From NCBI GenBank assembly GCA_021162365.1, contig JAGGYW010000001.1, forward strand, positions 2,906-66,905: DNA of 64,000 nucleotides, read 5' to 3'. The notes beneath the pieces are model-generated. The model did no database searches, was not told the origin of the DNA, and saw only the letters and a list, made by a program, of their open reading frames with translations. The translations under genes were made by a program, and so were the position numbers. Below are positions 1 to 64,000 of the stretch, piece by piece. How positions within the stretch are numbered: the stretch's first letter is position 1; the number at the start of each line of letters is the position of its first letter. The stretch is from Nanobdellota archaeon. GTDB lineage: Archaea > Nanobdellota > Nanobdellia > CSSed11-243R1.

Positions 1-942
1 CTCGAGTTCCATGGGATTAAGCATTATTCTGTTAAGTTTAGTGGGGGAACAGGATTTCACATAGGTGTTCCATTTGAGTCATTCCCCAAGGAAATAAATG
101 GGCAAGACATACGTTTGCTTTTCCCAGAGGGTGCACGGACAATTGCAGGGTATATTCGAGATATGATAAAGCAACAGCTTGCGGATAGGGTATTGGAGTT
201 TGAGGATATAAAATCAATAATAAAAAGGACAGGCAAGAAGTTTGATGAGCTTGTTGTTGAAGGGGAGTTAGATCCATTTAAGTTAATTGAGATAGATACT
301 GTTGCAATCTCCTCACGCCATCTCTTTAGGATGCCTTATACTTTTAATGAAAAAACATGGTTAGTTTCAATTCCAATACGAAAGGAGGAAATTCTTTCTT
401 TTGACAAAAAGAGGGCAGAATATAAAAATGTTGAAGTTAACCTCGGCTTTTTAGATAAGTTTAAAATAAATGAAGCAAAGCAGTTGTTTATTCAGGCTTT
501 TGACTGGAGGATGAACCAAGAAATTAAAGCAGAGATAAATGAGCTAAAAAAAGATTATGATATACCAAAAGAAGCAATTGGAAAGGAATTCTTCCCTCCG
601 TGCATTAAAAATATTTACAAAGGATTGGAAGATGGAAGAAAAAGAGCTCTTTTCATTTTAATTAACTTCTTAAGAAGCGTTGGTTGGGATTTTGAAGCAA
701 TTAAAAAGGAAGTATTTGAATGGAATAAACACAATCCCGAGCCCCTTCGAGAAAGTTATATAAACTCTCAGCTCAATTGGCATAAAAAGATAAAAGGTTC
801 ATATTTGCCTCCGGGGTGCAAAAATAAAAATTACTATCTTGATATTGGAATATGTAAGCCAGACGAAACTTGCAAGGGCATTAGTAACCCTGTTGTATAT
901 CCTTTCAAAAAAATGAAAAAGATGAGAAGAAATGGCAGATGA
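1..942 (+). CDS. DNA primase, fused PriS-like catalytic domain + PriL C-terminal Fe-S domain (5' end outside window)
   Basis: Frame +1 is open from nt 1, upstream of the tracked ATG at 115. FSGGTGFHIGV and IEIDTVAISSRHLFRMPYTFNEKT resemble AEP primase motifs. Downstream FPPCIKNI..GRKRALFILINFL plus the PPGC..GIC..ETC cysteines resemble the PriL-CTD 4Fe-4S domain. Confidence 0.6.
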   Translation, partial: LEFHGIKHYSVKFSGGTGFHIGVPFESFPKEINGQDIRLLFPEGARTIAGYIRDMIKQQLADRVLEFEDIKSIIKRTGKKFDELVVEGELDPFKLIEIDTVAISSRHLFRMPYTFNEKTWLVSIPIRKEEILSFDKKRAEYKNVEVNLGFLDKFKINEAKQLFIQAFDWRMNQEIKAEINELKKDYDIPKEAIGKEFFPPCIKNIYKGLEDGRKRALFILINFLRSVGWDFEAIKKEVFEWNKHNPEPLRESYINSQLNWHKKIKGSYLPPGCKNKNYYLDIGICKPDETCKGISNPVVYPFKKMKKMRRNGR

Positions 943-1558
943 GATTATATCCTATGAAGAAATAAGGCGTGTCCAGGCTTTGGAGAGAGATAACAAAGCC
1001 TTGCAGGAGATAGATCCAAATTTCTTTAAAAGGGTAGGTGAGTACATAAAAACAAAGGAGAAACTAATTGAAGAAAATAAAGGGAAAGATAATGTTTTTT
1101 CTCAGCAGATTGTGGAGAAAAATGAACATGAGTTAAAAAATGTAAGGAGGATAATTGAGGATATCTGCAGCAGAAGAAGGAGAAAAATAGTTATGCAAGC
1201 ATTAAATAACATTTCTGCTAAAGTCCACAATACAGAAAACATGCTTCCTGAGGAGGAAGAGTTGTATAATTCTACAATTGAGATTGTAAGGAAGTATACA
1301 GATGCATTTATCTCGAAGTTTAGCGCGCCGAAGGAAGAAGTAAGCGAAGTAAATGAAGAAGAAAAAAGTTTAAAAAAGCTTAAATTCATGGATGCCATAC
1401 CCGCTTTTTTGTGGAAAGATGGAACGACCTATGGTCCATATGAAAAAGAAGCTGTTGCAGGATTGCCCGCAGAACTTGGGGAAATCTTAATAAAGGAAGG
1501 AAAGGCTATTGAAGTTAAGGAAAGTGGTGAAAATGAAGATACCAAAGGAAATCAATAG
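932..1558 (+). CDS. GINS complex subunit (Gins51/Sld5-like)
   Basis: N-terminal helical pattern (YEEIRRVQALERDNKALQEIDPNFF..RRIIEDICSRRRRKI) is typical of archaeal GINS. It sits next to primase, as in many archaea, and overlaps the primase stop. Confidence 0.5.
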   Translation: MADEIISYEEIRRVQALERDNKALQEIDPNFFKRVGEYIKTKEKLIEENKGKDNVFSQQIVEKNEHELKNVRRIIEDICSRRRRKIVMQALNNISAKVHNTENMLPEEEELYNSTIEIVRKYTDAFISKFSAPKEEVSEVNEEEKSLKKLKFMDAIPAFLWKDGTTYGPYEKEAVAGLPAELGEILIKEGKAIEVKESGENEDTKGNQ

Positions 1559-1835
1559 ATACTGTCCGTATTGCAAGAAAAAGACAAAGCACAAATTAGT
1601 GCAAGTGAAGTCTGGCAAGAAAAGAGGTAAGTTAACGATAGGTGCAAGAAGGTATGAAAGAAAAATTGAAGGATATACTGGATTTCCAAGACCTAAGCCT
1701 GAAAATTCAAAGAAATGGGGCGTTAAGCTTACAAAAAAGGTTGATTTAAGATACAAATGCACCGAATGTGGAAAGATGCATATTCGCAAGCAAGGATTTA
1801 GAGTTAAAAAATTAGAGATGGTGGGTGCTAAATAA
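1533..1835 (+). CDS. rpl44e: 50S ribosomal protein L44e (eL42)
   Basis: [21 protein letters not shown]...KCTECGK zinc-ribbon signature. The internal ATG at 1533 is preferred over the tracked start at 1509. Confidence 0.85.
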
Positions 1836-2020
1836 TGGAACTCATAAGTTATCCAAAAAGCAGATTTATTAAGGTGAAGTGCAATAAATGCAAGAACGAG
1901 CAAATTATATTCGGAAAGTCAGCTTCTGAGATAAAGTGCCTTGTTTGTGGCAATGTGCTTGCCATTCCAACAGGCGGAAAAACAAAAATCAAAGCAAAAG
2001 TTCTTGAAGTTCTCGAATGA
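1835..2020 (+). CDS. rps27e: 30S ribosomal protein S27e
   Basis: 61 aa with the [11 protein letters not shown]...CLVCG zinc ribbon. Conserved L44e-S27e-aIF2alpha gene order. Confidence 0.85.
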
Positions 2021-2021
2021 C

Positions 2022-2061
2022 TTTTTTTCTTTAGAAAAGAAAAACCTCAACTAAAAAGAAA
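2022..2061 (+). repeat. Py-hairpin + mirror purine module (copy E8)
   Basis: TTTTTCTTT (2024-2032), loop AGA, AAAGAAAAA (2036-2044), spacer CCTCAACT, AAAAAGAAA (2053-2061). The last tract is an exact mirror of the purine arm. The module starts 2 nt after the S27e stop. Confidence 0.75.
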
Positions 2062-2074
2062 CACTTTCTCTCTA

Positions 2075-2111
2075 CCTTCTTTTCCCTCAAGGCTTTTCTT
2101 CTTAAGAAAAG
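2075..2111 (-). repeat. Py-hairpin + mirror purine module (copy E9, opposite orientation)
   Basis: Minus strand reads AAGCC-CTTTTCTT-AAG-AAGAAAAG-CCTTGAG-GGGAAAAGAAGG. It is near-identical to the tRNA-Tyr and tRNA-Pro T-arm introns (22719-22767, 16987-17040). Confidence 0.75.
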
Positions 2112-2131
2112 GCTTGTAAGTGCTCGCAAAA

Positions 2132-2143
2132 CATTTATAATAC
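2132..2143 (+). promoter_or_regulatory. TATA-box candidate for aIF2alpha operon (leaderless spacing)
   Basis: CATTTATAATAC is centred about 27 nt upstream of the ATG at 2164. No Shine-Dalgarno sequence lies in between. Confidence 0.4.
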
Positions 2144-2163
2144 CCTTCTAAATTGATTATCTT

Positions 2164-2958
2164 ATGTATTTCAAGAAAGAAGGAAAGCCGGAAGTGGGAG
2201 AATTAGTGCTTTGCACTGTAAAGAAGATTTTACCGCACGCCGCGTTTGTCATATTAGATGAATATAATAACTTAGAAGCCATGCTTCATGTTTCTGAAAT
2301 TTCTTCAAGGTGGGTTAAAAATATTAAAGACCATATATCTCAGGGAAAGAAAATTGTCTGCAAAGTTCTTGAAGTAAAGCCAAATGGGCACATTGATGTG
2401 TCTTTAAAAAGGGTGACAAGTGCTGAAACAAAAAGGAAGCTAAACGAAATTAAAGCAGAGCAAAGAATGGAGAAGCTTATAGAGGCAATTGCAAGGAAGT
2501 TTAAGGAAGATCCAAAGAAGAGCTTGGAGAAAATTGGAAGTATCATTCTTGAGGAATTTGACACTCTTGCTGACTTCTCGGATGAAATTAAGAGAGAAGG
2601 ACCTGAAATAATTAAAGAGCTTGATTTGCCTAAGAAGTGGAAAGATGAGCTTTACAATCAGATATCAGAACAGCTGAAGGCTCAGATGGTTAAGTTATGC
2701 AGAATAATTGAAGTTAGCTGTCAAGAGGGCGACGCAGTTCTTCGCATAAGAAAAATATTTGAGAAGATGTATGACTTTGCAAAGAAGGAAGGCATTGAAA
2801 TGAAGATTAAGTATATATCCTCCCCTAAATATTCCTTTGAGATATCAGTTAAGAATTATAAATTAGGAGAATCTTTCCTTGAGAAATTGTTTAAAAATAT
2901 GGAAAAATATAGTTCAAAACAAAATGTATTATTTAAAGTTGTAGGTCCGTGCAAATGA
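2164..2958 (+). CDS. eif2a: Translation initiation factor aIF-2 alpha subunit
   Basis: N-terminal S1 domain (GELVLCTVKKILPHAAFVILDEY..LHVSEISSRWVKNI). Length and operon context fit. Confidence 0.85.
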   Translation: MYFKKEGKPEVGELVLCTVKKILPHAAFVILDEYNNLEAMLHVSEISSRWVKNIKDHISQGKKIVCKVLEVKPNGHIDVSLKRVTSAETKRKLNEIKAEQRMEKLIEAIARKFKEDPKKSLEKIGSIILEEFDTLADFSDEIKREGPEIIKELDLPKKWKDELYNQISEQLKAQMVKLCRIIEVSCQEGDAVLRIRKIFEKMYDFAKKEGIEMKIKYISSPKYSFEISVKNYKLGESFLEKLFKNMEKYSSKQNVLFKVVGPCK

Positions 2959-3131
2959 ACAAGATAAAATATTGTCCAAAGTGTAAGGAATATACTTTGG
3001 AGGAAGTTTGTCCGCGTTGCGGAGAAAAGACGGTAAGCCGAATACCACCAAGATACTCTCCTAAGGAAGAAGTCGCAAAGTATAGGCGGAAACTGAGGAG
3101 AGATATTCTGAAAAAAGAGGGGTTATTATGA
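2949..3131 (+). CDS. nop10: H/ACA RNP protein Nop10
   Basis: 60 aa with CPKCKEYTLEEVCPRCG zinc ribbon followed by PPRYSP. Conserved position after aIF2alpha. Confidence 0.85.
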   Translation: MQMNKIKYCPKCKEYTLEEVCPRCGEKTVSRIPPRYSPKEEVAKYRRKLRRDILKKEGLL

Positions 3132-3889
3132 GTGAAGCTTTCATAGTTAAAAAAATTGGAAGGAAACCAAGACTTAAGAAGCCAATTTTAATAGAGGGTC
3201 TTCCAGGCGTTGGAAATGTTGCAAGAATTGTTGTTGATGTTTTAATTGATAAATTAAAGGCTAAGAAGTTCCTTGAAGTTTATTCTTACTACTTTCCTAA
3301 TTCGGTTTTTTTAACTGGCGAGCACAAGCTAGAAATGCCAAAGCTTGAGTTTTATTATGCTAAAAGAAAAAAAGGAAGCGACCTTCTTTTTGTAGTCAGC
3401 GATGTCCAGCCCGGAGATGAATATGCTAGTTATGCTTTCTCAGATAAGATTTTAGAAATTGCAAAATCGCTTGGGGTGAAGGAAATTATAACCCTTGGTG
3501 GGATAACTTCAAAAGTGAATGTAGCTAAGCCAAATGTGTATGGCGCATTTACAGATAAGAAGTATGTTAACAAGCTGAAGAAAATTGGTGTGAGATTTGA
3601 TAGAAAAGGTTCTATTATATTAATTGGTGCAGCAGGGCTTCTTTTGGGGCTCGGTGAGTTAAAGGGAATGAAAGGATTTTCTTTGCTTGCAGAATCATTT
3701 GTTGGCTCAAAGATTGGCATTAATGCAGCTCGTCAGATAATTCTTGTTTTAGCTAAGTATCTTGGCATAAAAATTTCAGAGAAGGAGCTGTCATTTGAAG
3801 TTAATCTACCTCAAATACCCAGAATTGTAAGAAAAAGAACAACAAAAAAGGCAACAAAGCCCCAATTTAACCCAACATATATTGGGTGA
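3128..3889 (+). CDS. PAC2-family proteasome assembly chaperone-like protein
   Basis: PILIEGLPGVGNVARIVVDVLI N-terminus and about 250 aa length are typical of archaeal PAC2/COG1938 proteins. Conserved position after nop10. Confidence 0.6.
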   Translation: MSEAFIVKKIGRKPRLKKPILIEGLPGVGNVARIVVDVLIDKLKAKKFLEVYSYYFPNSVFLTGEHKLEMPKLEFYYAKRKKGSDLLFVVSDVQPGDEYASYAFSDKILEIAKSLGVKEIITLGGITSKVNVAKPNVYGAFTDKKYVNKLKKIGVRFDRKGSIILIGAAGLLLGLGELKGMKGFSLLAESFVGSKIGINAARQIILVLAKYLGIKISEKELSFEVNLPQIPRIVRKRTTKKATKPQFNPTYIG

Positions 3890-4828
3890 TTATCTTCCTC
3901 TTAATGTGGTATCTAATGTAGCAATATCTATGCAATATCCATGGTTTATTTCTGTCCTTAGTTGGTATATCTTTGTGCTTTCTTGGAACGCTGCTGGGTT
4001 TGTCGGTTCAATATTCATTTTTAGGAACAACTCCTTTCCTTGGATGAGTTTTAATAAGTATTTGTATTCTCCAACATTATCCGATGTGATTACTAGTGAT
4101 TTACCATCATCGCTGAGCCAATCGCCAAGCTCGCTTTTACTTAATCCACCGAATTTTGTAATTTCAATATTGTCTCCAATTAATGTTATGTTGATCTTTC
4201 TAATTGTATTTAGCGATAAATTATTTGAATAGTTTATATAATCTACCCATCCAGGCCCCACGTTTTTGATTATAATTTGTCCGCTTAATGTGTTTTCATC
4301 GCTGTCTGGGATTACTCTATCAACTCCGAAATTGTAGGCAATATCTAAGAAGTCGCTTGAAACATAGCGACTTGGTGATGGTGGGACATCGTTATAGTCT
4401 CCTGGTATAAACACTAAATCGGTGTATCCTTTTGAGTTGTAATCAAAGCATATTCTAATTGTTGTTGGGCAGTTTATCCTTTCTCCTTCTCCCATCTCTG
4501 GAGCTCTAACATCCCAACTCATATACCTCTGGTTGTTTGGTAGAATTTCATCAACATATGCATCTTCTGCTTCAAGACAACCAAGAATTCTACCTGTAAC
4601 ATTTTCTATTGGGTTTACACCTGTGTTTTTGATTTTTATTCCTATTTGGGCATTTTGATTAGATACTAAGTTGAGTGTGTTTGTTTTTACTCCATTAACA
4701 AGGATTGTTGCATTTAATGTCCCCACTCCTTGTTCTCCACTCCCTTCTTCTTTTTTACCACCTATACATCCGAAAGTTAAAGCTAATAAAAATAATAAAG
4801 AAAATGCCAACAAAGCTTTTTTATTCAC
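3890..4828 (-). CDS. Secreted lipoprotein-like surface protein (paralog 3 of 3)
   Basis: Signal peptide ends in LALTFGCIGG (lipobox-like). It shares the W.V.APE....I.ICFDY and C-terminal YC.DI motifs with the 4840-5709 protein. Confidence 0.6.
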   Translation of the reverse strand: MNKKALLAFSLLFLLALTFGCIGGKKEEGSGEQGVGTLNATILVNGVKTNTLNLVSNQNAQIGIKIKNTGVNPIENVTGRILGCLEAEDAYVDEILPNNQRYMSWDVRAPEMGEGERINCPTTIRICFDYNSKGYTDLVFIPGDYNDVPPSPSRYVSSDFLDIAYNFGVDRVIPDSDENTLSGQIIIKNVGPGWVDYINYSNNLSLNTIRKINITLIGDNIEITKFGGLSKSELGDWLSDDGKSLVITSDNVGEYKYLLKLIQGKELFLKMNIEPTNPAAFQESTKIYQLRTEINHGYCIDIATLDTTLRGR

Positions 4829-4839
4829 TTTTTACCACC

Positions 4840-5709
4840 TTAGCATCTTTGACCTACGGGGCACACTGTAATTGTTCCCATTGGTATCTCATAGCAGTAT
4901 GTGTAGTTGATTTCCCCGTTTGTTCTTTCTACCTTTATGTCACTTCCATCGTAATCTGTGGTTATCTTTACTGTTGCAGTTAATCCATCTCCAATTGCTA
5001 GTTTGTTTTCTAAGATGTCACAGTTGGTATCTTCTGGCTTTATCGATGTTGTTGTATCATTTCCACATTTTGCATATTTCACTCCCTCTGATGCAACATT
5101 CTCTGCCGGTGGTGTTATTTTTATTTCATTAATCCTTTCTATTCTCCCTTGCCAGTTATTCTGAATATTTAATGATCCTGTGGTGTAACTTGTTCCATCT
5201 TTAAGGAAAATTTTGTCTAGTCCAACTTGCGTTACTTTTATTGGTCCATTTGAATATCCACTTTGCACTTGTATTGCTTCAGTTACTTTATCTTTTGGAA
5301 CTAATGCTGTGTCAAAGTAGAAGTTTGTTACGTAATCAAAGCAGACTTCTATTTTTGGAGACACTGTTTGTTTTAAATCGGTTTCTGGTGCTTCAATTGT
5401 CCAAATGATTGGGTATTCTTGTCCTCTTGTTATAAGAATGCCTGTGTTTTCTTCAGGTGTCCCAAAGCTTGATGGTAAATCTTTTATTACAGCAGATAAA
5501 TCACTCATGTCATTGTCAAATATGTTCTTTAATCTTAATTCAACTGTTATGACTCCTCCCGCAATTACTGTTTTTGGATTTACATTAATTGTATAGCCAT
5601 TTCCCGCAGCAGTTTCGTTTTCTTCGCCACCGCCACCTATACATCCGAAGCTAAATGCTAATGCAAACAATGCAATTAAGACGATTATTCCCTCCTTTTT
5701 CATTTTCAT
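4840..5709 (-). CDS. Secreted lipoprotein-like surface protein (paralog 2 of 3)
   Basis: Signal peptide ends in LAFSFGCIGGGG. It carries the IIWTIEAPE...IEVCFDY and INYTYCYEI motifs, with several paired cysteines. Confidence 0.6.
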   Translation of the reverse strand: MKMKKEGIIVLIALFALAFSFGCIGGGGEENETAAGNGYTINVNPKTVIAGGVITVELRLKNIFDNDMSDLSAVIKDLPSSFGTPEENTGILITRGQEYPIIWTIEAPETDLKQTVSPKIEVCFDYVTNFYFDTALVPKDKVTEAIQVQSGYSNGPIKVTQVGLDKIFLKDGTSYTTGSLNIQNNWQGRIERINEIKITPPAENVASEGVKYAKCGNDTTTSIKPEDTNCDILENKLAIGDGLTATVKITTDYDGSDIKVERTNGEINYTYCYEIPMGTITVCPVGQRC

Positions 5710-5715
5710 TACCTC

Positions 5716-6885
5716 CTATATACCTCTAATTGGATATACAGTAATATAATCTTTTCCAATTGTGAAGTATCTATAAAATGCATAAACTTCGAAAGAGTAC
5801 ATTTTTACAGGGATATTATAATCCCTTAGGAATGTTCTCTCTTGGCCTGTCATCACAAATGGTGCATATATTGAAAATGAGTTCACAAAGTCTGTTCTAT
5901 TTATCTTTTTAATTAGTATGTGGTCAGCATTTTCTTCGAGTTTAGCATATTCTTCATCGCCAAGATTTGATTTTATCCAATCTTTACAGGGTATCTCCTG
6001 CTCTCCCAATTGATTGTCTCCCGTGTTACATATTTCATCAAATTCATCCCATTTGTACCATCCATATACTTTGTAGTTCGGCGTTCCCTCTGGAGCACTT
6101 TCATCCACATTTATTCCACTTTTTGGATATTCAAGTATTACAACAACATCAGAAATTGGGAATCCCTTCCCTTTATTTTCGACAAAGTATTGGGTTGCGA
6201 ATGAGAAATCTCCTTCTGCAGGTCCACCTGGTTGATTGTCAAAGAAATAAATTATTGGTTGTTGTGTTGAGCCAGAGAATCTTAATTCACCTGCAGTATT
6301 TCCTGACTCCCCAGAGATCATGTAATCTTCGCCTGCCTGTTTTCTTTTTATCATTTCACTTTGGGACATGAATACTATATTTTGGCGGAATTTAACTTTA
6401 TAATCATAAGATGTTGAATAGTATATTGGGTGTTTTAATGCGATGTCTGAAATTTCATCTTTGCCTGGGGCTTTCAATCTCCAGAAAACATTTATTTCTT
6501 CACCAGGTATCAATTTTCTAGTCGCGTGCATTCTAACAGGCATATCCTTATCTAGGTCAAGCTGACCAGTACATGTTCTTGGTTCATTTGGTTCTCTTTC
6601 CCCGCCGCATTCAACTATTGCGAATGGTTTAACATTATCAATTGCAATTATTACATTGCTTGCTCCCTCTCCCTCTAAGTTACTTCTTACATCAAGAGAA
6701 ATATATCCTTCTAATCCAGGGTGTAGTTCATCGAACTTCAATTTTCCAACAATGCCAACACCTTCTTCTACTTCCAGTTTTGTTTCATTTGCTGGCTGTG
6801 ACTCGCCTATGCATCCAAAAGTTAGGGCTAGTAAAAACAGCAATGATATAATGAATATTTCTTTTTTCATAATTAACCACCACAC
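5716..6885 (-). CDS. Secreted lipoprotein-like surface protein (paralog 1 of 3)
   Basis: Signal peptide ends in LALTFGCIGE. FWRLKAPGKDE...YYSTSYDY is a diverged form of the shared motif. An alternative start at 6870 (MKKEIF) would remove the overlap with the upstream gene. Confidence 0.55.
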   Translation of the reverse strand: MWWLIMKKEIFIISLLFLLALTFGCIGESQPANETKLEVEEGVGIVGKLKFDELHPGLEGYISLDVRSNLEGEGASNVIIAIDNVKPFAIVECGGEREPNEPRTCTGQLDLDKDMPVRMHATRKLIPGEEINVFWRLKAPGKDEISDIALKHPIYYSTSYDYKVKFRQNIVFMSQSEMIKRKQAGEDYMISGESGNTAGELRFSGSTQQPIIYFFDNQPGGPAEGDFSFATQYFVENKGKGFPISDVVVILEYPKSGINVDESAPEGTPNYKVYGWYKWDEFDEICNTGDNQLGEQEIPCKDWIKSNLGDEEYAKLEENADHILIKKINRTDFVNSFSIYAPFVMTGQERTFLRDYNIPVKMYSFEVYAFYRYFTIGKDYITVYPIRGI

Positions 6886-8276
6886 CCCGCTTGATTTTCA
6901 GTACAAAACGTATTAACTGTAACAGTTGAGGACTGAACCTCATAAGGATATGCTGCAATCGTAGTGATGTAATCTGTAACTACATCTTCATTTGTTGTTA
7001 TTTCTGGTATAGTTAGTGTGCATGTAAACACGTTAAATTCTTGAGTAAGATACGTTGTGCCACATACATGCATTTTTCCCTCTGCAGCCAAATCACATGC
7101 CCAATTTAGTACTGAAATAACATCTGGGAAGTAATCTTCAATGATGAGGCGCATATATCCATCCTCGGCGCACCAGCTATTAACTAGCTCGTCATCACAT
7201 ACTACACATCCAACATCGCTGCTGCAATCTACACTATTTGGATCATCATATTTATCATATCCGGCGGGTATGCAGCTGCCAAAATCTTTTGGAGTAACAA
7301 TGAATAAAATTGGGTCTTTTTTTGCTTTCATTTGCCCATTCCCAACATTCTGCCATCTTAATAGTAGTGCTGCGCTTCCAGAATCATCCAAGATTGGTTG
7401 GGCTCCAATGTCCATATCAATTGTCATGGCGGAGCCATATTTGTATGTGGCTCCCTTTGCTGTTTGTCTGAGTGCATTATTTCTTATCAATAGCAAGCCG
7501 AAATCGCTTTTTATCCTTTCAACTGCAAGGCGAGACGCAGTCGGATAGTATGTCCATGCAGTTGCTCTAACATAAACAGGTGTTTTTGTATTCGGCTTTA
7601 GTTTGTTGTCAATTACGTTATCCTTGATGCAATTAAGATCAACCCATCCGCCCGAGAATACAATTTCCTTTGTGGAGAAAGGTGCAATATTATCTACTTC
7701 TCTATCCAACCCACCTTCAAATTTTATACATCCACTGAAAGGTGGGAGTGAATCAAGATGGATATTCATTTTTTTGATCTTGCTGCTTCCTAGGTTGTTA
7801 ATTGTGACTATGAAGGTAAGTGCTTTTTGATCCATGACAACTGTATCTACACTTCCTCTTATGCTAATTGAAAATGCTTGGTTTGGTGGTGCTTTTGTTT
7901 TTTGTTCGGTTTCTTCATATTGCCCACCCGTTGGACCTATTCCGAATGGATTGGCTAACATGTTACTAAAACTTCTGAAGAGATAATTGTTGAATATGCC
8001 ACTAAATGTTTCGCTAATTCTGTATCCCAATCCTGATGTGGCTTGCCCCCCACCAACATTTATGAACCAAAAGTAAATTAAGAAACCTACAACAGCAATG
8101 ATGCCAATTATGACAAGAATCATGATTATTTTTCCCCAGTTAATTCCTCCGCCACCTATAGAGGGCATACTTGGTTTTTTCCCGCCCCCGGCACCACCCA
8201 TTGCTGCTTCGAGTGCCATTCCTTCGGGTGTGTCGGCGGCTACCGCCTCCAAAAGTTTCTTTTCGTCTTCGACCAA
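6873..8276 (-). CDS. Single-pass membrane protein with Gly-rich cytoplasmic N-terminus and Cys-rich ectodomain
   Basis: The TM segment IIMILVIIGIIAVVGFLIYFWFI follows GGAGGGKKPSMPSIGGGG. The ectodomain is large with many cysteines. Second gene of the five-gene operon. Confidence 0.55.
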   Translation of the reverse strand: MVEDEKKLLEAVAADTPEGMALEAAMGGAGGGKKPSMPSIGGGGINWGKIIMILVIIGIIAVVGFLIYFWFINVGGGQATSGLGYRISETFSGIFNNYLFRSFSNMLANPFGIGPTGGQYEETEQKTKAPPNQAFSISIRGSVDTVVMDQKALTFIVTINNLGSSKIKKMNIHLDSLPPFSGCIKFEGGLDREVDNIAPFSTKEIVFSGGWVDLNCIKDNVIDNKLKPNTKTPVYVRATAWTYYPTASRLAVERIKSDFGLLLIRNNALRQTAKGATYKYGSAMTIDMDIGAQPILDDSGSAALLLRWQNVGNGQMKAKKDPILFIVTPKDFGSCIPAGYDKYDDPNSVDCSSDVGCVVCDDELVNSWCAEDGYMRLIIEDYFPDVISVLNWACDLAAEGKMHVCGTTYLTQEFNVFTCTLTIPEITTNEDVVTDYITTIAAYPYEVQSSTVTVNTFCTENQAGCGG

Positions 8277-8285
8277 TTACCTCAC

Positions 8286-9518
8286 CTATTTAGCTATGAT
8301 TACCAAGCCAGTTACCCTATATCTTCCATTTGGAGAGTCAAGTGTTATTTTATTTCCAAGCTCTTTAAGATAAGTTTTATCAAGAACTGTGTACGACCAC
8401 GCACCCGAGGCAAGGTCGCTGTTCTCAAAGTAGTATAATGGACCATCATCTCCTATTTTTGCATAAATATAACCAGGTTTTATTATCTTGTCTACTCTTA
8501 TTCCAAGAATGATTTCATTCGAAGAAAGATACTCTTTTGGTATGTCAAACGCATATACTTTGTTTGTTGCTGGGGTTGAAACTGCCACAAACTCAAATTT
8601 CACAAAGGTTAGGTTGTAAACTCCACCTTTATCTGCTTCAAAAGTGATTGTGTTATCTCCGACTTTTACTCCGCTTTCATCTAATCTCTCCGTTATAGAG
8701 AAAAGCTCCTTTTCTTCAACTTTTCCCGAGAATATAATTTTTCCATTTAGTTTTACAATTAAGTCCCCGTCTCCAACAACTTTTAGAGGTATGAAAGAAA
8801 TTTTAAGTTCATTTCCTTTAATGTTTGTTTGGCCCAAAGTCACATATTTTTCGTCAACCGTTTGTTTTGGATTGTAATATGCCTGAATTATCTTTACATT
8901 AGCTGCAAGCACATTTGTTGTCCAGAATGCCCCATTATGTGTTAGCTTCAAAGCAATGGGGTTGTTCTCTTTTAGATATACTTTAGGTATGTGGATTGTT
9001 ACCATACCTGTTTTTGTGATGGTATTCTCAAATATTTTTGAGTTATTTAGCATGACAATTAAATTTGGGTTGCCCTCAAGGTAGGTGACATTTATAGAAA
9101 TTGTAACTTCCTTTGTATTTTCAAGATTTAAGTTGTCTGCAGCAAAATATGATGTGCTTCCTTTTAGAATTGATGCTTTGAGTGAAATATCTTTTTCATC
9201 TAATATTTTTTCTTCAACGGGATATGCGACATAGACATCTGGGAGACTAAACGAGAACACAGTTTCGCCAGATGAACGTCCAATTTCACTTATCTCCCCA
9301 CTGCTGAATATTAAGTATGTCCCTTCGCCAAGGGGGGATTCTGTTATCTGTGCAGAAGTTTGGTTTGGTATAGTCACATTTAGGATTCTTGCCTTCTCCT
9401 CTGGATATGCAAGGATTGTATAAATTATGAATAGTGCAGCCATACCAATTAGAATTAATGTAGCTGCATATTGGGCTTTTTTTGCCATTTTGGAGTTTTC
9501 CATGTTATTTTCTAGCAA
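8286..9518 (-). CDS. Membrane-anchored/secreted protein with possible class III (pilin-like) signal peptide
   Basis: N-terminus MAKKAQYAATLILIGMAALFIIY: basic residues, then A|Q, then a hydrophobic stretch. The ectodomain looks beta-rich. First gene of the operon. Alternative start at 9488. Confidence 0.5.
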   Translation of the reverse strand: MLENNMENSKMAKKAQYAATLILIGMAALFIIYTILAYPEEKARILNVTIPNQTSAQITESPLGEGTYLIFSSGEISEIGRSSGETVFSFSLPDVYVAYPVEEKILDEKDISLKASILKGSTSYFAADNLNLENTKEVTISINVTYLEGNPNLIVMLNNSKIFENTITKTGMVTIHIPKVYLKENNPIALKLTHNGAFWTTNVLAANVKIIQAYYNPKQTVDEKYVTLGQTNIKGNELKISFIPLKVVGDGDLIVKLNGKIIFSGKVEEKELFSITERLDESGVKVGDNTITFEADKGGVYNLTFVKFEFVAVSTPATNKVYAFDIPKEYLSSNEIILGIRVDKIIKPGYIYAKIGDDGPLYYFENSDLASGAWSYTVLDKTYLKELGNKITLDSPNGRYRVTGLVIIAK

Positions 9519-9601
9519 ATTGTTAATTAAAAAACTTACTCTATTAATGGATACTAGACAATGCCCTAAAAATAAAATAATATTTCATACTTGTTTCTTT
9601 T

Positions 9602-10630
9602 ATGCATACAGGAGTTGCAAATCTTCCTTTGCATTATGGAAAAGCACCGCGCTGGCTTTTTGATAGAATGACAAAGCTCTCCGGCGAAATTGCAGAAATT
9701 ATAGTTGATGAATACGGGCAGGATGAATTTCTTAGAAGATTGTCAGACCCTTTTTGGTTTCAGGCATTTGGTTGTGTTCTTGGTTTTGACTGGCACTCAA
9801 GCGGATTAACGACGACCGTCCTTGGCGCTTTGAAGGTTTCTCTAAATGAGAAAAATCTTGGTATTCAAGTTGCTGGTGGAAAAGGAGCAACAAGCAGGAA
9901 AACTCCAAATGAAATTGAGAACACACAATTTAACTTATCAACAAAAAAGATTGAAAAGCTCGTGAAAGCAAGTAAGCTTTCTGCAAAAGTTGACAATTCT
10001 CTTATTCAAGATGGATTTCAGCTTTATCATCACAATTTCATTTTCACAGAAAAAGGAAAGTGGACCGTCATCCAACAAGGTATGAACAATTCGTGGGCGC
10101 GTCGCTATCACTGGCTCTCGGAAGATGTAAAAACATTTGTTGAGGAACCACATAGCGCGATAATTTCTGACATGAAAAAAGAAAAGGTGCTAAATTTAAC
10201 TGCAAAGGAAAGCAAGGAAACTCGTCAGGCAACTCTCGATTTGGTTAATAGCAAGGATATCTTAACCCTTCCAAAACGGCACGAGATTTTAAAAAAAGAT
10301 TTATCCCCAAGAGCAATGAAAGTAGTGAACCTCATTTATGAATTTCAGCCTAAAAATTACGAAGAGTTAATTTCAATAAAGGGGGTTGGTCCAAAGACAA
10401 TTCGTGCGCTAACGCTAATAAGTGATTTAATATATGGGACAAAAGCAAGCTGGAGAGACCCCGTCAAGTATTCGTTTGCTCATGGTGGGAAAGATGGAAT
10501 TCCCTATCCTGTTGATAGACCTATTTATGATAAAAACATTCAAATTCTGAAAGATGCAATTGAAAATGCAAAGGTTGGTAAGAAGGAAAAATTGCTTGCA
10601 TTTAAGAGGCTGTCTGCTTTCATTAGATAA
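9602..10630 (+). CDS. DUF763-family protein with C-terminal helix-hairpin-helix
   Basis: LPLHYGKAPRWLFDRM...LSDPFWFQAFGCVLGFDWHSSGLTT is the conserved DUF763 core as I recall it. IKGVGPKTIRAL is an HhH motif. Confidence 0.55.
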   Translation: MHTGVANLPLHYGKAPRWLFDRMTKLSGEIAEIIVDEYGQDEFLRRLSDPFWFQAFGCVLGFDWHSSGLTTTVLGALKVSLNEKNLGIQVAGGKGATSRKTPNEIENTQFNLSTKKIEKLVKASKLSAKVDNSLIQDGFQLYHHNFIFTEKGKWTVIQQGMNNSWARRYHWLSEDVKTFVEEPHSAIISDMKKEKVLNLTAKESKETRQATLDLVNSKDILTLPKRHEILKKDLSPRAMKVVNLIYEFQPKNYEELISIKGVGPKTIRALTLISDLIYGTKASWRDPVKYSFAHGGKDGIPYPVDRPIYDKNIQILKDAIENAKVGKKEKLLAFKRLSAFIR

Positions 10631-10670
10631 AAATATAAGTGAAGTATGTATTATATTCATTGGGGGTATT

Positions 10671-11480
10671 GTGACTGACGTTGCACTTGAAGTATTGGCT
10701 ATATCAGACATACATTACGAGTTTCTACCCTTCTCTCCCAAGAAGACTATTGAAAGGATGGTAACTACCGAACTTCCCGATGTTGTTGTGAACCATGGGG
10801 ACAACTCAGGCAAATATGGGGCAAGGGTTAGACAGCTGATGGGTGATGTTCCTTACTTATCCGTTCTTGGGAATCATGATGCTATTGGACTAGAAATAAA
10901 TTTGCCAAGCAAGCCAAATAAGTTCCTTTTTGGAGAAATGTCTGTTAGGGACAAGAGGGTTGCCAGAAGATATGGCTATGGTGTATTTAATGATAAACAC
11001 TTCTTTTCTCCGATAAAGTTGGACTCAAAGACTTCTGAGTTTCGCATGTATATTTCATCCATTAGAACAGACATAGGTAATGTAGGTATAATCTATAGAC
11101 ATTATCCTTTCTTTTTTGACAAAGGGAGAGATGTCGAAATTGCAGTCCGCACGATTCAGGATTATAACCTTGAAGCACTATATGTTATCTCAGGGCATTT
11201 GCATATGACTTCCTTAAGGATAAAGGGGATTCAAAAGGACATTCGTATAGAAGATACAAAAGTTCCAGTTTGTAGTATCATCCTCCCACCATTTACAAGA
11301 AATGATACAGAATTTTATGCAGCAACGTATAAACTCGAGTTTCTTTATGATGGCTCCCTTAACTTGAGGGAACGCTACATCAAAAGGGGTGTTGTAAGGG
11401 AAAAATCATTTGGAAACATTTTTGGGGAAATCGATTTAGAAACAGAAATAGAAAAGGGTGAGCTTCTTGTCAGAGCTTAA
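10671..11480 (+). CDS. Calcineurin-like metallophosphoesterase
   Basis: ISDIH, HGDN, GNHD and GHLH motifs are in order. A GTG at 10671 preceded by GGGGG is preferred; the tracked ATG at 10554 lies inside the DUF763 gene. Confidence 0.6.
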   Translation: MTDVALEVLAISDIHYEFLPFSPKKTIERMVTTELPDVVVNHGDNSGKYGARVRQLMGDVPYLSVLGNHDAIGLEINLPSKPNKFLFGEMSVRDKRVARRYGYGVFNDKHFFSPIKLDSKTSEFRMYISSIRTDIGNVGIIYRHYPFFFDKGRDVEIAVRTIQDYNLEALYVISGHLHMTSLRIKGIQKDIRIEDTKVPVCSIILPPFTRNDTEFYAATYKLEFLYDGSLNLRERYIKRGVVREKSFGNIFGEIDLETEIEKGELLVRA

Positions 11481-11802
11481 TATAGTTGTTCTAAAAGAAG
11501 AATTTGAAAATTTGCCTAGTGATTTTTACAAAATTATTCTTACTTTAGAAGATATGATCAATATAAACCCAACTTCAAGAACGTACATCTTAGGTAAACC
11601 ATTTGAATTAACGATTGAAGGAAAAAATTTGTATGTGGATCCAGAAAAAAAGGTTTTATCTGTTGGCGATGTTGAGGTTCCTTTGAACGATCCAGTGACA
11701 TACATCCAACTTGTTAATGGAAATGTTCATTGGGACAACTATTCTTCTATTGACACTTTTATCGAAGAGTATGGAATTAGTGGACAAAACCCCAAAGATT
11801 AA
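11458..11802 (+). CDS. Hypothetical protein
   Basis: 114-aa ORF co-directional with its neighbours. No motif recognised. Confidence 0.35.
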   Translation: MSFLSELNIVVLKEEFENLPSDFYKIILTLEDMININPTSRTYILGKPFELTIEGKNLYVDPEKKVLSVGDVEVPLNDPVTYIQLVNGNVHWDNYSSIDTFIEEYGISGQNPKD

Positions 11803-12721
11803 AAATGGAATTTTCTTTTCACATTTTATGTTTTACTACTTTAGTTTATTGAAGGCAAAGAAGAAACTCAAAAGTTTAGAAGAAGAAATCGAAGGGGAAG
11901 TAAAGAAAGTTAATCCCAATTTGTCACATAGCACCACTTTAATTTCGATAGGATTAATTGCTCCAGTCGCACTTTACTACACATTACCACAAGAGGAAAG
12001 AAAACGACTTGAAAACAATTTTGAAGATTATATTCATATGATGGCATATGGGCTTTTCTCAGGCGATTTAGAAGACAGATTAAATGATGAATCAGAAGAC
12101 GAAGATTTAAGGAAATCCATAGAAAAACTAAGGGTTGACTTTTCCAAAAAGGCAAAGAAAATAGCTAAGAAATATGGTATTCTTGACATGTTTAATAATG
12201 CCGAGTCAATTTCAAGAAAGTTTCAGGAGAAAGAGCTTGTGTATTCAAAAAAACTAAAGGATGGGGATTATTCATTTATCTTAGAATTGTTTAAGGAAGA
12301 TGACACTTTAGGGAATCTAACTTACGGAAGGGTTGGTATCCTTTTTGAATTTGGGGTTGACGCAGCATATGAGATATTTCTTAAAGGAACAAAATACAAA
12401 GATTTGAGGGATACACTTAGGAAGTGGGCAGTTTATTTGGCAGCAGCTTTGCAAGAGGGATATGATGATATAAACGATTTCGAAGATGATTTGGAGAATT
12501 ACAAACCAACGCCAATTGTCCTACGAAGTTTCTACCTAAAAGCAATTAGAGGTAGTAATTCAAAAGAGCTTAGCGAGAACGAAATTAACTATGGAATTAT
12601 AAGCACCACATCGCAAGTTGAATTTTACCTTATACAAGTTGAAGATATGAAATTACCTAAGGTATTAAAGATTATAACTAAAAGCGCTGCAAGTAAGATA
12701 AGAAGAGGTATATACGAATGA
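11771..12721 (+). CDS. Hypothetical acidic/helical protein
   Basis: Long ORF whose end overlaps the Hel308 start (ATGA). Start is uncertain (11711, 11771 or 11828). No motif recognised. Confidence 0.4.
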   Translation: MELVDKTPKIKNGIFFSHFMFYYFSLLKAKKKLKSLEEEIEGEVKKVNPNLSHSTTLISIGLIAPVALYYTLPQEERKRLENNFEDYIHMMAYGLFSGDLEDRLNDESEDEDLRKSIEKLRVDFSKKAKKIAKKYGILDMFNNAESISRKFQEKELVYSKKLKDGDYSFILELFKEDDTLGNLTYGRVGILFEFGVDAAYEIFLKGTKYKDLRDTLRKWAVYLAAALQEGYDDINDFEDDLENYKPTPIVLRSFYLKAIRGSNSKELSENEINYGIISTTSQVEFYLIQVEDMKLPKVLKIITKSAASKIRRGIYE

Positions 12722-14823
12722 AGCTCTTAGATATCAAAGATAAAATTCCTAAGGAACTTTATGACAAGTTAAGCATAGAAGAATTTCGCCCGCCGCAAGA
12801 ATTGGCAATTAAGAAAGGGCTTTTGGATGGAAAAAACTTAGTTGTTGCAAGCCCAACGGCATCTGGGAAAACTTTGGTTGCAGAGATTGCAATTGTGAAC
12901 AACATTTTAAAAAAGGGTGGCAAGGCAATTTACCTTACACCATTGAAATCTCTCGCTTCTGAAAAATATAACGAGTTCAAAGAAAAGTATCCATTCCTAA
13001 ATGTAATGCTTTCGATAGGAGATTATGACTCAAGTGATCCATGGCTTCAAAAAGCAGACATAATTGTTTGTTCAAATGAAAAGCTTGATTCTCTCATGAG
13101 ACACAACATCCCTTGGATTCGGGAAGTAAACACAATTGTAATTGACGAAATTCATGTTTTAGACCAGCCAGATAGAGGACCAACTCTTGAAATACTAATC
13201 ACGCGACTTAAAGAGTTTTGCAAGAACGCACAAATAATTGCCCTCTCTGCTACAATTCAAAATGCAAAGGAATTGGCAGAGTGGCTAAACGCAAATCTTG
13301 TAAAAAGCAACTATCGCCCTGTCGAGCTCGAGTATGGTGTTTATCTTGATGGCAAACTTTACTTCGAAGACAAAGTTAAGAATTTGCCGGAAGCAAAAAC
13401 ACCAGAACATCAGATTATCAAAGATACTTTAGATATGAAAAAGCAAATTCTTGTTTTTCTTTCAAGCAGAAGGAACGCAGAAGCAGTTGCAAAAAACGCA
13501 AAATTAGTTGTTGAAAAATACTTAACAAGAGAAGAAAAAGAAAAACTTGAGAAGTTAAGCAATGAAATTTTGCATGTTTTAGAATCTCCGACAAGGCAGT
13601 GTGAAATTTTAAGCGAATGTGTAAAATGTGGAACTGCATTTCATCATGCAGGTCTTGTTGGAAAGCAGCAAAGAATGATTGAAGATGCATTTAAGCAGGG
13701 ATTAATTAAATTGATTTCCGCGACGCCAACACTTTCTTTTGGAGTAAATCTCCCGAGCCACACCGTTCTTGTAAGGGACTTAAAAAGATATTCTCCTGAT
13801 TATGGAAGCAATTGGATTCCTGTTTTGGAAGTTCAGCAGATGTTTGGAAGAGCCGGCCGCCCGAAATTTGATAGAGAAGGTAGAGCTTTGATGATTGCTC
13901 GCTCTGAGATTGAAAAAGATGAAATCTTTGAAAAATATGTCAAGGGTGACCCAGAAGAAATTTATTCCAAGCTTTCAGCAGAGCCGATTTTAAGAATGCA
14001 GGTTTTGGGATTAATTGCAAGCGGTGAAGTTTCAAGCAAGGAAAATCTTTTGAAATTTTTCTCAAAGACATTTTTTGCAAAACAGTATGCTGACTTAGAA
14101 AAAATCGAAGTGAAACTTGACAAAGTAATTGAGTTACTTTTGGGGTATGGTTTTATAACAATTGATAGAAATAAGTTGCTCCCGACGCAAATTGGAAAGA
14201 GAGTTGCGGAATTATACATAGATCCAGAGTCAGCACACTTGCTGATTGAGAAAATAAAGCAGAAAAGAAAAAGCGAAATGTTTTGGCTTCATTCGATTTG
14301 TTCATGTACAGAAATGTTTCCATTGCTAAGGGTTTCTCCAAAAGAATTTACTGACTTGCAAAAAATGTACCTTGACTTTTCAAGTGAGTTAGATGAGCCA
14401 AGCCCGTGGGAATTAGATTACGAAATTTGGATTCGCGCCTTTAAAACCTCTCTCATGCTTTTTGATTGGATAAATGAAAAAACAGAGGCAAGAATTCTTG
14501 AAGAATATAAGGAAACGCCAGGTGTTTTAAGAAATCGACTTTATATTGCTGACTGGCTTCTCTACTCTGCGTATGAGCTTGCAAGAATATTAAAAGCAAA
14601 AGAGTTGCTTCTCCCTCTTAATAAGTTGCGCCTTAGGGTTAAGAATGGAGTTAAAGAAGAACTACTTAATCTTCTTCAGCTTGAAGGTATTGGCAGAGTT
14701 AGAGCAAGAAAACTTTATCGCGCCGGCATAAAGAAGATTTCTGATATTAGAAAGGCACCACAAGAAAAGCTTGCAGGAATCTTAGGTCCAAAAATAGCAA
14801 TAAAAATAAAGAAACAAGTTTAA
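12718..14823 (+). CDS. hel308: Ski2-like DNA helicase Hel308/Hjm
   Basis: Walker A SPTASGKT, DEIH box, SAT and GRAGRP motifs, C-terminal HhH (LEGIGRVRARKL), about 700 aa. Confidence 0.85.
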   Translation: MKLLDIKDKIPKELYDKLSIEEFRPPQELAIKKGLLDGKNLVVASPTASGKTLVAEIAIVNNILKKGGKAIYLTPLKSLASEKYNEFKEKYPFLNVMLSIGDYDSSDPWLQKADIIVCSNEKLDSLMRHNIPWIREVNTIVIDEIHVLDQPDRGPTLEILITRLKEFCKNAQIIALSATIQNAKELAEWLNANLVKSNYRPVELEYGVYLDGKLYFEDKVKNLPEAKTPEHQIIKDTLDMKKQILVFLSSRRNAEAVAKNAKLVVEKYLTREEKEKLEKLSNEILHVLESPTRQCEILSECVKCGTAFHHAGLVGKQQRMIEDAFKQGLIKLISATPTLSFGVNLPSHTVLVRDLKRYSPDYGSNWIPVLEVQQMFGRAGRPKFDREGRALMIARSEIEKDEIFEKYVKGDPEEIYSKLSAEPILRMQVLGLIASGEVSSKENLLKFFSKTFFAKQYADLEKIEVKLDKVIELLLGYGFITIDRNKLLPTQIGKRVAELYIDPESAHLLIEKIKQKRKSEMFWLHSICSCTEMFPLLRVSPKEFTDLQKMYLDFSSELDEPSPWELDYEIWIRAFKTSLMLFDWINEKTEARILEEYKETPGVLRNRLYIADWLLYSAYELARILKAKELLLPLNKLRLRVKNGVKEELLNLLQLEGIGRVRARKLYRAGIKKISDIRKAPQEKLAGILGPKIAIKIKKQV

Positions 14824-16701
14824 CTACCATCTTCCATATAGTTTAACTGCTCTTTCAAATATGTGTTCTTCTGACAATCCATATTTCTTAATTAGCTCTT
14901 CCGGTTTTCCAGATTCTGCAAATGTATCTTTGACGCCCATTTTGAAGAATGGAACATCGTTTGGTAATACATCCCTTACTGCGTCGCCAAGCCCACCAAT
15001 TACACTATGGTCTTCAACAGTTAGAATTGCATCAGTTCTATTTGCTAAATATTGTATTAGTTCTTCATCAATTGGTTTAATGGTTGGCATGTTGGCAACA
15101 TATGCACTGATGTCTTCTTCTATTTCAAGTCTTTTGGCAGCATTTAATGCTCTAAACACCATATCCCCTGTAGCAATAATTGCAATATCTTCTCCTTCTC
15201 GTAGAATTTCTCCCTTTCCAATTTTGAATTCGTAGCTGTTATGATGGATTACTGGCAAGTTGGCCCTATACATCCTTATGTAAACCGGACCATTATGACT
15301 TAATGTAGCTTCAACTGCTTTTGCCATCTCAACTGCATCGCTTGGATTAATCACTGTCATATTTGGCAAGACACGCATTAATGCAATATCTTCAAGTGGG
15401 ATGTGGGATGCACCATCCTCCCCTGTTATTAATCCGCCGTGCGAGCCAGCAATTACAACAGGTAAGTTAGAATATGCAACTGAATTTCTTATTTGGTCAT
15501 ATGTTCTTCCAGTTGCAAAAACTGCAAATGTTGATGCAAATGGTCGCTTACCACATGTAGCAAATCCAGCTGCAGTTCCAATCATGTCTGCTTCTGAAAT
15601 TCCCATGTTAAAGAATCTGTCTGGGTATTTTTCTCCGAATTTCTTTGATTGAGTTGAGCTTGCCAAGTCTGCATCAAGAACAACAATTTCTGGGAATGCA
15701 TCTCCAAGCGCAGCTAATGTTATCCCATATGCAACTCTTGTTTTTACCATACTCCCTCTTTCAAATGTTGGAAGTTCGTATGATTCTCTTTCTGGTTCAG
15801 TCTCTATTGATTTTGGTGGGGTTTTTACCTTTAGTGAAATGGTTGGTTTAATTTTGAGCGATTCCAATACAGCATTTATTTCATTTAGTGCTATTTCTTT
15901 TTGTTCTTCGTTTGGTGCTTTTCCGTGCCATCCGACTTCATTTTCCATGAAGGAAACTCCCTTACCTTTGGTTGTTTGAGCAATTATAATTGTTGGTACA
16001 TCTTTTGTGTTTCTTGCTTCGTCAAATGCTCTAATTAGCTTGTAGAAGTCATGCCCATCTACAACAAGTGTATTCCAACCAAAAGCTTCCCATTTTTCTT
16101 TTACAGGTTTTATATTCATTACCTCGCTTACTTTTCCATCAATTTGCAAGTGATTATAATCTAATATTGCACATAGATTATCAAGTTTGTAATTTCCTGC
16201 AGTCATTGCAGCCTCCCAAACCTGTCCTTCTTGAATTTCTCCATCTCCTAAGAGAACATAAACTCTGTAACCTCTTTTGTCTAATTTTCCGGCAAGTGCA
16301 ATCCCATTTGCAACAGATAGACCTTGTCCAAGAGAACCAGTGGAGATTTCTACATACGGCAGAAACGCAGATGAGGGATGTCCTTGCAATCTGCTTCCTA
16401 TCTTTCTTAAAGTTTTTAGCTCTTCAATTGGAATGAGTCCTGCCTCTGCAAGAACAGCATAAAGCGCTGGAGCCGCATGGCCTTTTGATAGTATAAATCT
16501 ATCTCTATTTAGATTGTTCCTTTCGTATCTCATTACATGGAAATAAAGTGCAGTTATAATATCTGTGGCAGAAAGAGAACCTCCTGGATGACCCGAGCCA
16601 GCTTCATATGTCATCTCAATTATATGTTTTCTTACTTTTGCTGCTGTTAGTTCTAAAGAATTAACTAATTTTTCAAGAGATTCATCTGGAACCAATTTCA
16701 C
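14824..16701 (-). CDS. tkt: Transketolase (N- and C-terminal halves fused in one ORF)
   Basis: SGHPGGSLS and the GDGEIQEG ThDP motif are in the N-half. The C-half is a pyrimidine-binding/transketolase domain. The halves are joined by a linker around [14 protein letters not shown]. Confidence 0.8.
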
Positions 16702-16770
16702 ACCCCCAGGTTTTAAAGTTAGAGTTTGTTTTTAAACTTTATTGTATTTTGTTAACTACATAGTTACGAA

Positions 16771-16784
16771 TAATTTATTAATAT
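16771..16784 (+). promoter_or_regulatory. TATA-box candidate for tRNA-Pro
   Basis: TAATTTATTAATAT is centred about 30 nt upstream of tRNA nucleotide 1 (16808). Confidence 0.4.
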
Positions 16785-16807
16785 CAGTTTTGATAATTCT
16801 TTCGTGT

Positions 16808-17066
16808 GGGGCCGTGGTCTAGAAACCCTTTCTTCCCGAAGAAAGCGTTTACGGAAAGAAGGGAAAGTTGGACAACTTGGTCTAGGATGCGTGCCTGGGG
16901 GCACCCTTTCCGCCTTCTTTAGAAAAGAAGGTAGGTTGCCAAGAAAGGGAAAGAAAGGGTAGTCCGGAACGCACGTGGTCCCGAGTAAGCCTTTTCTTTG
17001 GAAAGAAAAGCCTTAAGGGAAAAGAAACCAGGATGGGCTTCGGGAGTTCAAATCTCGGCGGCCCCA
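16808..17066 (+). tRNA. tRNA-Pro (GGG) with three introns (D-loop, anticodon loop, T-arm 53/54)
   Basis: Acceptor GGGGCCG/CGGCCCC+A. D stem GTCT/GGAT. Anticodon stem CGTGC/GCACG with loop CTGGGG. T arm CCGAG-TTCAAAT-CTCGG. Approximate introns 16823-16878, 16901-16969 and 16986-17046 leave a 73-nt mature tRNA. Confidence 0.8.
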
Positions 17067-17114
17067 CTCCATAAATTTTAAATGCATAGAAAAACTTATT
17101 CTCAAGTGTTTAAA

Positions 17115-17987
17115 ATGAAGGATAAGCTTCCTATCGTAGCAGTAATAATTTTATCTGTTATAGTTATAGCAAGCTATATCTCTCCTATAAGTAACTGGAA
17201 CTCAAAGCAGATTTCTAATATATCTGTGGGTAGTAATTACTGCTTTTCTGTGATTGGGGACATTAATGGGGACTTTCCATTGCTTGAAGATTTTCTTTCT
17301 TCTGCTGCCCCAACAAATAGATTTGTGTTTGTAGATGGGAATTTCATTAATTTGAATTTGGGTGGAGAATACCTACTTCTTTCGCATGTATTAAATAAAA
17401 TTAATATACCAACAATTTTTGTAATTGGTGAAAATGAGGTAAGTGCGGGTAGCAGTTATATGTATCGGTCTGTATTTGGTGCGCCTTATTTCTCATTTAA
17501 GATTGCCGACACTTTGTTTGTTGTTGTGGATAATAGCTTGGGTAGTGTAGATGTTGATCAATACAACTGGCTCAGTAATACCCTAACAAATAATTCAAGG
17601 AGGAAGATAGTAATTATGAATAATCCAATTATTAATCCATGGATGAGCGAATATGAAACACCGGATGGGAAAGTTTTAGATTACTTGTTTAAAGAAAAGA
17701 ATGTTTCACTGGTTGTTTCATCTAATGATGAATTCGCTGTTTTTATGAAGGATGGAGTTAAGTATGTGAATTTGGGTAGTAATGAAAAAAATGTTACATA
17801 TACAAGAGTTTGCGTTGGAGGAAATGGATTGGATGTTTTCATTGGCCATATTGAAAGAAAGGATGGATTTAGAGAATTTATTTATACAAGTTTAATCCCC
17901 GGACTTTTTATAATATGTAAAGCTTTGCTTCTTGCATTAGTGCTTCATTTTTCTGTTAAAATTCTAAGAAGGGAATTTGCAAGGTGA
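17115..17987 (+). CDS. Membrane-anchored metallophosphoesterase-like protein with degenerate active-site motifs
   Basis: Fold-order motifs are present but substituted: VIGDINGD (canonical GDxHG), VDGNF (GDxxDRG), GENE (GNHE/D). Hydrophobic segments at both termini. The tracked start 17082 abuts the tRNA, so ATG 17115 is preferred. Confidence 0.5.
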   Translation: MKDKLPIVAVIILSVIVIASYISPISNWNSKQISNISVGSNYCFSVIGDINGDFPLLEDFLSSAAPTNRFVFVDGNFINLNLGGEYLLLSHVLNKINIPTIFVIGENEVSAGSSYMYRSVFGAPYFSFKIADTLFVVVDNSLGSVDVDQYNWLSNTLTNNSRRKIVIMNNPIINPWMSEYETPDGKVLDYLFKEKNVSLVVSSNDEFAVFMKDGVKYVNLGSNEKNVTYTRVCVGGNGLDVFIGHIERKDGFREFIYTSLIPGLFIICKALLLALVLHFSVKILRREFAR

Positions 17988-17991
17988 TAAA

Positions 17992-18660
17992 ATGAAAATC
18001 ACATATTTGGGACATGCTTCATTTTTAATTGAAAGTGGGAAAAAAATTTTAATTGATCCTTTTTTAAGTGGGAATCCAAAAGCTACAGCTAAGCCATCCG
18101 AAATAGAAGCAGATATAATACTTGTTACGCATGGACATGGAGATCATCTTGGCGACACAGTCGAAATTGTAAAAAACACAGGAGCAAAAGTAGTGGCAAT
18201 TCACGAGATTCAGCAGTTTTTGCTAAAGCAAGGAGTTAATGCAATTGGTATGAATATTGGAGGTAGCATAGAAATAGATGGAATAAAAATTACAATGGTG
18301 CCTGCAATCCATTCCTCTTCTTTTGATGATAAATATATGGGACATCCGGCAGGATTTGTTATTCGTTTTAGTGATGGTATTGTTTATCATGCAGGAGATA
18401 CAGGAATTTTTTGGGATATGAAATTAATACATGAATTATACTCTCCAGATATAGCTATACTCCCAATAGGGGATGTTTACACGATGGGACCAAAGGAAGC
18501 TGCAAAAGCAGTTGAGTTAATTAAGCCAAAAATTGTTATTCCTATGCACTATGGGACTTTTCCAGTTTTGACAGGAACGCCTGAGAAATTCAAAAAGCTT
18601 GTCAGCGATGCAGAGGTTTTAGTTTTTGAGATTGGAGAAACAAAAGAGGTGAAATTATGA
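17992..18660 (+). CDS. Metallo-beta-lactamase fold hydrolase (UPF0173-like)
   Basis: MKITYLGHASFLIE...VTHGHGDHLGD (HxHxDH motif), about 220 aa. Confidence 0.75.
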   Translation: MKITYLGHASFLIESGKKILIDPFLSGNPKATAKPSEIEADIILVTHGHGDHLGDTVEIVKNTGAKVVAIHEIQQFLLKQGVNAIGMNIGGSIEIDGIKITMVPAIHSSSFDDKYMGHPAGFVIRFSDGIVYHAGDTGIFWDMKLIHELYSPDIAILPIGDVYTMGPKEAAKAVELIKPKIVIPMHYGTFPVLTGTPEKFKKLVSDAEVLVFEIGETKEVKL

Positions 18661-18827
18661 ATAAGTTGTTTAAGGTGTGCGCAGATGTTGGAGATGACAT
18701 AATTGATTTTCTTCAGAGAGACAAATGGCATGCACTTTTGATTGGAATTTTATGTTTCATTTCTCCGGTGAATTTAATTATGTGGATAATGATGATTTGT
18801 TCTCTTTATAGAAAGAGAGTTAGGTAA
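18657..18827 (+). CDS. Possible 56-aa small membrane protein (below ORF-track cutoff)
   Basis: The ATG overlaps the upstream stop (ATGA at 18657-18660). It encodes MNKLFKVCADVGDDIIDFLQRDKWHALLIGILCFISPVNLIMWIMMICSLYRKRVR with one clear TM segment. Confidence 0.3.
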   Translation: MNKLFKVCADVGDDIIDFLQRDKWHALLIGILCFISPVNLIMWIMMICSLYRKRVR

Positions 18828-20205
18828 GGCTTTTGAAAAACTCAACAAAAAGCCTTACTCCCCATCCAGTCGCTCCTTTTTTTACATAATCTTTGTCTTC
18901 TTTTGACCAAAATGTTCCTGCCATATCTATATGTGCCCATGGGGTTTTGCCAACAAACTCTTTTAGAAATGCGGCTGCAGTTAATGAGCCAGCTGCCCCT
19001 CCTTCATAACCGATGTTTTTGATATCGGCAATATCACTTTTTATTACCTTGCTATACTCTTTGTAGAGAGGTAAATTCCAGACCCTTTCATTTGTTTTTT
19101 CTCCCGCCTTGAAAATTGATTTAATCAACTCTTCGTTATTTCCCATAAGTCCTGCAACATGATAACCAAGTGCAACTATGCATGCTCCTGTTAAGGTTGC
19201 AATATCTATGATTGCCTTTGGCTTCTTTTTCGATATGAAATAGATTGCATCCGCAAGTGCTAACCTACCTTCTGCATCTGTGTTTATTACTTCAACTGTC
19301 TTTCCAGACATAGAAGTTAGAATGTCGCCCGGCTTCATTGCATTTCCACCCGGCATGTTTTCAACACAAGGTATAACTCCAATTACATTTACAGGGAGCT
19401 TCAACTCTGCAATCGCGTTTATACCGCATGCAACTGCTGCCCCTCCAGCCATATCTCCCTTCATCTCACTCATTTTCTCTGATGGTTTTAATGAAATTCC
19501 TCCAGAGTCAAATGTAACTCCCTTACCAACTAAGGCATGAAATTCCTTGCTCTTCTTGTTCCCCCAATACTCGAGGACAACAAGTTTTGGCTCTTTGCTC
19601 GAGCCCTGCGCAACTCCAAGGAAACAACCCATTCCCATTCTTTCGATTTCTTTTTCGCCATATATCCTAATTTTGATTTTGTTCTTCTTTGATATTTCTT
19701 TTATTTTGCTTGCGAGAGCAGATGGCGTTGCATGATTAGATGGATTATTAACTAAATCTCTTGCGCAACAAACATATTTAGAAATTATTTGTCCTACCTC
19801 CATTCCTTTCTTAAACTTTAGCGGGCTAGTGGTTGCAAATGTAACTTCTTTAATTTCAATATCTTCTTTTTTTGTTTTAAATTTATCAAACTCGTAACTT
19901 GAAAGGATAACTCCTTCCGCAAGGGCTTGTCCGCCTATAACATAGTTGTCTAATTTTGGGACAGCGATTGTGATCTCATCTATTTTTAATTCTTTGGCGA
20001 ACCTTACAGCTTTTGCTCCGGCTTTTCTTAATTCCTCTGGGGAAAAGTCTTTCACAAAAATATCAATTACTCTCTCGGACAGGGATTTACTTTTGTCAAT
20101 ATCTACTTTTTTTGAACTATCTTTTTTAATTAGCACGAGAAGTTTAGCTTTAACTCTTTCTGCTGGGGCATCAACTACTTTTAGCTTCATTTTTTCACTC
20201 CTCAA
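18820..20205 (-). CDS. pepA: Leucyl aminopeptidase (M17 family)
   Basis: NTDAEGRL signature and VGKGVTFDSGG motif. Alternative start at 20190. Confidence 0.85.
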   Translation of the reverse strand: MRSEKMKLKVVDAPAERVKAKLLVLIKKDSSKKVDIDKSKSLSERVIDIFVKDFSPEELRKAGAKAVRFAKELKIDEITIAVPKLDNYVIGGQALAEGVILSSYEFDKFKTKKEDIEIKEVTFATTSPLKFKKGMEVGQIISKYVCCARDLVNNPSNHATPSALASKIKEISKKNKIKIRIYGEKEIERMGMGCFLGVAQGSSKEPKLVVLEYWGNKKSKEFHALVGKGVTFDSGGISLKPSEKMSEMKGDMAGGAAVACGINAIAELKLPVNVIGVIPCVENMPGGNAMKPGDILTSMSGKTVEVINTDAEGRLALADAIYFISKKKPKAIIDIATLTGACIVALGYHVAGLMGNNEELIKSIFKAGEKTNERVWNLPLYKEYSKVIKSDIADIKNIGYEGGAAGSLTAAAFLKEFVGKTPWAHIDMAGTFWSKEDKDYVKKGATGWGVRLFVEFFKSLT

Positions 20206-20413
20206 CTTTTATTGCATGGGTTGGACATTGTTCTTCAGCTTGTTTATTACATCCAACATCTTCAACTTCTTTTTCAAAAATGTTGCTGCTTACTTCTTCA
20301 CTTCCCTTTAAATGTGATTTACCATCTTCACCCATTTCCCAATGCTCTGGACAGAGAGCTGCACAATATCCACATCCAATACATTTTTCCTTGTCATGAA
20401 TAATCTTTGCCAT
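20195..20413 (-). CDS. 4Fe-4S ferredoxin
   Basis: 72 aa with CIGCGYCAALCP plus distal CNKQAEEQCP cysteines. Confidence 0.7.
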   Translation of the reverse strand: MAKIIHDKEKCIGCGYCAALCPEHWEMGEDGKSHLKGSEEVSSNIFEKEVEDVGCNKQAEEQCPTHAIKVEE

Positions 20414-20439
20414 TTCAACTCACCGCTTTTTAGAAAAAG

Positions 20440-21084
20440 TTACTTGTTTAAATATTCATCTATGAGTTTGATTGAATGCTCGCCAGTAATTCCATCCTTC
20501 AACTGTTCTTTGTCTTTTTCTAGAGAGTTTAATAATTCCTTTAAGAATCTCTCTGCCATTTCTGGTGCATACATTTCTAATACCTTTTTTAATGAGCTAA
20601 TTCCATTACATAGAATATAATCCTGACCAAATGTGCTGCCGACATAATATGTTCCTTCGCGAGAAAGAGATATACCTCTTGTGTCGACTGTAAGATTTCC
20701 GCCCCTGTTTCTCATTTCGGGACCGGCTAATGATAATATTATTCCTTTTTTCTTTGAATGTCTTTCAACTTCTAATGTGTCTTCTATTCCTTCTTTTTTG
20801 AAGAAGACAGGTTCTACGAGCGAGCTTGAAGTACTGTTATCTATTCCGATACATAATCCTGATGCGATGTACTCTATTTCTCCCTCCCTTATCCACGTTT
20901 CACCATTGAGGTATTCCTTTTTTCCACCTCTTAATGAAACAACACTTAGATATAGGATGGGTGAAGTTAATTTTACCTTTCCTGGCTTTTCCATTTCTTG
21001 AAGGTATCCACTTATTGCCATATATTCAACTAGTGTGCGAAGTTCACTATATGGTATAACACTTTCTAGCTTCAAGAGAGTCAC
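20440..21084 (-). CDS. Hypothetical protein
   Basis: 214-aa ORF. No motif recognised. Confidence 0.4.
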   Translation of the reverse strand: MTLLKLESVIPYSELRTLVEYMAISGYLQEMEKPGKVKLTSPILYLSVVSLRGGKKEYLNGETWIREGEIEYIASGLCIGIDNSTSSSLVEPVFFKKEGIEDTLEVERHSKKKGIILSLAGPEMRNRGGNLTVDTRGISLSREGTYYVGSTFGQDYILCNGISSLKKVLEMYAPEMAERFLKELLNSLEKDKEQLKDGITGEHSIKLIDEYLNK

Positions 21085-21160
21085 CCCTATAGTAAAGTAA
21101 CAGGGCAGTTAAATATTTTTTCCCAAAGAATTTATAAATCCTATTGAGGTAGAATATACT

Positions 21161-22570
21161 ATGGTATCAAAAAAGTTAATGGTAATTTTAGTTTTTGCAA
21201 TTGCATTTTTTGGCATTTTAAGCACCGCACATGCGGATTTAGGAAATATAAAATATAGTGTAAATGTCATCAATGATAAGGCAAGACCAGGAGAGAAACT
21301 AGAATATAATGTTACATTACGTAATGATGGAACATCGCCCATTAAGCTGAGTTTGAATGTATTATTCACAGGAATTACTGAGGTTAAGCCAAGTGTATTT
21401 ACACTTGATCCAGGTGCTGAGCAACTTGTGCATGTTGCTTTAACCGTAAAATCTGATCAAAAACCAGGCAGAATTTTGATTAAGTTGCTTGTGTTTGACG
21501 ACGCGGGCAATTCTCTTGATCCTCCAATATATTTACAGGGAGAAATACTCGAATCTCCTAAATTGTTTGAGTCTGTAAAAATAAATAAGGTGGAGGTAGA
21601 GCCGAAAGTTTTGGATCCACGAAATCCATTTTCTATTAAGTTTGAAGTTTACAATCCAATAAAAACAGTTGTTGTTCCGTTAGAAGTTACATCTGATATA
21701 GAAGGATTTAGCTATAGAATTGAAAATCAAACTGTAAGTGAGGGAACAAACACAATAACCATTAGCAATTTAACTCTTCCACCAGATGCAGCACCGGGTA
21801 ATCATACTTTTACAGTAAGGTTGTTATTTTTCGGCGGTGTTGTTTCTGAAGGCAGCACTGTTGCAGGCGTAGTTAGTTATTCTAACTGTGTAATTGATGA
21901 ACGCACAGATGTTAGTTTAATTGGGAAAACATATACTGCAAGCGTTAAGAACACCGGAACCGAAGAAGCAAATTGTGTAGTTTCCTCCCAAGTTACAGGC
22001 ATCGAAAAAGCATTGGTTACCTCTATTACGGAAGGTTATGCTTATGAGGATGGGCAATTTGTTTGGAAGTTGAACATTTCCCCTGGCTCAGAAGTAATTG
22101 TTAAATACAACATTAGTTATGTGCCAATTCTTGCGATTCCATTTATTGTAATTGCAGCTGTTGCAGCAATCTGGTACTTAACAAGAAAGGTTACAATCAA
22201 AAAGGAGCTTGTTGATTACAAGAGATATCCTGGGTTCATGGATTTGAAGATACAGCTTAAGGTAAGAAACTTAACTAACAATGAGCTAAGGAATGTGAAA
22301 GTTTCTGATATGCTTCCAGCATTTGTGAAGGAAGTAAGGGACTATGGAACAATTCCTGGCGAGGTTAAGAAGAAAGGCAAGTCAAAGATGGTAGTGTGGG
22401 AAATTGAGAGCATTAAGCCAAGGGAAGAGAGAGTTCTTTCATATAAGATTAGAACTTCTCTGGAAGTTTTAGGTAACATAACCTTTGCACCAGCAAAAGT
22501 GGAGTTCAAGGACATTAATGGAAACAAAGTTGAAGAGTTTTCGAACACACTTTCAATTGAAGTTGAGTAA
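21161..22570 (+). CDS. Secreted surface protein with repeated beta-sandwich (CARDB/COG1361-like) modules and a TM segment
   Basis: Sec-type signal (AFFGILSTAHA). Repeated N.G-type modules (VTLRNDGTSPIKL, ASVKNTGTEEANC). TM segment ILAIPFIVIAAVAAIWYL. The C-terminal domain looks DUF11-like. Confidence 0.55.
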   Translation: MVSKKLMVILVFAIAFFGILSTAHADLGNIKYSVNVINDKARPGEKLEYNVTLRNDGTSPIKLSLNVLFTGITEVKPSVFTLDPGAEQLVHVALTVKSDQKPGRILIKLLVFDDAGNSLDPPIYLQGEILESPKLFESVKINKVEVEPKVLDPRNPFSIKFEVYNPIKTVVVPLEVTSDIEGFSYRIENQTVSEGTNTITISNLTLPPDAAPGNHTFTVRLLFFGGVVSEGSTVAGVVSYSNCVIDERTDVSLIGKTYTASVKNTGTEEANCVVSSQVTGIEKALVTSITEGYAYEDGQFVWKLNISPGSEVIVKYNISYVPILAIPFIVIAAVAAIWYLTRKVTIKKELVDYKRYPGFMDLKIQLKVRNLTNNELRNVKVSDMLPAFVKEVRDYGTIPGEVKKKGKSKMVVWEIESIKPREERVLSYKIRTSLEVLGNITFAPAKVEFKDINGNKVEEFSNTLSIEVE

Positions 22571-22590
22571 TTTCTTCTTTTTTATTTTTG
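22571..22590 (+). terminator. T-rich terminator candidate
   Basis: TTTCTTCTTTTTTATTTTTG lies immediately after the stop at 22570. Archaeal terminators are oligo-T tracts. Confidence 0.35.
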
Positions 22591-22596
22591 TTAAAA

Positions 22597-22609
22597 AACT
22601 TTTTAAAGC
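22597..22609 (+). promoter_or_regulatory. TATA-box candidate for tRNA-Tyr
   Basis: AACTTTTTAAAGC is centred about 30 nt upstream of 22632. Confidence 0.4.
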
Positions 22610-22631
22610 AACAAATTTCTACTTAAATTGT

Positions 22632-22787
22632 CCCGGCGTAGCTCAATGGTAGAGCGCACGGCTGTAGTGGGATGATGGAGAAATCCATCGTTGAAACCGT
22701 GAGGTTGCTGGTTCGACCAAGCCTTTCTTCCCGAAGAAAGCCTTGAGGGAAAGAAGGGGAGAGGCTTCGAGTTTCCGGCCGCCGGGA
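22632..22787 (+). tRNA. tRNA-Tyr (GTA) with two introns (37/38 and T-loop 58/59)
   Basis: Acceptor CCCGGCG/CGCCGGG+A. D arm GCTC-AATGGTA-GAGC. Anticodon stem CACGG/CCGTG with loop CTGTAG. T arm GCTGG-TTCGA..TT-CCGGC. Approximate introns 22668-22695 and 22717-22772. Confidence 0.8.
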
Positions 22788-22795
22788 CTTCAAAA

Positions 22796-22810
22796 GTTTT
22801 TTAAATATAC
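22796..22810 (+). promoter_or_regulatory. TATA-box candidate for tRNA-Asp
   Basis: GTTTTTTAAATATAC is centred about 29 nt upstream of 22832. Confidence 0.4.
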
Positions 22811-22831
22811 TCACCTAATGAAAAAGTTAGT

Positions 22832-23066
22832 GCCCCGATAGTCTAGCGACCTTTTCTCCCGAGAAAAGCTCGACCAAAAGAGGGAGAAAAGAGCGGACAA
22901 TGGCCTAGGATCCCGGTCTGTCGAGCGGCCCTTCTTAGAAAGAAGCGCCGGCGGAAGAAATTCCGGGAGTGCAGTAAGCCGGGGACCCGGGACACCTTTT
23001 CTTTCAAAAAGAAAAGCTGTACCAAAAGAAAGGGAAGGTGCGGGAATTCAAATCCCGGTCGGGGCG
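22832..23066 (+). tRNA. tRNA-Asp (GTC) with three introns (D-loop, anticodon loop, T-arm 53/54)
   Basis: Acceptor GCCCCGA/TCGGGGC+G. D stem GTCT/GGAT. Anticodon stem CCGGT/GCCGG with loop CTGTCG. T arm CCGGG-TTCAAAT-CCCGG. Approximate introns 22848-22901, 22925-22977 and 22992-23046 leave a 73-nt mature tRNA. Confidence 0.8.
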
Positions 23067-23269
23067 CTTTTTCATTTGGTGATTCTTGTGAAGGTTCTCC
23101 AGCCAAGGTTTAGGAAGGGTAAGAAGAAAAGAAAGAAGTTACGTTCAAAGCAGTTAAAAAAGCAGAAGAGCAGAGGTCGTAAAAGAAATAGAAATAGGAA
23201 GAGAAGATAACTTCAACTTAATCTAAATCTATGGAAACTTTAAAATATTCTATATGTTTTGAGTTTGAT

Positions 23270-24511
23270 ATGGATAAAAAAGTTTTAGCCGGAATTGCAC
23301 TTTTATTCTTAGTTGTTTTTGTATTTGGTTGTATTAATCAACCACAACATAACGAGGTAATTAAGCTTAATGATACTGGTTGGACGCAAAGCAGTGTTGC
23401 TTCTATTGCCAAGTCAAATAATGAGTTTGCAATAGATTTGTATTTAAAATATGCGAGTAACTTTAATGATGAAAATGTTTTCTTTTCACCTTATAGTGTT
23501 TCCTCTGCTTTTGCTATGGTTTACGAAGGTGCAGATGGAAAAACAGCAGGAGAAATAAAAGATGTTTTTCATTTTCCTGAGAACAGGAGTGAGTTAAGAG
23601 TCTCATTTGCACACATATATAACATACTTAATTCCGAAAATGAAAATTACACATTAAAAACTGCAAATGCTCTTTGGGCTCAAAAAGATTACCCATTCTC
23701 ACAAGAGTATTTTGACACTATTAAGAACTACTATGGCGGAAAAGTTACAAATGTTGATTTTATTAACAAATCAGAAGAAGCTCGACGGATGATAAATAGT
23801 TGGGTGGAAAGCCAGACGAACGATAAGATAAAAGATTTAATTCCACCTAATGTGTTAACTCCTGACACTCGGCTTGTCTTGACAAATGCAATTTACTTTA
23901 AGGGGAATTGGACCCACCCATTTGATAAAGATTCAACTCATGAAGAAACATTTCAGTCGCCAAAAGGAAATATTAGTGTAGATATGATGTATGTAAAAGC
24001 TGATTTTAATTATTATGAAAATGATGAAGTTCAGGTTTTAGAGTTGCCATACGAAGGGGAAAATCTTTCAATGGTTGTATTTCTTCCAAAAGGAGATTTA
24101 AGCGATTTTGAGAATAATTTGAGCTTGGAGAAAATTGAAAATTTAACTCAACAAATGAGCAAAAAGGAAGTTAGCGTCTACCTTCCAAAGTTTAAGTTTG
24201 AAACAAAATATTTCATGGTAGATGATTTAAAAGAAATGGGGATGCCGACAGCATTTTCTGCAAATGCAGACTTTACCGGGATGTCTAAGAGGGGAGGATT
24301 GTTTATTCAAAATGTGATCCATCAGGCGTATATTGATGTGAATGAAGAGGGAACAGAAGCTGCGGCTGCAACTGGCATAGTTGTTGGTGTAACAGGAATA
24401 ATTGAGCCAACTATTTTTAAGGCGGACCACCCATTCATGTTTGTGATTCTGGAGGAAAATACGGGAGAAATGTTATTTGTTGGAAGAGTTATGTCACCAA
24501 ATTACGAGTAA
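23270..24511 (+). CDS. Serpin (serine protease inhibitor), lipoprotein-type signal peptide
   Basis: FFSPYSVSSAFAMVYEGADGKTAGEI, hinge/RCL EEGTEAAAATGIVVGV and FKADHPFMFVI. The signal peptide ends in FVFGCINQ. Start at MDKKVLAG (23270) is preferred over 23231. Confidence 0.8.
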   Translation: MDKKVLAGIALLFLVVFVFGCINQPQHNEVIKLNDTGWTQSSVASIAKSNNEFAIDLYLKYASNFNDENVFFSPYSVSSAFAMVYEGADGKTAGEIKDVFHFPENRSELRVSFAHIYNILNSENENYTLKTANALWAQKDYPFSQEYFDTIKNYYGGKVTNVDFINKSEEARRMINSWVESQTNDKIKDLIPPNVLTPDTRLVLTNAIYFKGNWTHPFDKDSTHEETFQSPKGNISVDMMYVKADFNYYENDEVQVLELPYEGENLSMVVFLPKGDLSDFENNLSLEKIENLTQQMSKKEVSVYLPKFKFETKYFMVDDLKEMGMPTAFSANADFTGMSKRGGLFIQNVIHQAYIDVNEEGTEAAAATGIVVGVTGIIEPTIFKADHPFMFVILEENTGEMLFVGRVMSPNYE

Positions 24512-24660
24512 AGCGTGTTCTTCTTTTCCGGGCGCGCTTTTGCTTGCAAAAGGGTGCATAGAAAAATATATAAATGAAAAAAAAGCTCACAAAGGTATGT
24601 TTGAGGGCTTTCAGGGACAATTTATGCAGAAATTTCTATCAACTTCTAAAAATTCAGCTT

Positions 24661-24774
24661 GGGCCCGTAGCTCAGCCTGGTCAGAGCGCCTGTTTCAAAT
24701 TCTCTCAGATTCACTTGAGTTTGAAGGTGATGCTTTTAACCAGGAGGTCAGGGGTTCAAATCCCCCCGGGCCCA
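24661..24774 (+). tRNA. tRNA-Lys (TTT) with an intron inside the anticodon stem (about 30/31)
   Basis: Acceptor GGGCCCG/CGGGCCC+A. D arm GCTC-AGCCTGGTCA-GAGC. The 5' anticodon stem CCTG|G is interrupted by about 39 nt (24693-24731). Loop CTTTTAA, 3' stem CCAGG, T loop TTCAAAT. Confidence 0.75.
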
Positions 24775-24812
24775 TACAGTTCGAGTTTCAGTTAAAGTGG
24801 TGAGTCGAAAGT

Positions 24813-25088
24813 ATGGTGACAAAAAAATCAAAAAAGGAGGAAAAGCCGATTGACATATTTAAGAGTAGGCTTGTTCCTGAATGTAGGGTATTGTCTGAGG
24901 ATGAAGAAAAGAAGTTACTTGAGCAATACAATATTTCCAAAAGGCAATTACCACTTATATTTTCCACAGACCCTGTTGTGAAAGCGCTTGGTGCAAAAGT
25001 GGGGAATGTAATTGAATTCACCCGTAAAAGCAAGACAGCTGGTCTGTCGAAGTATTATAGGGTTGTTGTAGGTGGAATCCGTGGATAA
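24813..25088 (+). CDS. rpoH: DNA-directed RNA polymerase subunit H (Rpo5)
   Basis: [30 protein letters not shown]...[21 protein letters not shown]. Sits at the head of the rpo operon. Confidence 0.85.
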
Positions 25089-26580
25089 AGAAACATCACA
25101 ATTTTTGTTGAAGAAGTATTTTGATTATCATTCCTTTACTGACCACAATATAAAATCGTTTAACAAGTTTATCAAATATGGCATGCAAAGAGTTGTGGAT
25201 GAAGTTGGAGAAATTGTTCCAGATATTCTTCCAATCGGGGTTAGAGATTTGAAGATAAAGCTTGGGAAAATATGGGTAGAAAAGCCAATGATTAAAGAAG
25301 CAGATGGCTCAAGAAGAAAGATTTATCCCATGGAAGCAAGGATGAGAAACTTAACTTACGAAGCACCAATCCTTTTGGAGATGAGTATAGTTCAAGGTGG
25401 GGAAGAAAAAGATAAGCAAGTAATACAAATAGGGAGCATTCCTATAATGTTGCGTTCTGATAATTGTTATCTAAGTGGGATGTCCAAAGAAGAATTAATT
25501 GAAGCTGGTGAGGACCCAGAAGATCCAGGTGCATATTTCATAATTAACGGCACCGAAAGGGTTGTTGTTATTGTTGAGGATTTAGTTACAAACAAACTTT
25601 TAGTAGATGTTCAAAAGACAGGTACCTATCCTTATGTTGGTAAAATATTTAGCGAAGATGGACAATATAATATCCCACATACATTAGAAAAGGCAAAAGA
25701 TGGGACAATTTATGTTTCCTTCACAAAGCTTCAAAAGGTGCCATTTGCACTTTTAATGAAAGCATTAGGAATGACAAAGGACAAGGACATCATAGAAGCA
25801 ATATCAACTGAATCTAAATTTTCTTCAGACCTATATATAAATCTATATGAAGCACAGGGAATAAAGAAACCAGAAGATGCCTTAGAGACAATTGGTGGTA
25901 GGTTTATTGGGATTAATATTCCTGAGAAAAGAATTGAAAGGGCAGAAGAAATGATTGATAAATTTTTCTTGCCACATATCGGCCACTCAAGAGAATCAAG
26001 GGTGCTTAAGGCCATGTTTTTGGCGCGAGCTGTTAAGAAACTACTACTTGTTTCATATGGCGAAGTTGAACCAGATGATAAGGACCACTATGCAAACAAA
26101 AGATTGAGATTATGTGGTGATTTATTAGAAAACTTGTTTAGGTTCTCATTTAGAATGCTTATTGGGGATGCAAAGTATAACTTTGAAAGATTAGTAAAGC
26201 GTGGAAGGATCCCAAATCTTCAATCTGTTGTCCGTTCGCAACTTTTGACTTCACGTTTAAGAAGTGCATTGGCAACTGGCGAATGGATAGGAGATAGGCA
26301 TGGAATTTCACAGCACCTTGATAGGTTGAATTATTATGCAACACTTTCGCACATTAGGAGAGTTGTATCTCTTTTGACTGCAAGCAGGGAGAATTTCGAG
26401 GCACGTGACTTGCATCCGACCCACTGGGGCAGGTTATGTACATCTGAAACTCCAGAAGGTGTAAATGTAGGTTTAAGAAAGAATCTTGCTATTACATGTG
26501 AAATTTCAACTGATCCAGAAATGAGTGAGGATGAAATAATATCTAAAATCCAAAAGTTAGGTCTTAAGAGGGTAAGGTAA
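25072..26580 (+). CDS. rpoB2: DNA-directed RNA polymerase subunit B'' (N-terminal half of Rpo2)
   Basis: GTG start overlaps rpoH. Typical N-terminal Rpo2 sequence ([42 protein letters not shown]). Confidence 0.9.
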
Positions 26581-28395
26581 ATGGCAAATGTGTTTTTGAA
26601 TGGAAAGTTTATAGGCACACACGAGAACCCGAAAAAGTTAGTTAGTGAAATCAAAGAGATGCGTAGGGACGGCAGACTACCTTTAGAAACTAATGTTTCT
26701 TACTATGAGGATGAGGACAGCGTTTACATACTTGCTGATAAAGGCAGAGCAAGGAGACCTCTAATTGTAGTTAAAAATGGTAAATCTCTCTTAACAAAAG
26801 AACACATCGAGAAGTTAAAGAAGAACGAAATTACTTGGGATGATTTGGTTAAGGAAGGTGTGATAGAATATCTTGATGCAGAAGAGGAAGAAAATGCATA
26901 CATCGCGGTTGACGAAAAGGATTTAACACCCGAGCATACACATTTGGAGATTTCCCCAACTATTATAATGGGTCCACAGGCAAATATGGTTCCATATGGT
27001 CAAAACTCATTGAGTTATCGTATCACCCTTGGTGCAAAAATGACAAAGCAGGCACTTGGTCTTTATGCAGCTAATCTTCCATTAAGAGCGGACACAGATG
27101 TTTCAATAATTCATTATCCTCAAGTTCCAATTGTTAAAACTCAAATGTATGATTTACTTAAGTTTGAAGACCATCCTGTTGGGCAGAATGTGGTTGTCGC
27201 AATAATGCCCTTTGATGGTTATAACATACATGATGCAGTTGTTATAAACAAAGCAAGCATAGATAGGGGATTGTTTAGAGCTACAACTTATAAACCATAC
27301 AAATGCGAGGAGTTAAGATATCCAGGTGGTCAGACAGATATCATAACCGTGCCAGATAAGGACGTTAAAGGATATAGAACCGAGCACGCATACAGATACT
27401 TAGAGGAAGACGGTATAGTTTATCCTGAAGTTGAAGTGAGCGCAGGAGATGTTTTAGTTGGAAAAGTTTCGCCTCCAAGATTCCTTTCAAGTTTGGAAGA
27501 GCTTAGAGTTGGAACTGAAGCACAAAGGGAAACCTCAACTGCATTAGCTCACGGAGAAAAAGGCATAGTTGAAAGTGTTTTGATTTCGGAAAGTGAGGAA
27601 GGGAACAAGTTTGTAAAAGTAAAAGTGAGAGACGAAAGGATTCCAGAATTAGGTGATAAGTTTGCCTCAAGGCACGGACAGAAAGGAGTAATTGGATTAA
27701 TTGTTCCAGAAGAGGATATGCCATTCACCGAAGAAGGAATTGTTCCTGACATAATTTTCTCACCACATTCAATTCCAACACGTATGACTGTGAGCCACTT
27801 AATTGAAGTGCTTGCTGGTAAGGTTGGCGCACTTGAAGGCAAGTATATTGATGCTACTGCATTCCAGAGTGTGAGTGAGTTTGAATTGAGAAAAATGCTC
27901 AAAGAAGCTGGATTCAGAGAAGACGGCACAGAAGTTATGTACGATGGAAGAACTGGAAAGAGAATGAAGGCGAGAATTTTTGTTGGGAGTCAATATTACT
28001 ACAGATTAAAGCACATGGTTGCTAACAAGATACATGCAAGAAGTAGGGGTCCTGTGCAATTGCTAACAAGGCAGCCGACAGAAGGGCGTGCAAAAGAAGG
28101 AGGACTTAGACTTGGAGAGATGGAGAAGGATTGTTTCATAGGTCACGGTGCCGCATTGCTACTTAAAGAGAGATTTGACTCTGATAGAACAGTTGTGCCT
28201 GTTTGTAAGAAGTGTGGACTTATTGCAATTTATAATAAGTTCAAGAATAAAACAATATGTCCTGTTTGTGGAGAGGACGCACCAGTTGATTTCGTTGAAA
28301 TGGCATATGCATTTAAGTTATTGCTTGATGAATTAAAGTCGATGTGTATATATCCAAAGCTTGATGTAAAACCAAAGTTTGAGGTCGGAAAATGA
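26581..28395 (+). CDS. rpoB1: DNA-directed RNA polymerase subunit B' (C-terminal half of Rpo2)
   Basis: GDKFASRHGQKGV and LRLGEMEKDC motifs, with a C-terminal zinc ribbon CKKCG..CPVCG. Confidence 0.9.
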   Translation: MANVFLNGKFIGTHENPKKLVSEIKEMRRDGRLPLETNVSYYEDEDSVYILADKGRARRPLIVVKNGKSLLTKEHIEKLKKNEITWDDLVKEGVIEYLDAEEEENAYIAVDEKDLTPEHTHLEISPTIIMGPQANMVPYGQNSLSYRITLGAKMTKQALGLYAANLPLRADTDVSIIHYPQVPIVKTQMYDLLKFEDHPVGQNVVVAIMPFDGYNIHDAVVINKASIDRGLFRATTYKPYKCEELRYPGGQTDIITVPDKDVKGYRTEHAYRYLEEDGIVYPEVEVSAGDVLVGKVSPPRFLSSLEELRVGTEAQRETSTALAHGEKGIVESVLISESEEGNKFVKVKVRDERIPELGDKFASRHGQKGVIGLIVPEEDMPFTEEGIVPDIIFSPHSIPTRMTVSHLIEVLAGKVGALEGKYIDATAFQSVSEFELRKMLKEAGFREDGTEVMYDGRTGKRMKARIFVGSQYYYRLKHMVANKIHARSRGPVQLLTRQPTEGRAKEGGLRLGEMEKDCFIGHGAALLLKERFDSDRTVVPVCKKCGLIAIYNKFKNKTICPVCGEDAPVDFVEMAYAFKLLLDELKSMCIYPKLDVKPKFEVGK

Positions 28396-31028
28396 TAATT
28401 GACCAGGAGATAACTAAAATTGTGAAGAATAAAGTAGGTGCAATTGAATTTAGAATGCTATCTCCAAAGCTAATAAAGAAGATGGCAGTAGTTAAAGTAA
28501 TCACACCAGAGCTTTATGATGCAGATGGTTACCCTGTCGATGGTTCGCTCATGGATTTGAAGATGGGAGTCATTGATCCTGGTTTAAGATGTAGAACTTG
28601 TGGTGGAAAGGTAAACGAATGTCCAGGACACTTTGGTTACATCGAACTTGCAAGACCTGTTTTCCACGTTAGGTATATACCTCTAATATACGCTTTCTTA
28701 AGAAGTACATGTTCTGAGTGTGGAAGGTTGCTTCTACCACAAGGCGAGATAGAAAAATGGCTTGAAAAGCTTAGAAAAGCAGAGGGGGATTCTGCAGTAA
28801 GAGCAGGTATCCTTAAAGAAATCCTAAACAAAACAAAGCTAATAAAGAAATGCCCACATTGCGGCGCAAAGCAGGAAAGAGTTAAGCTAGTAAAACCATA
28901 TAATTTCACAGAAGGAAATAAGAAACTTACACCTATAGATGTTCTTGAGAGATTAAAGAAAGTACCTGATACAGATTCTGAATTATTGGGAATCTCACCT
29001 GGCGCAGGTCGCCCAGAGTGGATGGTGCTAACGGTATTACCTGTGCCACCTGTATCTGTTAGACCCTCAATTACTCTTGAATCTGGTGAAAGAAGCGAAG
29101 ATGATTTAACTCACAAACTTAGCGACATAGTTAGAACTAATCAAAGATTGTACGAAAATCTAAGTGCGGGTGCACCAGAAATAATTATTGAAGATTTGTG
29201 GGATCTACTTCAATATCACGTTACTACATTTTTTGCAAACAATATATCCCAAGTTCCACCTGCAAGGCATAGAAGTGGACGTCCACTTAAAACTCTTGCA
29301 GAAAGAATCAAAGGAAAGGAAGGAAGATTTAGGAGAAATCTTGCTGGTAAGCGTGTAAACTTTTCAGCAAGAACTGTTATATCACCTGATTCTCAGTTAG
29401 CAATAGATGAAGTTGGAGTGCCTGAAATAATTGCAAGAGAGCTAACAGTTCCAGAAAGAGTTACCGAATGGAATTTGAAGCAAATGAAGGAGTATGTTAA
29501 AAATGGGCCCGACAAGTATCCAAGTGCTAATTATGTTATAACTCCTGATGGCAAGCGTAAAGTAATCTCAGACGAGACAAGGGATGTTATCTTAGACGAA
29601 TTAGCCCCTGGCTACATTGTGGAAAGGCACCTCAAAGATGGGGACATTGTATTGTTTAACAGACAGCCATCTCTTCACAGAATGAGTATAATGGCTCATA
29701 AGGTTAGGGTGTTGCCATATAAGACATTTAGGCTAAACTTATGTGCTACAATCCCGTACAACGCAGACTTTGATGGGGATGAGATGAATCTTCATGTTCC
29801 CCAGACGGAGGAAGCAAGGGCAGAAGCAGAGCTCCTTGTTGGGGTTAGGCACAACATAGTTACCCCACGTTATGGTTTACCAATTATTGGTGCAATTCAA
29901 GATCAAATAACCGGTATTTACTTATTAACAAAAGATGAAGATAATTTAATATCACAAGAAGATGCTGCACTTTTGCTTGCACAGGTTGGAGTTACAGAAT
30001 TGCCTAAGAAGCCAGCATCAAAGAAAGGCGGCAAAAAGTATTATACTGGAAGGCAGATTTTCTCTATGATTTTGCCTGAGGTTGATTACATAGGAAGATC
30101 AAAAACATGTCCAAAACATCCACATTGTAAGGATCCAAATTGCAAGTATGCTCAAGTCATTATTGAAAAAGGTGTATTAAAACAGGGAGTAATTGATGTA
30201 AATGCAATTGGACCTGAAGCACCAAAAGGTAAGTTAATCCAAGCGGTGATAAATAGATATGGCCATAAAGTTGCTATTGAATTCATCCAAAAGGTTGCAC
30301 TTTTGGGTATTGCTTATTTGCAGATGGTTGGATTTACTACATCTGTAACAGATACTGATTTGCCTGAGGAGGCACTAAGAGAGATTAAAGAAACATTTGA
30401 CTTCGCAGAGAAGAAGATAGATGGATACATCGAAGAGTTCAGGGAAGGCAAGATGCGTGCATATCCAGGTAGAACTGTAAGGGAAACTCTTGAATTTAAG
30501 ATAATTGAAGCAATTAATAGGGCAAGAAATAAGACAGGAAGGATAGTAGAAAGATATCTTAAGCAAGATAACCCAACGTTGATTATGGCACAGTCAGGTT
30601 CAAGAGGTTCATTGTTAAACTTGTCTCTTATGTCTGCATCGGTAGGACAGCTTAGCTTAAGAGGTACCAGGATTAGAAGAGGATATAGAAATAGAACTCT
30701 CCCACACTTTAAGTGGGGTGATGTGGGTCCAGCTGCGGGCGGTTTTGTGAGGCATTCCTATAAAGGCGGATTGACGCCGACAGAATTCTTCTTTAACGCA
30801 ATTACAGGTAGGGACACAATTATGGACACCTCTATGAGAACACCCAAATCCGGTTATCTTCAAAGAAGGCTAATAAATGCACTACAAGACCTAAAGGTAG
30901 AATATGATATGACTGTAAGGGACGCTTCAGGAAGAATAGTTCAATTCATATATGGTGGAGATGGAATTGATGTTGCTAAATCAGATAATGGTAAATTGCT
31001 AATTCCAAAGGAGGAAGTGCTCAAATGA
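28392..31028 (+). CDS. rpoA1: DNA-directed RNA polymerase subunit A' (Rpo1N)
   Basis: Catalytic [12 protein letters not shown] motif and N-terminal zinc motifs ([16 protein letters not shown]). Confidence 0.9.
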
Positions 31029-32146
31029 CATTGCCACAGTCTGTTGAAGAACAATTGAAAGAAATGAAAGAAATGTTTAAGCTTAACAAGACACAGATGG
31101 AAAAACTTAGAAAGATTGCCGAAAAACAATATGAAAAATCTCTAATTGAACCTGGGGAAGCAGTTGGTGTAGTTGCAGCTCAGTCAATAGGTGAACCGGG
31201 TACTCAGCTTACCTTGCGTACAAAGTTGCTTGCAGGAGCTATGGAGATGACAGTCACACAAGGTCTTCCTCGTTTAATAGAAATTTTTGATGCAAGGAGA
31301 GAACCAAGTACTCCAACTATGACTATCTTTTTGAAACCATCATATGCTACAAGCGAAAAGAAAGTTGAAGAGATTGCATTTAAAATCCTTGAAATAAAGC
31401 TTGATGATATTGTTAAGTCCATAGATGTTGATTTGCTAAGGATGAGAGTGGAAGTAGAACTTGATCCAGAGATGCTAAGGAAATACAAACTAAGAGAGAA
31501 AGACATTCAAAGAATTGTTTCTGAGGAATTTAAAGGATATAAAATCACAACCGGATCTTATAAGATTAATATTAAACCAAAAGGAGAAGATGTTGACATA
31601 AAACAAGTTTACAAGCTAAAGGTAAAATTAAAGGCATTGCATGTTGGCGGAATAAAAGGAATAAAACAGGTTTTGCCAATGAAGCAGGGAGATAGATGGG
31701 TAATCAAAACTGCTGGTACAAACCTGAGAGATATTTTGCAACTTCCAGAAGTCGATATTGAAAACACAGTTACAAATGACATTTTTGAAGTGCTTAGTGT
31801 GTTTGGAATTGAGGCTGCAAGGGAGATGATAATTGAAGAAACCCTTAATGTTCTTAGGAATCAAGGTATAGAAGTTGATGTAAGGCACATAATGCTTGTT
31901 GCAGATGTAATGACATATGAGGGGACAATAAAAGGCATAGGGCGTTACGGTGTCAGCGGTGGAAAAGCGTCTGTCTTGGCGCGTGCAAGCTTTGAAGTTC
32001 CACTTAAACACTTATTTAACGCTGCTGTATCTGGCGAGACGGACAGATTAACAAGCGTAGTTGAAAATGTTATGATAAACCAACCTGTGCCAATAGGTAC
32101 AGGAATGGTTAATCTTAAAGTAGAAAAGAAGGAGGATAAGAAATGA
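31025..32146 (+). CDS. rpoA2: DNA-directed RNA polymerase subunit A'' (Rpo1C)
   Basis: [23 protein letters not shown] trigger-loop region. Operon position fits. Confidence 0.9.
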
Positions 32147-32436
32147 CAGAAGTAAATGATTTGCCACAGGAATTTAAAAATGCGCTTGGCACGAAGAAAG
32201 TTATCTTTGGATCAAAAAGTGTGTTAAAGGCGTTGAAGCTAGGAAAGGTAGAGGAAGTTGTCTTTTCTTCAAATGCTCCAGAAAGTTTGATTAAAGATTT
32301 AGAACATTACTCAAAGTTAGCGAGTGTTGAATTGAAAAAGTTTATGGGCGACAGCAAAGAACTTGGAGTAAAGTGTAAACGTGCACACTCTGTTTTAGTG
32401 GCTGCTTTGTTAAAGGGAAGCGAAAATGGCGAATAA
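32143..32436 (+). CDS. rpl30e: 50S ribosomal protein L30e
   Basis: 97 aa with [32 protein letters not shown]. Conserved position after rpoA''. Confidence 0.8.
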
Positions 32437-32851
32437 GATTAAATTGTCCATTGAAGATATTGGACTTATTACTTCCTTTGAAAATTTGACAGGTGCTTCT
32501 GTAAAGGATTGTATAGTTGATAAAGAAAAGGATAAAATTACTTTCATAGTAGCTGAAGGTCAAGCGGGTATAGCAATTGGTAAGGGTGGAATGAACATAA
32601 AACGATTTAGTGAAAAGTTAAAAAAGAAAATAGAGGTTCTGGAATTTTCAAGCGACCCTTTGAAGTTTGTTGCAAATATATTTAGACCAATAAAGCTAAA
32701 GAATGCATATATAGCTGAAAAATCAGATGGCACAAAAGTTCTCTATGTTTCTCCTGTAAGGGATAAGCTTGGTATGATAAAAGCAAAATTGAAAAGCACT
32801 CGCGGGTTAATCAAAAAATATTTTGGGATAGATGAAGTTGTATTACAATAA
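32426..32851 (+). CDS. nusA: Archaeal NusA-like termination factor (two KH domains)
   Basis: 141 aa with AIGKGGMNIKR (GxxG KH motif). Conserved position after L30e. Confidence 0.8.
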   Translation: MANKIKLSIEDIGLITSFENLTGASVKDCIVDKEKDKITFIVAEGQAGIAIGKGGMNIKRFSEKLKKKIEVLEFSSDPLKFVANIFRPIKLKNAYIAEKSDGTKVLYVSPVRDKLGMIKAKLKSTRGLIKKYFGIDEVVLQ

Positions 32852-32867
32852 AAATAAAAAGAAATAA

Positions 32868-35042
32868 TTAATCTGTTTTCAATCCCTTTCTTTCTCTGAT
32901 TTTCTTTACTACCGCATCCTGTAGCGACTTTGACAGTTTCTCAAATCTAGAGTTTACAAGGAACCAGAATGCTCTTCCTTCTGTCTCGCCTCTTAACGAA
33001 TCTGTGAATCCAAACATTTCTGCTACTGGTAGCCTTGCTTTTACGATAATGGATTCTCCCTCTTGTTGCATGTCTATCAATTGACCCCTTCTGCTTTGGA
33101 TGATTTTGCTTATTGAACCCATAAATTGTGCCGGTGAATCTATTCTTATTGTCTGCACTGGCTCGTATAATATTGGGTCCGCTTGTAACATTGCTTGCCT
33201 TATTGCATCTCTCACTGCGGGAATTACCTGTGCAGGTCCTCTGTGAATTGCATCTTCGTGAAGGGTTGCGTCCACTAACCTAACTAAAACTTTCATACAT
33301 GGCTCTTTTGCAACAGGACCTGCTTTCATAACTTCTTCAAATGCATTTATTACCATCTCTATTACTTCGTTTATATGCACAATTCCGTGTGTGTTGTCTA
33401 TTAATATCGAGCCGTTGAATATGTCTCTCACACGTTTTGCATCATCTCTTGTAAATCCTGCTTCCTGTAGTTTCTTGAAAAGTTCTTCATCCTTCTTTCT
33501 TGGCTTGACTTCTGGTATTTCTCCACTTTCAATCATTTCAAATACCTTATCTGGAAGTGGTTCAACTGTTATGAAAAACTTGTTGTGCTTGTTTGGAGAC
33601 TTCCCTTCTACTACAGGTGATTTCTTTGAAACAGATTCTCTGTAAACAACTATTGGAGGGGATGTTTTTATCTCCAACCCCATTTCCCTTCTTAAGTCGT
33701 CTTCAACTATCTCTAAGTGAAGCTCACCTAAACCCGAAACAAGGTGCTCTCCAGTTTCTTCATTAATTTCTACTTTTAGTGTTGGGTCTTCTCTGCTTTT
33801 GTTCCTTAGAGCCTCAATTAATTTGTTTAGGTCTTTTGGATTTTTTGCCTCGAATGCTTTTGTAACAACAGGTTCAAATATGTGTTTAATCTTTTCAAAT
33901 GGCTCAACTCCTTTTATGGATGAAACTGTATCTCCAGAACTTACACCTCTTAATCCGACTACACCAATTATGTTGCCCGCGGGTACTTCTTCAACGGTAT
34001 ATTTGTGTGGTCCTTTCCATATGTAAATCTGCTGTGCTTTTGTTTGGCTTCCATCGCTTAGGTAAACTGTGTCTCCGCGATGCAAAGTTCCAGAATAAAT
34101 TCTTGCTATGGCAATTTCACCTGCATGTGGGTCCATGATTACTTTGGAAATTGCCATCATTAATGGACCCTTTTCATCACATGATAGCAACGCTTTCCCA
34201 ACTTCTGATTCGGGATCACCATGCCATATTGCAGTTACCCTATATTTTTGTGCTTCTACAGGGCTTGGTAAGTGCTTTACAATCATATCAAGGATTGCAA
34301 CATGGACTGGTGCTTTTTTCGCAAATTCCTTTACAGCATCTTCCCCTTTTTGATATGCATCTACAACATCTTTGAATGAGATTCCTGTTTCTTTCATTAT
34401 TGGGAAGGAAAGCGCCCACTTGTCCATAGCGCTTCCAAATACGACACTACCTTCCTGCACGTTTACTTGCCATTTTTCTTTAAATTCTTCAGGAGCTAAA
34501 TCCCGAATTAACTTGTTGACATCTGAAATAATTTTTAGGAATTGCTCCTGCATTTTTTCAGGAGTTAATCTCAATTCGGAAATTAATCTATCTGACTTGT
34601 TTATGAAGAGAACGGGTTTTACTTTTTCTCTTAATGCTTGCCTTAGAACTGTTTCTGTCTGTGGCATAACTCCCTCTGCGGCATCTGCTAAGACAAGAGC
34701 ACCATCAATTGCACGGATTGCCCTTGTTACATCTCCACCAAAGTCGACATGCCCAGGGGTATCAATTAAGTTAATAAGATAATCCTCGCCTTTGTAGGTG
34801 TGGACCATGTTTACATCTGCTGATTGAACTGTGATACCTCTCTCCTGCTCTACTTGTTTAAAGTCAGTTACCATAGCTTGTGTAGCTACCTCGTAAGAAA
34901 TCATGCCTGCCCCAGCAAGCAAGGTATCTGTTGTAGTTGTTTTTCCATGATCTATGTGTGCAATTACACCAATATTTCTAATTCTTTCTTTGTGCCACAT
35001 GGCTTTTTTTACTTTTTCAAGCATTGACTCTTTTTCTGCCAA
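32868..35042 (-). CDS. fusA: Translation elongation factor aEF-2
   Basis: AHIDHGKTT and DTPGHVDF G-domain motifs. Diphthamide-region HEDAIHRG. Confidence 0.9.
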   Translation of the reverse strand: MAEKESMLEKVKKAMWHKERIRNIGVIAHIDHGKTTTTDTLLAGAGMISYEVATQAMVTDFKQVEQERGITVQSADVNMVHTYKGEDYLINLIDTPGHVDFGGDVTRAIRAIDGALVLADAAEGVMPQTETVLRQALREKVKPVLFINKSDRLISELRLTPEKMQEQFLKIISDVNKLIRDLAPEEFKEKWQVNVQEGSVVFGSAMDKWALSFPIMKETGISFKDVVDAYQKGEDAVKEFAKKAPVHVAILDMIVKHLPSPVEAQKYRVTAIWHGDPESEVGKALLSCDEKGPLMMAISKVIMDPHAGEIAIARIYSGTLHRGDTVYLSDGSQTKAQQIYIWKGPHKYTVEEVPAGNIIGVVGLRGVSSGDTVSSIKGVEPFEKIKHIFEPVVTKAFEAKNPKDLNKLIEALRNKSREDPTLKVEINEETGEHLVSGLGELHLEIVEDDLRREMGLEIKTSPPIVVYRESVSKKSPVVEGKSPNKHNKFFITVEPLPDKVFEMIESGEIPEVKPRKKDEELFKKLQEAGFTRDDAKRVRDIFNGSILIDNTHGIVHINEVIEMVINAFEEVMKAGPVAKEPCMKVLVRLVDATLHEDAIHRGPAQVIPAVRDAIRQAMLQADPILYEPVQTIRIDSPAQFMGSISKIIQSRRGQLIDMQQEGESIIVKARLPVAEMFGFTDSLRGETEGRAFWFLVNSRFEKLSKSLQDAVVKKIRERKGLKTD

Positions 35043-35110
35043 AATATCACCCTAATTAGTTTTTAACATTATCAAAGAATCAAAATTAATGCTATTTTTA
35101 AAGATTACTA

Positions 35111-35680
35111 TTAAATGTTGTAGTATTTCAGCAAGCTCAACTTCTGCTTTTTTAAAATGTAATTCCTTACTTTCTCTAATGCTTTTATTATTGAAGGAAT
35201 CATATCCTCCTCGATAGGCATTTTTACCATAAATCTGTTTTTGCCATATACTACAACATCTACCCCAAGTGCTTCTTGGAACACTTTTCTTTCATTCTCT
35301 CTATGCCCATAAGATAAATCAAAGAATAATCCATTTGGATCAATTACTATCTCTGCATCGTTTCTTGTTGGGATTCCCTTCTCTTTTATCTTAGAATGAA
35401 GTTGGTTTGCAGTTTCAACTAGTTCTTGGTGATCGGTAGAAATAATTTCAATTCCCATATTCTCCTCAAAAGGTGTATTTGGAACCAATCTCGTCTCCAA
35501 TCCAACATCTTTGGCTGCTCTTTCAACAGTTGGAACATAACTTGTGCATTTTGGCCTTCCAAATTTATCAAGATATGTTTTGTCTTTTTGAAAGTAAAGT
35601 ATGACTCCAAATTCTTTTGGTTTTGCCATTTCTTCCTTTAGGATCTCATCAATGTTAATTTTCACCTTTTGCACCCCCAC
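35111..35680 (-). CDS. Hypothetical protein
   Basis: 189-aa ORF. No motif recognised. Confidence 0.4.
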   Translation of the reverse strand: MGVQKVKINIDEILKEEMAKPKEFGVILYFQKDKTYLDKFGRPKCTSYVPTVERAAKDVGLETRLVPNTPFEENMGIEIISTDHQELVETANQLHSKIKEKGIPTRNDAEIVIDPNGLFFDLSYGHRENERKVFQEALGVDVVVYGKNRFMVKMPIEEDMIPSIIKALEKVRNYILKKQKLSLLKYYNI

Positions 35681-35776
35681 TTTTCCAAATAATGTTTGTT
35701 TTATAAATCTTTTTCCTTTGCAAGTAGTAATATTTTTACAACAAACTTTTTATTTGAGTAGGTGTAACTTTTTCAC

Positions 35777-37402
35777 ATGGGTGCTCGATTTATTTTCATT
35801 GTTGGTGGAGTTCTTTCTGGACTTGGCAAGGGCATCGTCACTTCATCTATTGGAAAATTACTCCAAAGTTATGGCTACAAAGTTACTGCAATAAAGATTG
35901 ACCCTTACATAAACATAGATGCTGGAACTATGCGCCCGACAGAACATGGGGAAGTTTGGGTCACAGAAGATGGTGGAGAAATAGATCAAGATTTAGGGAA
36001 TTATGAAAGGTTTCTAAATAGAAACTTGCCGAAAAGGAATAACATTACTACTGGTCAAATTTATCTTTCTGTTATTAAAAGAGAAAGAGCACTTGGATAT
36101 AATGGAAAAAATGCGGAAGTTATTCCTGACATAATTAATGAAATAAAAGATAGGATAAGACAGGTAGAAGAAGATAATGACTTTGTGCTTGTTGAAATTG
36201 GAGGTACAACAGGTGATATACAAAATGAAGTTTTTCTTTACGCAGCTCGCGAGTTAGGTAGAGAGAATCCTTCGATTTACATTTTGGTTACATACTTACC
36301 TTTTCTTAAAAATGTTGGTGAATTGAAAACAAAACCGACTCAGCAGGCAGCTGCTTTGTTAAGGGCAACGGGTATTGTTCCTGACTTCATTGTCACCCGT
36401 AGTGATAGACGATTAGATGAGCCAAGAAGAGAAAAAATTTCCAAACAGTGTTTCATAGATAAAGAGGCAGTTATTGAAGACCCGGATTGTGAAACTGTTT
36501 ACGAAGTTCCGCTTTTGTTTAAAGAGCAAAACTTTGGTAAAAAAATTCTTGCTAAGTTTGGTCTTGAGCCGAAGAAGGATGACTTAGGAAATTGGACAAA
36601 ATTAATTGAAAATATGAAAAATGCAGATAAGGTTGTAAAAGTGGGTGTTGTAGGAAAATATGTCGCTTATGGTGATGCGGAACACAAAGATGTTTATATT
36701 TCTGTTTTAGAAGCAATTAAACATGCTGCCGCACATTTAAAGGTTAAACCAATAATTGAGCAAATTCAGTCCACGAGAATTGAAGAAGAGGGTACAAACA
36801 TTTTAAGAAAATATGATGGTATTGTTGTTCCAGGTGGCTTTGGGAAAACAGGAACGGAAGGTATAATTGAAACGATTAAATTCTGTCGTGAAAATAATGT
36901 TCCTTTCCTTGGGCTTTGTTATGGGATGCAGATGGCAGTTATTGAATTTGCGAGGAATGTTTGCGGACTAAAAGGTGCGAATACAACTGAGAATGAGCCA
37001 GATACACCCTGCCCAGTAATTGACTTTATGCCAGAACAAAAGGAACTAATTAAACTAAAACAATATGGGGCCACGATGAGACTTGGTGCTTACCCGGCAG
37101 TTTTGAAAGAGGGCACAAAGGTGAGGGAACTCTACGGCAAAGAGTTTGTTTCAGAAAGGCATAGACATAGGTATGAGGTGAATCCAGAATATATAGAAAC
37201 TTTGGAAGAACACGGCTTGGTTTTCTCTGGAACTTCCCCCAATAAAACTCTCATGGAATTTTTAGAGCTGCCAAATCACAGATTTTTCATTGCAACACAG
37301 GCACACCCAGAATTCCACTCGAGGTTTGAAAAGCCAGCTCCATTGTTTATGGGATTCCTAAAGGCGTGCTTAGAAATGCCTCAACAAAAAACACTAAGTT
37401 AG
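35777..37402 (+). CDS. pyrG: CTP synthase
   Basis: GGVLSGLGKG N-terminus and the GATase GLCYGMQ catalytic Cys region, 541 aa. Confidence 0.9.
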   Translation: MGARFIFIVGGVLSGLGKGIVTSSIGKLLQSYGYKVTAIKIDPYINIDAGTMRPTEHGEVWVTEDGGEIDQDLGNYERFLNRNLPKRNNITTGQIYLSVIKRERALGYNGKNAEVIPDIINEIKDRIRQVEEDNDFVLVEIGGTTGDIQNEVFLYAARELGRENPSIYILVTYLPFLKNVGELKTKPTQQAAALLRATGIVPDFIVTRSDRRLDEPRREKISKQCFIDKEAVIEDPDCETVYEVPLLFKEQNFGKKILAKFGLEPKKDDLGNWTKLIENMKNADKVVKVGVVGKYVAYGDAEHKDVYISVLEAIKHAAAHLKVKPIIEQIQSTRIEEEGTNILRKYDGIVVPGGFGKTGTEGIIETIKFCRENNVPFLGLCYGMQMAVIEFARNVCGLKGANTTENEPDTPCPVIDFMPEQKELIKLKQYGATMRLGAYPAVLKEGTKVRELYGKEFVSERHRHRYEVNPEYIETLEEHGLVFSGTSPNKTLMEFLELPNHRFFIATQAHPEFHSRFEKPAPLFMGFLKACLEMPQQKTLS

Positions 37403-38652
37403 TTTTTAATGAACCCCGCCTTTATTGCTGCTTTTTCTATTTGATGTGGATTCTTTTCTTGCAGTATGGTGTATTTCTCTTTCTTCTTGAATTCCCTTGC
37501 AGAGAGAAGAAGTTCAAGTCCTTGTTTATCTGTTAAACCAAGTTCTTCGGCTGATGTTGCTAGTCCAACTTTTTGGAGCACCCCTTTTATTTTTCCAGGG
37601 ACAAAGAAGGGATTATATCTATTCCAATTTCTGCTGTGGAGTAAAACCATAGTTGGTACTACCACACCAACTTGCTCGCCATGATATGTACTTTTTTCAG
37701 GATATGTTTGATCTAAAACATGGCTAAAATTATGCTCTGCACCAGAAGCCGGCAAAGAACTTCCCGCTATTGACATTATAACAGAGCTTGCCACCTCTGA
37801 AAGTAAAAGTAATCTTAGAAACTTTCTGTCAATTGAATAACTGTTATCATCATAGACATACCCATTTATCCTTCTGGGCAACTTTAGTGTGGCTTGTATT
37901 ATAACATAACTTAACATTTTGCTTGCCTTGCTTAATGTTTCCCCATACTTTACTTTATCCTTAAAGTTTCTGTTTTTGCTTGCGAGTTCCCAATCCTTTG
38001 CTGCAGTATAGTTAGAAATTATGTCTCCAACACCAGACATATTCATTTTGTATGGTGCTTCAGAAATTATGTGGGGTATATCAGCAATTACTGCAATAGG
38101 GAGCTTTGTTTGTATAGTTTTTCTTATTAAGTTGCCTTCGTTATCGTTGACAAGTATGCTTGCTCTGTCAGAAGCAACTCCATCATGCGCGGTACTTGTT
38201 GGGCAACTTATTATCCTTTGGTAGTCTCTCTCCTTTCGTTTTGTTTTTTTGTAAGCCGCTGCTTTTGCAAGGTCAATTGAGGAACCACCACCGAGGCCAA
38301 TGACGCCATCAACTTTGTTTTTGTTTATTAAGTCATTTAGTGCAGCTATTGTTGTATGTGTTGGGGGGGATTCAGGATTGTAGAATATGTAAACTTCAAG
38401 CCCACTCTCTTCCAAATAGTCCTTTACTTTTTCAGCAACGTCTGCGGTAAATCCATTTTTTCTCCCAGTTGCGATATATACTCTGTGCCATCCAAGTCCA
38501 AATGTTGTATCTAAAATTTTCTTCTCAAGAAAATCTTCGTCTTTTGTATACATTCCAATACTTACTCTTGAAGGTAAGTAGACGTCCCTATCTATTCCAC
38601 TCCCACTTCCTTTTAGGATGTCTTCTATTGTTTTCTCTAAGTAGCCGAACAT
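37399..38652 (-). CDS. egsA: sn-Glycerol-1-phosphate dehydrogenase-like (iron-ADH superfamily)
   Basis: GLGGGSSIDLAK, CPTSTAHDGVASDRASI and GVGDIISNYTAAKDWELA resemble conserved EgsA blocks. At 417 aa it is longer than typical EgsA. Confidence 0.6.
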   Translation of the reverse strand: MFGYLEKTIEDILKGSGSGIDRDVYLPSRVSIGMYTKDEDFLEKKILDTTFGLGWHRVYIATGRKNGFTADVAEKVKDYLEESGLEVYIFYNPESPPTHTTIAALNDLINKNKVDGVIGLGGGSSIDLAKAAAYKKTKRKERDYQRIISCPTSTAHDGVASDRASILVNDNEGNLIRKTIQTKLPIAVIADIPHIISEAPYKMNMSGVGDIISNYTAAKDWELASKNRNFKDKVKYGETLSKASKMLSYVIIQATLKLPRRINGYVYDDNSYSIDRKFLRLLLLSEVASSVIMSIAGSSLPASGAEHNFSHVLDQTYPEKSTYHGEQVGVVVPTMVLLHSRNWNRYNPFFVPGKIKGVLQKVGLATSAEELGLTDKQGLELLLSAREFKKKEKYTILQEKNPHQIEKAAIKAGFIKN

Positions 38653-38664
38653 AAAGCACCCAAT

Positions 38665-38693
38665 TGTATAAATCTAAATAGGTGTATAAATCT
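38665..38693 (-). promoter_or_regulatory. Duplicated TATA-like box upstream of egsA
   Basis: TGTATAAATCT occurs twice on the plus strand (38665-38675, 38683-38693). The minus strand reads AGATTTATACA. The proximal copy lies 13-23 nt from the ATG at 38652. Confidence 0.35.
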
Positions 38694-38717
38694 TACTATT
38701 TCATAGTAGCGATAGAA

Positions 38718-38762
38718 TTACCTTGAAGCAGCTGCCTGTCTTTGCACTTTTTCTTTAGAAAA
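38718..38762 (-). pseudogene. Orphan duplicate of the S7 gene 3' end (15 codons incl. stop)
   Basis: Minus strand reads ttt tct aaa gaa aaa gtg caa aga cag gca gct gct tca agg taa (FSKEKVQRQAAASR*). The true S7 end is ISKKTEVERQAAASR* at 38803-38850. Most differences are third-position and synonymous. Confidence 0.65.
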
Positions 38763-38787
38763 GAAAACCTGCACTAAAAGAAAAAGG
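38748..38787 (+). repeat. Py-hairpin + mirror purine module (copy E10)
   Basis: TTTTCTTT (38749-38756), loop AGA, AAAGAAAA (38760-38767), spacer CCTGCACT, AAAAGAAA (38776-38783, exact mirror). The pyrimidine arm is contributed by the S7 3'-end duplicate. Confidence 0.7.
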
Positions 38788-38802
38788 ATTAAATGTATGA
38801 GA

Positions 38803-39399
38803 TTACCTTGACGCTGCAGCTTGTCTTTCTACTTCTGTTTTCTTTGAAATTGCAAATGATTTTGGATCTTCCTTGCTTGCTGCAATTATTTCGTTTGCTA
38901 GCCCTTTCTCAATTGGCACTTTTTTATCGGCAACTGCTTGGAAAGCACCTTGAGTTAACCACCTTAAAGCCAAGTCAACTCTTCTTTGTGGTGAGGTATC
39001 AACTTGCTTTGGGACTCTTATTCCTCCGATTTCAATTACAGTGACCTCATCCCTTGGGGCTGCGTTTTCAACAGCTCTAACAAGAACTTCGACAGGATTT
39101 TGTTTGGTTTGCTTTTCAATTATTTCAAATGTTTTCTTTGTTATGTTGTAAACAGTTTGTGATTTTCCGGTACAGAACTCACTTGTCCTCCAGTGCTTCT
39201 TACCTTTGTGACCAGGGGACATAAGTTTGTTCATGAATCTTTCAACAATGTTAACATTACTTTTAGCAAACCTTGTGCTTGCATGTCTGCCATATGTTTG
39301 TGGGACAAAGAGAGGCTTTAAGTTTATAACACTCTTTAATCCAGGATCTTTGACTTCCACATTCGTATCATACTTCCCGAAAATTTTTATTTCCACCAT
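38803..39399 (-). CDS. rps7: 30S ribosomal protein S7
   Basis: 198 aa with typical archaeal S7 sequence (VERFMNKLM..GKK, VENAAPRDEV, RRVDLALRW). Confidence 0.9.
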   Translation of the reverse strand: MVEIKIFGKYDTNVEVKDPGLKSVINLKPLFVPQTYGRHASTRFAKSNVNIVERFMNKLMSPGHKGKKHWRTSEFCTGKSQTVYNITKKTFEIIEKQTKQNPVEVLVRAVENAAPRDEVTVIEIGGIRVPKQVDTSPQRRVDLALRWLTQGAFQAVADKKVPIEKGLANEIIAASKEDPKSFAISKKTEVERQAAASR

Positions 39400-39408
39400 C
39401 TTATCTCA

Positions 39409-39444
39409 CTTTTCTTTGGTTAATCTTTCTTTTTAAGAAAGATT
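39409..39444 (-). repeat. Py-hairpin + purine tract module (copy E11, imperfect mirror)
   Basis: Plus strand has a 10-bp hairpin AATCTTTCTT-TTT-AAGAAAGATT (39422-39444) overlapping the S12 stop. The minus strand continues TAACC-AAAGAAAAG. Confidence 0.55.
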
Positions 39445-39883
39445 ATCGCATTGGTTTTTCTTTTCTACCTTTTACAAGTTCTTTTATTGAAACACCATTA
39501 ACTTTTATGACTCTAAATTTAACACCTGGCATGTCACCAAACGCTCTTCTTTGCGGAGCACCCATTCTTTCAATTATGACTTCGTTGTGTTCATCTATGA
39601 ATTTAATTGCGCCAGGACCATAGCCAGCATAAGCAGTAACGGTTCTTCCGTTTTTAGCAACCTGCACCTTCACACATTTTCTTAAACCTGAGTGTGGCTG
39701 CTTAACTTCTATCTCCATTTTTTGTAGAACAATTCCTCTTGCTGCAGGAGCACCCTCGAGCGGATCTGTTTTTTTGTAAAGTTTTGTCTTCATCTTTTTC
39801 AAATCTTTTTTTGCGAATAGAAATTTCTTTCTTCGCTGTCTAAGCTTCTTTCCTGCATTAAGTCCTCTTGGTTTATTAGCCAT
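39443..39883 (-). CDS. rps12: 30S ribosomal protein S12
   Basis: KQPHSGLRKCVKVQV..NGRTVTAYAGYGP..MPGVKFRVIKVNGVS. The internal ATG (MANKPRG) gives the usual length of about 147 aa. Confidence 0.9.
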   Translation of the reverse strand: MANKPRGLNAGKKLRQRRKKFLFAKKDLKKMKTKLYKKTDPLEGAPAARGIVLQKMEIEVKQPHSGLRKCVKVQVAKNGRTVTAYAGYGPGAIKFIDEHNEVIIERMGAPQRRAFGDMPGVKFRVIKVNGVSIKELVKGRKEKPMR

Positions 39884-40037
39884 ATCATTTTTCAATTCAA
39901 AACCCTTTATAAATCTTACTAAGAATTTTTGGTTCGAAAACATACTCAAATTGTAGAAATATAGAGTAACTTGTTAATAACCGCAATATTTTTAAAACCC
40001 TATATTTTATTTGCTCTAAAGATATTCAACTGAAAAT

Positions 40038-40045
40038 TAGGAGGT
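40038..40045 (+). promoter_or_regulatory. Shine-Dalgarno-like site for tuf
   Basis: TAGGAGGT lies 8 nt upstream of the ATG at 40054. Confidence 0.5.
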
Positions 40046-40053
40046 TAGGTAAA

Positions 40054-41319
40054 ATGGCAGCAAAACCACACATAAATTTGGTCGTAATTGGTCACGTAGA
40101 CCATGGGAAGTCGACGATTGTAGGAAGATTACTTTATGAAACAGGTACAATCACCGAACAGGATATTGAAAGGTTAAAGAAAGAGGCAGCCGCCTTGGGT
40201 AAAGCCACATTCGAGTTTGCATATGTACTTGATGCAACTCGTGAAGAAAGAACAAGGGGTGTCACAATTGATTTGTCTCACATGAAATTCGAAACCCCAA
40301 AATATTACTTTACAATAATTGATGCACCTGGGCACAGAGACTTCATTAAAAACATGATTACAGGTGCGGCACAAGCAGATGCAGCTGTACTTGTAGTGGC
40401 TGCAAAAGAGGGTATCCAACCACAGACAAAGGAGCACGCATTCCTTGCGAAGGTTCTTGGAATTAAGCAGTTCATCGTTGCAATTAACAAAATGGATACA
40501 GTGGATTACAAAGAGGACGCATACAACCAAGTTAAGGCAGAGCTTGAAAAGTTCTTGAAGACAGCAGGGTTTAAGATAGACGAGATTACATTTGTGCCTG
40601 TGAGTGCATTAGAGGGTGAAAACGTAACAAAGAAGCTTGGAAAGATGCCATGGTGGAAGGGTCCAACATTGCTTGAAGCACTTGATGCACTTAAAGAGCC
40701 AGAAAAGCCAATTGACTTGCCACTTAGATTGCCAATACAAGATGTTTACTCAATTACAGGTATTGGTACAGTGCCTGTAGGAAGAGTTGAGACAGGTGTA
40801 ATGAAAGTTGGTCAGAAAGTTATCTTTGAGCCAGCAAATGTCTCAGGAGAAGTTAAGTCAATCGAAATGCACCATGAACAGATGCAGGAAGCAAAGCCAG
40901 GTGACAACATTGGTTTCAACGTGCGTGGTGTGACAAAAGAACAAATTAAGAGAGGAGATGTTGTTGGTCCAGTTGAAAACCCACCAACAGTTGCAAAAGA
41001 ATTCACAGCACAAATGGTTATCTTACACCACCCAACTGCAATTAGCAAGGGTTACACACCAGTATTGCACGCACACACAACACAAGTACCAGTTAAGTTT
41101 AAGGAATTGAAGCAAAAGCTTGATCCAAGAACAGGTCAAGTAGCACAAGAAAACCCAGACATGCTTAAGACAGGAGATGCAGCAGTTGTTGTGCTTGAAC
41201 CACAGAAGCCATTAGTAATTGAAAAGAGAAGCGAAATTCCAAAGCTTTCAAGCTTTGCAGTTAGAGACATGGGTGAAACAGTTGGTGCTGGCTTCGCAAT
41301 TGACATTGTGAAGCGCTAA
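40054..41319 (+). CDS. tuf: Translation elongation factor aEF-1 alpha
   Basis: [17 protein letters not shown] and NKMD G-domain motifs, 421 aa. Confidence 0.95.
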
Positions 41320-41340
41320 TTTCTTTCTTTACACTTTCTC
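41308..41340 (+). repeat. Direct repeat copy 1 (last 4 tuf codons + 3' flank)
   Basis: GTGAAGCGCTAATTTCTTTCTTTACACTTTCTC. It recurs at 41457-41488 with one indel and two mismatches. Confidence 0.7.
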
Positions 41341-41379
41341 TTTCTTTTCAAGAAAGAGAACCTGTGCTAAGAGAAAGAA
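41336..41379 (+). repeat. Py-hairpin + mirror purine module (copy E12)
   Basis: TTCTCTTTCTT (41336-41346), loop TTC, AAGAAAGAGAA (41350-41360), spacer CCTGTGCT, AAGAGAAAGAA (41369-41379). This is an exact 11-nt mirror with three matched G positions. Confidence 0.8.
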
Positions 41380-41397
41380 TCTTCTCCTTTGGTGCGA

Positions 41398-41450
41398 CTT
41401 TTCTTTTTTGATTTTTCTCTTTGGTAAAGCTTTTTCTTCCTAAGAAAAAG
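41398..41450 (-). repeat. Py-hairpin + purine tracts module (copy E13, opposite orientation, imperfect)
   Basis: Plus-strand hairpin CTTTTTCTT-CCT-AAGAAAAAG (41430-41450). The minus strand continues CTTTACC-AAAGAGAAAAA-TC-AAAAAAGAAAAG. Only the distal tract approximates the mirror. Confidence 0.5.
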
Positions 41451-41456
41451 GTTTTT

Positions 41457-41488
41457 GTGAAGCGCTAATCTTTTCTTTGCACTTTTTC
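41457..41488 (+). repeat. Direct repeat copy 2 (orphan copy of tuf 3' end + flank)
   Basis: GTGAAGCGCTAATCTTTTCTTTGCACTTTTTC lies 149 nt downstream of copy 1. Confidence 0.7.
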
Positions 41489-41524
41489 TAAAATTTTTAA
41501 AATATCCACCATCTATAATTTGCT

Positions 41525-41995
41525 ATGCCTAAAAAGTATCACGCAATTGGGTATGGTGGAACTTTCGGGCCTCTTCATGATGGACATAAGTATGCTATTC
41601 GACATGCCGCCGCTGTCGCGGATGTTGTGCATATTGGAATCACCTCAGATGGTTTAGCAAAGTTTAAGTCACCTAGTGTTCCACCCTTAAATGAAAGGAA
41701 AAAAGCACTTGAGGATTACCTCAGAACTATTGAAGGCAATTTTGTTGTTACTGTTATATATAATCCTTATGGAGAAGCGCCATCTTCGAAAGAATTAGAG
41801 GCAATAATCGCAACGTCAGGTACCCTTGATGCAGTAAGAGAAATAAGTCGCATGAGGAAATTAAACGGTCTTCCTGAATTGAAAGTTGAGAAGTTGGATT
41901 ATTTACTTGCTGAGGATGGAGAAAGAATTTCCTCAACTAGAATAAGGCGTGGCGAAATAACTCCGAGCGGAAAACTTGTTTCTGCAATGCGTTAG
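41525..41995 (+). CDS. coaD: Phosphopantetheine adenylyltransferase (archaeal type cytidylyltransferase fold)
   Basis: GGTFGPLHDGHK nucleotidyltransferase motif and C-terminal ISSTRIRRGE, 156 aa. Confidence 0.65.
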   Translation: MPKKYHAIGYGGTFGPLHDGHKYAIRHAAAVADVVHIGITSDGLAKFKSPSVPPLNERKKALEDYLRTIEGNFVVTVIYNPYGEAPSSKELEAIIATSGTLDAVREISRMRKLNGLPELKVEKLDYLLAEDGERISSTRIRRGEITPSGKLVSAMR

Positions 41996-41997
41996 TA

Positions 41998-42010
41998 ACT
42001 TTTATAAACC
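41998..42010 (+). promoter_or_regulatory. TATA-box candidate for S10 (leaderless spacing)
   Basis: ACTTTTATAAACC is centred about 27 nt upstream of the ATG at 42031. Confidence 0.4.
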
Positions 42011-42030
42011 CCTTTTGATGTGAAAATTGT

Positions 42031-42339
42031 ATGCCAACAGCAAGAATAAGATTAAGCTCTGTAAACCCACAGCAATTGAACAACATAGTTAATCAAATAA
42101 AGGAGATTGCAGAAAAGACTAAAGTTAAGTTTCACGGACCTATTCCTTTTCCGACAAAGAGGTTGAAAATACCAACTCGTACTGCTCCTGATGGCAGGGG
42201 AAGGGAATTATACGAAACATGGGAAATGAGAATTCACAAAAGAGTAATGGACCTAGATATAGACGAAAGGGCGTTAAGATTAATAATGAGAATCCCCATG
42301 CCAAAAGATGTTAATGTTGAGATAGAAATTATCGAGTAA
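42031..42339 (+). CDS. rps10: 30S ribosomal protein S10
   Basis: 102 aa: ARIRLSS...KFHGPIPFPTKRLKIPTRTAPDG.G...YETWEMRIHKR. Confidence 0.9.
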   Translation: MPTARIRLSSVNPQQLNNIVNQIKEIAEKTKVKFHGPIPFPTKRLKIPTRTAPDGRGRELYETWEMRIHKRVMDLDIDERALRLIMRIPMPKDVNVEIEIIE

Positions 42340-42354
42340 CTTTTTCTCTTAGGA

Positions 42355-42651
42355 ATGTATATATATTATCACCTCCTAGAGAGTAATATGCTTGCTTTAG
42401 ATGAAGTGTTACTGCCGGCATCACGAGAATTTCTTAAGAAGATTTGTGATGACTCTGCCCCTGAAGAAGTATTGGATTCTGCAAAAAGATTTCTTAATGC
42501 ATACCTAACCACGATTTATTTCCCACTTCTATACTTCCCCGCGAAGTATGCTATAATTTCTATGAATAAAGGGTGTGACTGGAAGACGGTTGACGCCTGT
42601 AAGCTATTTTTGAGATCTCTTTCTATTTATGAACAGAGAGTGAATACTTAA
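42355..42651 (+). CDS. Hypothetical protein
   Basis: 98-aa ORF. No motif recognised. Confidence 0.3.
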   Translation: MYIYYHLLESNMLALDEVLLPASREFLKKICDDSAPEEVLDSAKRFLNAYLTTIYFPLLYFPAKYAIISMNKGCDWKTVDACKLFLRSLSIYEQRVNT

Positions 42652-42683
42652 ACTATAAAAATTAGAAAGTTTTATAAATAGGG

Positions 42684-42944
42684 GTGGGAAGGCTACCAAA
42701 AGGCTGGAAAAAAGCAGCAGAGAATGAAAGTGTAATTGCATATTCCAAAAAGAATTACATAATCCATATTTGGAAGTATAAAAAGCCAAAGAGGTTTGTC
42801 GTAGAGCCCTTTAGGAAGCTAGCAAATTACAAAAGACGTCTATTTTCCAAGGAATTCAGGACTCTTTCTGCTGCAAAGAAATTTGCATGGAATTTAATGA
42901 AGCAAAAGGAAATACGAGGATATTATCTCAAAGGCAACGATTAA
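42684..42944 (+). CDS. Hypothetical basic protein
   Basis: 86-aa ORF with a GTG start. No motif recognised. Confidence 0.3.
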   Translation: MGRLPKGWKKAAENESVIAYSKKNYIIHIWKYKKPKRFVVEPFRKLANYKRRLFSKEFRTLSAAKKFAWNLMKQKEIRGYYLKGND

Positions 42945-43810
42945 TCTTTCTTTATGTTATTATACCCAAGCACACTAAATGTTAGTATGGATGCTAGATG
43001 TACTCCTATTAAGTTTACCAATGTTAATCCAACAGCTCCAGAAAGTAACATCATGTTGGACATCCCAATCCCAATCCCAATAGTCACTGCGGGAGGTATT
43101 AATGCAACTGCGATTGCAACCCCACTGAATTCACCAAGGTTCCTTGTGGCAACGCTAAGTGCACCTGCAGCACCCGAGAATATTGATATGCCTATATCGA
43201 AAAACGATATTGTGCTTCTTCCTAATAATAGTGGATTTATTTTCATCGTGTTTATTACTTCAGCTATTATCATACCCCAAAATATGGCAAGTAAAATCCC
43301 CCACATTTCAGATGTAATTGTTTTCGAAACTTTCCTAAAGTTGCTTTTTAGCAAGAAGTAACTGCTACCTATTATGGGATATAAAATTGGAGCAATTAAC
43401 ATACCTCCAATTACAACTATTATGTTATTCCCAAGAAGACCAAGTGCAATTATTATAGCAGAAAGGGAGATGAAACCTATATATACCCAATTTAAACTGG
43501 CACCTTTCTTAATATCTGCTTCTATCTCTTCCTCAGAAATAGTTGGCGTTAATTCTTTTTTCCTTCTCGATGGAACAGAAGCTTTTACATCTAAGATTGT
43601 AATTGAATTCTCAAATGATTTTCCAAATCCAGATTTTTCAAACTCTCCAAGAAGGGAGCCTGTTTCTTTATCTGTTGCTAATATCTCAAACTTGTATAGT
43701 CTTTTCCCTGTAGTTATGTAATCATAAGAAACTATCCTTTTCTTCTCTAATATGTCTAAGATTGCTTTCTTTTCGGCATTACTTCGCGCAATTACTTTTA
43801 TTAGTTTCAT
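42941..43810 (-). CDS. DUF389/TIGR00341-like integral membrane protein
   Basis: Soluble N-terminal domain followed by about 6 hydrophobic segments with Gly-rich helices (GAAGALSVATRN, IPPAVTIGIGIG). Confidence 0.45.
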   Translation of the reverse strand: MKLIKVIARSNAEKKAILDILEKKRIVSYDYITTGKRLYKFEILATDKETGSLLGEFEKSGFGKSFENSITILDVKASVPSRRKKELTPTISEEEIEADIKKGASLNWVYIGFISLSAIIIALGLLGNNIIVVIGGMLIAPILYPIIGSSYFLLKSNFRKVSKTITSEMWGILLAIFWGMIIAEVINTMKINPLLLGRSTISFFDIGISIFSGAAGALSVATRNLGEFSGVAIAVALIPPAVTIGIGIGMSNMMLLSGAVGLTLVNLIGVHLASILTFSVLGYNNIKKD

Positions 43811-43877
43811 ACCTCACCATGAAAATTAACGAATACTTTATATTTAAGTTTTTAGTAATTGTATGTGAGGTGAGGAT

Positions 43878-44717
43878 ATGAACAATAAATTATTTTTAAT
43901 TGGGATGTTGGCTATGTTTTTAATCCCAATAGCGTTTGCAGAAACAGACAATGTAACAATATTGCCTGCACCAAACGACACAGAAATTACTTTGCCACCA
44001 GTACAATATACACCAGATAATCCACTTTATGGATTAGAGAGATTCATGGAAAGAGTGAGATTGTGGCTAACCTTTGACGAAGAATCAAAGATTAAATTGC
44101 AGTTAGAGTATGCAGAAAAAAGATTAGCCGAAGCAAAAGTTATGGCAGAGAGGAACAAAACAGATTATGCGGAGAAACTTCTGAAAGAATATGAGTATGA
44201 ATTCAATAAAACTGTGGAGAGAGTAAAAGACAATTATGAGAATTGTGTAGCAGTACAGATGCAGAAGTGCGAGCAGATGGGCATCGAAGAGAAGTGTAGT
44301 GCAATAGGGATTTCAGAAGAAGCATGTGGTAATTTAACAAATGCTTGCCAAACCTATGCGGAAACAAAATGTAGTAAGTGGGCGAACCTAACAGAGATGG
44401 TATCTAATGCTACAATGAAGCACATACATGTTTTGCAGAAAGTTTTAGAGAAAGTTCCTGAGCAGGCAAAGCCAGCAATACAACATGCTATTAAATCATC
44501 ACAGAAAAGCCAAAAAGTGGTAGAAGTAAAAGTAAGAGAAATTATGGAGATTAGAGATGAGTTGAAGGAAAAGTTGAAAATGAAACTAGAAACGCACTTA
44601 AATCAGTCATTACAGAATCAGACAATGATTCAAAACATGACACAACAAATGAGCCATACGCCAAACGATTCAGGATATTTGCCACCACATGAAACACCAC
44701 ATGGAATCGAAAAATAA
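43878..44717 (+). CDS. Secreted helical protein (DUF5667-like N-terminal region)
   Basis: Signal peptide (LIPIAFAETDN). PDNPLYGLERFMERVRLWLTFDEESKIKLQLEYAEKRLAEA resembles DUF5667. Confidence 0.35.
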   Translation: MNNKLFLIGMLAMFLIPIAFAETDNVTILPAPNDTEITLPPVQYTPDNPLYGLERFMERVRLWLTFDEESKIKLQLEYAEKRLAEAKVMAERNKTDYAEKLLKEYEYEFNKTVERVKDNYENCVAVQMQKCEQMGIEEKCSAIGISEEACGNLTNACQTYAETKCSKWANLTEMVSNATMKHIHVLQKVLEKVPEQAKPAIQHAIKSSQKSQKVVEVKVREIMEIRDELKEKLKMKLETHLNQSLQNQTMIQNMTQQMSHTPNDSGYLPPHETPHGIEK

Positions 44718-44730
44718 TCCTTTTTCTTTT

Positions 44731-45945
44731 TTATTCATATCTTAGTGCATCAACTGGATTTAGTCCTGCTGCTTTTTTAGCAGGCAGAATCCCCGCGATA
44801 CTTCCCATCCCAAATGATAGGATAAGTGCCCCAATTATTAAGTCTGCTCCAACATATGTTTTCAGAGGTATAAACATGGAATAAGATGCAAACATCTCAA
44901 CAGCTTTTGCCATACCTATGCCTAACACGATTCCAAATACTCCACCAATTACTCCAATTATCCCAGATTCAATTAAGAAGAGTAGGAGTACATCTTTGTC
45001 TTTTGCACCTATTGCTTTCATAATGCCTATCTCTTTTGTTCTCTCCATAACTGACATATACATTGTGTTCATAACTCCGACTGCTCCAACAATTAGAGAT
45101 ATAGCTCCAATTCCAATTAACACAACTTGTATTGTACCAAATAATTGATTGATTAATCTTAGCAAATCTTCACTTGTCCTAACTTCAAATGTTTCTTCGC
45201 CCTCATCTTGGTTTTTGAAGTCCCTTAGTGCTTTTTCTACATCTTCTTTTACGTTAATTGGGTCATATCCTTTTTGTACCTTTGCAAAAATCATCGTTAC
45301 ACTTTCTTCATCACCGACTATTTTCCTTAACTCTTCTAAAGGAACTATTACGGAGGAATCATCTTGCCTATTTCCAATAGGCTTGTAAATTCCAACAACC
45401 CTAAAAGTGTAATCCCCAATCTCTAATTTACTTCTTAGCTTTATTGGATTCTCGAAAATATCTTCGTCTGCCAACAGATAGCCAACTGTTGCTTTTAATT
45501 TATCACTTTGTTTTAGTTGCCTTCCAACATTTATTTCAAATCCTTGAACTTCTTCGAATAATTTTTCTGTTTTTTCGTCTGTAGGTATACCAAATACTGG
45601 CAGGAATTCTACCTCATCTTTATATTTAACAGGAAGATTCTCCCAAAGAATTGCAGAAACCAGATCGATCCCCTTTGTTTTTTTTATTACATCAACATCT
45701 TTTTCTGTTAGTACAACCGAACTAGAGCGCGGCCCAAATCCACCCATCCCCCTCGGAGTTATGAATAACTTATCTGATCCAAAGAGTTGGAATTGCCTTT
45801 CTACTTCTCTATTTAGTCCTATGCTCAATGATATAAGCGCAACTACTGCTCCGATTCCAATGATAATTCCTACTATAGTTAACCAACTTCTTAGTTTTCT
45901 TTTTCGTAAGTTTACTATTGATAGTTTAAACAAATCTTCAATCAT
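44731..45945 (-). CDS. ABC transporter permease, FtsX/MacB type
   Basis: N-terminal TM, large periplasmic-type domain and a C-terminal FtsX-like three-TM bundle (MKAIGAKDKDVLLLFLIESG). Confidence 0.8.
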   Translation of the reverse strand: MIEDLFKLSIVNLRKRKLRSWLTIVGIIIGIGAVVALISLSIGLNREVERQFQLFGSDKLFITPRGMGGFGPRSSSVVLTEKDVDVIKKTKGIDLVSAILWENLPVKYKDEVEFLPVFGIPTDEKTEKLFEEVQGFEINVGRQLKQSDKLKATVGYLLADEDIFENPIKLRSKLEIGDYTFRVVGIYKPIGNRQDDSSVIVPLEELRKIVGDEESVTMIFAKVQKGYDPINVKEDVEKALRDFKNQDEGEETFEVRTSEDLLRLINQLFGTIQVVLIGIGAISLIVGAVGVMNTMYMSVMERTKEIGIMKAIGAKDKDVLLLFLIESGIIGVIGGVFGIVLGIGMAKAVEMFASYSMFIPLKTYVGADLIIGALILSFGMGSIAGILPAKKAAGLNPVDALRYE

Positions 45946-47131
45946 TTCTCTTCATTAGTTTGGTGTATCCAATATACCCAATAGCAAGTAGAACTACTGC
46001 TGCTATTATCCAGCTTAGATTACTACTTTCTCTCAATCCATATCTACTTATTTCAGATGAAGTGTATAATCTTAAGTTGACATTCTTGGTTTCTTCGTGA
46101 TGTATGTTGTTGCTATCTAAGTAAGATACTTTAGTTTGTAGCGGTATTTGTTTGTCGCTTGTTGGATTTACATATACGCTAAATTCAACTGTGTCCGTAT
46201 CGTCAGAGTCGAGGTCTCCTATGTATACTTTATCGCTTGATAATTTTTCGTAATCTTCAGAGTTAAGTAGTTCAACACTTAGAAATTTTATATCAGATAG
46301 TCCTTCATTTACAATTGTTAACTTAACTGTTCCGCTCTCTCCTGCTTTTAGAATATCACTTTCATCCAAATATATGTCTACATCTGGTTTGTCTCCTACA
46401 ATTATACTAATCAAATCCTCTTTTGTATACTTGGTGCCTGTGTTGTCAGAATATGAAATTGTAACAGGTATTTTGTAAATTCCACTTTTCGTGTCGGATA
46501 GTGGTGCTAGCATAAACGAAATCTTTCCTATATCGCCAGACTCAATTAAATTCATCCTTTTTTCAGTAGTTGAATTTATTGGGGCAAATGGAACGTTCGT
46601 CAAGTCAAGTTTTACATCTATGTTGCTTAGAAATGTATCAGCTAGGTTTTTGAATACAAATGTAAGGTTTGCTGTTTCTCCAGGGGATACCAAATCTGGT
46701 TTTGTATACACTTTCTCTATTGATAATATCGCATCGTGTGTTTGGACAAATATCTTGAATCTCTTTGTTAACCAATCAAAACCACTATATCTGTATGATA
46801 TATCTAGGAAATTGTCTCCTTCGACAGCATTTTCATCGACTTTTATTCTAACTCGGAGGATTTCTTCCCTACCACCAACAATTGTTCCCAAGTTTATGTA
46901 ACTATCCTCGCTTGGATCTAAGCTAAATGGGAATTTCGGTGTGATGTTCACTTCTACATTATCTGCATCTTCTGTCCCCACATTTCTTACCTTTAACCAT
47001 ACATCAACATATTTTCCTGGTTCCGCTGGGTAAGGTTCATATTTTGTTATATTTACAGAAATTCCAGCTGGGGTTGCATGTGCAACACTCACTAAAGTCA
47101 ATACCATTAAAATAAAAATTATTTTTTTCAT
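45938..47131 (-). CDS. Secreted surface protein with CARDB/COG1361-like beta-sandwich repeats and C-terminal TM anchor
   Basis: Signal peptide (LVSVAHATPAG). VRNVGTEDADNVEV and IVNEGLSDIKFLSV modules. C-terminal TM WIIAAVVLLAIGYIGY. Confidence 0.6.
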   Translation of the reverse strand: MKKIIFILMVLTLVSVAHATPAGISVNITKYEPYPAEPGKYVDVWLKVRNVGTEDADNVEVNITPKFPFSLDPSEDSYINLGTIVGGREEILRVRIKVDENAVEGDNFLDISYRYSGFDWLTKRFKIFVQTHDAILSIEKVYTKPDLVSPGETANLTFVFKNLADTFLSNIDVKLDLTNVPFAPINSTTEKRMNLIESGDIGKISFMLAPLSDTKSGIYKIPVTISYSDNTGTKYTKEDLISIIVGDKPDVDIYLDESDILKAGESGTVKLTIVNEGLSDIKFLSVELLNSEDYEKLSSDKVYIGDLDSDDTDTVEFSVYVNPTSDKQIPLQTKVSYLDSNNIHHEETKNVNLRLYTSSEISRYGLRESSNLSWIIAAVVLLAIGYIGYTKLMKRND

Positions 47132-47808
47132 TTTGATACCTCCACCTTTCCATCTTTAATATGAATTAATCTTTTCAAGCCTTTTGCTATATTTAAGTCA
47201 TGCGTTACTATGATAACTGTTTTTCCTTTGTTTTTATTAAAAGAGATTAGGAGGTCCATTATCTCCTTTCCACTTTTCGAGTCTAAGTTACCTGTCGGCT
47301 CGTCTGCGAGAATTATGTCTGGATTATTTGCGAGCGCTCTTGCAATTGCAACCCTCTGTCTTTCTCCACCACTCATCTCGGATGGAAGGTGATTTATTCT
47401 GTGTTTAAGTCCGACTTCACTAAGAAGTTCTTTTGCTCTTGTTACTCTTTCTTCCTTTTTGACATTCTGAAATATCATTGGGAGCTCAACATTCTGGAGT
47501 GCAGTCAACGATGGTATTAGGTTAAATGTTTGGAAGACAAATCCTATCTCTTTTCCTCTCATTTTTGCAAGCTCGCTTCTCGTAAATTTTGTTATGTCCT
47601 TACCTTTTATTTTGACTACACCTCTTGTTGGCACGTCTAATGTACCTATGAGGTGCATACACGTAGATTTGCCCGAACCTGAAGGCCCCACAATTCCAAC
47701 TAATTCACCTCTTTCAATGTTAAACGAAACACCTCTAAGCGCTGGCACATTTACTTCTCCCATCTTATAAATCTTCCACACATCTTTGAATTCAATTAGA
47801 TTTTTCAT
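47128..47808 (-). CDS. ABC transporter ATP-binding protein (MacB/LolD-like)
   Basis: Walker A GPSGSGKST, signature MSGGERQR, Walker B ILADEPT. Start at MKNLIEF is preferred. Confidence 0.9.
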   Translation of the reverse strand: MKNLIEFKDVWKIYKMGEVNVPALRGVSFNIERGELVGIVGPSGSGKSTCMHLIGTLDVPTRGVVKIKGKDITKFTRSELAKMRGKEIGFVFQTFNLIPSLTALQNVELPMIFQNVKKEERVTRAKELLSEVGLKHRINHLPSEMSGGERQRVAIARALANNPDIILADEPTGNLDSKSGKEIMDLLISFNKNKGKTVIIVTHDLNIAKGLKRLIHIKDGKVEVSK

Positions 47809-49099
47809 CTTCGAACTCCACTTCAATCCCAAAGTTTTCTTTTATCAAGTTAAGTATTTCATATTTTATATCATCCACTTTCTCTTCTTTTTCTTCTATT
47901 CTCTTTTTTAATTCAGGTATCTCATTTTCAAGTTTTTTAATCCACTGATTTGATACTTTTAGCGTCTCCTTTAAGTTATCATATTCATTTATGTCTATCT
48001 CCTCGAATTCCCTTGCAAGTCTCTCTTGTTCTGTTTTGATATTCCTTATTGTATCCTTTAAACTAGATAGTTCGATGGGCATTTTGTTTATGTCCTCAAG
48101 GATTCTTGCTTTTGTTTTTTCATCAAACTTTATTTTTTCTTCTTCAATTAGTTTTTTAACTTCAGGTAGGATTTTAATTATCTTTTCTTCACGACCCTCA
48201 AGAATTATTTCTGTTGGGTTTTCGATAAACTCCTTTATTTGTTTTAAATCCTCTTTGCTTAGAAATCCTCCATAAAAATGGATATACTTTTTAATTCCTT
48301 TGATTATAAAATTGAGATTACTTTTTACATCAGATTCCAACTTTAGTTCTTCTTCTACTAATGTTTTTAATTCATTTTCAATTTCTTTTTTCCGCATGAA
48401 TTGACTTGATTTTTCAATTTCTCTTAGTTTTTCTTTTACAAGATTTTGGTTTTTTCTTAAATCTTGTAATTCTTTTTCCTTTTCACTTAGTTTTTCTTTT
48501 GTTTTTTTAATTTGTTCGTTTAGCTCTTTTAATCTGACAATGTTCTCCCTTGCTTCATTTATTGAAGTTAACTTGCTTAGGTTCTCGTTTAGAATTTCAT
48601 CCATCCTTGATAAAATGGTCGCAAGGTTAGCGCCGGTTTCATCAAGCATCCCTCTCTCTTTTTTGAACCCTATTTTAATTAGTTCTCCTTTTTTGCTTAG
48701 GATATCTTTTATTTCCTCGAGTAAGTGGTAGGTTTTATCCCTTAACTCGGAAAATTTGTTCCAGTCAGTTGCTTCAACTTTGGAGCTGTGGTTAAACAAA
48801 TATTCTAATTTATCTGCAACATTGTCTCTTGCACTCATAACTTTTTTCTTCAAGTTTGGATCAATTTCGAAGCCAATTTCCTCGGCTCTGAGTTTGTCTG
48901 CTATCTCTTTTAGATTTTCCCTAATTCTTTCAAAATTTTTGCTGACTTTCTTAGCTTCTGACTCGTGTTTTTCAAAAAGATTCTTTTCAATTTCATCTAT
49001 GAGTTTGCTGACTTCATTTTCTGTAACCTTTTTCTTCTCAGGGACTTCTTTTTTCTTTTTGAAAATCTTGCTTAGGAATTTGAACATAATCTTCCTCAT
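47792..49099 (-). CDS. Coiled-coil protein
   Basis: 435 aa, Lys/Glu-rich with heptad-like sequence throughout. First gene of the ABC cluster. Confidence 0.5.
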   Translation of the reverse strand: MRKIMFKFLSKIFKKKKEVPEKKKVTENEVSKLIDEIEKNLFEKHESEAKKVSKNFERIRENLKEIADKLRAEEIGFEIDPNLKKKVMSARDNVADKLEYLFNHSSKVEATDWNKFSELRDKTYHLLEEIKDILSKKGELIKIGFKKERGMLDETGANLATILSRMDEILNENLSKLTSINEARENIVRLKELNEQIKKTKEKLSEKEKELQDLRKNQNLVKEKLREIEKSSQFMRKKEIENELKTLVEEELKLESDVKSNLNFIIKGIKKYIHFYGGFLSKEDLKQIKEFIENPTEIILEGREEKIIKILPEVKKLIEEEKIKFDEKTKARILEDINKMPIELSSLKDTIRNIKTEQERLAREFEEIDINEYDNLKETLKVSNQWIKKLENEIPELKKRIEEKEEKVDDIKYEILNLIKENFGIEVEFEDEKSN

Positions 49100-49153
49100 G
49101 ATTTTAGGTTTTATTAAACATTCGCAACCTTTTAAAATAATGACTCCCTAGTT

Positions 49154-49873
49154 ATGAAAGGGGTGTTTTGCATGTTGAGTGACAAAAATTTTCCAAAATT
49201 AGTTATGGCTGGAGATTTACCTTTTGAAGAATTATCAAAGAAATTAGATAAAGTTAGAGATGTTCCAGAGATTGAAGCAGTAAAGATTGGTACTCTTACG
49301 ACGGGGGTAAATTATGGCTTGAGAGATGTTGCAAATGAGATAAATGATGCAGGTAAAGCTGTGATTTATGATATGCAAAAAATGGGACAAGATATTATGT
49401 CAGTAACTAAAAAACAAGCTTCTCTTTTTGGATCCGTTGCAGATGCAGTAATTATATATCCAAAATCTGTCGAGCATTGGTTCGCTGCTTATGAGGCGCT
49501 AGAAGACAGCGACACAATGTTAATTTCTGTATTATATATGACAGATGGTTATGATAATTTATCAAATAGGTTGGGTTTAACAGTACTGCTAGCAGAAGAT
49601 GCGAACTCACGTGGTATAAAAATAGAGGGTGTTGTTCTACCAGCAAACATGACAGAAATAACATCCCGTTTCATTAGCTTATTAGAGAAATACAATCAGA
49701 ATCCAATTGTTTTTAGTCCTGGGATAAAGGCACAGGGTGGAAGCGCCTATCAAGCTGCAAAGGCAGGCACAGATGTTGCTATTGTTGGAAGGGCGCTTTA
49801 CAATGCAGATGATATTCAAAAAGCAGCTCTAGAAATATTAAATGAATTAAAAAGAGGTTATTCTGAGAGGTGA
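49154..49873 (+). CDS. pyrF: Orotidine 5'-phosphate decarboxylase-like protein
   Basis: C-terminal IVGRALYNADD and the TIM-barrel-like pattern fit PyrF. The DxKxxD region is atypical (YDMQKMGQDI). Adjacent to pyrE. Confidence 0.5.
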   Translation: MKGVFCMLSDKNFPKLVMAGDLPFEELSKKLDKVRDVPEIEAVKIGTLTTGVNYGLRDVANEINDAGKAVIYDMQKMGQDIMSVTKKQASLFGSVADAVIIYPKSVEHWFAAYEALEDSDTMLISVLYMTDGYDNLSNRLGLTVLLAEDANSRGIKIEGVVLPANMTEITSRFISLLEKYNQNPIVFSPGIKAQGGSAYQAAKAGTDVAIVGRALYNADDIQKAALEILNELKRGYSER

Positions 49874-49878
49874 TAAAA

Positions 49879-50661
49879 ATGGCGAATGTAGATATAGATG
49901 TTGAAGGTATTTGCAAAGCGATGTATAGCGTAGCTGTTCCTGTAAGGAGGGCAGATGGAACATCCGAAGTTAAAGGGATATTCAAAGTTGGAGTATTTCC
50001 ATTAACTTCTGGTAAGCTTTCTCCATTTTATGTGGATACACGAGTTATACCTTCCTCCCCCGGAGAATATTCTTTCATTGTGGGTGAGTTGTTAGATAGA
50101 GTGGAAGGCTTCCTGAATGAAGGCATTACATACATAGTTTCCTCCGAAAGCGCAGGTATTCCATGGGGAGTACCAACTGCATACATGCTTAATACACCAT
50201 TTGGTTTTGTAAGAAAAGATAGGGACGAGTTTGCAGGAGCACTTGAAGAGGGTGCACGTGTACTTGGAGTTGATGATTTAAACACCACACTTAAAACAGT
50301 AGGCCACATACTAAATGTAGTTAGAAAAGAAGGCGGAACTATAGATGATGTAATTGTGGTAATTGATAGGAAAGAGTACAACAAAGAGGCATTGGAGAAA
50401 CTTAAAGTCAACTTACACTCATTGGTTACTATAAACGATTTGGTTGACTATGGTGTTAGTAACGGACACATCAGTGAAGAACAGCTTGCATTAGTGGAAA
50501 CTTACTGGAAGGATCCAATTGGTTTTGCAATAGATGCTATAAATTCTAATGGTAAACTTTTGGTTAATCATCCACGCTGGGGAAGGGTTAAACAATTCTA
50601 CAGCGGAAATCCAAAGGTCTTGGAAGCGATTGCTGAAGCTGAGAAAAAGTATAGGAGCTGA
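49879..50661 (+). CDS. pyrE: Orotate phosphoribosyltransferase-like protein with C-terminal extension
   Basis: FPLTSGKLSPFYVDTR and a PRPP-binding-like VLGVDDLNTTLKT. Confidence 0.6.
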   Translation: MANVDIDVEGICKAMYSVAVPVRRADGTSEVKGIFKVGVFPLTSGKLSPFYVDTRVIPSSPGEYSFIVGELLDRVEGFLNEGITYIVSSESAGIPWGVPTAYMLNTPFGFVRKDRDEFAGALEEGARVLGVDDLNTTLKTVGHILNVVRKEGGTIDDVIVVIDRKEYNKEALEKLKVNLHSLVTINDLVDYGVSNGHISEEQLALVETYWKDPIGFAIDAINSNGKLLVNHPRWGRVKQFYSGNPKVLEAIAEAEKKYRS

Positions 50662-50665
50662 AAAG

Positions 50666-51907
50666 ATGGACTATTCAGATTTTTTTTCGGAGAGGTCGAA
50701 ACTTCTTTCATCTAGTTTTATTAGGGATATCCTTCAGGCTGCAAAGCAACCAGGAGTTATCTCTCTAGCTGGTGGCTTGCCCGATCCTGACACATTTCCA
50801 ATAGAAAAGCTAATGGAAATCCACAATGAAGTTGGAAAGAAAAAGGAAGTATATCAATATGATGTGACATCTGGATACAGGCCATTAAGAGAAGAACTTT
50901 TGAAGTTTTTAGAAAAGAGAGGTATTTCTGCTTCTCTTGATGAATTGGTTGTAACTACCGGATCTCAGCAGGGGCTTTTTTCCTTAGCGTTACTTCTACT
51001 TAACAGAGGAGATGTGGCATATGTGGAACACCCAACTTTTGTTGGTGCATTGATGCCTTTCAAGTTGTTTGGTGCTAAGTCAATGGATATTCTAAACATA
51101 GAAGGCATTCCTATAGATGAGAATGGGATGGATGTAGATGTGTTGGAAGAAAAATTGAGGAAGGTAGAAGAACCTCCAAAGTTTGTTTATACAATTCCCA
51201 CCTTCCAGAATCCAGGAGGTGTCGTAATGTCAATTGATAGAAGAAAGAAGCTTCTTGACTTAGCACATGAATATAACTTTTCGATAGTTGAAGATGATCC
51301 TTATGGTGAGATAAGATTTACTGATGATGTCCCACCATCAATAAAAAGTATGGACAATGAGGGCAGAGTCATCTATCTTGGAACATTTTCAAAAATGCTT
51401 GCCCCAGGATTTAGAGTTGCATTTACGGTTGCTCCAAAAGAGATAACAGAAAAGATTATAGTTTCAAAACAGGCTATGGACTTGCACACAGCTACTTATG
51501 GACAGGCAGTGATAGCAGAATTCATGTCTCGCGGTTTCTTAGAAGAACACATCTCTTTCCTTAGGGAGTTTTACAAGAAGAAGAGAGATGCTTTATTGAA
51601 TGCTATGGATATCTACTTTAACAAAGATGTCGTTAAATGGGTAAAACCAAAAGGGGGGCTATTTACTTGGATAGAAGTTGAAGGATTAAATACTATGATG
51701 ATATCTGGCAGGAGCGCTGTTGAGAAATACAAGGTTGCTATAGTTCCTGGAGCTGCCTTTTATCTTTCAAAAGATGAAGGATTAAATATGGCAAGGGTAA
51801 ATTACAGCTATCCTTCGATAGATGAGCTTCATACAGGTGTTAAGCGATTGGCATATGCAATTGAAATGGAAAGAAGCAGAGGAGACAATTCAAGCGTCAT
51901 GGTTTGA
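50666..51907 (+). CDS. PLP-dependent aminotransferase (class I/II)
   Basis: FIRDIL...ISLAGGLPDP N-terminus and the SFSKMLAPGFRV PLP-lysine motif. Start at MDYSDFF is preferred. Confidence 0.8.
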   Translation: MDYSDFFSERSKLLSSSFIRDILQAAKQPGVISLAGGLPDPDTFPIEKLMEIHNEVGKKKEVYQYDVTSGYRPLREELLKFLEKRGISASLDELVVTTGSQQGLFSLALLLLNRGDVAYVEHPTFVGALMPFKLFGAKSMDILNIEGIPIDENGMDVDVLEEKLRKVEEPPKFVYTIPTFQNPGGVVMSIDRRKKLLDLAHEYNFSIVEDDPYGEIRFTDDVPPSIKSMDNEGRVIYLGTFSKMLAPGFRVAFTVAPKEITEKIIVSKQAMDLHTATYGQAVIAEFMSRGFLEEHISFLREFYKKKRDALLNAMDIYFNKDVVKWVKPKGGLFTWIEVEGLNTMMISGRSAVEKYKVAIVPGAAFYLSKDEGLNMARVNYSYPSIDELHTGVKRLAYAIEMERSRGDNSSVMV

Positions 51908-52661
51908 TATTAAAAACATCACCCGTATTTTTCAAAATTTGTTTTCTTACTTCTTCAACTTCCATCTGTTTTATTTCTGCAATTTTTTCAATTACAAGTG
52001 GAATGTTCCTTGGATCATTTCTTTCTTTTGTTGGTCCAAGATAAGGTGCATCTGTTTCTGTAAGTAACTTTTCTATTGGCAATTCTTTCAAAAGTTTCTG
52101 TCGGGCTTTGTTTATTATAACGTTTGGAGGAATCGAAAAATAGAATCCTTCAGCAGCTCCAAGTTTTGCAAGCTTCCAGCTACCACCAAAGGCATGGAGT
52201 ATTACGGGTACATGCGCCATTTTTGCAAGGAGTACAATTGTTTCTTTTTCTGCCTTCCGCGAGTGCACATTTAAAGGAAGTCGAAGTTTGTTTGCAAGCC
52301 AAATTATTTCTTTAAATCTTTCCACTTCAAGCTGCCTTTTTGCATCGTCTGTTATCCAATAAAAATCTAAGCCGACTTCCCCAATTCCCACTATTTTGTC
52401 TTTGTTGTCTTCTATAAACCTTAGCTCCTCAAAGAATTCTTTGTCACTCATCTCTGCAGCTTGCACGGGGTAAATTCCGAGATTTAAATTTACATTTTTG
52501 TATTTTAGAAGCTTTAGGGACTTTCTGTTGCTCTCAGAAGTTCCGCCACAGTTTATTACAAAAATACCTTTTTCTTCACATTCTTTTAGAATTTTGTCTC
52601 TGTCTTTGTCAAATATTTCCTCACCCATGTGAGAATGAACATCTATGTATTTGATTTTCAT
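51897..52661 (-). CDS. tatD: TatD-family metal-dependent hydrolase/DNase
   Basis: IDVHSHM N-terminus, about 254 aa, with TatD-like His/Asp pattern (HAFGG, ETDAPYL). Confidence 0.75.
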   Translation of the reverse strand: MKIKYIDVHSHMGEEIFDKDRDKILKECEEKGIFVINCGGTSESNRKSLKLLKYKNVNLNLGIYPVQAAEMSDKEFFEELRFIEDNKDKIVGIGEVGLDFYWITDDAKRQLEVERFKEIIWLANKLRLPLNVHSRKAEKETIVLLAKMAHVPVILHAFGGSWKLAKLGAAEGFYFSIPPNVIINKARQKLLKELPIEKLLTETDAPYLGPTKERNDPRNIPLVIEKIAEIKQMEVEEVRKQILKNTGDVFNIKP

Positions 52662-53479
52662 TTTCTTATCACATAAAATATTTCGTTTTTGAAGTTTAAT
52701 ACTTTTACTTCGTAGCCAAGCTTCTCACACAATTTCTTAATCCAGTCGCGGTTTGCTTTTTTCATTTCTTTTTGTCCGATTGTTTTTGTTGAGAAGCTGA
52801 CTACAATCCACTTTGCGGGAATTGACTTTATTAGTAACTCACCAATTTTTCTGCTTTTGATAATTGTAGTGTCAAGGAACTTGAAAAGAAAAGCGACATC
52901 AAATTGCGGAAGTTTTTCAAAGATGTTTTTTTCTTTTATCTTTAATAAGTTCATTACTTTTGCCTTTCCTTTAACTCCCTCCTGCTTGAAGAATTTATTA
53001 ATTAACTTTGCATCTTCTTTTGATATGTCTATTGCTAGATAAGTTACATCTTCCAAATTCATGTATCTTAGAGAGAAAGGATTCATACCACATGCTAAAT
53101 CTAAAATTGACTTTGGTTTTCCAGTAATTTCCCAAATCTTTTTGTAAAGTTGTGGGTAAATATCAAGTCTTTCTTTTGTGGATAAATGGCTTTTTAGAAT
53201 TTCAACATATCTTCCTTCCCTCAAAAAATTTTCTCGTTTTTCGAAGTTTTCTTTTGCGTAAACACCATAAACTTTCCTCAATTCAGCTCGAATTTTCTTT
53301 ATAAACTCTTTATATTTTGTAGAGCGACTTAGCGTCTTTAATTCATGCCCTTCAAAGAAGGCTTTCAGCTTGGTATTGCTTCTGAGATGTTTTTCAACTA
53401 TCCCCTGCACAAACTCATCGCTAATGGTGGATAGCTCTTTCTTCTTCTTTACATCCTTTAAAATCTTATCTAAATACAT
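52658..53479 (-). CDS. SAM-dependent methyltransferase resembling FmrO/Rmt-type 16S rRNA m7G1405 methyltransferases
   Basis: HLSTKERLDIYPQLYKKIW...SILDLACGMNPFSL...YLAIDI...VVSFSTKTIG follows the block order I recall for ArmA/RmtB/Sgm. Confidence 0.5.
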   Translation of the reverse strand: MYLDKILKDVKKKKELSTISDEFVQGIVEKHLRSNTKLKAFFEGHELKTLSRSTKYKEFIKKIRAELRKVYGVYAKENFEKRENFLREGRYVEILKSHLSTKERLDIYPQLYKKIWEITGKPKSILDLACGMNPFSLRYMNLEDVTYLAIDISKEDAKLINKFFKQEGVKGKAKVMNLLKIKEKNIFEKLPQFDVAFLFKFLDTTIIKSRKIGELLIKSIPAKWIVVSFSTKTIGQKEMKKANRDWIKKLCEKLGYEVKVLNFKNEIFYVIRK

Positions 53480-53511
53480 GTTAAATGAAAATAAAACAAA
53501 AAAGAAAAAGA

Positions 53512-53793
53512 TTACTCTTTGCTTAGAACAATCTCAATTGTGGAGATTCTTACTTTCTTTCCGTCTTCGCCCGTGAATTCTTCGGAGCTTATTCTTATGT
53601 CTTTTAGCTTGACATCTTGGATGAATCTGTTTCTTACTACTTCTGCAATGTCTACTGCCCTGCTGATGTACTTTCCTCTTGCCTTTACGGTTACTTCTTT
53701 TGCTCCAGAGTTAAATTGCATTACTACTCCTGTTACATAGTTCATAAATGGCTTCTTACCAACAAAAACAACACTGCCATTTTCTTCAGCCAT
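53512..53793 (-). CDS. albA: Alba DNA/RNA-binding protein
   Basis: [43 protein letters not shown], 93 aa. Confidence 0.85.
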
Positions 53794-53794
53794 T

Positions 53795-53998
53795 TTAATG
53801 CACCTCCGTTTCTTTGCTTTGTTTTACTAAATGAACAATAGCTCCAGCAATCTTATTTCTTAACTGCTTTGATGGTATATCCACTAATTCATCTAACATT
53901 TTTTTATTCTTTTGAAAGTCAGAGGTAAATTTATCAGGATATTGCCTAAGCAATTCCTCTGACTTGCTCTTAATGAATGTAGTTCTTATACGTCCCAT
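53795..53998 (-). CDS. rps17e: 30S ribosomal protein S17e
   Basis: [33 protein letters not shown]. The internal ATG is preferred. Confidence 0.8.
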
Positions 53999-54085
53999 TA
54001 CATTTTCCTTAGTTTTTCCCCTTTTTAAAGCTTTTCTTAGCACCACAGAGTAAGATTATTAAATCATAAATAGCTAAGATTTATC

Positions 54086-54982
54086 ATGGTGTACGGTGAA
54101 ATCATATTGGCAGTTGCTGTAATTCTTGGGTTTGTTATGGCGTATACTCACTTTTCATGGTTTAGAGTGGGTACATATATTCTATTACTCTTGGTGGCAA
54201 TAGGTATTTTCTTTAAGTTTTTTGTCAGAAAATATAACCAAAATGAGAGGGCAATTATATTCCGCATGGGTAAGTTTAATCGTATTGCAGGTCCAGGTTG
54301 GGCTATTGTCATCCCATTCTTTGAAAAAGAATTTGCTAAGGTAGACATCCGAACAAAGATGCTTAGTGTTAATATTCCTGTTGCGTTTACAAAGGATGAT
54401 CTAAGATTGAAATTAAATGGTGTCGTTTACTATAAGATCGTTGATCCAAACAAGGCCTTGCTAAAAATTGATAATTACATGCAGGGGTTAATGGATCTAA
54501 TAACAGCTCAAATTAGAAATCTTATTGCCTCTATGACTATGAGAGAGGTTTTTGGAAGTTTGCCAAAGTTAAATGACATGCTTGCAGATGCAATAAGACA
54601 TGCTACGTGGAAGTGGGGTATTGATGTCCCCATGGTGCAATTGAGAAGTGTCATGCCACCAGAAGAAATTGCAATTGCTATGCAACAGAAGGAAGTTGCA
54701 TCACAATTCATGCAGGCAGAGAAATTCAGAGCAGAGGCACGCAAGCTGGCAATAGAAGCCCTTGGAGACGCAGCAAAGAAGCTGGATGACAGAGCGCTAA
54801 TGTACTTATACATTAAGGCAATTGAAGATATTAGCAAAAGCTCAGGTACGAAGCTCGTATTCCCAGCCCAGTTTATGGATGTTATGAAGGGTGGCTTTGG
54901 TGTAGGAACCGGACTTCGTGCTGCAGGCATTGATGTAAATGATGCCGTTAAAGCTATAAAAGAAAAATTAACATCGGGTTGA
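54086..54982 (+). CDS. SPFH/band-7 (stomatin/prohibitin-like) membrane protein
   Basis: N-terminal TM segments followed by the SPFH core (ERAIIFRMGKFNRIAGPGWAIVIPFFE...DIRT). Confidence 0.8.
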   Translation: MVYGEIILAVAVILGFVMAYTHFSWFRVGTYILLLLVAIGIFFKFFVRKYNQNERAIIFRMGKFNRIAGPGWAIVIPFFEKEFAKVDIRTKMLSVNIPVAFTKDDLRLKLNGVVYYKIVDPNKALLKIDNYMQGLMDLITAQIRNLIASMTMREVFGSLPKLNDMLADAIRHATWKWGIDVPMVQLRSVMPPEEIAIAMQQKEVASQFMQAEKFRAEARKLAIEALGDAAKKLDDRALMYLYIKAIEDISKSSGTKLVFPAQFMDVMKGGFGVGTGLRAAGIDVNDAVKAIKEKLTSG

Positions 54983-56073
54983 TTATGAAAAAGATCCTTT
55001 TTTTACTAATGTTTTTAGTTGTGATCTCTTTAGCAAATGCTAGGTCGCTTGATATATCAATTGATAAAAAGGAATTAGCTGCGAACTCAGAGATAACAAT
55101 TACATATAGTATAAAGTTTGATGAGGTTGAAACATTTAGTTATCAAGTTGGTATAAAGGGAGTTAATCAAACAATTGTGTTATTAGAAAAAAATGTAACT
55201 ACAGATAGCGAGTCTGGCAGCATAACTTGGAATACTCAAAATTATCCTGCAGGTGAATATGAGGCATATGTTTTCATTTCACCTTCTACATATTGGCCTT
55301 CAAGCAAGTTTGAAATCCTTCCTTTCATGGACTTTAATATAAGCGTACAAAAGCTTGAGTTGTTTGTTTATGAGAAAAGTATTACAAAGTCTTTTGAAAT
55401 TAACAATTTGGGCAATGTCCCAATATTTGTTTCCTTATCTCCAAAAGGATTAAAATCGGAATCATCTATCGTCCCACTTACTATGAACATTGGTGTGAAT
55501 GGCTCGGCAAATGTATTGTTTTCTGTAGAAAAGCCGAAGGATAATTATAACGCATCATTAACGGTAGAAGCAAGTTGGGGTAATCTTTCACAAGAAGTAA
55601 ACATCCCCATCTATGTATACAATCCGATAGTTATTATTGAAGCGGAGAATATAACTCTTGAAAAAAGCGACAATTTGCAGGTTGTCACAGGAGTTGTATT
55701 TAACAAAGGTAATGTTCCACGAGATTTGACGTTAACCTTCTACACAGATGGAAAAGATGTCGTAGATAATATTAGAATACCTGCTGGTAAATCGTACTAT
55801 TTGAATTACACTTTCCCATTGGATACAAAAGTCAAAAGTTTAGAGATAGCGTACATCAATAGCAATGGTAAGGAAGAAACAATCATTAAGAATTTTGGGT
55901 TGTTACCTTCCATTCATGGCATTAAATTTAATTTCGACAAAAACACATATTATATCCTTGGGGGCATTATTGTTTTAATTGCAGCAATTTCATTATTCCT
56001 TAAATTTAAAAAGAAGAAAATATCTGAAGAAGGTATTGACTTAGAAAAACTAAATAGACAATTGGGGAGATAA
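54979..56073 (+). CDS. Secreted beta-sandwich surface protein with C-terminal TM anchor
   Basis: Signal peptide (VVISLANARS), INNLGNVPIFVS and FNKGNVPRDLTL modules, C-terminal TM and basic tail. Confidence 0.5.
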   Translation: MIMKKILFLLMFLVVISLANARSLDISIDKKELAANSEITITYSIKFDEVETFSYQVGIKGVNQTIVLLEKNVTTDSESGSITWNTQNYPAGEYEAYVFISPSTYWPSSKFEILPFMDFNISVQKLELFVYEKSITKSFEINNLGNVPIFVSLSPKGLKSESSIVPLTMNIGVNGSANVLFSVEKPKDNYNASLTVEASWGNLSQEVNIPIYVYNPIVIIEAENITLEKSDNLQVVTGVVFNKGNVPRDLTLTFYTDGKDVVDNIRIPAGKSYYLNYTFPLDTKVKSLEIAYINSNGKEETIIKNFGLLPSIHGIKFNFDKNTYYILGGIIVLIAAISLFLKFKKKKISEEGIDLEKLNRQLGR

Positions 56074-56826
56074 ATGGTAGATTGGTACAAAGAGTTTGGG
56101 TACGGGAAGTATAAATTCACTTTGGCAGAAATAAGAGACTTAACTATATCTGCATTAATACTTGGATTTTTATTCTCAATTGCATTGGGAACATTTAAAT
56201 ATGTCTCTCCAATTTCAGCTGTAAAGAATTTTTTGGTCGCACTTGTAATTGTTGCTCCGGCATTAATTTTTCATGAGCTTGCTCACAAGTTTATGGCACA
56301 AAGATATGATTGCAAAGCCGCATATGTGCTTTGGCCTAATGGTGCAATAATGTCATTAATATTAACTCTTATAACGGGTGGTAGAGTTATATTTGCTGCG
56401 CTTGGAGCTGTGATGATAGATACAACTTACTCTACTCGGTTGGGATACAGATTTATAGGATTATCGAGTGAGGAAATAGGTAAAATTTCAGTAGTAGGTC
56501 CATTAACCAATCTTGGATTGGCTTTGCTTGGTTTTTTAATTTACTCCATAAATCCAATAATCATTGGCACATTCATACAAATTAACTTGATAATTGCACT
56601 ATTTAATTTAATTCCATTCCCTCCATTGGATGGAGTAAAAATATTTTCGTGGAGTAGAGTTATTTGGGGTGGAATGATTGCTGCAACAGCTGCTTTGTAT
56701 TTCCTTCCACCAATTATCGGTGTTTTAATGTCGATAATAGTGGCTATTTTAGTAGGCGCGTTAATATTTGTGCTTGCAAGGTTAATCTCCCCATGGAAAC
56801 ATCCAAAGAAAGAACATGTTTTTTAG
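56074..56826 (+). CDS. Site-2 protease family (M50) membrane metalloprotease
   Basis: HELAHKF zinc motif and NLIPFPPLDG second motif, multi-pass. Confidence 0.8.
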   Translation: MVDWYKEFGYGKYKFTLAEIRDLTISALILGFLFSIALGTFKYVSPISAVKNFLVALVIVAPALIFHELAHKFMAQRYDCKAAYVLWPNGAIMSLILTLITGGRVIFAALGAVMIDTTYSTRLGYRFIGLSSEEIGKISVVGPLTNLGLALLGFLIYSINPIIIGTFIQINLIIALFNLIPFPPLDGVKIFSWSRVIWGGMIAATAALYFLPPIIGVLMSIIVAILVGALIFVLARLISPWKHPKKEHVF

Positions 56827-56882
56827 TTACAAAAACATTTAAATAGAAAAAGTTAGTTAAAAAGTTATACGGAGGTAGGAAA

Positions 56883-57149
56883 ATGGTCACAAAAGGCGAA
56901 AGAGTTCAATCTAAGGATATATTAGGTAGAACTGTTGTTAGCAAGGCAGGAAAAAAATTTGGTGAAGTCGGCGACTTGATTTTTGAGGCAAAAACAGGTG
57001 AATTAATATATGTTGTCTTGAAGAATCCAACACCTTATGCAATGAGCTTTGACTTGGAAAGAGATGAGAGGGGCAACATAAAAATTCCATTTTCATCTGT
57101 AGTTGCAGTCGGTGACTATGTCGTTGTAGCAGAAGAAGACATCTTGTAA
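56883..57149 (+). CDS. PRC-barrel domain protein
   Basis: 88 aa: ILGRTVVSKAGKKFGEVGDLIFEAKTGELIYVVL. Confidence 0.6.
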   Translation: MVTKGERVQSKDILGRTVVSKAGKKFGEVGDLIFEAKTGELIYVVLKNPTPYAMSFDLERDERGNIKIPFSSVVAVGDYVVVAEEDIL

Positions 57150-57252
57150 TTCTTTCTTATATTTTTATCTCCTTTCAGGGAAAAAACCCATAATCTTTAT
57201 ATTTATGTTTCACTTCTTAATAATTACTTTAAATTAAAAGGAGGTAAGCTAA

Positions 57253-57747
57253 ATGGCAAAAAATAACGACAACATGTGGATGATTTCTATGACCGTTATA
57301 GCAATTGTTGCCATCGTAGCAGTATTTGGGTTAGTAAGAATGACTGGTTATGCATTTTTAGGTAGCTCCCATGAGTTGCCAGCATACGCAGGTGGAAGCT
57401 ATTGGAGCCAAGGATACAAAACAGAGATACAACTACTAAGGATACAGATGCAAACAGAAAGAGAGTTAAGAAGAGAATACGGCAACGATATTAGTGTTGT
57501 TTGGGTGAAGTTTGTTTACGGTAATAAAGCAATGTTAGGTGGAATAGTTTTGAACGCAGACGGCACATATAACTCAGGCGCATCAGTTGCGTTGGGTCAA
57601 ATACTTGAAGGTAAAGTGATGTCAGCACCAGGATTTGAAAACACAGAGGTTATGGTTGCAACACCTGATGCGGCGTTTAAGGCATTGGTAGCAGGCGGCG
57701 CATCAGAACCATTTGGAATTGGATCTGGTGGAGTAAATATACAGTAA
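57253..57747 (+). CDS. Hypothetical membrane-anchored protein
   Basis: N-terminal TM (MISMTVIAIVAIVAVFGLV). AGGAGGT-like site at 57240-57246. Confidence 0.45.
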   Translation: MAKNNDNMWMISMTVIAIVAIVAVFGLVRMTGYAFLGSSHELPAYAGGSYWSQGYKTEIQLLRIQMQTERELRREYGNDISVVWVKFVYGNKAMLGGIVLNADGTYNSGASVALGQILEGKVMSAPGFENTEVMVATPDAAFKALVAGGASEPFGIGSGGVNIQ

Positions 57748-57750
57748 GCC

Positions 57751-57769
57751 TCTTCTTTTTTCTTTTTTT
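57751..57769 (+). terminator. T-rich terminator candidate
   Basis: TCTTCTTTTTTCTTTTTTT lies directly after the stop at 57747. Confidence 0.35.
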
Positions 57770-57806
57770 AGTAAATTTTATAACTTCATGGAAGTAACTA
57801 TTTCTT

Positions 57807-60338
57807 ATGATTGAAAGGGGTGAATTTCAAGCTCTTGCTGAGATGCTTGACAAACTGGGAAGCGAGCCAATGTTTCTAGAGTTAACTGGTTCAAGAGGAA
57901 CAGGTAAAACTACAACTGTTATGGAGATTGGTGATTATCTAATTCGAGAGGGTTATGTTGTTATTCCGGTTTCCCCATCCGGGGAAAATGCTTTAATGGA
58001 TTCCTTTAGCGATGGTGCATTAGAGGAATTGGTCCAATCGAGTTTTGAGATAAAAAACATTATGCTCATTAATGGAAGGAATAACTTACTCATGGTTGGT
58101 AAGGAAGTTTCCAAAAGTGCGGACAGTGACATTGTTGCGTCTATGCTTGGTGCGGTTGAAAATTTTGTTAAGGATACCTTTGGGAGTGATGAAGAGAACA
58201 CACCAGAGGAGGTAAGCAACATAGTCAGTTTTGGTGATAACACAGTTGTCATGTATTCTGTAAAAGATTTTGGAACTCTCACAGTGTTACTTCAAGGTAA
58301 AATTCCAGACATAATTACATTAAGAATGAAGAATGTTATGGATAGAATAAAACATGAATATTATAACATAATTGTCAACTGGAATGGTAGGGGAAGTGAA
58401 GAGCTAGAGAGAGTTGTTGATTTATTTTCGCCAATCGAAAAACTTTCCGAAAAGAAGGAGTTTAGCAGCTTAGTAGAAGAAGAGTATTACTTTGCTAATA
58501 GATTTTTCAGGAAGTTACAGGAGAAGTTAGATGAAGGGGCTAAAATCGCGATTTTAGTTGATAATTATGACTTACTTGATAAAAGCTCACAAAATATAAT
58601 TGCCGCACTTCCGAGCATTGTTAAGAGCGGCAATCTTGCTGTTGTGGCAGCCACAAGTTCTTCAATGAATTTAAGGAGATATGCTACTCTGAAGCTTGGC
58701 AATTTTAGCTATGAAGATGTTAAGAAGTTAATTAATTCAAAATTTGCGTTAAAGAAGCCAAAAGAAGAATTAATAAAGTATATTTACGAGCAAACAAAGG
58801 GAAATCCACTTCTTGTCAATGAAAATCTAGATATTTTGCTTGAGAGCAATTTTGACTTTTGGGGAAATAATCGACCCTCTCTAATAACTGATTTCAATGA
58901 ACTAGCAAAGTATAAGCTATCAAAACTAAATGAGGATGAAAAGAAGTTTCTTTCATATCTTTCATTATTTGGTGAGGTCGGTATAAAATTAGATTATGTG
59001 GAGGACAAACAGTTACTTTATTCTCTTAGCGAGAAGGGATATCTTGTTGTTGACAGGAGTATTTCATTCAAATATATGGAGATGGAGGACTTGCTTCGCC
59101 AGGAAGTGAGTGACGAAGACCTTTTGATTGCTGCGGATAAACTTGAAGAAGATGGAAAGTATAAAAATGCACTTTCCTTAAGGATTGAGTATCTTAAGAA
59201 GACAGAAGATAATTCTCAAAAGGAAAAAATATTGTCGGGGCTTTCGAGTTGGGTTTCTGGGATGAAAGAAGGTATTCTCCCTTTGGAAAATCCATTCCCA
59301 CTTATAGAAGAGCTAGTTGATATTCCAGGGTTTAAAGACTCACCAGAATTTCTTAAGATAATTGATGATGGATTATTCTCTCTGACAAATAGTGGGAGTT
59401 TAGATGAGCAGGAAAGAATTATTTCAGAAGTTATTGATTTTGCGGAGTCGGTTGGCTCGGATGATGTATACGCTCGTGCCAGTTATATGTATATACGTAT
59501 AAAATACAAGAAAAGGAAATTTAATGAGGCCCTCTCGTTAATAGATGAAACGCTTAAGAAGTGGAAAGAGAAGGATATATCTGAAGAAAGGTATGTCCGT
59601 TTAAAGAATACCAAACTTGCTGTAAAAAAGGAGCTCGGAAAGACAAACAAGGATGTTAAACTATTGAGGGAAGTAGTAGATGAGGTTAATACTTTAATTT
59701 CTGAAAAGGATATAAACTCTATTTCTGAAGAATGGAAAGACATTATCTTGGAACTTTATAGGATTGGGCTATCTGTATATTCTAACATTGAGGCTATACA
59801 CCGTGATAAGAGTTTAGAAAATGAGGATATCTTCGATGAAACTTATAGAAAAGGGAAGGAAGCATTTTTCAAAAGATACGAAGAACTTCTTAGACATGCG
59901 GAAAGTAGCTTTGTAAAAGTTTCTATGTTACGATTGTTCTCTATTTATAATTTAAACATAGGTGATATTGGGAGAGCATACGAATTGATAAATGAAGCAA
60001 AGAAATATTTAACTCCAAATAACCTTAGCGAAGCATTTATGTCCGCAATTCTCGTATCCTATTTGACTTGGGTTAATGGACATCCAGAAGAGACTGTTGA
60101 CATATACAACAAGTGGTATCCAGCAATGCTTGCTTTTGGGTATTCCGAAACAGACTACCTAAAGGGGAATTATCTGGTTGCACAGGAAATTTTGCTAAAA
60201 GAGGAGGAGAGAAGCTTCATTAAAACTGCTGTTGATGGCGCACGTAGGAGTTTAGTAGATGATATGAAAACAGTTATTGAGAAGTATAGCGATGTATACA
60301 AATTCATAGGGCTTAATTCGGATAAGTCCCTTGATTAA
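57807..60338 (+). CDS. STAND/AAA_16-like P-loop ATPase with Roadblock/LC7-like insert and C-terminal helical repeats
   Basis: Walker A GSRGTGKTT and Walker B-like IAILVDNYDLLD about 220 aa later. In between, SDIVASMLGAVENFVKDTFG...NTVVMYSVKDFGTLTVLLQG resembles Roadblock/LC7. TKGNPLLVNE motif, then a long alpha-helical tail. Confidence 0.55.
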   Translation: MIERGEFQALAEMLDKLGSEPMFLELTGSRGTGKTTTVMEIGDYLIREGYVVIPVSPSGENALMDSFSDGALEELVQSSFEIKNIMLINGRNNLLMVGKEVSKSADSDIVASMLGAVENFVKDTFGSDEENTPEEVSNIVSFGDNTVVMYSVKDFGTLTVLLQGKIPDIITLRMKNVMDRIKHEYYNIIVNWNGRGSEELERVVDLFSPIEKLSEKKEFSSLVEEEYYFANRFFRKLQEKLDEGAKIAILVDNYDLLDKSSQNIIAALPSIVKSGNLAVVAATSSSMNLRRYATLKLGNFSYEDVKKLINSKFALKKPKEELIKYIYEQTKGNPLLVNENLDILLESNFDFWGNNRPSLITDFNELAKYKLSKLNEDEKKFLSYLSLFGEVGIKLDYVEDKQLLYSLSEKGYLVVDRSISFKYMEMEDLLRQEVSDEDLLIAADKLEEDGKYKNALSLRIEYLKKTEDNSQKEKILSGLSSWVSGMKEGILPLENPFPLIEELVDIPGFKDSPEFLKIIDDGLFSLTNSGSLDEQERIISEVIDFAESVGSDDVYARASYMYIRIKYKKRKFNEALSLIDETLKKWKEKDISEERYVRLKNTKLAVKKELGKTNKDVKLLREVVDEVNTLISEKDINSISEEWKDIILELYRIGLSVYSNIEAIHRDKSLENEDIFDETYRKGKEAFFKRYEELLRHAESSFVKVSMLRLFSIYNLNIGDIGRAYELINEAKKYLTPNNLSEAFMSAILVSYLTWVNGHPEETVDIYNKWYPAMLAFGYSETDYLKGNYLVAQEILLKEEERSFIKTAVDGARRSLVDDMKTVIEKYSDVYKFIGLNSDKSLD

Positions 60339-60343
60339 AAAAA

Positions 60344-60529
60344 TCAATCAGTGTCAATTTCTAAATCTTGTTCTAGTCTGTATCTCCCTTGTGCGCCTTC
60401 CTCGTATTCAATGCAATCATCACAAAGCAATCTCTCTTTGTCACCACAGTTTTCGCAAAATCTTGCACCGCATGCTTTGCATTTATATGTTACTTTGACT
60501 TTCTTCCCACAGAGTTCACATACTGGCAT
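60344..60529 (-). CDS. Zinc-ribbon protein
   Basis: 61 aa with CELCG..CKACG..CENCG..CDDC cysteine pairs. Confidence 0.5.
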   Translation of the reverse strand: MPVCELCGKKVKVTYKCKACGARFCENCGDKERLLCDDCIEYEEGAQGRYRLEQDLEIDTD

Positions 60530-60587
60530 CTATATCACCAAATTGTAATCCTATTTAGTTATATACAGGATTTTATAAGCTTTTCTT

Positions 60588-61283
60588 TTAGAGGATTTTA
60601 AGTAGATCAGAAAACTTTCTTAAGGTATAGTCGGGTTTTACATCAACAACCTTCGGCTTCTTTCTGTCAAAGCCAACAACATGTTCTTTAACCTCTCCAT
60701 ACTTTGCAATGGCTGCTTTTATACCCAGTTTTTTTGCACCTATTATATCTTTTTCGATGGAGTCTCCAACCATCAACACTTCCTCTGGGTTTAACTTAAG
60801 AATTTTTAGCGCGAGTTTGAAGGGTAATTTGCTTGGCTTTTTTTCTGTGTCCTCTGCTGAAATTACAATATCAAAAAAGTGTTGGAGCTTTGCATCACAG
60901 AGGCGAGTCCAAATTTGGAGTTTTGGAGCATCGCTTATTATGCCAAGTTTGTATCCTTTTCTAATTAGTTCAATTAGCGTAGGGAGAACATCTGGATACG
61001 GATCAAGATGTGCACTTTTTATTTTTCTGTAAGCACTTATTCCTGCAGCGAGAATTTTATAGTCCACTTTTCCAATAAGTTCTTTTAACAAGTCGTCAAA
61101 TACATGCTGGTACTCAACACCCTTTTCTCTGTAGATTCTGTCGATTACCTTTATTATCTTGCTTCTCGGCATTTTTAGTCCTGCGTCAATCATTGCTGCT
61201 ACGGATGCCTCTATTGCCATTTGCTTCAATTTTCTCAAATCAATTAGTGTATTGTCCAAGTCAAAGAGAATGGCTTTTATCAT
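60588..61283 (-). CDS. HAD-superfamily hydrolase
   Basis: ILFDLDNTL motif I, ISDAP motif II and VGDSIEKDI motif IV. Confidence 0.8.
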   Translation of the reverse strand: MIKAILFDLDNTLIDLRKLKQMAIEASVAAMIDAGLKMPRSKIIKVIDRIYREKGVEYQHVFDDLLKELIGKVDYKILAAGISAYRKIKSAHLDPYPDVLPTLIELIRKGYKLGIISDAPKLQIWTRLCDAKLQHFFDIVISAEDTEKKPSKLPFKLALKILKLNPEEVLMVGDSIEKDIIGAKKLGIKAAIAKYGEVKEHVVGFDRKKPKVVDVKPDYTLRKFSDLLKIL

Positions 61284-61355
61284 AATTATATCTACTTTGT
61301 TTTGTATTTATATTTGTTGGCAAATTTTAAATAGTGTCAACTGTTTAGTAATTAC

Positions 61356-62084
61356 ATGCTTGAAGACTTAGTCGAAGGAATCAAAAATTCACATCTCTAT
61401 CTTAGGGGTAGGGAGAGTATAAATCAAAGGATAGAGAAAGAACTCTCACAAGCAGATTCCTATGAAGCAGTTCAAGAGATTGGGAAAAAATATATCAACG
61501 GAATTAGAACCGGCGCAAAGCTAACGTTTTGGGGATTAACTGCTCCATTTAGTGCTTACTTTCTTGCAGGAACACCACTCCCCTATGTTGGTAGACTTGC
61601 TTATCTTCCCCATGCAGATAAAGCAGGACATGCTGCAGTGGGAATGGGTATTGGGTGGATTGTAGGTAAACTTCATTCAAAGTTAGATGACTACTTTCAC
61701 TTTTGGGAGGATGTTGACGATGCTGCTGAAAGAAGAAACAAAAACACTCTCTTGAGATTTGGCCTGGAATTTGTAGCTAATATTTCTGCAGGTGTTGGCA
61801 AAGAAGTTTATGATAAATTTCATGGGGGTGTCGCAAGCTTGGCAGATGCCATTGCCACAATAGGTGTTGGGCAATTAATCAATGGCATTCTTGAGTATAC
61901 CCGTGCTGGAAAATACGAAATTATAATAAATCAGATGAGAAAGAGACTTCGCGAGCTTGGACTTGATGATGATGGCAATGCTCTTCCAGTAGAAAAAGAA
62001 TACAAACCAATTAAGATTACTATTTCTAAAGCTCATAAAGTTAGGAAAGCGATTTATGATGGGAATTTATCTCAGCTTAGTTAG
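61356..62084 (+). CDS. Hypothetical membrane-associated protein
   Basis: 242-aa ORF with hydrophobic segments. No motif recognised. Confidence 0.4.
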   Translation: MLEDLVEGIKNSHLYLRGRESINQRIEKELSQADSYEAVQEIGKKYINGIRTGAKLTFWGLTAPFSAYFLAGTPLPYVGRLAYLPHADKAGHAAVGMGIGWIVGKLHSKLDDYFHFWEDVDDAAERRNKNTLLRFGLEFVANISAGVGKEVYDKFHGGVASLADAIATIGVGQLINGILEYTRAGKYEIIINQMRKRLRELGLDDDGNALPVEKEYKPIKITISKAHKVRKAIYDGNLSQLS

Positions 62085-62326
62085 TTTGATTTTTGAGCTT
62101 CCATCATTGCTATAAATGCAGGTAATCTAACACCAAGCCATTCAAGAACCTTTATAGCAAGAGTTATTTGCTCTGTTGTTTCCCATTTTCCTTCTTTCTT
62201 CTCAACTCTCTCAAGGCGTATGCTATTTGGCCACACTGTTACTTTTATTCCTTTTCCCTCACCTAGGTTTATATAATCAGATCTAATTGGATTTACCATT
62301 TTTATCACCAAAATTAACAGAAACAC
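62081..62326 (-). CDS. Hypothetical small protein
   Basis: 72-81 aa with likely start MVNPIRS at 62299. No confident motif. Confidence 0.35.
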   Translation of the reverse strand: MFLLILVIKMVNPIRSDYINLGEGKGIKVTVWPNSIRLERVEKKEGKWETTEQITLAIKVLEWLGVRLPAFIAMMEAQKSN

Positions 62327-62365
62327 TTATAATTTATATCTTTGTATGTTTGTCCGGTGTTTTAA

Positions 62366-62830
62366 ATGATGTTTTATCTTATGGGCTTGGCGGACATATT
62401 CGTTGCTGGGATGTTAATAACTAACTTTAAACCTACATTCCTTCTTGCATTTTCAATTCTCTTTTTGCTTGTAAAAGGCATTCTTAGCTTTAGTGGGAGA
62501 CCAAATGTATTCTTATACATCTTTGGAGGGGTTGACTTAATTGCAGTTCTAATGCTCCTTACAAATATTTCTCTTGGATATTTTGGCTTAATAATTTTAG
62601 TAATTATGGTTTTCAAGGGATTCATAAGCTTCTGGAAGCTCAAGTTTATTAGGGATCTCACATTAGCTATGGTGTATATCCCATACCTTTTGGCTGTAAG
62701 GGGAAGAATTGATGCAAAATGGAAAGAAAAAGTTGTCAACTATCTTTGGTTTGGGAGAGGACAAATAGACGAAAAAGAGCCATATATAATAAGATACCCC
62801 ATTTTTGAAAGTTATATTTCCTTGCATTAA
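62366..62830 (+). CDS. Hypothetical integral membrane protein
   Basis: 154 aa with about four hydrophobic helices. Confidence 0.45.
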   Translation: MMFYLMGLADIFVAGMLITNFKPTFLLAFSILFLLVKGILSFSGRPNVFLYIFGGVDLIAVLMLLTNISLGYFGLIILVIMVFKGFISFWKLKFIRDLTLAMVYIPYLLAVRGRIDAKWKEKVVNYLWFGRGQIDEKEPYIIRYPIFESYISLH

Positions 62831-64000
62831 ATTTCTTTTGCTTTTGGAGGAATAGCAGTTGGCGTTTCCCCACCATGCCACGAGAATCTTGGTCTCATTT
62901 GCACGGAATATAATCTTTCTTGATTTTGATCAAGTATTAATGCACATCCCTTTACTCTTGGAAGCTGATCTAATGCTTGTGACAATGTTTGTGTCATAAA
63001 CGACTGCATAATAGTATTAAGTGCTTCAATATCCATTTTTGAAGTTACTCTGTGTGAAATTACAATGTCACATTGCGATAAAACATCTGTGTTCATTTTT
63101 CCAGGCTGTTGTGTTGCAACTACAAGAGATATTCCGGGTTGTCTTCCTTCTCTTATAAGTTGTAAGAGTGGACCTGTTGCGAGGGTTGATCCCTTTAATG
63201 GAAGAAATTCGTGGACTTCGTCTATGAATATCCAAACCATTGGAACTTTCTTTTTCTTTATCTCTCTTTTTCTAAAGTATGCAAGACCTTTTTCTATTTC
63301 TTCTTTTTCCTCAAGCCTACTTGCCATTTCTCTTTCTTCAAGAATCTTTTTTGCAAAAAGCGCAATGACAAGCGAACGGATTGAAAACGCACCGTAAACA
63401 TGAGTGTATACTGAAATGTCAAGAACAGAAGCAACGCCACCTTGAACTATTTTATCTAGGGGTGTTCCCTCTCTTGCAAATAAACCCCACTCCTTTATTG
63501 ATTCAAATCTGGAGATTACAGATGATTTTGTTTTTTTGTCCGCCTCTTCATCATTTTGCACTTCTTCAATTATGTCATTAATATCATATAATTCTCCTGT
63601 TTTTCTTAGGCGAGTTATTACTCTGCTTATCAATACCCCTTCTTCATCTGTTGGTTTTATTCCAAGTGTTAGGCACCATTCGAGAGGACCTATATCTGAG
63701 GTAGTTAGATAGAATTTTTCATCTACAGGTATCCCCTTTTCCTGAAGTTCTTTAAACTTTCCACCAGGCACAAAAAGTTTTACATTCTCCAAACCTTTTG
63801 GTTCCAATCCCCATTTATGTAACAGTGCTTCATCTCTGTAGTTTGGAAATTTCATAGTCCAGAATATGCCCATTGTATCTAAAAAGAGCATAGCTATATT
63901 TTGAGAAATTTCTTTCGGAAGAAATGCAATTACACTTTCTGCAATTTGTGCCATTGTATATGATTTACCCTCTCCACGTTTACCACAAACAAGTATAACA
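62827..64000 (-). CDS. HerA/FtsK-like (DUF87) P-loop ATPase, N-terminus outside window
   Basis: The frame stays open upstream of the tracked ATG to the window edge and encodes Walker A CGKRGEGKSYT. Walker B VWIFIDEVHEF and VVATQQPGKMNTDVLSQCDIVISHRV are present. Confidence 0.65.
   Translation of the reverse strand, partial: VILVCGKRGEGKSYTMAQIAESVIAFLPKEISQNIAMLFLDTMGIFWTMKFPNYRDEALLHKWGLEPKGLENVKLFVPGGKFKELQEKGIPVDEKFYLTTSDIGPLEWCLTLGIKPTDEEGVLISRVITRLRKTGELYDINDIIEEVQNDEEADKKTKSSVISRFESIKEWGLFAREGTPLDKIVQGGVASVLDISVYTHVYGAFSIRSLVIALFAKKILEEREMASRLEEKEEIEKGLAYFRKREIKKKKVPMVWIFIDEVHEFLPLKGSTLATGPLLQLIREGRQPGISLVVATQQPGKMNTDVLSQCDIVISHRVTSKMDIEALNTIMQSFMTQTLSQALDQLPRVKGCALILDQNQERLYSVQMRPRFSWHGGETPTAIPPKAKEI

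Follow-up and report, generated by a model that had tools for sequence, protein, structure and literature searches.

An orphan copy of the ribosomal protein S7 gene end beside a hairpin module in a DPANN archaeon

The gene for ribosomal protein S7 in this archaeal genome is followed by an orphan copy of its own 3′ end, whose stop codon (38718-38720) lies 85 nt past the real one. The copy is short, about 25 to 26 nt, corresponding to the last seven sense codons and the stop at about 85% identity to the true tail. It begins at the very edge of a module of pyrimidine and purine arms (Py/Pu) that follows S7 and spans 38743-38787. The reading we favor, with a little less than even confidence, is that the orphan survives as a non-coding fossil of the 3′ end of S7, left by a small local rearrangement at the end of this module. 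All positions refer to the window, by which we mean the whole analyzed stretch of 64,000 nt (36.6% G+C). It comes from a DPANN archaeon of a Nanoarchaeota/Woesearchaeota-like group, according to the annotation of the closest S7 proteins; loci from related genomes are given by their L numbers. The features around the orphan are as follows.

39443-39949, minus strand: S12, upstream of S7.
38803-39399, minus strand: the S7 (uS7) gene, an open reading frame (ORF) matching PF00177, with 3932 homologs, the best at 92% identity.
38803-38829, minus strand: the true S7 3′ end, ...GAAAGACAAGCTGCAGCGTCAAGGTAA.
Between S7 and egsA, minus strand: an intergenic region of 150 nt.
38776-38787, minus strand: T-rich run CCTTTTTCTTTT after the S7 stop, identified from the sequence; on the plus strand a mirror repeat (8/8) at +8 nt from the hairpin.
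38743-38775, minus strand: Py/Pu hairpin AGTGCAGG-TTTTCTTT-TCT-AAAGAAAA-AGTGCA, an inverted repeat with 14-nt arms that are 86% complementary.
38718-38743, minus strand: the S7-derived orphan AAAGACAGGCAGCTGCTTCAAGGTAA, equivalent to [E]RQAAASR and a stop, 22/26 identical to the true tail.
38653-38717, minus strand: the egsA upstream region, consisting of the linker TTCTATC and then the conserved GCTACTATGAAATAG.
38683-38690, minus strand: TATA-like box TTTATACA, with a second copy as a direct repeat at 38665-38672.
37399-38652, minus strand: the egsA-like gene, encoding a 417-aa protein of the Fe-ADH family that resembles a divergent glycerol-1-phosphate dehydrogenase.
35777-37402, plus strand: pyrG, overlapping egsA tail to tail by 4 nt.

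On the minus strand, the sequence after S7 thus runs TAA-TCTCATACATTTAAT-CCTTTTTCTTTT-AGTGCAGG-TTTTCTTT-TCT-AAAGAAAA-AGTGCA-AAGACAGGCAGCTGCTTCAAGGTAA-TTCTATC-GCTACTATGAAATAG...TTTATACA...ATG(egsA), with GGTG preceding the egsA ATG. The S7 stop itself is at 38803-38805, and the protein ends in ...AISKKTEVERQAAASR. Beyond pyrG, in the same minus-strand order, come an ORF of 189 aa and EF-2.

The resemblance between the S7 tail and the sequence downstream of it is far above background. Aligned locally with the 150-nt intergenic region, the last 60 nt of S7 score 22, compared with 8.1±1.4 in 5000 dinucleotide shuffles, none of which reaches 22 (0/5000). The last 27 nt alone score 18 versus 6.3±1.1, again with 0/5000 shuffles reaching the observed value. 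A repeat search returned the same similarity as a direct repeat of 40 nt, 38717-38756 against 38802-38841, which is 78% identical ungapped at a spacing of 85. When the tails of 59 to 71 window ORFs were scanned against their own downstream 300 to 400 nt, S7 and EF-1α were the only outliers. Chance similarity is ruled out by the shuffles together with an independent copy in a relative, L069, and an assembly artefact by the fact that L069 comes from a different run and a different assembler and has the same orphan. A sequence-only reading of this DNA had proposed a copy of the S7 3′ end 85 nt past the real stop, and that copy is genuine.

Its extent is smaller than proposed. The sequence-only reading drew the orphan from 38762 to 38718 and took all 45 nt as S7-like; the end at 38718 is correct, but the start was put 3 nt too far upstream. 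Read on the minus strand, the stretch is tct aaa gaa aaa gtg caa aga cag gca gct gct tca agg taa, 42 nt from 38759 to 38718. Only its last ~26 nt resemble S7 (22/26), and the first ~16 nt match S7 about as well as random A-rich sequence does. This 5′ third of the 42-nt stretch is the purine arm of the hairpin plus AGTGCA. Since the same arm is present in L001 and L002, where no continuation of the S7 tail follows the hairpin, the S7-derived orphan measures only about 25 to 26 nt and not 45. The overlap of the first-drawn orphan with the hairpin module is real for its 5′ part: the 3′ arm (38743-38759) covers its 5′ third. A tally of seven synonymous changes, three replacements and one codon deletion was added up correctly, but the replacements and the deletion belong to the hairpin arm, which is not S7 sequence. 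The position upstream of the egsA promoter also stands, the orphan lying about 28 nt 5′ of the conserved TATA box.

The module next to the orphan has a regular anatomy that is repeated at other places in the window. A pyrimidine arm is followed by a loop of 2 to 5 nt, a complementary purine arm, an 8-nt spacer (often CCTGYRCT) and a run of purines mirroring that arm. After S7, the arms (38743-38756 and 38760-38773) pair at 12/14 positions around a 3-nt loop, and the local hairpin 38743-38775 is recovered in the minimum free energy (MFE) fold. The T-rich run is at the same time the mirror-repeat "third strand" of the module and, likely, an archaeal oligo-T terminator signal. In S7-sense RNA, the module would read as a U-rich strand, a spacer, a U-rich arm, a loop and an A-rich arm. 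A full-length mirror copy of an arm adjoins 8/11 perfect Py/Pu hairpins in the window; in seven it is the purine arm that is mirrored downstream (six at exactly +8 nt) and in one the pyrimidine arm upstream, while two further hairpins of the 11 have a mirror match of 8/9. By its composition and symmetry, the hairpin with its mirror run is a motif of the H-DNA, or intramolecular-triplex, type. Mirror repeats of this type are described as bringing DNA and RNA polymerases to a halt and making genomes unstable (PMC11667243), and as blocking transcription (PMC4538819). With U-tracts, a hairpin and a mirror purine run, the module may well be the terminator of S7 and pyrG. It also occurs in relatives. 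In L001, whose S7 is 92% identical, the same hairpin follows S7 as GTGCAGGTTTTTCTTTTTAAGAAAAATGTAG and runs straight into the convergent pyrG stop; L002 (S7 91%) has TTCTAAAGAAAAAGTG after S7, identical over 16 nt; and the hairpin of L069 matches that of L001 at 20/20 positions.

Gene order in relatives separates the history of the orphan from that of the genes around it. In loci of Aenigmarchaeota and Micrarchaeota type, EF-2 follows S7 within 6 to 100 nt. In the clade of the window (S7 at least 77% identical), nearly every locus that is long enough has S7, convergent pyrG, a small ORF and EF-2 (L001/L070, L002/L059-61, L055, L062/63, L064/71 and L068); the exception is L066/67 (S7 79%), with eIF-1A, LemA and a peptidase after S7. 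Because pyrG and the small ORF stand between S7 and EF-2 throughout the clade, the interruption of that linkage is, to judge by gene order, older than the orphan and independent of it. The variable slot of the locus extends from S7 to the pyrG stop only. In L001 and L064 nothing occupies this slot; L002, L055, L062 and L068 have unrelated convergent ORFs of 148 to 208 aa in it; and the window, L069 and L056-58, and no others, have egsA there, in the direction of S7. The sequence-only reading saw a recombination scar at the point where egsA, pyrG and an ORF interrupt the S7-EF2 linkage. The scar and the variable slot survive as ideas, but the three genes are not one insertion: pyrG and the small ORF occur in clade members down to 77% S7 identity, and egsA only in the window, L069 and L056-58.

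The identity of the inserted gene is itself a little uncertain. Its 417-aa product has as its best match NCBIfam NF002022 (glycerol-1-phosphate dehydrogenase) at 226 bits, under the curated cut-off of 413, so "egsA" is a reasonable name but not a secure one. Close homologs number only two among 5.8 billion proteins, at 95% (L069) and 84% (L056) identity, and the next matches are Methanosarcina-type enzymes at 40 to 44%. Many DPANN archaea are described as lacking lipid-synthesis genes, which is why the gain of this gene is of interest. The TATA box at 38683-38690 and the block flanking it are kept in L069 and L056, that is, in all three egsA-bearing lineages, and from position and conservation we infer that this is the egsA promoter. 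The 4-nt overlap of the egsA and pyrG stops is common to L056, the window and L069, so egsA appears to have entered the slot once.

The orphan appears to be younger than this event. The L069 contig, a Logan assembly (egsA 95%), starts with GTTTTTCTTTTTAAGAAAAAAGTGCAGCAAAGACAAGCAGCTGCTTCAAGGTAATTCTATTGCCACTATAAAATAG...ATG(egsA), inside the hairpin, so that its true S7 tail falls outside the contig; its orphan differs from that of the window by one substitution (CAA for CAG) and an adjacent 3-nt indel. In L056-58 the sequence is S7-TAA-AGATATA-TTTCTTTTTAAAAAAAG-TATTAGT-GCTACTATGAGATAG, with a single tail and no orphan. A multiple alignment places a 34-nt block in the window and L069, missing from L056, between the hairpin and the promoter block; the intergenic region of L056-58 differs by other indels as well. 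Since L056-58 share S7-egsA-pyrG and the 4-nt overlap but have no orphan, the three egsA-bearing lineages, on which inference about origin rests, place the appearance of the orphan within the egsA-bearing group and before the split of the window lineage and L069. For this reason the orphan need not have come with the arrival of egsA, and an orphan EF-1α tail (described below) likewise occurs with no inserted gene. Elsewhere, none of 55 other DPANN S7 loci has an orphan S7 tail above background (maximum 13). In a scan of the same kind the window scores 21, against 15 for the largest mismatched pair of tail and downstream region used as a control. Searches of JGI metagenome contigs and IMG/VR with the exact orphan pattern gave 0 matches and no viral or att-like source, and the exact egsA promoter block gave 0 matches in metagenome contigs and no extra lineages.

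These comparisons bear on the possibility that the orphan was imported. A fragment with S7 and egsA from a related lineage would have recombined into an S7-module-pyrG locus like that of L001, leaving the donor's S7 tail as the orphan. One joint would have formed by homology in pyrG and the other, illegitimately, at an AAAGA microhomology between the module end and the donor S7 tail (homology-facilitated illegitimate recombination). The arrangement speaks for this: relative to L001, the window is exactly the orphan, egsA promoter and egsA inserted between the module and the pyrG stop. Furthermore, the series orphan, linker, GCTACTATG parallels that of S7 tail, linker, (hairpin), GCTACTATG in L056; egsA is a rare gain, in three lineages only; and identities look mosaic, with EF2 94% identical to L002 and 84% to L001 while S7 is 92% identical to L001. 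We dropped the contrasting affinities of S12/S7 and egsA/pyrG as proof of such a mosaic, fourfold sites being near saturation (0.3-0.56 identity) between lineages and giving no reliable tree signal. Against import, L056-58 have S7-egsA-pyrG with the same pyrG junction and no orphan, and the EF-1α orphans arose with no import of a gene. The sequence-only reading expected a donor-like sequence among the S7 genes of relatives; the orphan proved close to the consensus tail of the clade rather than to any distinct lineage, and no donor-type S7 was found. The synonymous pattern, too, is explained without a foreign coding history. We therefore consider import unlikely and return to the differences themselves, on which the case for it had been built.

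In the S7-derived part, the bias toward synonymous sites is real. All 4/4 differences between the orphan and the true tail in the RQAAASR codons are at third positions (P=0.0034 if random). It had been argued that such a bias reflects evolution as coding sequence elsewhere. Polarized with seven other S7 tails, however, two of the changes fall on the functional copy and only two on the orphan; that both orphan-branch changes are at third positions has P≈0.07. The derived codons GCT and GCG are in the functional tail of the window, where most relatives and both orphans carry GCA and GCT. On the orphan branch, GCA to GCT is common to L069, and CAA to CAG is found in the window orphan only. The L069 orphan matches the S7 tail of L001 at 20/21 positions and the window's own tail at 18/21. 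The orphan thus looks like a tail near the clade consensus, as if frozen in place. Two of the four differences are on the functional copy, which can keep only synonymous changes, so the sequences do not call for a foreign coding history. More generally, a gene end and its relic may differ mainly at synonymous sites, and this by itself is no sign of foreign coding origin.

The orphan has also changed slowly. Between the window and L069, it differs by 1 substitution in 27 nt, compared with 69% identity at fourfold sites of egsA (n=156); this is slower than silent sites (binomial P ~6e-4 if neutral) in what is a single, post hoc comparison. Over the same pair, the hairpin differs at 7/27 positions (indels included) and the linker at 3/17, about the silent-site rate, and the TATA block is invariant. 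The slow change counts against the reading we favor; constraint of some kind may have acted, or gene conversion, or the mutation rate may be low at this spot.

Constraint would be expected if the orphan had been exapted and now worked as an operator of the egsA promoter or as a pairing partner in the S7 3′ untranslated region (UTR). The operator would be the palindrome that the orphan contains, AAGCAGCTGCTT in L069 and GCAGCTGC in the window, at about -55 to -80; the pairing would be of GCUGCAGC with GCAGCUGC, joining orphan and true tail. Conservation far above that of fourfold sites, and about that of the TATA region, between a hairpin and a linker that both vary, speaks for such a role, and so does the single orphan-specific change that both lineages share (GCA to GCT): this A-to-T completes a perfect 12-nt palindrome in L069. 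The conservation, though, comes from one pairwise comparison made post hoc, and L056 drives the same gene from the same promoter with no orphan. Nor is the palindrome a recurrent regulatory motif upstream of genes, a candidate we rejected: the only other window copy of GCAGCTGC is inside the pyrG coding region, where it encodes QQAAALL, and we regard its 13-nt identity to the orphan as coincidental. The RNA fold energy is indistinguishable from that of shuffles (z=0.01), and an Rfam search of 38300-39500 at E<=1 gave no match. On balance, exaptation seems quite improbable to us.

Continued expression of the orphan is extremely improbable. It could occur by splicing of the tail to the orphan, by a +1 frameshift near the S7 end or from an 18-codon GTG mini-ORF. 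The frame of the orphan stays open over 37 codons that begin inside the S7 end; between the window and L069 it differs by one synonymous-type change and an in-frame 3-nt indel; and the same family of modules must be removed from tRNAs at the RNA level. However, we identified no bulge-helix-bulge motif and no ribosome-binding context, the product would only duplicate an already complete S7 C-terminus (...KKTEVERQAAASR), and the joint probability of two "coding-like" differences is only as low as ~0.1. Nothing similar occurs in the 55 other DPANN S7 loci. A small ORF or an N-terminal extension of egsA was rejected as well, as no ORF of at least 20 aa covers the orphan and an in-frame TAG lies 8 codons upstream of the egsA ATG. 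Most likely the orphan by itself does nothing and fills the space that separates the S7 terminator from the egsA promoter, though it may have come under some constraint. In this intergenic region, function then most likely lies with the module, as terminator, upstream and with the TATA box downstream.

The second outlier of the tail scan, EF-1α, indicates how such copies may arise. Its features in the window are these.

40054-41319, plus strand: EF-1α, ending in TTGTGAAGCGCTAAT, with the true tail copy at 41306-41320.
41455-41469, plus strand: the orphan EF-1α tail TTGTGAAGCGCTAAT, 15 nt that recur after two Py/Pu modules, 5 nt past the purine arm.

In L059, of the L002 lineage, the EF-1α tail together with TAA-TTGCAC and the first module arm forms a perfect repeat (33/33) 268 nt downstream, and the copy sits right after a purine arm and GGTGC. 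Tail copies in the window and L059 thus begin 5 to 6 nt after the purine arm of a module. No inserted gene accompanies them; the upstream region of the next gene follows. With copies that are 100% identical in L059, the EF-1α orphan tails look clearly intragenomic. A possible third case, S27e, was rejected: the candidate after its two modules is at background score, and an exact match of 14 nt falls in coding sequence for eIF-2α (both proteins have KVLEV there). We also asked whether the ~100-nt segment between the modules of L059 is a mobile element present in several copies; no others of significance turned up by BLAST.

Tail copies flanking inserts that contain a module, at both S7 and EF-1α, could mean that Py/Pu modules are insertion elements that land at gene 3′ ends, with the orphan and the true tail as the two copies of the target. 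The inserting modules would be related to those that interrupt tRNA genes in the window. Inverted termini (GCAC...GTGC) in the EF-1α cases favor this, as do the short direct repeats that flank modules inside tRNA genes (TGGTCTAG, 8/8; GGTTCGA versus GCTTCGA), although the latter came from a search that required repeats and are to that extent biased. The repeat lengths, 4 to 33 nt, are unlike transposase footprints, and the L059 repeat extends over some module sequence as well. Nothing linked the modules to a transposase, reverse transcriptase or integrase. One of them, module A after EF-1α, is shared by the window and L059 and missing from L070; those after S7 and in the tRNA-Tyr T-loop are at orthologous sites in L001/L070, which makes them old and vertically inherited. 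Target duplication therefore seems rather improbable. We assign a similarly low likelihood to a broader proposal, that the orphan tails at S7 and EF-1α are footprints of "hairpin plus mirror run" modules of ~45-135 nt, structured insertions that are maintained by selection and whose spread or turnover duplicates the end of the host gene. If true, these modules interrupt tRNA genes, from which they are spliced out, and cap the 3′ ends of highly expressed translation genes, and the orphan is the trace of an undescribed class of intron-like or terminator-like elements in DPANN archaea.

A small local rearrangement, the reading we favor, would have proceeded as follows. With egsA already in place between S7 and pyrG, the ancestor common to the window lineage and L069 would have undergone a duplication or recombination with its breakpoint at the end of the Py/Pu hairpin module following S7. 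Breaks and switching of templates may have been favored by the non-B DNA of the module. As long as the upstream S7 copy stays intact, a duplication would be neutral and could persist. The functional tail would then change only synonymously, and this would give the differences their "synonymous" look. Past the orphan, the sequence (TTCTATCGCTAC...) has no second T-run and hairpin, so that the repeat comprises the tail alone. Since a simple tandem duplication would also copy the module, the mechanism must have been non-tandem or have included a further step, a deletion. Three routes fit the data: the S7 tail may have been duplicated locally across the module, the second copy of which was then lost; an S7-module segment like that of L001 may have recombined with an S7-tail-egsA segment like that of L056; or a module may have inserted and duplicated its target. 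The first is favored by the EF-1α cases, which are clearly intragenomic. By analogy with other mirror repeats, an unstable module could plausibly explain the concentration of breakpoints, duplications and gene turnover at the S7-pyrG slot. On this account the orphan dates and locates a rearrangement beside the S7 terminator, in a lineage with a rare gain of a gene like that of G1P dehydrogenase. That two translation genes in one 64-kb window have tail copies, both abutting a module, points to the module family as a hotspot of genome change.

Several known systems leave similar traces. Integrative elements that enter tRNA or protein genes at the 3′ end bring along a 3′ end to replace the old one and produce duplications, attL and attR. 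Like these, the S7 locus has a direct repeat of a gene's final bases, with one copy completing the gene and the other orphaned downstream. Unlike attL and attR, the copies are 58 nt apart and enclose only the hairpin module, with no integrase and no ORF of at least 20 aa; they are 22/26 identical (78% over 40 nt) and not identical cores; and the cargo, egsA, is outside the repeat pair. Target-site duplications of MITE and IS elements are similar in that direct repeats flank an insert with inverted-repeat character and that this type of module occurs at several sites of the genome. They differ in having a fixed repeat length, which here ranges over ~26 nt at S7, 15 nt at EF-1α, 33 nt in L059 and 4 to 8 nt at tRNAs; no transposase is evident, and the modules are at orthologous sites in relatives. 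The module, not the orphan, resembles archaeal oligo-T and bidirectional terminators in having U-tracts on both strands, and in L001 it is placed as a bidirectional terminator would be, exactly between the convergent S7 and pyrG stops. Its triplex-type mirror purine run is unlike the known archaeal terminator signal, and termination here is putative.

The closest match is to gene relics, among them scars of homology-facilitated illegitimate recombination and duplications at hairpins or H-DNA mirror repeats. As with relics at rearrangement junctions, a short, untranslated copy of a gene end borders a conserved gene and a variable slot. As with relics at non-B DNA, the orphan abuts a hairpin and mirror-repeat motif while the functional copy is intact. 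Instability linked to H-DNA is documented in eukaryotes and bacteria (PMC11667243) and not in DPANN archaea; and unlike a junk relic, the orphan is better conserved than expected. We read the orphan as one more instance of something known, the relic of a gene end at the junction of a rearrangement, and the module family next to it is the more unusual feature.

The pyrimidine/purine (Py/Pu) modules form a family built in this order: a Py arm, a short loop, the complementary Pu arm, a spacer of about 8 nt in which CCTGYRCT is a frequent sequence, and a mirror-image copy of that Pu arm. A full-length arm mirror lies beside 8/11 module hairpins, and two more have an 8/9 match. In seven of these eight, the Pu arm is mirrored downstream, at exactly +8 nt in six; the remaining hairpin has its Py arm mirrored upstream. 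Modules follow the stop codons of S7, EF-1α, and S27e, and that of pyrG in L001, a relative's locus. We located modules at the following sites.

Py/Pu modules
Window 2024-2070
Window 2093-2111
Window 16828-17040
Window 22723-23040
Window 38743-38787 (S7 module)
Window 41336-41380
Window 41395-41450
L001 6600-6645
L002 6598-6720
L059 3715-4112 (same lineage as L002)

The EF-1α locus is laid out like that of the S7 orphan, the noncoding copy of the S7 3′ end. The EF-1α 3′ end, including the stop codon, recurs as an orphan copy downstream of two modules. The two copies agree at 15/15 nt in the window and at 33/33 nt in the L002 lineage, which also repeats a 42-nt piece of the module.

EF-1α 3′ end and its orphan copy
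Window 41306-41320 and 41455-41469
L059 3826-3858 and 4093-4125

We also observed short matches within coding sequence. At window 36341-36353, pyrG codons for QQAAALL contain CAGGCAGCTGCTT, identical over 13/13 nt to the center of the S7 orphan (38726-38738); we regard this as a coincidence of two QAAA-coding stretches. The S27e tail (window 2001-2014, AAAGTTCTTGAAGT, encoding KVLEV) recurs exactly within the eIF-2α gene at about 2361-2374. That gene likewise encodes KVLEV, and the match is probably a coincidence arising from the shared peptide and codon bias.

Modules also interrupt tRNA genes, with one to three per gene at noncanonical positions in the D loop, anticodon region, and T loop. 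Neither ARAGORN nor Rfam at the gathering threshold detected these interrupted genes.

Module-interrupted tRNA genes
Window 16808-17075
Window 22632-23080
L070 560-1000, reverse strand (same lineage as L001)

The tRNA-Tyr(GTA) gene (window 22632-22790) yields a valid tRNA only once a 54-nt T-loop module is taken out along with a 28-nt anticodon-loop intron. The same T-loop site is occupied by a module in the L001 lineage, with different arm sequences. Short direct repeats stand at both sides of the tRNA modules (TGGTCTAG, 8/8; GGTTCGA versus GCTTCGA).

In the L002 lineage, a G+C-richer stretch of about 50 to 100 nt lies between two modules, both downstream of S7 in antisense (L002 6620-6700) and downstream of EF-1α (L059 3895-3990). 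By eye the two copies look about 70% alike (GAGTGAC.TTGT.GCT...CGAA.CAAAG...), a similarity that BLAST did not confirm. A small RNA is one possible identity for the segment, a repeated element another.

Upstream of egsA, a tandem duplication with a spacing of 18 nt covers the TATA-like box together with its flank (window 38665-38690, TAGTAAGATTTATACA and TATTTAGATTTATACA). Both copies are present in L069, the sister lineage with the same S7 orphan, and only the first in L056. The egsA and pyrG genes converge with a 4-nt overlap at their stop codons (window 37399-37402; L069 1369-1372; L056 about 2545-2548), leaving no space for a terminator between the genes. All three lineages that carry egsA have kept this junction.

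Identities to L001, L002, and L055 disagree from gene to gene. EF-2 (window 32868-35042) is 94% identical to L002, 93% to L055, and 84% to L001, whereas S7, S12, and EF-1α are equally close or closer to L001. This incongruence hints at recombination among lineages of the clade.

Across orthologous modules, hairpin and mirror are kept despite sequence differences: EF-1α module A reads TTCTCTTTCTT/AAGAAAGAGAA/AAGAGAAAGAA in the window and TTTTCTTTCTTTT/AAGAAAGAAA/AAAGAAAGAAA in L059. The architecture of the Py/Pu modules is that of an intramolecular-triplex motif of the H-DNA type.

Follow-up and report, generated by a model that had tools for sequence, protein, structure and literature searches.

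Filled and empty forms of an intron-family module insert between duplicated ends of the EF-1alpha gene in a Nanobdellota archaeon

The locus described here lies in a 64,000-nt stretch of a Nanobdellota genome (the window; coordinates are window positions on the plus strand unless marked otherwise). The gene for aEF-1alpha (tuf; 40054-41319) is a 421-aa ORF with the Pfam domains GTP_EFTU and GTP-eEF1A_C; its orthologues in same-genus genomes are 93-95% identical in amino acid sequence, and its last 13 nt plus the stop codon fall inside the first copy of a direct repeat. This first copy (41306-41341), the functional gene end, comprises the exact repeat TTGTGAAGCGCTAAT followed by the T-tract TTCTTTCTTT and ACACTTTCTCT, and its final part doubles as the 5' edge of a module, E12 (41331-41379), which reads ACAC, pyrimidine (Y) arm, loop TTC, purine (R) arm, CCTGTGCT, and a second purine arm. 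A 19-nt spacer (41380-41398) leads to a further module, E13 (41399-41454, minus strand), whose own 5' terminus, AAACC (GGTTT as read here), adjoins the second repeat copy. That copy is a relic (41455-41489) made up of TTGTGAAGCGCTAAT, CTTTTCTTT, and GCACTTTTTCT, the last being a resident "half module" (41479-41489); the 16 nt at 41474-41489 match the 5' edge of another module, M5 (38739-38754), at 16/16 positions. An A/T-rich box, TTTTTAAAATA (41494-41504), reads as a putative promoter of the coaD-like cytidylyltransferase gene that follows (41525-41995; 156 aa). The observation that coaD separates tuf from S10 holds true in the sense of a variable slot, whose cargo is coaD here and other genes in the related genomes G001 and G003; in G002 it consists of a coaD-like gene, 57% identical, together with additional DNA. 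E12 and E13 do lie tail to tail between the repeat copies, as the original prediction had it, and both are members of one repeat family by nhmmer (E = 2.3e-5 and 3.6e-6, respectively).

A repeat search of the window placed TTGTGAAGCGCTAAT at 41306-41320 and at 41455-41469, with 100% identity and a spacing of 149. The claimed recurrence of the tuf end and its T-rich flank was therefore confirmed, the exact part beginning 2 nt to the left of where it had originally been placed. Behind the two copies, TTTCTTTACACTTTCTCT and TTTCTTTGCACTTTTTCT match at 16/18 positions with a one-indel offset, extending to ∼41341 and ∼41489, and with this similar T-rich tract the repeat totals ∼35 nt; GTGAAGCGCTAAT occurs exactly twice in the window. 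A second assembly, a 3405-nt ENA scaffold, is 100% identical, and a Logan contig from run X1 covers 41000-41800 with zero differences; the repeat at the tuf end is thus no assembly artefact. The T-rich part, TCTTTGCACTTTTTCT, is family sequence, as its 16/16 match to M5 indicates, and alone it would be no proof of a duplication. The exact 15 nt are not T-rich, however, and have only two occurrences in the entire 722-kb genome, and a scan of the flanks of 69 module clusters found two with scores of at least 13 where ∼0.02-0.05 were expected (chance expectation taken from 3000 random sites). Observed and expected flank repeats were 2 versus 0.05 in this genome (G000), 3 versus 0.37 in G001, and 1 versus 0.13 in G002. 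With three independent assemblies concordant, the reading that T-rich flanks are alike by chance, or that the repeat was produced in assembly, is already refuted, and so is the objection that this much similarity is to be expected of T-rich flanks.

The original prediction had missed what the modules are: they belong to the family that forms the cores of multiple introns in the tRNA and 23S rRNA genes of this genome. The family numbers ∼100 copies (92-106 matches), some of them within tRNA and 23S rRNA-like DNA, and the sequence matches place the modules of the insert and bona fide introns of the genome in one and the same family. The tRNA-Pro(GGG) gene is broken by family copies at three places (16808-17075), and others sit in further tRNAs and in 23S-like DNA. 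E12 is 86-88% identical to the copies C16:2887, directly behind a tRNA, and C2:28101; E13 shares 93% identity with C9:29147 and with C9:28437, which lies directly behind the CCA end of a tRNA, and 95% (38/40) with a module beside the S27e gene of G001. ARAGORN found zero tRNAs in the window and Rfam found one, because modules split the tRNA genes; across the genome, only 13 tRNAs were visible to Rfam. Assemblies break at module sites. The modules, built of one pyrimidine arm and two purine arms, the first of which is complementary to it, resemble the Y-R-R repeats of the intrastrand triplex type (PIT/BoxC), although a triplex, which is a candidate only, would not by itself account for the duplication. 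The idea that modules are particular to translation genes did not survive Pfam annotation, since the genes preceding them include MCM, glycosyltransferase, aaRS, and deaminase genes, and one duplication lies at a gene's 5' end.

The search for empty sites that had been suggested along with the original prediction yielded two, in Logan contigs from other samples (X6 and X9). In the X6 contig, 41150-41320 is followed by CTTTTC and then by 41472-41562; in the X9 contig, 41260-41319 is followed by ACTTTTCTT and then by 41471-41685. In both, tuf runs through GCGCTAA(T) straight into the flank of copy 2, including the half module, and on into coaD; 151 window positions are absent, and 6-9 other letters stand in their place. 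The flank of copy 2 is therefore the sequence found directly 3' of tuf in the empty alleles, and the locus is polymorphic for presence and absence with an intact empty site. These alleles are known from two short, low-depth contigs (356 and 284 nt; depth ∼4). The two empty-site strains differ from the window in coaD by 8% and 12%, so the empty form extends across diverged strains and is likely the ancestral state. No second tuf end was found in G001, G002, G003, or the JGI contig L033, and the tuf flanks differ in every genome. A conserved bipartite transcription terminator was rejected, as the structure is not kept in these four relatives and two strains; given the empty sites and the lack of a second tuf end in the same-genus genomes, we conclude that the insert is a strain-specific insertion and no conserved terminator, as the original prediction had favored. 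An E12-type module does lie right behind the tuf stop codon in L033, and an E13-type module, with a degenerate R-arm, lies behind tuf in G001.

The same architecture recurs at other loci. At rpS7 in the window (38717-38828, minus strand), the gene end (38802-38828) is followed by a 14-nt filler, by M5 (38744-38787), and by a relic of the S7 end (38717-38743); the two 27-nt copies match at 23/27 positions, and all four differences are synonymous third positions. This relic lies near a synteny break, and no clean empty site was found at the rpS7 locus of other strains, whose contigs break at or near the relic. The 3' flank of S27e (2021-2132) has the plus and minus module layout that had been predicted, with E8 (2021-2063) and minus-strand E9 (2064-2116), followed by a decayed echo of the S27e end (2117-2132), TAAGTGCTCGCAAAAC, which abuts the terminus of the minus module, where other loci hold the relic copy. 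The echo, described from the outset as weak, matches at 11/16 positions (null frequency 0.0024) and is weak but probably real. S27e in G001 carries a 27-nt duplication (23/27) whose relic retains the stop codon. The S27e module pairs of G000 and G001 are not orthologous: their module types stand in opposite order, so the insertions are independent. At the 5' end of a ThrRS-editing-like gene, a duplication of 21 nt exact in G002 and ∼30 nt in G001 falls at the same codon, and the site is empty in G000. Contig C13 of G001 holds a T-M-T-M-T array with an exact 43-nt T, and the terminal 14 nt of this target are identical to the module edge. The same genes lie beside the filled and empty forms of the S27e (G001) and ThrRS-editing (G001/G002) sites. 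At each locus examined, the relic copy abuts the module's own 5' terminus (GGTTT/TTGTG, GTGC/AAAGAC, AGTGCT/GCAAAAG, and CAC/AACC, with the slash at the junction), and duplication length varies between loci from 15 to 48 nt. Most module clusters have no flanking repeat. A survey of 3' flanks had been proposed for ribosomal and translation genes; we ran it over all ORFs of the genome, asking for each ORF whether its last 20 nt recur in the 320 nt downstream of it. It was positive for tuf and rpS7, which stand out because modules lie between their copies, and negative overall, with scores equal to the control.

The explanation that we favor, and hold to be somewhat better than even, is that modules of the intron family were copied in at the DNA level, with target duplications both long and variable, probably through template switching guided by homology. 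E12, E13, and the 19-nt spacer (134 nt) would have been copied in right at the 3' end of the EF-1alpha gene, duplicating 15 nt of target exactly, or 25-36 nt if the T-tract and GCAC edge are counted. A nascent or repair strand would leave the T-rich terminator region behind tuf where that region resembles a module edge, at the resident GCACTTTTTCT patch; module DNA would be copied as far as the module's natural 5' terminus, and the strand would then return to its original template, some dozens of bases farther upstream, at the microhomology TTG, so that the target is copied twice and no dedicated transposase is needed. The GCACTTTTTCT half module, with which the 16 nt shared with the M5 edge end, is a candidate homology patch that may have guided the insertion; the terminal 14 nt of the G001 C13 target form a comparable patch. 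The insert is harmless: the duplicate includes the stop codon, the ORF stays intact through the upstream copy, and the downstream copy is a non-coding relic before the coaD promoter. Insertion is the direction favored by parsimony; deletion between the repeats would also yield exactly the empty form, and the polarity rests on the two short, low-depth contigs. Two other origins were rejected. Tandem duplication of a 149-nt unit does not fit, in that copy 2 is followed by the coaD promoter and there is no second E12, and a foldback or palindromic origin of the pair does not fit modules that are ∼60% alike and each have closer paralogues elsewhere. Template-switching or microhomology-mediated repair of the FoSTeS/MMBIR type produces templated insertions with local duplication, and our insert shares with such events a variable target duplication, copying from similar sequence elsewhere, short junction homology, and the lack of an element-encoded enzyme. 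It is unlike them in being recurrent, in always involving one repeat family, and in having one junction always at a natural terminus.

The main rival of copy-in is that the modules never moved and that the locus is a scar of recombination between two tuf 3'-flank alleles, one running from tuf through E12 and E13 to other cargo and one from tuf through the half module to coaD. DNA of one strain type would have replaced that of the other, by homologous crossover at one edge and by an illegitimate join at the TTG microhomology at the other, with the final 15 nt of the resident tuf remaining. We consider this possible, though well short of probable. The cargo of the tuf-S10 gap differs in each of four related genomes, in G003 the assembly is interrupted exactly where tuf ends, overlapping a further contig there by 126 nt, and the T-tracts upstream of RCAC are alike, as those of alleles would be. 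The E12- and E13-type modules behind tuf in L033 and G001 mean that the donor may itself have been a different allele of this locus. The synonymous differences at rpS7, near a synteny break, and the stop codon in the G001 S27e relic fit diverged alleles as well as they fit divergence after duplication. Nothing about an illegitimate join, however, should bring it to within 1-2 nt of a module's natural terminus, where it lies at every locus examined; random joins would leave relics of any length, whereas all are short (12-48 nt); the S27e (G001) and ThrRS-editing (G001/G002) sites show no change of cargo; and E13 is nearer to the S27e module of G001 than to the degenerate module in that genome's own tuf flank.

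Prokaryotic MITEs and small intergenic repeats include the Sulfolobus MITEs, Correia, ERIC, RUP, and REP/BIME elements, and like them the insert is small, non-coding, hairpin-forming, and strain-variable, with inverted ends, a position beside a gene end, and a direct repeat of its target. The MITE-like nature that had been proposed for it is not borne out in the strict sense. True terminal inverted repeats are lacking: E12 aligns with the reverse complement of E13 at the family level only, with many gaps, the termini are unlike (ACAC... versus AAACC...), and a repeat search found no inverted repeat longer than 10 nt between the insert ends. There is also no fixed short target-site duplication, its length being 15 (to 36) nt at tuf, 27 at rpS7, 27 at S27e (G001), 21-30 at the ThrRS-editing-like gene (G002/G001), and 43 at G001 C13. 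The 134-nt composite is unique, with no donor or further copy of the whole in G000, G001, or G002, where single modules match at 86-95%, and its units are shared with introns. A search for a cognate transposase among Cas1, TnpB, and reverse transcriptase found no Cas1 in G000 and TnpB only below threshold, in an assembly 91% complete from which an enzyme could be missed, and no reverse transcriptase (RVT_1) in three same-genus genomes. Alternatively, an element of the integrase or casposase type could have entered at the tuf 3' end and later lost its interior, leaving the repeats as remnants of its att sites; we rate this as highly improbable. Integrative elements do leave a second copy of their target gene's 3' end, casposon duplications measure 14-15 bp, and the exact 15-nt repeat likewise keeps the ORF intact. 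SSV1, as cited in PMC3293823, leaves a 44-bp repeat of tRNA-Arg. The insert resembles casposons, and SSV1 and pNOB8 at tRNA genes (PMC3293823), in that a direct repeat of a gene's last tens of bases brackets it and leaves the gene intact. The interior consists, however, of two family modules and the spacer only, with no recombinase gene or integrase remnant within the 134 nt or beside the repeats; the right-hand end is a module terminus and no element end; and elsewhere, genes show this architecture with a single 40-nt module, the duplicated length varying by locus.

A role for the insert at the RNA level was also considered, in which the palindromic AGCGCU copies, or the E12 Y-arm and the E13 R-arm, would pair into a relaxed bulge-helix-bulge (BHB) motif, and the splicing endonuclease EndA would cut the insert out of the tuf transcript as it does these modules out of tRNAs. 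Both the MFE and the centroid fold do close the insert with AGCGCU/AGCGCU, and the genome has one EndA gene. The BHB scan, which recovers a clean motif in the tRNA-Pro intron, CCCG(AGU)...CGGG(AGU), returns [GCGC](UAA)...[GCGC](UAA) and CUUU(CUC)/AAGG(UUU), the second of which has an inner helix of 6 bp. Compared with the full motif, a 4-bp helix between two 3-nt bulges with helices on either side, the candidates at the insert boundaries are only relaxed ones, of a kind frequent in low-complexity Y/R sequence; the helices flanking the GCGC site have just 3 and 1 bp, the fold z-score is just -1.73, removal is not required behind a stop codon, and the empty alleles make the structure dispensable. 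We therefore regard a functional RNA as unlikely. The closest published parallel is the transposed BHB tRNA introns of the Thermoproteales (Fujishima et al. 2010, as given in PMC4090602 and bioRxiv 10.64898/2026.10.13.758758), where likewise one family recurs within a genome, at numerous sites across different tRNA genes, implying movement, and is spliced by EndA. Here, unlike there, members of the family lie outside any RNA gene, with filled/empty polymorphism and a long target duplication, which indicates a DNA-level event. The descriptions in both sources contain no target-duplication footprint, and the bioRxiv report leaves the route of intron arrival open. Direct repeats at intron borders are treated in PMC11782384 for four archaeal introns only, with short repeats, and are uninformative here.

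The question that the tuf insert addresses is how archaeal BHB introns enter tRNA and rRNA genes. If copied in as we propose, it would be a rare direct trace of an intron-type element entering DNA, on neutral ground where footprints survive, and it would offer testable rules for intron arrival: DNA-level, homology-guided, and with variable duplications of 15-48 nt. A more speculative extension, which we hold to be doubtful, is that long-duplication copy-in is the general mode of birth of archaeal BHB introns. Modules would be template-switched, guided by homology, into any heavily used DNA (terminator tracts, tRNA genes, and rRNA genes) with 15-50 nt duplicated; behind a stop or ahead of a start codon the gene end would be rebuilt, a relic start at the ThrRS-editing-like gene of G001/G002 would drive a coupled upstream ORF (ATGA and GTGA overlaps), and in tRNA and rRNA genes the duplicated exon segment would supply an exon-like strand from which a BHB could evolve, the insert being kept as an intron. 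The host is a tiny vent archaeon. In practice, the modules leave only those 13 tRNAs visible to Rfam and break assemblies at their sites. A duplicated stop or start region leaves the gene intact, which may be how a 0.7-Mb genome tolerates ∼100 such elements.

The tuf gene, which encodes aEF-1alpha, occupies 40054-41319 of this 722-kb archaeal MAG (G000; 36% G+C, 22 contigs) and is followed by a 205-nt spacer, a gene for a 156-aa coaD-like cytidylyltransferase, and then S10, the order given by the original prediction. A direct-repeat search of the window located two copies of TTGTGAAGCGCTAAT, at 41306-41320 and 41455-41469, spaced 149 nt apart, confirming the claimed duplication of the tuf 3' end and defining this 15-mer as its exact part. 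Each copy was followed by an 18-nt stretch 89% alike and offset by one indel, and the 15-mer occurred at only two sites in the whole G000 genome, both at the tuf flank. Between the functional tuf end (copy 1) and the relic (copy 2) lie two hairpin modules of one repeat family, E12 on the plus strand (41331-41379; family HMM E = 2e-5) and E13 on the minus strand (41399-41454; E = 4e-6). Because a second assembly (an ENA scaffold) was identical to the tuf locus over 3405 nt and a Logan contig from run X1 covered 41000-41800 with zero differences, the tuf-flank sequence is not an assembly artefact; the runs holding the window come from hydrothermal-vent metagenomes. A contig from another run, X4, carried an E12-bearing flank whose (TTTC)n tract beyond the tuf stop (window 41321-41328) is 7 nt shorter, and this tract behaves like a small microsatellite.

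In the module motif, a 3-nt loop joins a pyrimidine arm to the purine arm that follows it; next comes CCTTGAGG or CCTGCAC, and then a second purine arm. Reading the window's long intergenic stretches revealed the same motif within tRNA genes. The tRNA-Pro(GGG) gene (16808-17075) contains three family introns, at the D-loop, 37/38, and T-loop positions, one of them with a textbook bulge-helix-bulge (BHB) site, CCCG(AGU)...CGGG(AGU); a second tRNA gene with family inserts lies at about 22650-22800. The family HMM used for the genome search was built from nine copies, and G000 holds 92-106 copies, frequently 2-4 in series. Rfam detected only 13 tRNAs in the G000 genome and ARAGORN none in the window, and we therefore conclude that most tRNA genes are masked by family inserts. 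Further modules were found immediately 3' of tRNA ends, in 23S-like DNA, and 0-20 nt from the stop codons of many genes, including MCM, a GT4 glycosyltransferase, Asx-RS, TyrRS, and dCMP deaminase. Pairs in G000 were tail-to-tail in eight cases versus head-to-head in one. Outside the window, tail-to-tail pairs in 23S rRNA-like DNA (contig C22, 15426-15510, 18393-18472, and 18535-18614) are probably rRNA introns in which two modules form one long hairpin. Comparison of paralogues set the module termini: the E12 type begins (A/G)CAC and the E13 type AAACC. At tuf the latter appears as GGTT(T) in plus-strand reading, and the right edge of the insert is an exact E13-type terminus (...AAGGTTT directly abutting TTGTGAAGCGC).

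We identified EF-1alpha in 40 related genomes, and no second tuf end was present in the tuf 3' flanks compared in two same-genus genomes (G001 and G002), a same-family relative (G003, 94% aa), and a JGI contig of a relative (L033). Downstream of the tuf stop, G001 has a T-tract and one E13-type module before a different gene; G002 has TGCAC and a pyrimidine tract, a module further downstream, and an ORF fused to a coaD-like gene only 57% identical to that of the window; and L033 has an E12-type module and then other DNA. In G003, the contig ends exactly at the tuf end, and in an overlapping contig the stop is TGA and the flank is unrelated. S10 lies downstream in all four, and the cargo of the tuf-S10 gap differs from genome to genome. 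This gap (window 41320-42030) is a variable cargo slot of the genus, holding coaD in G000, an unrelated 1.2-kb gene in G001, and yet another gene in G003, whereas G002 has the longer coaD fusion together with a further 0.9 kb; the right-hand edge of the gap, CGTTAGTAACTTTTATAAACCCC, is common to G000 and G001 despite their different cargo genes. The G003 assembly breaks at the last bases of tuf (the end of contig C6 versus C24:1-126, a 126-nt contig overlap), a G003-like flank is present in runs X1-X3 as a second strain, and strain variation begins directly at the tuf stop codon.

Empty sites, which the original prediction had proposed to look for, were found in two samples. A 356-nt Logan contig from run X6 joins 41150-41320 (5 differences) through CTTTTC to 41472-41562 (7 differences), and a 284-nt contig from X9 joins 41260-41319 through ACTTTTCTT to 41471-41685 (26 differences). 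Both alleles read tuf...GCGCTAA(T), T-tract, GCACTTTTTCT, AAAATTTTT..., coaD, so that the copy-2 flank lies directly 3' of tuf. This empty form may have arisen by precise deletion between the repeats. Because it is present in two strains whose coaD is 8% and 12% diverged from the window, we take the empty form to be ancestral and the filled form to represent a gain.

We sought direct repeats in the 60-nt flanks of each module cluster in G000, in 644 of about 700 kb of G001, and in the whole of G002, with 3000 random sites as the null. Two of 69 clusters scored at least 13 in G000 (0.05 expected), three of 61 at least 12 in G001 (0.37 expected), and one of 64 at least 13 in G002 (0.13 expected). 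Besides tuf, the window contains rpS7 (38717-38828), where module M5 lies between the gene end AAAGACAAGCTGCAGCGTCAAGGTAAT and the relic AAAGACAGGCAGCTGCTTCAAGGTAAT, with a 14-nt filler separating M5 from the gene end; 23 of the 27 duplicated nucleotides match, and all four differences are at synonymous third positions. G001 has the rpS7 module without the relic, and G003 has neither. At S27e in G001, GCCAAAGTTTTGGAAGTTCTCGAATAA, a plus/minus module pair, and GCAAAAGTTTTAGAAGTTTTCGAATGA precede the aIF2-alpha promoter, and the S27e flank of G002 has no modules. The window's own S27e pair is an independent insertion, because its module types are in the reverse order; the echo of the gene end originally proposed there matches at 11/16 and occupies precisely the place expected of a relic (null frequency 0.0024).

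A ThrRS-editing-like gene shows the architecture at its 5' end: ATGAAATTACTTCAGTGGCAT occurs twice (21/21) around one module in G002, and G001 has, at the same codon, a repeat of about 30 nt that covers the Shine-Dalgarno, the start, and 7 codons and is exact over 12 nt; the G000 site is empty. A short ORF (G002:C5:45700-45800; G001:C10:129030-129140) begins at the relic start codon, which has a Shine-Dalgarno of its own. This ORF crosses the inserted module and ends at a TGA overlapping the real start (ATGA in G002, GTGA in G001), an arrangement that looks like translational coupling neutralising the insertion. In G001 contig C13 (64650-64850), a gene on the minus strand has its promoter region covered by a perfect tandem target-module-target-module-target array with a 43-nt exact target and a module of about 35 nt. 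This array was amplified very recently, through unequal exchange between the duplicated targets. In every case (tuf, rpS7, S27e in G001, ThrRS-editing-like, and C13), the relic adjoins the module's own 5' terminus, and the tuf and C13 targets end in 11-16 nt identical to a module edge.

Duplications of 15-48 nt, long and variable across loci, do not fit a classical transposase. Cas1 was absent from G000 in a genome search, TnpB gave just a sub-threshold zinc-ribbon match there, reverse transcriptase was absent from all three same-genus genomes, and the splicing endonuclease EndA has one gene in G000. The composite insert has no second copy, and its parts have paralogues at 86-95% identity. Given the variable duplications, the negative enzyme searches, and this single-copy composite, we favour copy-in via template switching or gap repair. 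Homology of module arms to T-rich terminator tracts would direct the copying, which would stop at the module terminus, and the strand would rejoin upstream at a microhomology (TTG at tuf). The main competing explanation is a scar left by illegitimate recombination between two flank alleles. This explanation is consistent with the variable tuf-S10 cargo, the E12- and E13-type modules beside tuf in other lineages, and the restriction of rpS7 differences to synonymous sites; however, it leaves unexplained the precise module termini, the shortness of the relics, and the cases without a cargo change. That the tuf insert is itself a candidate BHB intron is possible on paper, and we consider this reading weak.

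The nearest known phenomenon to such copy-in is intron 'transposition' in Thermoproteales, for which no DNA footprint is given (PMC4090602, PMC3293823); the route by which introns arrive is stated as open (2026 preprint, bioRxiv 10.64898/2026.10.13.758758). The MITE-like character originally suggested for the insert held in part, with some MITE features shared and others lacking, and the insert likewise agrees with integrative-element att duplications and with templated insertions in some features but not in others.

The tuf ORF is unchanged because the stop codon lies within the duplicated piece, and the relic copy is non-coding. With the insert, the stretch from tuf to the putative coaD promoter gains two hairpins and T5-T6 runs; the empty alleles also contain T4-T5 runs. 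We saw no evidence at the tuf locus of a selected function for the insert, which is most likely a tolerated insertion.
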